Source of the DNA: a virus
Taxonomy: Monodnaviria; Loebvirae; Hofneiviricota; Faserviricetes; Tubulavirales; Inoviridae
DNA: 10,481 nucleotides
Reading direction: 5' to 3' (one strand)
Virus record (IMG/VR): IMGVR_UViG_2671180963_000001
Location: 1-10,481 of that record
Shown here: positions 1-10,481 of the stretch, piece after piece
Numbering within the stretch: position 1 is the first letter of the stretch
Layout: each line of letters opens with the position of its first letter
The notes under the pieces: generated by a model
What the model was told of the DNA's origin: nothing
The model's input: only the letters and a program-made list of their open reading frames with translations
Database searches by the model: none
Translations under genes and position numbers: made by a program

Positions 1-267
1 TCAGCTGTGATCGTCATATTTGCCTGCTTCTGCTTTATTTTTCTGCTGTCGCAGATCATATGCATACTGAAGACGTAACCAAAAATCAGGAGTGCTTCCC
101 ATTATTGCTGCGATCGGAACGGCCTGCTCAGCGGTTAACGCCATTTTCCCTTCTAAAAAAGCTGGCTGGATGCCAGTTTCTTCGATAAATCGGTTAACAC
201 TAATGCCCATCTCAGCCAACTCTCTGGCAATAATTTCGCCCGGATGAGACACATCAAATTGCTGCAT
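1..267 (-). CDS. HigA-family (XRE/COG3093-type) helix-turn-helix antitoxin-like DNA-binding protein, 88 aa
   Basis: Complete ORF: ATG at 267..265, TGA at 3..1. Sequence (HPGEII...NRFIEETGIQ...LEGKMALTAEQAV...GSTPDFWLRLQ) matches my recollection of the HigA/VapI antidote HTH family. SD-like AGGA about 10 nt upstream. An 18-bp perfect palindrome lies 25 bp upstream of the start. Confidence 0.65.
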   Translation of the reverse strand: MQQFDVSHPGEIIARELAEMGISVNRFIEETGIQPAFLEGKMALTAEQAVPIAAIMGSTPDFWLRLQYAYDLRQQKNKAEAGKYDDHS

Positions 268-291
268 AACTAATCATCCTGTCAGATGCGG

Positions 292-309
292 ATTTGCGCA
301 TGCGCAAAT
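292..309. promoter_or_regulatory. 18-bp perfect palindrome ATTTGCGCATGCGCAAAT (copy 1), putative operator between the 104-aa ORF and the HigA-like gene
   Basis: Read directly: its reverse complement equals itself, and an identical copy occurs at 667..684. It sits in the 58-bp spacer just upstream of the HigA-like RBS and start. Confidence 0.5.
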
Positions 310-325
310 TATCACTTTGAGCATG

Positions 326-640
326 TTAGATCGATTGTTCAAAGTAACGGGCCAGAGCCGTATAAATCAGTCGGTTTAACGGTTGTTGATCGTCTTCGGC
401 CTGCTGTTTCGCTCGTTTGATCGTATCCGGATGGAACCAGATCCCCTGATAATCTGAGCCTTTCGGACTGGAGAAGTACCGTATGTGTACATGCCCTGCT
501 TTTCGTTGGTTCAGATACCACTCAACGATTTCACTGGCTATGTCGGCCTTTAACTCATCGCGAATGCCTGCCAGATTATTAACCGGCTGGATTAACTCAT
601 CTTCAATTTTCAGTCGGATAAACTTCAACTTTGTAGCCAT
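326..640 (-). CDS. Hypothetical 104-aa protein immediately upstream of the HigA-like gene; possible toxin partner or phage accessory protein
   Basis: ATG at 640..638 preceded by GGGGA (rc of 645..649); TAA at 328..326. The ORF track extends it to 778 (150 aa) using a GTG that overlaps the pIV stop as GTGA; I prefer the ATG because the palindromic operator and RBS sit directly upstream. I recognise no family. Confidence 0.45.
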   Translation of the reverse strand: MATKLKFIRLKIEDELIQPVNNLAGIRDELKADIASEIVEWYLNQRKAGHVHIRYFSSPKGSDYQGIWFHPDTIKRAKQQAEDDQQPLNRLIYTALARYFEQSI

Positions 641-666
641 AGATTCCCCATAAGAATTGACGAGAA

Positions 667-684
667 ATTTGCGCATGCGCAAAT
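667..684. promoter_or_regulatory. 18-bp perfect palindrome ATTTGCGCATGCGCAAAT (copy 2), putative operator upstream of the 104-aa ORF
   Basis: Identical to the copy at 292..309, located 27 bp upstream of the ATG at 640. Two identical dyad sites before consecutive genes suggest autoregulation by the HTH protein. Confidence 0.5.
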
Positions 685-774
685 CACGCCGTTCATGATT
701 TACACAATCAATCAACAGTCGGTGTCTCAGTACGGCCAGCTCCTCACGGAGCTGCGGGGCTGGCCGCCCTGCTC

Positions 775-1986
775 TCACCGCCTGATTTTTCTGGCCTGAA
801 GTACAATAATGATGTCTGTTTTTGCTTTTTCAGTTGCCGTTGTTCCGAACCATGACGGCAAAAATGACAGGCCCGTATCTGCATTACTGTCTTTATTCTC
901 AGCCAGACCACCAAGTAAAATTATGTCGCCATCCTTGAGCGAAACATCGGTGTTCACCTCCCGTTTAATGAGCGTCGGGCTGTTATTCACCCCAGTCTCT
1001 GTTTTTGCAAAATTAGACAGTTGCTGATGAATATTAAGGTCAATCGTAGCAGCCCGGATTTGCGGCTGAACGTTAAAAATTACGCCACTTGAACGATAAT
1101 CAATGGACTGAACCGGACGACCATCAACATAGCTGACCTGACCGAGTACCGGCACGTCAGATCCCACAGAAAATGATGCTTTAGAGCCATTTCTGACCCG
1201 CAATTGTGGCGAACTGACGACGTGAAAACGGCTGTCTGTTCTGAACAACTCATAAAGTGCATCGAGCGATCCAGAACTGAAACGGACAAAGTTGCTGAGT
1301 CCTTGTGCAGTACCCGTTTCTATTGTGAATTTTCCCGACATAAGTTTGGCAGCCAGTGCCAGGCCAGAACCATTTCGCTCAGACGTCTGAACCTCAAACA
1401 CGTACCCGGCGACAATAACTTCTTCGGCGGCCCGGTCGATAAGAGGAAGCAAATCTTCGACCCGCTGAATGTCTTTTTTCGTACCGTAAAAAACAAGTAC
1501 ATCCCCATTTCTGCTCAAAAAATCGGATGCGGTATTGTCTTTAATCATCGCAGGAGAAACATCGCCATGCCCTATTTGCCCACCATTTGAAAATGACCCG
1601 CTCACTTGTGACTGAAGAATATCAGCCAGATAAGCAACAGAACGGTACTGTGGTGTGTAAACAAATGAATATTTCGGGGCTTCGTATACTTTTTTCTCCT
1701 GGAGATAAAAGTAATCCACACCATTTTTTCTGGCTACAGAGACCCCGGCATTCTGGAGATAACGCATAATAAACGTATACTCATCCATATCTGGCGTAAT
1801 ATTGAAATTAACTTGTCGTTTGTCCGTGATAAGTTCAGGAGAAACCATGAACGGTTTTCTCATAACTTCAGTATAAAACAAAGTAATGGCATCATTAAGC
1901 GTTAATCCTGAGAGATTCAGTATAACGCCTTTTGATAATGCAGGTGGAATCATAAATACCACTATTATGATATAAAATAATTTCAT
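775..1986 (-). CDS. Filamentous-phage secretin (pIV-like, GspD/PulD secretin family), about 403 aa
   Basis: C-terminal secretin domain motifs (SSPQLRVRNGSKASFSVGSDVPV..., TLIKREVNTDVSLKDGDIILLGGL). N-terminal signal peptide from MKLFYIIIVVFMIPPALS. Start taken at ATG 1986..1984 with GGGGG RBS, 1 nt after the pI stop, rather than the track's upstream start at 2034. TGA at 777..775. Confidence 0.85.
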   Translation of the reverse strand: MKLFYIIIVVFMIPPALSKGVILNLSGLTLNDAITLFYTEVMRKPFMVSPELITDKRQVNFNITPDMDEYTFIMRYLQNAGVSVARKNGVDYFYLQEKKVYEAPKYSFVYTPQYRSVAYLADILQSQVSGSFSNGGQIGHGDVSPAMIKDNTASDFLSRNGDVLVFYGTKKDIQRVEDLLPLIDRAAEEVIVAGYVFEVQTSERNGSGLALAAKLMSGKFTIETGTAQGLSNFVRFSSGSLDALYELFRTDSRFHVVSSPQLRVRNGSKASFSVGSDVPVLGQVSYVDGRPVQSIDYRSSGVIFNVQPQIRAATIDLNIHQQLSNFAKTETGVNNSPTLIKREVNTDVSLKDGDIILLGGLAENKDSNADTGLSFLPSWFGTTATEKAKTDIIIVLQARKIRR

Positions 1987-1987
1987 A

Positions 1988-3013
1988 TTAACCCCCAGTA
2001 AAATAGGTGACAATTTCACCATCAATGATTCCACTTAAAGTAAAACCTTCTCCGTCGAACTGATTTGCCGGTAGCGTTCTAAACCGACCATTGCTGTCTG
2101 TAAGAACCACCTTGCTGACATAATCTGATTTTAACTCCCCGGCAATACGCCAGCGCTTTGAGTACGGGACATCAGGTTTCGCAATCTTTGCTGATGAAGG
2201 CAGTACAACTTCCGGTTCGGTATGTTTCGGCTCTGGTACTGACTCACCTCTAATATCCACCCAGACCGTTCTTATTGAATATATAGAAGCCAGTACAATA
2301 AATAATAAAAATGCAATTTTTACCCAAAGAAAGGCGGATGAAAAAACGTTTTGTCTAGAGTCTGTTGTCGCTTCCATTCCGTTAGTGGTTTCATAAGATT
2401 TGTATAATTCAAAAACGGCTTTTTTGTACTGATAGTTACGAGTACTGACTTTATTATTTTTGAATACTTTGGCACCAGAAAAAACATCGACACGATATGA
2501 CTTTGATAGCCCCAGAGATTTTAGCTTGGTCATCCGGTATGTCGATTCAATACGCTCTTTAAGATACCGGGGTACACCATCTACACCCTGATTGATGATG
2601 ACCAAATCACATGATACCCCACTAACAGCATGTGTCATATGACGGTGCATTGAAATAAATCTTTTATGTGCCTCAGATAGTTTTGAGTCCGATGGCCATA
2701 TTGACCATAATTCATCAAGACAAATCAGATCACCATATTCACAAAATGCTGCTTTTTGTTCTGAAGATTCATCATCAGAGTAAAAAGGGAAGAAATCATC
2801 CTTTAATATTTCATCCGTCGATGCGAAAACAACACGACCAGGCTGCTTAGTCTTGAATTTAGAACGACAATACTCATGTATTTTCTCTTCATTTATCCCT
2901 TTGATATTGGTGATTACACGGCGGCCTGCTGAAACCGCAGGGATAATAACACTGTAAACAACCTCGTATGTTTTACCGCTCCCCATCACACCCATATACA
3001 ATGATACAGCCAT
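1988..3013 (-). CDS. Zot-like assembly ATPase (pI-like, zonula occludens toxin family P-loop NTPase), 341 aa
   Basis: Walker A motif GVMGSGKT near the N-terminus and a hydrophobic transmembrane segment (WVKIAFLLFIVLASIY) in the C-terminal half, the typical pI/Zot architecture. Start ATG 3013..3011 lies 4 nt after the pVI stop. Confidence 0.88.
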   Translation of the reverse strand: MAVSLYMGVMGSGKTYEVVYSVIIPAVSAGRRVITNIKGINEEKIHEYCRSKFKTKQPGRVVFASTDEILKDDFFPFYSDDESSEQKAAFCEYGDLICLDELWSIWPSDSKLSEAHKRFISMHRHMTHAVSGVSCDLVIINQGVDGVPRYLKERIESTYRMTKLKSLGLSKSYRVDVFSGAKVFKNNKVSTRNYQYKKAVFELYKSYETTNGMEATTDSRQNVFSSAFLWVKIAFLLFIVLASIYSIRTVWVDIRGESVPEPKHTEPEVVLPSSAKIAKPDVPYSKRWRIAGELKSDYVSKVVLTDSNGRFRTLPANQFDGEGFTLSGIIDGEIVTYFTGG

Positions 3014-3017
3014 AAAA

Positions 3018-3305
3018 TTATCCTATTACCGGAATTCGACGAATAATAAAGCGAGTCACAAAAGCTGAAAGTATTATGTTAATCCCATCTATAACTTTAA
3101 AAACAGAGAAGAAATATTTCAGGCTATCTGGAATACTTGAAATTAACGCAAGAAGTGGGAGTTGGCGATTAACCATATCGAGAATAAGCGGCACGAATTC
3201 CTGCACAATAAAATACAATGCAAAAAACACCGTAAACTTCACAATAACTGAGCGCAATAAAAACCCAAGAACGCCATATAAAACAGAGGTCATGATGCCA
3301 AACAT
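3018..3305 (-). CDS. pVI-like minor coat protein, 95 aa, highly hydrophobic
   Basis: Position between pIII-like and pI-like genes as in Ff phages; strongly hydrophobic composition; AGGTGA RBS. Assigned by synteny and composition, not motif. Confidence 0.6.
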   Translation of the reverse strand: MFGIMTSVLYGVLGFLLRSVIVKFTVFFALYFIVQEFVPLILDMVNRQLPLLALISSIPDSLKYFFSVFKVIDGINIILSAFVTRFIIRRIPVIG

Positions 3306-3314
3306 AAATCACCT

Positions 3315-4580
3315 TTATGCAGAAAGGATAATTCTGAACGCTGCTATTGAGTAAATGAACAGAAAAATAACACCAATCATCGCAGCGTTATTATTTAGTA
3401 ATGTACAATGTGTTTCTAACTTATATTGTCCGTTAAAAACATCCAGTACAGGTTTTGGACACTCCGCATATTTAATTCTTTCGCTTTCTGCATTAAGTGC
3501 ACCGGCTGAATCTTCAAAGGGGTTGAATGATAATAATGGAGATAAAATTTCAGTACCTGCAGGTATATTTTCCAGTTCAGGCGGCCCAATACCAGGATCA
3601 TCACCAAGATTAACCTGTTCTCCTGTCGATGGATTGGTTGGTGTTGTCCCTGTTGTGTCAGCAGGTAGTGTAAAATCGGGTTTGTCTGACGGTTTGAGAA
3701 AGTCAGATACAGCGGGCTTTGCAGCACCAGTTGAAGCAGTTACATCACGCGCTGTCACTGGTCTGGTGTGGTCGTATGCAAAACCAGAATACCCTGCTTC
3801 GGAGGCTGCTTTTTGCCATGCATTATTCACAACATCAGAAATAACTTCTGGCGAAAGATCTGTCTGCATTTCCGTATCTGAAATGCTATTAATAGCATCC
3901 TGTACGCTAACGGTTTTAATTACTTCATTACTACCCGGCACATAATCAGGCTGACATGTAGGCATAACCTTATTTGTACCGCAGGAAACAAGGTTTGCAG
4001 TTCGTGATGCCCAAAGCTGTGTTTTAGATGAATCAATATAAAATTTGATGGTTCTTAAATCAGACCTTGTCGGGTCTGCATTATATTGCTCAACTATGTA
4101 TGTCTGACAGAACGTCGGATTATGCTGGCATATCGACTGAGCTCCCTCAGTTGCTGTAACATAGCTTTCTGCGCCAATATTCCAGTAAAACCCTTTAACA
4201 CCCTGCTCTCCCGTTATTTCTTTTACTTTGATTTGTACGGAGTCCTCAGTTTCAATTAGCCATGCCACCGCACCGGAAGCGGCAAGAGCTATAAGCGTAC
4301 CGCGGCTTAACAAAGCCCCTCTGAGTCCAACTGATAACCACGAACGACCAGAGACACCTGCAACGGTATAAGCTTTCGAACCTGAAGCGGTAGAATTTAG
4401 ATAACCTGAAATACCTTTTAATGTTCCGTAGTATCGAGGATCATTCGCTGAGAAACCACGCTGTGTAATTTTATTTTTAATGGTTCCTGAAATGGTCTGA
4501 TTAATAACAGCTGCGTTCTCTGCACTGTATGAATAAAAGCTAATGATAGATAACAACAATGCAATTAAAAGAGTTTTCAT
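3315..4580 (-). CDS. pIII-like adsorption / minor coat protein, 421 aa
   Basis: N-terminal signal peptide (MKTLLIALLLSIISFYSYSA), internal Pro/Gly/Thr-rich linker (TTGTTPTNPSTGEQVNLGDDPGIGPPELENIP), C-terminal hydrophobic membrane anchor (AAMIGVIFLFIYSIAAF). Strong RBS AGGAGGG upstream of ATG 4580. Confidence 0.72.
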   Translation of the reverse strand: MKTLLIALLLSIISFYSYSAENAAVINQTISGTIKNKITQRGFSANDPRYYGTLKGISGYLNSTASGSKAYTVAGVSGRSWLSVGLRGALLSRGTLIALAASGAVAWLIETEDSVQIKVKEITGEQGVKGFYWNIGAESYVTATEGAQSICQHNPTFCQTYIVEQYNADPTRSDLRTIKFYIDSSKTQLWASRTANLVSCGTNKVMPTCQPDYVPGSNEVIKTVSVQDAINSISDTEMQTDLSPEVISDVVNNAWQKAASEAGYSGFAYDHTRPVTARDVTASTGAAKPAVSDFLKPSDKPDFTLPADTTGTTPTNPSTGEQVNLGDDPGIGPPELENIPAGTEILSPLLSFNPFEDSAGALNAESERIKYAECPKPVLDVFNGQYKLETHCTLLNNNAAMIGVIFLFIYSIAAFRIILSA

Positions 4581-4677
4581 TTACCCTCCTAATCCTTTTA
4601 TTACTGCCCAGGCACAAAGAAGCCCCCAGAGAAAACAGGTAATTAGCCAGAAATGTAATATCACAGAAACTCCTGAA

Positions 4678-4695
4678 GGCAGGGTTTCCCCTGCC
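4678..4695 (-). terminator. GC-rich hairpin (7-bp stem GGCAGGG/CCCTGCC, 4-nt loop) just downstream of the major coat gene; possible attenuator/terminator
   Basis: Inverted repeat read directly, about 8 nt past the pVIII stop on the minus strand. The downstream tract is only moderately U-rich, so termination is weakly supported. An analogous terminator follows gene VIII in Ff phages. Confidence 0.25.
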
Positions 4696-4702
4696 CGTAT
4701 TA

Positions 4703-4924
4703 TCAGGCCCCACGGATCATACGCAGAACTGTTTTTGCCCCGGCAATGGAGGCATAAAGACCAACCAAAATCCCGGCTACGGACATAATTGCCACAATTA
4801 CACTGTCGAATGACACTGCATTAGTCAATGCAGTAAAATCCACTCCGGCAGACTCTGCTGCATTAGCCAGAAAAGGTACTACGGAAGCAATAACAACAGC
4901 TGATTTCAAAATGGTCTTTTTCAT
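4703..4924 (-). CDS. Major coat protein (pVIII-like) precursor, 73 aa
   Basis: Signal peptide MKKTILKSAVVIASVVPFLANA followed by an acidic N-terminus, hydrophobic core and basic C-terminus (KTVLRMIRGA), the classic pVIII layout. Start taken at the internal ATG 4924..4922 (track ORF extends to 5014). Confidence 0.75.
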   Translation of the reverse strand: MKKTILKSAVVIASVVPFLANAAESAGVDFTALTNAVSFDSVIVAIMSVAGILVGLYASIAGAKTVLRMIRGA

Positions 4925-4926
4925 AA

Positions 4927-5145
4927 TTAGGCTCTCTTTATCATATTTAAAACGAGTCCAATACAGTGTGATACTAAATAAAGGACGATTACAGAGGTAA
5001 AAGCAGTTCCCCATACCAGTGCAATATCTTCTGCCGGAGGGAGCTGCTGATATGGCAACTCAGAGGAATTTAATGTTATTATCTGGCAGTTCTGCTCAGT
5101 ATTGCCATCACAAATCTTACCAGTCATTATATTCTGAGAAGCCAT
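4927..5145 (-). CDS. Small membrane protein (72 aa) in the gVII/gIX position; putative minor coat or assembly protein
   Basis: Lies between the gV-like and pVIII-like genes; C-terminal hydrophobic segment (IALVWGTAFTSVIVLYLVSHCIGLVL); RBS AAGGT overlaps the gV stop; its stop is 2 nt before the pVIII start. Confidence 0.45.
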   Translation of the reverse strand: MASQNIMTGKICDGNTEQNCQIITLNSSELPYQQLPPAEDIALVWGTAFTSVIVLYLVSHCIGLVLNMIKRA

Positions 5146-5154
5146 AGCGATACC

Positions 5155-5442
5155 TTATTTAGTCTGTTCTTTATTTTCCTGATATGGAATCAGAACGATT
5201 CTTCCTACCCGTAATTTCTGGAAATCACCGACGTAAATACTGGATGGATGTAATGTATATAATCCCGCCGGGTATGGTGCCTGACCCGCGTCAAGATTCA
5301 ACTTGAAGAGTTGTGGATAATCCTGGCCAAGAAAAATATATGCAGACTGCTCATTAATTGTATACGCCTGCCCGGTCGACTTCGACACGCCAGAACGCGT
5401 ATCGGCAATGGCCTGAGACTGTTTAATTTCAATCTTAATCAT
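5155..5442 (-). CDS. ssDNA-binding protein (gene V protein-like), 95 aa
   Basis: Recognisable similarity to M13 gene V protein as I recall it (MIKVEIKPSQAQFTTRSGVSRQGKPYSLNEQLCYVDLG...GLYTVHLSSFKVGQF versus MIKIEIKQSQAIADTRSGVSKSTGQAYTINEQSAYIFLG...GLYTLHPSSIYVGDF). AGAGGA RBS. Confidence 0.9.
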   Translation of the reverse strand: MIKIEIKQSQAIADTRSGVSKSTGQAYTINEQSAYIFLGQDYPQLFKLNLDAGQAPYPAGLYTLHPSSIYVGDFQKLRVGRIVLIPYQENKEQTK

Positions 5443-5454
5443 TTAAATATCCTC

Positions 5455-6570
5455 TTATGCAACATGCAAATAACGTGGTTTCACATACCATGATGGAATA
5501 AAGCATTCACTTACTGATACTTCTCTCACTTTCTTAACAATAACGGGGCTAAATTTGGAAATATTACACCGCTGAGCAATGTCAATACCTATTTTTCTAA
5601 GCCTGGCACGATGGGTTTGCACCTGTGTTTTAGAAAAATCAAATGAGTGACCGTGCATCCACTGGATAGCATACATCGCAGTGGTATTCGCTGATCGAGT
5701 TGAGTCAACAATGCCTTCACTGATTAAATGTTCACTAATCGTTTCAAAATCCATCGACGTCACCATAAGCTTTTTATCAAGAGCTAAAAAATCATCATGT
5801 AAATTATTGAGTATTGAATAGTCGGAAAGCCCCCAGTAAATAAGATGGTTACGTTGCAGATACCGGGATTTAAGTTTTTGCTCAAATCTGACTACGCCCT
5901 GTTCCTGACAGAAATCAATAATCTTTTTGATGTATGAAACTTCAGCTGATGAATCCCCGAATTTATTCTTTATTTTATTAAGGGAGTGAAGCTTAATTTC
6001 ATGTGCTTTATTATATACAGTCGGATAAATGAGCAAGGCGTTTCCTTTTTTGGATAGCCAGTCAACTGATTTACCGTTGCTGTGTAATCGCGGCTCACTA
6101 TTGCGATACCGTAATGTTGAAAGGCCCGATATATAGTCATCTACATTATCTGCTCCGACTGTTCGGTTGGATGTAATGTGAATTTCACGAATACATGCGC
6201 CATCAGTAACCGTTCCGGCCTTTTCAGTTTCACTTGCCTGTCTCTGCCACAATTTCGTACATTTTGTGAATTCCGGCAGACCAAGGTCATTCAGGATCCG
6301 GTTGTATACCTGTACACAGGCATCAACAGAAGTGTGACCAAACAAATTGTCCAGTCTGTTCCATCGGGATGGATTTCCCGACATTTTCAGAATCGAACCT
6401 TTAATCGATATCGAAACCTGATCGCAAAAAGATCCTTTATGTTGAAACACAGGCTGATTCAGTGAACCGGCCTCCCCTGTTTCAAGCTGAATGCGCTGAT
6501 AAGCCACTTCACCCAGGATAGGAAGCTGGTAACCAAAGTCCTGTTCGATGGTAAGCCAGTCAAAAAACAT
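5455..6570 (-). CDS. Rolling-circle replication initiation protein (gII-like), about 371 aa
   Basis: Similarity to Ff gene II protein in the C-terminal half (VRFEQKLKSRYLQ resembles M13 VRFEARIKTRYLK). Start taken at ATG 6570..6568 with GGGAG RBS. The track's start at 6654 is a TTG with no RBS and falls inside a putative promoter. Confidence 0.8.
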   Translation of the reverse strand: MFFDWLTIEQDFGYQLPILGEVAYQRIQLETGEAGSLNQPVFQHKGSFCDQVSISIKGSILKMSGNPSRWNRLDNLFGHTSVDACVQVYNRILNDLGLPEFTKCTKLWQRQASETEKAGTVTDGACIREIHITSNRTVGADNVDDYISGLSTLRYRNSEPRLHSNGKSVDWLSKKGNALLIYPTVYNKAHEIKLHSLNKIKNKFGDSSAEVSYIKKIIDFCQEQGVVRFEQKLKSRYLQRNHLIYWGLSDYSILNNLHDDFLALDKKLMVTSMDFETISEHLISEGIVDSTRSANTTAMYAIQWMHGHSFDFSKTQVQTHRARLRKIGIDIAQRCNISKFSPVIVKKVREVSVSECFIPSWYVKPRYLHVA

Positions 6571-6629
6571 GTGTCTCCCGGAATTGACGCGCAAGGGTCT
6601 AAACTGATCTTTAACGGTGTCAGTTATAC

Positions 6630-6685
6630 TAAATTGGAGAGATCTCAGTGTCAATATAATTGATACCGTAAAATGTCAAAACTGA
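6630..6685. promoter_or_regulatory. Divergent, overlapping promoter region between the rep gene and the CI-like regulator gene (putative genetic switch)
   Basis: Minus strand: TTGACA (rc of 6674..6679), 15-bp spacer, TATATT (rc of 6653..6658), driving rep. Plus strand: perfect TATAAT at 6655..6660 with a weak -35 TTGGAG at 6634..6639, driving the regulator. Motif-level only. Confidence 0.35.
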
Positions 6686-6720
6686 CCCTCGGTGTCAGCA
6701 TGCTAAAAACAGGAGGTAGA

Positions 6721-7206
6721 ATGAATGCCTGTATGAATAAAACAGAGAGTTCACTGGTAATGGCAGCAGACAAAGCATGCGCAGAAAGGATCAAACAATC
6801 GATTCTTCAGAACTTCACGTACGATGATATTGAAAATGAAACCGGGATCAGTGTCAGTACATTGAAACGCCTGGCATCTGGTGACCGTGAACCGAAACTC
6901 ATCGAAATTCGACAGATTGCAAAAGCTACAGGAAGGAATCCGGTTTGGTTGGCGTTTGGAAACGACGCAGGTTATGAAATTGAAACCGTGTCCGCAGATA
7001 TGAAATTAGTTGAGCCAACAGCCAGGTACGAAATTAAAGGAGCTACAGATAGCTCAGCCGATCATGAAGTAAAGATCAGGGTCATCGCTGCGATAAAAGA
7101 CATGCGTTTGGAAGATGTTGTTTTTATTGAAAGAATGACAGAGTTACTCAATCTCCAGAATACAATTCAGAACATTTCTGGACGAAAAATGAAGCCGCCA
7201 AGATGA
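6721..7206 (+). CDS. Phage CI-like repressor family HTH regulator, 161 aa
   Basis: HTH region ETGISVSTLKRLASGDREPKLIEIRQIAKATGRNPVWLAFGND resembles the phage CI-repressor N-terminal DNA-binding domain. Transcribed divergently from rep. Start taken at ATG 6721 four nt after AGGAGG (6711..6716); the track starts at 6673. Confidence 0.6.
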   Translation: MNACMNKTESSLVMAADKACAERIKQSILQNFTYDDIENETGISVSTLKRLASGDREPKLIEIRQIAKATGRNPVWLAFGNDAGYEIETVSADMKLVEPTARYEIKGATDSSADHEVKIRVIAAIKDMRLEDVVFIERMTELLNLQNTIQNISGRKMKPPR

Positions 7207-7213
7207 TAACGTG

Positions 7214-7258
7214 CCCCGGGAAACCGGGGTAAAGTTCGGGTGTCACAGAACCCCGAAC
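7214..7258. other. Cluster of GC-rich hairpins in the regulator/ORF76 spacer
   Basis: Hairpin 1 at 7214..7229 (CCCCGG GAAA CCGGGG, GNRA-type loop). Hairpin 2 at 7234..7258 (GTTCGGG, 11-nt loop, CCCGAAC). No U-tract follows either, so they are not canonical terminators. Confidence 0.4.
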
Positions 7259-7324
7259 CGCTTCGCGGCACAAAATCGACAAAACACAGCAGTAATACCC
7301 CACTACCTTTCGAAAGGATCAGAA

Positions 7325-7555
7325 ATGCATAACGAAATTGAGAAGTGGCTGAATGAACAAGCCAATGATAATCCAGTTGCGCGAGCTGAACTGGCAAGAA
7401 CTCTTGTCAAAAAAGTTTATGATTTTGTTAAGTTTAATCGCCCTGAGGGTGAGGGGCTGGATGGTCGTGATGGCCCGGAAAGGCAAAGTCTGGCTAAAAT
7501 TGTTGATGCAGCAGAAGATCACTATATAAACATGTGCGAAATAAAAAACAAGTAA
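7325..7555 (+). CDS. Hypothetical small protein, 76 aa
   Basis: ATG 7325 six nt after AGGA (7315..7318); TAA at 7553..7555. The track ORF starts at 7211, probably at a non-ATG codon. No family recognised. Confidence 0.45.
   Translation: MHNEIEKWLNEQANDNPVARAELARTLVKKVYDFVKFNRPEGEGLDGRDGPERQSLAKIVDAAEDHYINMCEIKNK

Positions 7556-10481: not shown

Follow-up and report, generated by a model that had tools for sequence, protein, structure and literature searches.

TraY of the F plasmid is a single-chain protein with two tandem ribbon-helix-helix (RHH) units, which acts as an accessory protein of the relaxosome and as an activator of the tra promoter, and its monomers bind cooperatively to inverted and direct subsites. 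In MetJ, Arc, CopG and omega a β-ribbon reads the DNA, adjacent RHH units assemble cooperatively on short repeats and the proteins autoregulate their own genes. On its 16-bp palindromic operator MetJ binds as two RHH dimers spaced by 8 bp, and omega of pSM19035 controls several plasmid operons. On IncP plasmids the KorB regulon comprises 12 O_B sites. HigA antitoxins are dimeric helix-turn-helix (HTH) proteins that bind palindromic operators, and filamentous prophages can carry toxin-antitoxin (TA) modules at their ends, e.g. PfiT/PfiA in Pf4. The ecology of filamentous phages is bound up with that of conjugative plasmids, with pili serving as receptors and a single-stranded DNA stage in both. 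An attR-side cargo slot, between the morphogenesis genes and attR, holds ctxAB in CTXphi and the uncharacterised YPO2280a/YPO2281 in Ypfphi (PMC4266046).

The region described here is the accessory end, adjoining dif/attR, of a dif-integrated CTXphi/Ypfphi-like filamentous prophage of E. coli. It was analysed within a 10,481-nucleotide stretch of DNA (the window), in which the genes of the region all lie on the minus strand in the order secretin (2034–775), a 104-residue ORF (ATG at 640, stop at 326) and an 88-residue HigA-like ORF (267–1). Its features are as follows.

775–2034, minus strand: phage secretin gene, gene IV-like, the final gene for morphogenesis, lying upstream of the module (Pfam Secretin, 6.9e-25; RefSeq annotation).
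720–780, minus strand: conserved stem-loop right after the secretin stop codon, within a spurious 150-residue GTG extension (RNAalifold).
667–684, no strand: palindrome P1, ATTTGCGCATGCGCAAAT, with its conserved 16-bp core at 668–683; its end lies 26 nt before the ATG of the RHH gene.
326–640, minus strand: gene for a 104-residue single-chain tandem RHH protein of the TraY fold, the proposed palindrome binder.
292–309, no strand: palindrome P2, the same as P1; it starts 16 nt past the RHH stop codon and ends 24 nt before the HigA-like ATG.
1–267, minus strand: gene for an 88-residue HigA-family XRE-type HTH protein, an orphan and variable accessory gene of the phage group (TIGR02607, phrog_1381).

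The module is cut by the window edge. In a 99.9%-identical prophage of E. coli LD39-1, two further copies of the palindrome core lie just past window position 1 and are followed by the E. coli dif; each full prophage has four palindrome copies, two of them outside the window. In L001, L013 and L016 an exact E. coli dif comes after the fourth palindrome. A hybrid dif-like site is found at window positions 8790–8816, beside hipA, and an inverted repeat (I1) at 8737–8797, while in the relative L002 a hairpin stands between inverted dif-like arms. The locus has the integration context of CTXphi-like phages using dif and XerCD, namely dif and hybrid dif-like flanks and a forked-hairpin attP in the circular form. 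Like phages of the CTXphi, Ypfphi and CUS-1 type, the prophage is inserted at dif and has variable cargo between its morphogenesis genes and attR; unlike theirs, its cargo comprises an orphan HigA-like gene and a regulator and operator set in common with conjugative plasmids. A megablast search of the phage collection gave no near match to the accessory region, and the sole match in a search of viral contigs was an identical phage. The stem-loop at 720–780 has 22 pairs, three of which show compensatory double changes across four phage lineages (RNAalifold). It is probably a terminator or attenuator, or else a packaging-signal-type hairpin like the one that follows gene IV in Ff phages.

The original prediction, made from the window sequence, described two identical 18-bp perfect palindromes 375 bp apart, each shortly before one of two co-oriented genes that follow the secretin gene, and on these points it was accurate. 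ATTTGCGCATGCGCAAAT occurs exactly twice, at 292–309 and 667–684 (375 bp from start to start), 24 and 26 nt from the respective ATG codons, and no third copy was found in the window with up to three mismatches permitted. Two matches were obtained in 0 of 200 dinucleotide-preserving shuffles, with an expected number of 0.01. Extended by one base at either end, the copies make up an inverted pair of 20 nt (I2). A scan of window positions 1–900 revealed no sigma-70-like promoter around the palindromes, so it is from position only that we infer operators. A literature search with the palindrome string returned only unrelated papers. The half-site resembles the XerC arm of dif (TGCGCAT), and a dif-like or XerC site was therefore considered and rejected; the central spacer and the XerD arm are absent, and the real dif and hybrid sites lie elsewhere.

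The 104-residue product is a tandem RHH DNA-binding protein with a TraY-like fold and, by its fold and family matches, not a toxin. It contains the β-α-α units that pair into a two-stranded antiparallel ribbon in the RHH (MetJ/Arc) superfamily, and both repeats are found on one chain, the two halves having differing β-strands (KFIRLK and YQGIWF). Pfam, NCBIfam, PHROGs and PADLOC gave no match to a toxin or defence family, and weak Arc-like matches were obtained in both halves. That the protein does not resemble RelE/HigB toxins had been recognised from the outset, and this judgement stands. Unlike its fold, its sequence has no detectable similarity to TraY: family PF05509 was found neither with the window protein (E≤1) nor with 29 members of its family (E≤0.1), and TraY was not found among the PDB sequence matches at E≤10.

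Diverged homologues (60–63% identity) are 99–104 residues long and start at the same methionine, and the 104-residue form is the one annotated in RefSeq. Moreover, E. coli and Salmonella differ at about 10 of the 46 residues in the GTG extension and at about 5 of the 104 in the core, and the extension overlaps the conserved, compensatory hairpin. Judged on these comparisons, the ATG is the correct start and the 150-residue GTG-initiated form, which had been raised as a possibility and in which the palindrome would lie inside coding sequence, is not the product.

The original prediction had proposed a search of other filamentous prophages, and the same palindrome was found there before the RHH gene. 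Its core, TTTGCGCATGCGCAAA, is 100% conserved 24–26 nt before the RHH ATG in E. coli, in two Salmonella lineages and in L004 and L005, and the phage copies that precede genes lie 24–29 nt before the start codons. The linkage of the core to the RHH gene persists despite flanks that cannot be aligned and a protein identity of 60–63%, and whether the HigA-like gene is present or absent; related Salmonella phages that have no HigA-like gene retain the palindrome before the RHH gene.

The same core is found on MOBF/MPF_F conjugative plasmids, e.g. pECL_B, pLD91-1-76kb and the pYE854-type Yersinia plasmid pWKY, with 12–18 copies on each. There are 13 exact and 5 near copies on pECL_B (16 of the 18 intergenic) and 14 exact and 2 near copies on pLD91-1-76kb, where, as on pECL_B, it is by far the commonest perfect palindrome. 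On pWKY this place is taken by a symmetric variant, TTTGTGCATGCACAAA (11 exact and 2 near). In each of the three plasmids the palindrome ranks first at k=12–16. In their distribution the 18, 16 and 13 copies resemble a network of the O_B type, in which one palindrome is repeated round the plasmid, mostly between genes; many copies occupy very short intra-operon gaps, 15–25 nt before the next start codon. No description of such a 12–18-copy operator network on pECL_B/pLD91/pYE854-type plasmids was found in the searchable literature. Single half-sites at most weakly exceed their compositional expectation (18 against 9.7, 11 against 7.9 and 14 against 9.7), which argues for the complete dyad as the unit, on which two protomers would sit.

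Homologues of the 104-residue protein (49%, 42% and 39% identity) head the F-type tra operon, in the position of TraY, in five plasmid or plasmid-like lineages. This promoter-proximal position is seen in pECL_B, pLD91, pWKY, L023 and the P0020 contig, whereas the phage copy follows the secretin gene; the closest non-phage homologue heads an F-type transfer operon on these palindrome-bearing plasmids. Furthermore, when the phage was compared with the three whole plasmids by tblastx, the RHH gene was the only common coding sequence, and the only common non-coding features were the palindromes and one hairpin element. As with TraY in F, the plasmid homologues lie directly upstream of the pilin/TraL/TraE/TraK/TraB/TraV genes. 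Several differences from TraY are also evident: the site associated with the present family is a perfect, multi-copy 16-bp palindrome whereas the TraY sby sites are asymmetric, the 104-residue gene sits in a filamentous phage, and in pECL_B the TraY-like gene is about 31 kb away from the probable oriT, which has an F-like nic sequence (GCGTGGGGTGTG) and stands beside the relaxase operon.

The hairpin element, which is joined to GGTTGGACAAGCCGWAGGCRCGTCAG, occurs twice per plasmid, each time after the end of a gene. It was ruled out as the primary oriT on account of this placement and of the position of the pECL_B nic next to the relaxase operon. Since the E. coli copy has an in-frame TAG, the element is not protein-coding, and a search of Rfam gave no family for it. 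This neighbour of the palindromes folds better on the sense strand.

Taken at the level of sequence, the shared palindrome and protein family suggest a regulatory link between the phage and conjugative plasmids. Our main reading, to which we assign a probability of about 0.5, is that the RHH protein binds the palindromes as operators and that the module is plasmid-derived. Two 104-residue monomers, each a pseudo-dimeric RHH unit, would face each other head to head, one per 8-bp half-site of the core, with the geometry of two MetJ dimers on the 16-bp double met-box, to whose arrangement of half-sites the dyad corresponds. Each prophage would have four such operators, located before the RHH gene, before the pair of the HigA-like gene and a 59-residue ORF (orf59), before a third small cassette and, in the fourth case, just upstream of the pre-dif hairpin element. 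Once bound, the RHH protein would autoregulate its own gene and would shut off the accessory cassettes or block read-through from the morphogenesis operon. In addition, because the operator is identical to the plasmid copies and the closest non-phage homologue heads their transfer operon, the phage and plasmid RHH proteins are predicted to recognise each other's sites, by which regulation of phage and plasmid would be coupled. The fuller scenario, in which a temperate filamentous phage of E. coli and Salmonella captured the RHH regulator and operator of F-type (MOBF/MPF_F) plasmids and each side reads the other's operators, is put forward tentatively, and we think it rather unlikely in its entirety.

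Several features weigh against the RHH protein as the binder. MetJ, Arc, CopG and omega are non-covalent homodimers, whereas the 104-residue protein, whose binding is putative, is a covalent pseudo-dimer, and an asymmetric site would be the more natural target for its two different ribbon strands, KFIRLK and YQGIWF. A perfect dyad of 16–18 bp would suit a true homodimer, for instance a ParB/KorB or XRE HTH protein. Moreover, the putative DNA-facing residues (F/R/K) show no obvious covariation with the Yersinia operator variant, and the scatter of the plasmid copies is the same as that of the KorB O_B sites on IncP plasmids. This last resemblance leads to a possible, though doubtful, alternative in which a plasmid-encoded protein, most likely a KorB/ParB-like partner of ParA, binds or loads at the palindromes, which the phage acquired with plasmid DNA. 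The phage would then sense the plasmid, be silenced by it or hitch its replicative form to plasmid partition, and the RHH protein would have some other TraY- or TrbA-like target. As with KorB and O_B of the IncP-1 plasmids RK2 and R751, a short palindrome is repeated at least a dozen times at promoters and within transfer operons, on plasmids that encode ParA and a protein with the KorB DNA-binding domain (PF08535, 2.1e-8). Two copies precede parA-korB in pECL_B and pWKY, none precedes the plasmid TraY-like gene or its upstream partner, and the perfect dyad with at most a weak excess of half-sites fits a homodimeric HTH protein. However, parA of pLD91 has no upstream site, the core TTTGCGCATGCGCAAA differs from the O_B sequence TTTAGCSGCTAAA, and copies are also present in a phage that lacks KorB. 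A second palindrome with three copies on the same plasmids, CGTTAC(AT/GC)GTAACG or CGTTAGCGCTAACG, is much closer to IncP O_B/O_A (TTTAGCSGCTAAA / GTTTAGCTAAAC) and to chromosomal parS and is, by this resemblance, the better candidate site for the KorB homologue. Co-occurrence cannot separate KorB from the RHH protein, since both genes are in the same 41 plasmids. The prophages offer a further comparison: none of nine E. coli lysogens carries the pECL_B/pLD91 plasmid family, yet the sites stay perfect while the flanks diverge, which argues for a binder encoded by the phage.

It is improbable that the palindromes work as single-strand hairpins, i.e. in the phage (+) strand, in the transferred plasmid strand or in mRNA 5′ of ribosome-binding sites, with roles that might include priming, protection, processing or translational control. 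Both phage and plasmid pass through a single-stranded stage, the copies stand at short distances before start codons (often 15–25 nt on the plasmids, 24–29 nt in the phages), and the sense-strand preference of the adjoining shared element points the same way. Nevertheless, a stem of 7 bp closed by a 4-nt loop makes a weak and generic hairpin, which would not need strict conservation of 16 positions including the loop CATG. Read-out of a dyad by a protein explains the symmetric double change of the Yersinia lineage as well as stem pairing does, no Rfam family was matched, and sites in the short gaps of operons inevitably lie close to start codons. The two remaining alternatives centre on the HigA-like gene. 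The original prediction had assigned it to a HigA-like HTH family, and the assignment is confirmed at family level by TIGR02607 (55.6 bits, cut-off 47.7) and by phrog_1381, 'plasmid antitoxin with HTH domain' (4.8e-12). Autoregulation of both genes by a dimer of this protein, also suggested there, would account for the palindrome 24 nt before its gene but is very improbable, as palindromes are kept before the RHH gene in phages without a HigA gene and occur in 12–18 copies on plasmids with no homologue of this HigA. Scarcely credible is a TA or addiction module in which the 104-residue protein would be a new kind of toxin, a novel HigA partner neutralised by the HigA-like protein. The layout, a small upstream gene of about the size of HigB followed by a gene that fits the HigA model, is that of HigBA systems; unlike in those systems, the upstream protein has an RHH fold and no RelE/ParE or other toxin signature, no toxin partner was found within the window, and the two genes are not inherited as a pair, since the RHH gene stands alone in relatives of the phage and also heads tra operons of plasmids. 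Translational coupling between the two is absent, a 58-nt spacer with its own palindrome lying between them, and it is the downstream orf59 that is coupled to the HigA-like gene.

Since the RHH gene and the palindrome occur without HigA in phages and on plasmids, the cognate binder is something other than the HTH protein, and the two genes need not be paired; the suggestion of a phage regulatory pair pointed in the right direction. The HigA-like gene is variable cargo under one such putative operator, neither the regulator of the palindromes nor half of a TA module. Relatives of its product were examined at three loci; those with 89% and 72% identity belong to the same prophage family and the one with 59% lies outside it. 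The gene is absent from the relatives L002–L005, and no homologue of its product or of orf59 was found on the plasmids. Every prophage that has the HigA-like gene keeps P2 in the corresponding position; the copy of the common Salmonella variant differs at one base. In that variant orf59 is truncated, while in L004 it occurs without HigA; it gave no meaningful family match. For annotation, it follows that a HigA-family gene with a small upstream neighbour need not be a toxin-antitoxin pair.

Returning to the RHH protein as the putative palindrome binder, its binding, if true, would give a function to a family annotated everywhere as hypothetical, that of a TraY-fold regulator heading F-type transfer operons. 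It would also define the 12–18-copy operator network on enterobacterial and Yersinia plasmids of the pECL_B, pLD91 and pYE854 type, and would show a filamentous prophage to share the regulator and operators of plasmids. Should the two sides read each other's sites, the protein made by the prophage could turn off leading-region, partition and pilus genes on a plasmid entering the cell, amounting to plasmid exclusion or to control of the phage's own pilus receptor, and the plasmid could in turn switch the phage cargo genes on or off. The shared operator would then offer a route to cross-regulation within a previously undescribed phage-plasmid circuit with an uncharacterised regulator family.

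A distant member of the 104-residue protein family, from Marinobacter, has a non-tra context from which repeated palindromes are absent. In a scan of 185,579 genomes for the 16-mer, the matches listed were mostly single and scattered among unrelated taxa.

The 18-bp perfect palindrome ATTTGCGCATGCGCAAAT occurs exactly twice in the window (292-309 and 667-684), with no third copy when up to three mismatches were allowed, and two matches arose in none of 200 dinucleotide-preserving shuffles. The copies end 24 nt before the ATG of an 88-aa ORF and 26 nt before that of a 104-aa ORF, respectively. The two identical sites of the original prediction, each just upstream of a gene, are thus exact matches, and its gene order of secretin, 104-aa ORF and 88-aa ORF, all on the minus strand, was borne out.

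Features of the prophage and its relatives
2034-775, minus: secretin gene (Pfam Secretin, 6.9e-25)
720-780, minus: stem-loop directly 3' of the secretin stop codon, 22 predicted pairs
ATG at 640, minus: 104-aa ORF (150 aa if read from the GTG at 778)
267-1, minus: 88-aa ORF (passes the NCBI HigA model TIGR02607 with 55.6 bits, cut-off 47.7)
8790-8816, right-hand junction: hybrid dif-like site (reverse complement GGTGCGCATAATGTACGACACGTTATG), adjoining chromosomal hipA and hipB
E. coli LD39-1 prophage locus (L001) 11838-12017, minus: orf59 (59 aa, WP_025693555), outside the window, its start overlapping the end of the 88-aa ORF by 17 nt
L001 11633-11700, minus, just outside the window, and 3050-3107 of the circular Salmonella relative L002: hairpin element

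The product of the upstream gene is the 104-aa form, since diverged homologues begin at the same Met, and RefSeq concurs; the 150-aa GTG form was rejected. Family searches with this protein gave no toxin or defence match and weak Arc-like or ribbon-helix-helix (RHH) matches, one per half. A word-indexed search recovered 10 proteins of the family, which is small (33 cluster representatives among 1.84 billion proteins in an exhaustive search), all representatives being about 100-110 aa long with end-to-end alignment; wherever a source names a member, the name is 'hypothetical'. Nearly all PDB matches of a 29-member profile were RHH proteins (ORF56, E 6e-4; SvtR, omega, Arc, CopG, ParG), and AlphaFold2 with the same alignment predicted strand-helix-helix, twice, with pLDDT 95.3 and pTM 0.88. 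This fold makes it a DNA binder with two RHH units in tandem on a single chain. The structure prediction that had been proposed as a check thus yielded no toxin-like fold, and a RelE/HigB-like toxin identity was rejected on the profile matches and fold.

The search of other filamentous prophages that had been proposed as a check found the palindrome again. In the Salmonella filamentous phages L002/L003 (RHH protein identity 63%), in L004 and in L005, the start codon of the RHH gene is preceded, at 24-26 nt, by the 16-bp core TTTGCGCATGCGCAAA, although the flanking DNA is unalignable. A further core stands some 170 bp ahead of attP or dif in L002 and L004.

The 88-aa protein passes the HigA model, in agreement with its earlier description as a HigA-like HTH protein. 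Its gene and orf59 are probably translationally coupled, because they overlap by 17 nt. orf59, which gave no meaningful family match, is cut to 28 codons in the common Salmonella prophage variant, and a 64-aa relative adjoins dif, without HigA, in L004. Among the HigA-like relatives whose loci were inspected, the nearest two (89% and 72% identity) belong to the same prophage family, with the same four palindromes and then dif; the farthest examined (59%) lies in another context, without palindrome or dif. The RHH gene and its upstream palindrome are present in L002/L003, L004 and L005, and a HigA gene in none of them; the pairing of the two genes is thus not obligatory, and retention of the palindrome does not require the HTH protein. 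Binding of the palindrome by the HigA-like protein is accordingly very improbable. The toxin-antitoxin module of the original prediction is likewise unsupported and very improbable, given also the tandem RHH fold predicted for the supposed toxin; its other option, a phage regulatory pair, came nearer the truth in invoking regulation, but the proposed regulator is the upstream RHH protein and not the HTH protein.

The window is a filamentous prophage of E. coli, whose genes encode, among others, a G2P-type Rep, a ssDNA-binding protein, DUF2523, Zot and the secretin. The hybrid dif-like site shares its XerC arm with E. coli dif and differs in the central region and other arm; it is preceded by a 26-nt inverted repeat (8737-8762/8772-8797, 88% complementary), the phage-chromosome junction spanning 8737-8816. 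L002 has the same hairpin between two inverted dif-like arms (~3300-3400), resembling the forked single-stranded attP of CTXphi. The LD39-1 prophage, 99.9% identical, extends past window position 1 through orf59 and two further palindrome-core copies to an exact E. coli dif. This continuation, together with the hybrid junction, identifies the element as a CTXphi/Ypfphi-type phage integrating at dif. The palindrome/RHH/HigA-like region lies in the variable phage end adjoining attR, and the equivalent position in Ypfphi holds two ORFs of unknown function (PMC4266046).

The prophage was found in 9 of 5426 complete E. coli genomes, frequently in tandem copies. The second LD39-1 copy (L001 20800-25800) is in decay: the annotation gives fragments or shortened ORFs for its secretin, Zot, HigA-like and RHH genes. 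All four palindromes are still intact there. At the attL end, an AT-rich cargo (7628-9149) contains a 364-aa ORF, hydrophobic at its N-terminus and lacking a Pfam match, plus an overlapping 151-aa ORF. MltR-family and DUF2971 genes replace this cargo in the otherwise identical LD39-1 prophage, so the attL end is variable too. A genuine type II toxin-antitoxin system, chromosomal hipA (459 aa, HipA_C 8.6e-52) and hipB (88 aa, HTH_3), abuts the junction at 8893-10481, in the window yet outside the phage.

More distant RHH family members are encoded on MOBF/MPF_F conjugative plasmids, namely pECL_B of Enterobacter cloacae (49% identity to the 104-aa protein), pLD91-1-76kb of E. coli (pLD91, 42%), Citrobacter and Salmonella plasmids, and the pYE854/pWKY group of Yersinia (pWKY, 39%). 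The gene always lies immediately upstream of F-type transfer genes (DsbC, a pilin-like gene, TraL, TraE, TraK, TraB and TraV), which is the traY position in F, and the small ORF before it is also tandem-RHH-like. The palindrome is by far the commonest perfect palindrome on pECL_B (18 copies, 13 exact and 5 near, of which 16 are intergenic) and pLD91 (14 exact, 2 near), as is its symmetric variant TTTGTGCATGCACAAA on pWKY (11 exact, 2 near). When the phages were compared with these three whole plasmids, the RHH gene was the sole coding sequence in common by tblastx, and blastn found the palindromes and one hairpin element, nothing else; the plasmids carry no homologues of the HigA-like protein or orf59. 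A literature search with the palindrome string returned nothing relevant.

Plasmid features
pECL_B 28776-28833 and 18381-18429; pLD91 18264-18315 and 8618-8646: hairpin element
pECL_B 148, 8978 and 52569; pWKY 22492, 52467 and 53681; pLD91 9094: second palindrome (CGTTACATGTAACG, CGTTAGCGCTAACG or CGTTACGCGTAACG)

These distributions suggest that the RHH protein binds the palindrome, to which we assign a probability of about 0.5. It is the only protein common to all palindrome-keeping replicons, and in the phages the palindrome precedes its gene at a fixed spacing, as is classic for RHH repressors that regulate themselves. Moreover, the plasmid family is absent from the nine E. coli lysogens (it is present in four other E. 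coli genomes), so whatever binder underlies selection on the phage sites must be encoded by the phage itself. The 16-bp core, a dyad with half-sites of 8 bp each, also has the geometry of the MetJ double met-box, and monomers of F TraY are known to bind cooperatively to inverted subsites.

A plasmid-encoded, KorB/ParB-like binder is possible, though rather unlikely. The scattered, mostly intergenic sites mirror the IncP KorB/O_B network, and two of the three lineages have sites ahead of parA-korB; the perfect dyad, with at most a weak excess of single half-sites, would suit a true homodimer, and the plasmid TraY-like gene has no palindrome in front of it. Both KorB and the RHH gene occur in the same 41 plasmids, and their joint presence there favours neither candidate. 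However, a second, low-copy perfect palindrome (three copies each of CGTTACATGTAACG on pECL_B and CGTTAGCGCTAACG on pWKY), absent from the phage, appears far closer to the IncP KorA/KorB operators (O_A, O_B) and parS, and may be where the plasmids' KorB/ParB homologue binds. That the palindromes act as single-strand or RNA hairpins is improbable.

The analysis establishes the sequence elements, the fold, homology and synteny, as well as how many sites there are and how they are conserved. If the RHH protein is the binder, two monomers would occupy each palindrome, and the four phage sites would gate, besides the RHH gene, the HigA-like/orf59 pair, a third small cassette and the dif-adjoining region. 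Gating could act on weak local promoters, for which no sigma-70 consensus match was found, or on read-through from the morphogenesis operon, which would need to cross the conserved 720-780 hairpin. With operators identical on the two replicons, the phage protein is predicted to recognise the plasmid sites, and the plasmid protein those of the phage; an actual phage-plasmid cross-regulation circuit is possible, though rather unlikely. RHH repressors with palindromic operators and plasmid-wide operator networks are already known in kind. What appears new is that a plasmid group has, at its traY position, an uncharacterised family of single-chain RHH proteins, that the same plasmids carry a palindrome network of 12-18 copies, and that a filamentous prophage contains both.

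In the transfer operon, the DsbC-family gene contains one palindrome copy at its 5' end (pECL_B 29511, pLD91 19009, pWKY 35452, and 1771 in L023, a further lineage whose RHH homologue heads an F-type tra operon). Its position, ~0.6-0.8 kb downstream of the TraY-like gene, is conserved in the four lineages, and it is a putative coding-region operator retained across them. Elsewhere on pECL_B, aatGCGTGGGGTGTGacg (~82,035; ~37030-37050 of its locus L012), upstream of the operon for an accessory protein, coupling protein and MobF relaxase, closely matches the F nic region, GCGTGGGGTGT|GGTGC, and is likely the oriT of this plasmid family.

The element shared by phages and plasmids is a long hairpin whose stem is retained while its sequence differs between the two, followed 3' by GGTTGGACAAGCCG(A/T)AGGC(G/A)CGTCAG, which contains a GCC-GNA-GGC mini-hairpin. 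Folding favours the gene-sense strand (z -3.7 versus -1.2). On plasmids it lies 3' of the TraY-like gene, with a second copy 3' of an HTH gene; it had no Rfam match, and a coding role was rejected on the in-frame TAG of the E. coli copy.

The stem-loop at 720-780 has three pairs with compensatory changes over four phage lineages and no T-run after it, and its position is that of the packaging-signal hairpin in Ff phages. A megablast search of the phage collection gave near matches for one stretch of the window alone, 53 nt at 7218-7270: it shows 94% identity to what is called the 'major intergenic region' in Escherichia phage If1, and 41 nt of it show 98% identity to Alteromonas phage phiAFP1. 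The stretch contains GC-rich hairpins (ccccgggaaaccgggg / ccccgaac...) and is probably part of the replication origin.

Follow-up and report, generated by a model that had tools for sequence, protein, structure and literature searches.

A probable intact temperate inovirus of mosaic make-up, related to CUS-1/YpfΦ and CTXΦ, at the dif site of Escherichia coli

A stretch of DNA of 10,481 nt (IMG/VR record IMGVR_UViG_2671180963_000001, positions 1 to 10,481; hereafter, the window) carries a set of filamentous-phage genes, and the question that this locus raises is whether they belong to an Ff-like phage that is still potentially functional, as a preliminary description made from the sequence alone had proposed, to a relative of the dif-integrated phages CUS-1 and YpfΦ, as it had also suggested, or to a decayed remnant. 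We consider, with a probability of about 0.85, that the window holds one copy of an intact, CTXΦ-like temperate inovirus of approximately 9.2-9.3 kb, a mosaic drawn from three known lineages. It is inserted next to hipBA, in the hipA/yneL interval, at dif, where chromosome dimers are resolved in E. coli. No published description of this prophage was found in the literature. Its relatives CUS-1/YpfΦ and the cholera-toxin phages are known; the mosaic itself is undescribed. As judged by sequence comparison, its morphogenesis genes and attP resemble those of CUS-1/YpfΦ, its replication initiator (Rep, the gII product) and origin are of the If1/RstA type and its gV is of the Ff type (Table 1). The prophage continues for approximately 0.5 kb past the left edge of the window, which leaves outside it an ORF of 59 aa and the attP or dif that comes next.

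Table 1. Features of the prophage in the window (coordinates are those of the window)
Feature	Position	Strand	Basis
HigA-family antitoxin, accessory, 88 aa; its stop codon is the window start	1..267	-	TIGR02607 E 3.6e-15, above curated cut-off
Accessory ORF, 104 aa (orf104)	326..640	-	hypothetical protein in TO73
gIV, outer-membrane secretin, 403 aa	775..1986	-	PF00263 E 7e-25; phrog_1012 E 1e-123
gI, Zot-type assembly ATPase, 341 aa	1988..3013	-	Zot, PF05707 E 1.7e-25
gVI, minor coat protein, 95 aa	3018..3305	-	DUF2523 E 1.5e-13
gIII, adsorption and termination protein, 421 aa, signal peptide and C-terminal anchor	3315..4580	-	phrog_7187 E 1.5e-46
Unannotated hydrophobic ORF, 27 aa, GTG start, AGGAG Shine-Dalgarno, abutting the gIII ATG	4581..4664	-	conserved motif
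GC-rich hairpin (GGGCAGGG GAAA CCCTGCC) directly 3' of gVIII	4678..4696	-	sequence reading
gVIII, major coat protein precursor, 73 aa	4703..4924	-	phrog_2186 E 2e-18
72-aa protein, C-terminal membrane helix	4927..5145	-	phrog_3679
gV, single-stranded DNA-binding protein, 95 aa, Ff-like	5155..5442	-	PF02303 E 2e-24
gII, RstA/If1-type rolling-circle replication initiator, 371 aa	5455..6570	-	PF05144, PF05155, phrog_702
Putative divergent control region, repressor/gII interval	6571..6672	.	promoter match and repeats
HTH repressor, 177 aa, divergent from gII	6673..7206	+	HTH_3 E 6e-7; phrog_3557 E 3e-24
Plus-strand origin element (Ig-1 homologue)	7218..7270	-	three successive hairpins on phage plus strand (fold)
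Cargo ORF, 76 aa (orf76)	7325..7555	+	travels with orf364
Cargo ORF, 364 aa (orf364), predicted two-pass membrane protein with two beta-sandwich domains	7628..8722	+	CUS-1 homologue and model
CTX-type attP, the present hipA-side junction	8723..8816	-	two inverted dif-like sites flanking a GC hairpin

Gene content and integrity

The core is an uninterrupted series of nine genes (Rep, gV, the 72-aa protein, gVIII, the 27-aa ORF, gIII, gVI, gI and gIV). Eight of these ORFs had been reported in the preliminary description, in the order gII-gV-72 aa-gVIII-gIII-gVI-gI-gIV, and all of them lie on the minus strand at the positions given there, with the right start for every gene except gII, whose start at TTG 6654 is probably over-extended upstream: the profile alignments open at residue 29, and in RefSeq the protein is annotated as the 371-aa form from ATG 6570, the start that we consider probable. 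From gII through gIV the stop-to-start gaps are 12, 9, 2, 122, 9, 4 and 1 nt; hence the tight spacing of 1 to 12 nt claimed for all junctions holds for six of the seven and fails between gVIII and gIII, where the 122 nt contain a GC-rich hairpin and the 27-aa ORF. Nor is the gene set complete within 775-6654, as had been thought, since 6673-8816 also belongs to the phage, with its repressor, plus-strand origin, cargo and attP, and the distal end lies past the left edge.

The 7,268-bp core was aligned without gaps to both copies of the phage in the genome TO73, with 18 substitutions; 16 of them are coding, 12 of which are synonymous, and no frameshift or premature stop was found in this alignment. 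The core proteins have the same lengths as their homologues, Shine-Dalgarno sequences precede most of the core starts, and the G+C content is 35-44% across the phage, lower than that of hipA (47-49%). The homology to inovirus proteins, for which a BLAST check had been proposed, was confirmed by profile matches for the core genes and by protein comparisons.

The morphogenesis proteins were CUS-1-like, with identities of 30-62%. For gIV the identity was 62% to the MS20655 phage, 53% to CUS-1 and 21-25% to M13 and If1. The gI product, with a Walker A motif (GSGKT) and one membrane helix, is equal in length and 42-43% identical to those of CUS-1 (42%) and the MS20655 phage, and gVI is 51-52% identical to its counterparts in the same two phages over the full length (51% for CUS-1). 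The gVIII product, laid out as signal peptide, acidic N-terminus, hydrophobic core and basic C-terminus, is 52-57% identical to the coat proteins of CUS-1 (52%) and the MS20655 phage. As regards gIII, which had no match in Pfam, identity to CUS-1 gIII (PuvA in the literature) is 32% across the last 200 aa (E 2e-28), with conserved C-terminal motifs in the alignments. For the N-terminal part no relative was detected outside a small enterobacterial family, and a fold search with the receptor-binding part gave no PDB match with E below 0.1 (model pLDDT 66.8); this region is unrelated to that of CUS-1, and therefore the receptor is probably different.

The gVII and gIX genes of Ff are replaced by the 72-aa protein plus the 27-aa ORF. 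The former, 30% identical (E 1e-8) to an 83-aa membrane protein at the equivalent position in CUS-1, is a candidate counterpart of the Ff tip proteins pVII/pIX, and the latter is a candidate minor coat protein. Its motif LWG(L/I)(L/V)(C/S)A..V..GL.G is kept at the equivalent position in CUS-1, the first part of the motif (LWGLLCA) is present in the portion of the region that was read in the MS20655 phage, and the two substitutions relative to TO73 are both synonymous. The hairpin that follows gVIII is likely an attenuator or terminator, as after Ff gVIII; a simple terminator scan did not call it as a terminator.

Among the accessory genes, orf104 has a C-terminus that is weakly Arc/ribbon-helix-helix-like, with profile matches that are all sub-threshold (phrog_3180, E 0.002; DUF6364, E 0.008). 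The cargo ORF orf76, for which Pfam, NCBIfam and PADLOC gave no match, occurs together with orf364 on Enterobacter IncF plasmids (87% DNA identity). orf364 is 32% identical to orf369, at the equivalent position in CUS-1, and has homologues in Enterobacter, Proteus and Providencia; its model (pLDDT 82.6) matched only generic beta-sandwiches in the PDB.

Replication, control and attachment site

The gII product matches both G2P domains of Pfam, the N-terminal one with E 1e-7 and the C-terminal one with E 7e-26, as well as phrog_702 (E 4e-103); inside the gene, an internal start that would clearly yield a pX-like protein was not seen. The identity of the gII product is 100% to the Rep of TO73, 70-72% to If1 ORF320 and 46-52% to proteins of other inoviruses annotated as RstA1 or replication protein; its match to CUS-1 gII is confined to the C-terminal 80 residues (E 1e-3). 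On these comparisons Rep is assigned to the RstA family of CTXΦ, and neither to the Ff gII type nor to the CUS-1 type. For gV, blastp gave no match to CUS-1 gV.

The origin element matches the major intergenic region of If1 at 96% identity (over 50 nt), Alteromonas phage phiAFP1 at 98% and, at 92% over 36 nt, the sequence described in the literature on CTXΦ as lying beside rstR; it consists of a 33-nt invariant core and a hairpin bearing compensatory changes. The exact core was found in 21 IMG/VR contigs, 19 of which encode a Rep 71-75% identical, approximately 300-700 bp downstream. Neither the element nor a Rep of the If1/RstA type is present at the loci of CUS-1, the MS20655 phage and M13.

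The HTH repressor is the positional counterpart of CTXΦ RstR. Its N-terminus is 57% identical, over 65 aa, to the CUS-1 HTH protein, and its score against the NCBIfam family phage_RstR is far under the family cut-off. In the control region we found a -35/-10 match directed toward gII (TTGACA, 17 nt, TAGTAT; 6654-6626), three copies of (G/A)GTGTCA and an imperfect inverted repeat of 35 nt, which may represent operator sites, and no LexA box.

The insertion adjoins hipA, in agreement with the dif location previously suggested. The hipA-side junction is the chromosomal XerC arm (bases 8806-8816, GGTGCGCATAA, from chromosomal dif) fused to the phage attP. Folding of attP as single-stranded DNA gives a forked hairpin on the coding, packaged strand, with a central bulge of 6 nt (-33.4 kcal/mol, z = -8.9). 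The same structure was found at the phage-phage junctions of TO73 and LD39-1 and on the hipA side of CUS-1 in UTI89; in both TO73 and UTI89 the array terminates distally in a restored, perfect dif.

Occurrence, proposed cycle and alternative readings

The phage is carried by 9 of the 5,426 complete E. coli genomes. All six of the sister genomes read for copy number have two to four copies; adjacent tandem units were confirmed in TO73 and LD39-1, and EC4, OW967975 and PCP06021 have two or three matching places per record.

The biology of CTXΦ and YpfΦ suggests the following cycle. The attP would fold in the plus-strand single-stranded genome, one strand pair would be exchanged with dif by the host XerC, and the insertion would then be fixed irreversibly by replication. 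The divergent HTH repressor would silence the gII promoter; upon derepression, Rep would nick the Ig-1-like origin at a putative site within the element, and synthesis would proceed leftwards across the core and accessory genes. A circular plus strand would be released only with a second origin downstream, i.e. from a tandem copy, to be coated by gV and extruded through the envelope by pI and pIV as coat proteins are added. RstA is known to nick Ig-1 beside rstR, and CTXΦ production requires two Ig-1 copies (PMC8265649). In such a cycle the virion output of the window copy depends on a second, downstream origin, and each virion would take its core from one prophage unit and its attP and cargo from the next, hence identical cores with differing cargo between units. 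orf76 and orf364, being upstream of the first origin, would therefore be stranded and not packaged from the array of the window.

It is very improbable that we are dealing with an Ff-like (M13/fd-type) phage integrated by chance. The canonical gene order, the gV 53% identical to M13 gV and the Pfam G2P matches are in its favor, and to this extent the label Ff-like was appropriate; it does not extend to gI, gIV, gIII, gVI, gVIII or the replication protein. Similarly, the reported likeness to M13 was found for gV (over 86 aa, E 5e-28) and, for gII, at family level only (blastp E 0.026 over 15 aa), with no significant blastp or tblastn match to Ff gII and no Ff phage retrieved by tblastn with gII at E 1e-5. 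Moreover, gIV is 25% identical to that of M13, the match of gI to M13 is confined to the first 37 residues, gIII, gVI and gVIII have no significant M13 match except for the gVIII signal peptide, there is no gVII/gIX pair, and the repressor, attP and RstA-type origin are all missing from Ff. For the morphogenesis and replication-initiator genes, protein comparisons refute an Ff-like origin. A strain of CUS-1/YpfΦ would account for the shared insertion site, orientation, gene order (small ORFs included), near-identical attP hairpin, homologous repressor N-terminus and orf364/orf369 cargo homologue, and the suggested kinship is indeed borne out by these features; membership of that species is, however, hardly credible. 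DNA similarity to CUS-1 of UTI89 is limited to 360 bp at 68%, protein identities are just 30-53%, gV is unmatched, Rep matches at its C-terminus only, and the Ig-1-like core is missing from CUS-1. Since CUS-1 and YpfΦ share 99% identity (PMC4266046), the phage in the window, with a genome-wide nucleotide identity to them far under the species threshold, falls well outside that species.

A possible, though rather doubtful, reading is that the copy is genetically intact and non-productive, a solitary or terminal unit without a downstream origin, comparable to the CTXΦ of classical V. cholerae and retained because of its accessory genes. It is consistent with the lone origin in the window, upstream of the core, with the distal junction outside the window, with the fact that the last unit of every array is non-productive by construction (PMC8265649), and with our search of PLSDB, where no plasmid-like replicative form was found. 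Against it stand the multiple copies in the sister genomes, the purifying selection on the structural genes and the 90%-identity cluster of gIII, with 153 member sequences and a representative (named as an E. coli protein) 100% identical to gIII of the window, which suggests spread rather than a fossil. Decay into a cryptic remnant has next to no probability: many E. coli genomes do hold only an origin, cargo and attP remnant beside hipA, but the window copy has no frameshifts, stops or truncations, its Rep is 100% identical across strains and its changes relative to TO73 are mostly synonymous. In this respect the preliminary description, which took the inovirus gene set not to be decayed, is borne out.

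Comparison with known phages

The preferred reading, a mosaic temperate inovirus, is best appreciated against its relatives. As CUS-1 (E. coli O18:K1:H7) and YpfΦ (Yersinia pestis), the phage in the window is integrated at dif beside hipA in the same orientation, with the same gene order, including a 70-80-aa membrane protein and a small hydrophobic ORF before gIII, a near-identical attP with two inverted dif-like (XerCD) sites, distal dif restoration, tandem arrays and variable ORFs at both genome ends (PMC4266046). It differs from CUS-1 in the replication module, swapped for an If1-like Rep, an Ff-like gV and an Ig-1-type origin, in the N-terminal region of gIII and in the accessory genes HigA and orf104.

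With CTXΦ of Vibrio cholerae it shares an RstA-family Rep, a homologous origin core adjoining a divergent repressor, a plus-strand forked-hairpin attP, and tandem arrays with a hybrid junction on one side and dif restored on the other (PMC8265649). It differs in its host, in the Ff-type gV in place of RstB, in the absence of a detected LexA box and in its non-toxin cargo. Furthermore, it encodes its own secretin gIV, whereas CTXΦ relies on the host EpsD.

The likeness to If1 (Infulavirus) concerns Rep and the origin element. The structural genes of If1 are Ff/IKe-like (with gVII and gIX, and with gI and gIV unrelated at this level), beyond Rep only weak matches were obtained (gIV, 21% identity, E 8e-13; gI, E 0.006), and in general DNA comparisons nothing corresponding to the attP region turned up in If1. 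Ff phages (M13, fd, f1) have in common with it the overall gene order, the gV and the export pair of secretin and Zot-type ATPase; they are not temperate, lack attP and repressor, and have another Rep and origin and the gVII/gIX pair, and the remaining proteins are <26% identical or without detectable relation. Finally, UPΦ of Enterobacterales (Shapiro and Putonti 2020) is likewise dif-integrating, tandem and mosaic, with variable end ORFs (PMC7307601), and represents the reciprocal mosaic: its structural genes are IKe/I2-2-like and its gII and gV Ypf-like, whereas in the phage in the window the structural genes are Ypf/CUS-1-like, the Rep If1-like and the gV Ff-like.

Gene content and integrity of the prophage

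Eight closely packed ORFs run along the minus strand from 6654 to 775 in the order given in the preliminary description, and each of them corresponds to the expected inovirus profile (see table). Three features by which filamentous phages (Tubulavirales, inovirus-like) are recognized are present: a Zot/pI-type morphogenesis ATPase (gI; PF05707, phrog_197), a major coat protein (gVIII) that is small and has a signal peptide, a hydrophobic core and a basic C-terminus, and a rolling-circle Rep together with a ssDNA-binding protein (Pfam G2P, PF02303) in a genome of 5-12 kb, the unit from attP to attP being 9.2-9.3 kb long in the tandem arrays of the E. coli strains TO73 and LD39-1. The G+C content is 35-44% in the phage stretch versus 47-49% in hipA. 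The window matches LD39-1 over its full length at 99.2%.

Features of the prophage and its flank, with family assignments and best matches in pairwise blastp comparisons
Feature	Position	Strand	Assignment	Best protein matches
18-bp palindrome, upstream of HigA	292-309			
18-bp palindrome, upstream of orf104	667-684			
gIV		minus	secretin; phrog_1012, E 1e-123	62% MS20655 phage, 53% CUS-1, 25% M13
gI		minus	Zot PF05707, E 1.7e-25; phrog_197, E 1.5e-65	43% MS20655 phage, 42% CUS-1
gVI		minus	DUF2523	52% MS20655 phage, 51% CUS-1
gIII		minus	phrog_7187	32% CUS-1, C-terminal half only
27-aa ORF	4664..4581		hydrophobic, GTG-initiated	
GC hairpin, gVIII-gIII gap	4678-4696			
gVIII, 73 aa		minus	phrog_2186, E 2e-18; signal peptide, hydrophobic core and basic C-terminus read from sequence	57% MS20655 phage, 52% CUS-1
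72-aa membrane protein		minus	phrog_3679	30% CUS-1
gV		minus	PF02303, E 2e-24	53% M13 gV (E 5e-28); CUS-1 gV, no blastp match
gII (Rep)		minus	Pfam G2P N- and C-terminal domains; phrog_702, E 4e-103	72% If1 'ORF320'; M13 gII, E 0.026; CUS-1 gII, last 80 residues only, E 1e-3
Candidate operator repeats	6594-6698			
Repressor, 177 aa	6673-7206	divergent from gII	HTH	N-terminus, 57% CUS-1 HTH protein
Plus-strand origin element	7218-7270		Ig-1 homologue	
orf76 (cargo)	7325..7555			
orf364 (cargo)	7628..8722			32% CUS-1 orf369, same position
attP dif-like site	8723-8749	plus	inverted pair around GC hairpin	
attP dif-like site	8789-8816	minus	inverted pair around GC hairpin	
XerC arm	8806-8816			
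hipA	8893-10272		right end of window, E. coli chromosome	
hipB	10215-10481		right end of window, E. coli chromosome	

The gaps between the eight ORFs are of 12, 9, 2, 122, 9, 4 and 1 nt, hence the range of 1 to 12 nt described previously holds except for the 122 nt separating gVIII from gIII. This longer gap contains a GC hairpin followed by AGGAG and by the minus-strand 27-aa ORF, which abuts the gIII ATG. A counterpart precedes gIII in CUS-1 of E. coli UTI89, with the motif LWG(L/I)(L/V)(C/S)A..V..GL.G conserved, and the start of the motif (LWGLLCA) was found at the same position in the portion read of the region of the MS20655 phage, a third dif phage of E. coli. RefSeq does not annotate this ORF in either the present phage or CUS-1; we count it, as a predicted gene, as the ninth of the core. 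A recognizable Shine-Dalgarno sequence lies upstream of most genes, and the one at the 27-aa ORF is strong. The ATG at 6570 (371 aa) appears to be a more likely start for gII than the TTG at 6654. No convincing pX-like internal start was found in gII, and Met213 of gI is only suggestive of a pXI-like start.

The gene set is undecayed, as the preliminary description had proposed: the frameshifts or premature stops that it had named as evidence to the contrary are absent from the gap-free alignment of window positions 1-7268 to both tandem copies of TO73, which differ from the window by 18 substitutions. Of these, 16 fall in coding sequence and 12 of the 16 are synonymous; gII (four changes) and the 27-aa ORF (two changes) have synonymous substitutions only. 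The protein lengths also match those of the homologues (341 vs 341 aa for gI of CUS-1, 95 vs 95 for gVI, 371 vs 371 for Rep). The interval 775-6654, which the preliminary description implied to be the complete phage, is only a part of it, the repressor, the origin, attP and the cargo lying outside. In phage orientation the whole unit consists of the origin, the antisense repressor, Rep, gV, the 72-aa protein, gVIII, the 27-aa ORF, gIII, gVI, gI, gIV, orf104, HigA, a 59-aa ORF, attP and the cargo. Since the window begins at the HigA stop codon, the last ~0.5 kb of the unit and anything beyond are missing from it.

Origin, control regions and attachment site

We assigned the plus-strand origin to the 53-bp element between the repressor and the cargo on the basis of its homology, its linkage to Rep and the RstA/Ig-1 precedent (PMC8265649). 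The element is 96% identical to part of the major intergenic region of If1, 98% to phiAFP1 and, over 36 nt, 92% to a pre-CTXΦ sequence in the Ig-1 position. In CTXΦ, Ig-1 adjoins rstR and is nicked by RstA, and rstA with Ig-1 is enough for rolling-circle replication in E. coli (PMC8265649); an RstA-family Rep and an Ig-1 origin next to a divergent repressor are likewise found here. An alignment of five copies showed an invariant core followed by a hairpin with compensatory substitutions in the stem (CCCCGG/CCGGGG in the window versus CCGTGG/CCACGG in If1), and three successive hairpins are predicted by folding of the phage plus strand. The exact 33-nt core occurs in 21 IMG/VR contigs, 19 of which encode a Rep 71-75% identical to the present one, ~300-700 bp downstream of the core and in the same orientation, irrespective of the structural genes. 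The core was not found in the loci of CUS-1, the MS20655 phage or M13, all of which are without this Rep. Being common, near base for base, to If1, an Alteromonas phage and CTXΦ, it offers a simple marker for RstA-type replication modules.

We also considered the element as a primase-type complementary-strand origin common to conjugative plasmids. The idea was prompted by its GCGAAGC mini-hairpin and by the 526 plasmids, mostly conjugative, that match portions of the origin-cargo-attP stretch (7218-8817) in PLSDB. As the sole identity of the element it was set aside in view of the homology to CTXΦ Ig-1 and the tight linkage to Rep; the plus-strand origin might additionally act as a primase-type origin.

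In the region 7250-8432 of the If1 record (NC_001954), an ORF is annotated 'ORF320; homologous to R-pyocin'. Homology to the Rep of the window runs upstream of it in a second reading frame, reaching into the annotated 'minor intergenic region'. Judged from this comparison, ORF320 is the replication initiator of If1, and the record probably contains a frameshift or a mis-called start.

The ~100-bp region between the repressor and gII contains a good -35/-10 match pointing to gII. The sequence (G/A)GTGTCA occurs three times there, along with an imperfect inverted repeat of 35 nt whose arms are 71% complementary; these repeats are candidate operator sites. A control by the SOS response as in CTXΦ is unsupported, because no LexA box was found in the divergent promoter region. 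The dif prophage of E. coli PEC148 combines a 74% identical Rep and the same origin core with a 62-aa regulator instead of the 177-aa repressor; exchange of the repressor thus appears to be independent of Rep. Upstream of both HigA and orf104 lies a perfect palindrome of 18 bp, ATTTGCGCATGCGCAAAT, none being expected by chance; the two copies are probably operators through which one regulator controls both accessory genes. No Rfam family was found in the window.

No canonical dif with at most 3 mismatches was found in the window. The junction with the chromosome, which consists of only a XerC arm plus phage sequence, was located by inspection of the sequence and a dif search under relaxed settings. 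The arm and the sequence to its right belong to the chromosomal dif side, and the sequence to its left to the phage. A perfect GGTGCGCATAATGTATATTATGTTAAAT lies at the far end of the array in TO73 and UTI89, and the complete attP is present at phage-phage junctions, an arrangement described for YpfΦ and CTXΦ (PMC4266046). On the phage-coding strand attP is predicted to fold to a forked hairpin, in which the central region forms a bulge of 6 nt (-33.4 kcal/mol versus -12.2 for shuffled sequences, z = -8.9), and two inverted dif-like sites forming such a hairpin on the packaged plus strand are what characterizes a CTX-type attP. Both in the phage-phage junctions and at the far end of the array, the XerC arm is flanked by ~45 bp that are ~93% identical to the chromosomal dif-hipA spacer (window 8817-8859 compared with 11527-11571 and 2310-2367 of the TO73 locus); therefore, the phage carries a copy of the host dif-flanking sequence, whereas CUS-1 in UTI89 does not.

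Proposed mechanism, cargo and occurrence

By analogy with CTXΦ and YpfΦ we infer that integration would occur by XerC-catalysed single strand exchange and that virions would arise only from tandem units (PMC8265649, PMC4266046). Precisely, the packaged plus strand would fold its attP, XerC would exchange one strand pair with dif, and replication would then complete the integration; the prophage would be stable thereafter because its double-stranded form cannot present the hairpin. Once the repressor is relieved, Rep would nick the origin at ~7240, synthesis would proceed leftwards in window coordinates, and a circle would be released only at the next origin downstream. In a virion from an array, the core would thus come from the upstream unit, and attP and cargo from the downstream unit, which would explain the presence of different cargo on identical cores. 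TO73 has two units with identical cores, with a 358-aa cargo protein by hipA and MltR plus DUF2971 proteins in the second unit, and the hipA-side cargo of both the window and LD39-1 is orf76 plus orf364. Cargo adjacent to hipA would not be exportable, since it lies upstream of the first origin. The production of filamentous ssDNA virions by the phage itself is a candidate property.

A tentative proposal, which we hold to be rather unlikely, is that the stretch 7271-8722, from the Ig-1-type origin to attP, is a general, exchangeable cargo slot. Since each array virion would combine one core with attP and cargo from the unit after it, origin-cargo-attP modules could then pass between phages with different cores, be left core-less beside dif or be put at the Xer sites of conjugative plasmids. 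In identical-core units the slot contains the 76-aa ORF with orf364, the 358-aa protein, or MltR with DUF2971; at other E. coli loci it contains TIR-domain, STM4504 or TolA-C-terminal-domain proteins. Five of the plasmid matches were inspected: one is a tandem inovirus prophage (If1/IKe-like, with the same Rep family, in a 316-kb Klebsiella plasmid) and the other four are origin/cargo/attP segments that lack a core. In Enterobacter IncF plasmids, orf76 and orf364 are found with 87% identity at a distance of 340 bp from a Xer-like site of the plasmid, and other plasmid copies carry a TIR-domain protein or HTH genes. The DUF2971 protein encoded in the second unit of TO73 (10102-11434 of the TO73 locus), which a MltR-family gene adjoins, matches the PADLOC candidate defence family PDC-S31 (E 4e-48). 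If the proposal were true and the cargo served in superinfection exclusion or against phages, Enterobacterales would have in RstA-type inoviruses a dedicated shuttle that moves defence cassettes between plasmids and the termini of chromosomes.

Searches of PADLOC, Pfam and NCBIfam returned nothing for orf76, orf364 and orf104, nor for the 59-aa ORF found after HigA in the sister genomes, and the structure model of orf364, of good quality (pLDDT 82.6), gave only generic beta-sandwich domain matches. Among the relatives of this phage, CUS-1 and YpfΦ affect fitness and virulence and others carry cholera toxin; hence, the parts of interest are the HigA-family gene and the accessory slot. Core-less remnants with origin, cargo and attP were also seen beside hipA in many E. 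coli genomes. The remnant of E. coli MS 115-1 encodes STM4504-family and TolA-C-terminal-domain cargo proteins, with IS elements abutting the origin; at a site used by filamentous phages, a protein with a TolA domain may function in exclusion.

The core was present at ≥99% identity in 9 of 5,426 complete E. coli genomes (~0.2%). The six carrier genomes read have two to four matching places per record, with adjacent tandem units in TO73 and LD39-1, the latter also showing the edge of a further unit. One NCBI assembly has the conserved unit portion as a 7,680-bp contig, as expected of collapsed tandem repeats. A further ~150 genomes carry dif phages that have a secretin but are more distantly related, CUS-1 among them. 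Two partial IMG/VR contigs have a 100% identical gIII, the close relatives of which are only in E. coli and Salmonella and the more distant ones in Yersinia enterocolitica and Pectobacterium; for the gIII model, of moderate quality (pLDDT 66.8), no match at E < 0.1 was found in the PDB. Separately, the circular record NZ_CP195780.1, a 7,439-bp 'plasmid' of E. coli A37, encodes secretin, Zot and DUF2523 proteins. It has the appearance of a related inovirus whose replicative form was assembled as a plasmid; if true, this would be evidence for the activity of relatives.

Relationship to known filamentous phages

On the evidence of its sequence, this is a previously undescribed, rare, mosaic phage belonging to a well-understood class. 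In full-text literature searches on dif-integrated filamentous prophages of E. coli, which brought up papers on CUS-1, YpfΦ, UPΦ and CTXΦ, no description of it was found, and megablast of the window against 50,697 phage records gave no relative besides the 53-bp origin match. In a tblastn search of all phage records, Rep matched If1, Alteromonas phiAFP1, gut 'Inovirus' and 'Dulem virus' genomes and Pseudomonas phages with a protein annotated RstA1, and no Ff phage. By its pattern of best matches the phage is a three-way mosaic: the morphogenesis genes resemble those of CUS-1/YpfΦ, the initiator is of the If1/RstA type and gV is of the Ff type.

The preliminary observation was correct in the main. 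Of the resemblance to M13 that it proposed, the part concerning gV stood, whereas the part concerning gII held only at the level of the protein family. The label 'Ff-like' is misplaced, since only gV is similar, gIV is distant from that of M13, and gVII and gIX are absent; the Ff group (genus Inovirus: M13, fd, f1) is defined by close similarity in all genes, with an Ff-type gII and the gVII/gIX pair. Moreover, Ff phages are episomal and non-integrating, whereas the present phage is integrated at dif and has an attP and a repressor. The suggestion of an intact dif-integrated inovirus related to CUS-1/YpfΦ was right in kind, given the shared module order and type of attP. As in that lineage, integration at dif is via an inverted XerC/XerD pair with the distal dif restored and with tandem repeats (the distal end being known from the sister arrays), and the homologous morphogenesis module has an identical order, including the small pre-gIII ORF. 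CUS-1 and YpfΦ are 99% identical to each other (PMC4266046), whereas the present phage lacks a CUS-1/Ypf-type gII and gV and its DNA similarity is only 68% over 360 bp.

The phage is a clear demonstration that the replication (origin, repressor, Rep, gV), morphogenesis and integration-plus-cargo modules are swapped independently among enterobacterial and Vibrio inoviruses. The general understanding of how such phages work is unchanged. UPΦ, judged by its description (PMC7307601), has IKe/I2-2-like structural genes joined to a Ypf-like gII/gV, plus the accessory genes h1/h2, a combination that differs from the one found here; the present phage is the reciprocal mosaic. With it, the filamentous prophages that integrate at dif in E. 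coli comprise three lineages, CUS-1/YpfΦ, UPΦ and the present one, which is rare.
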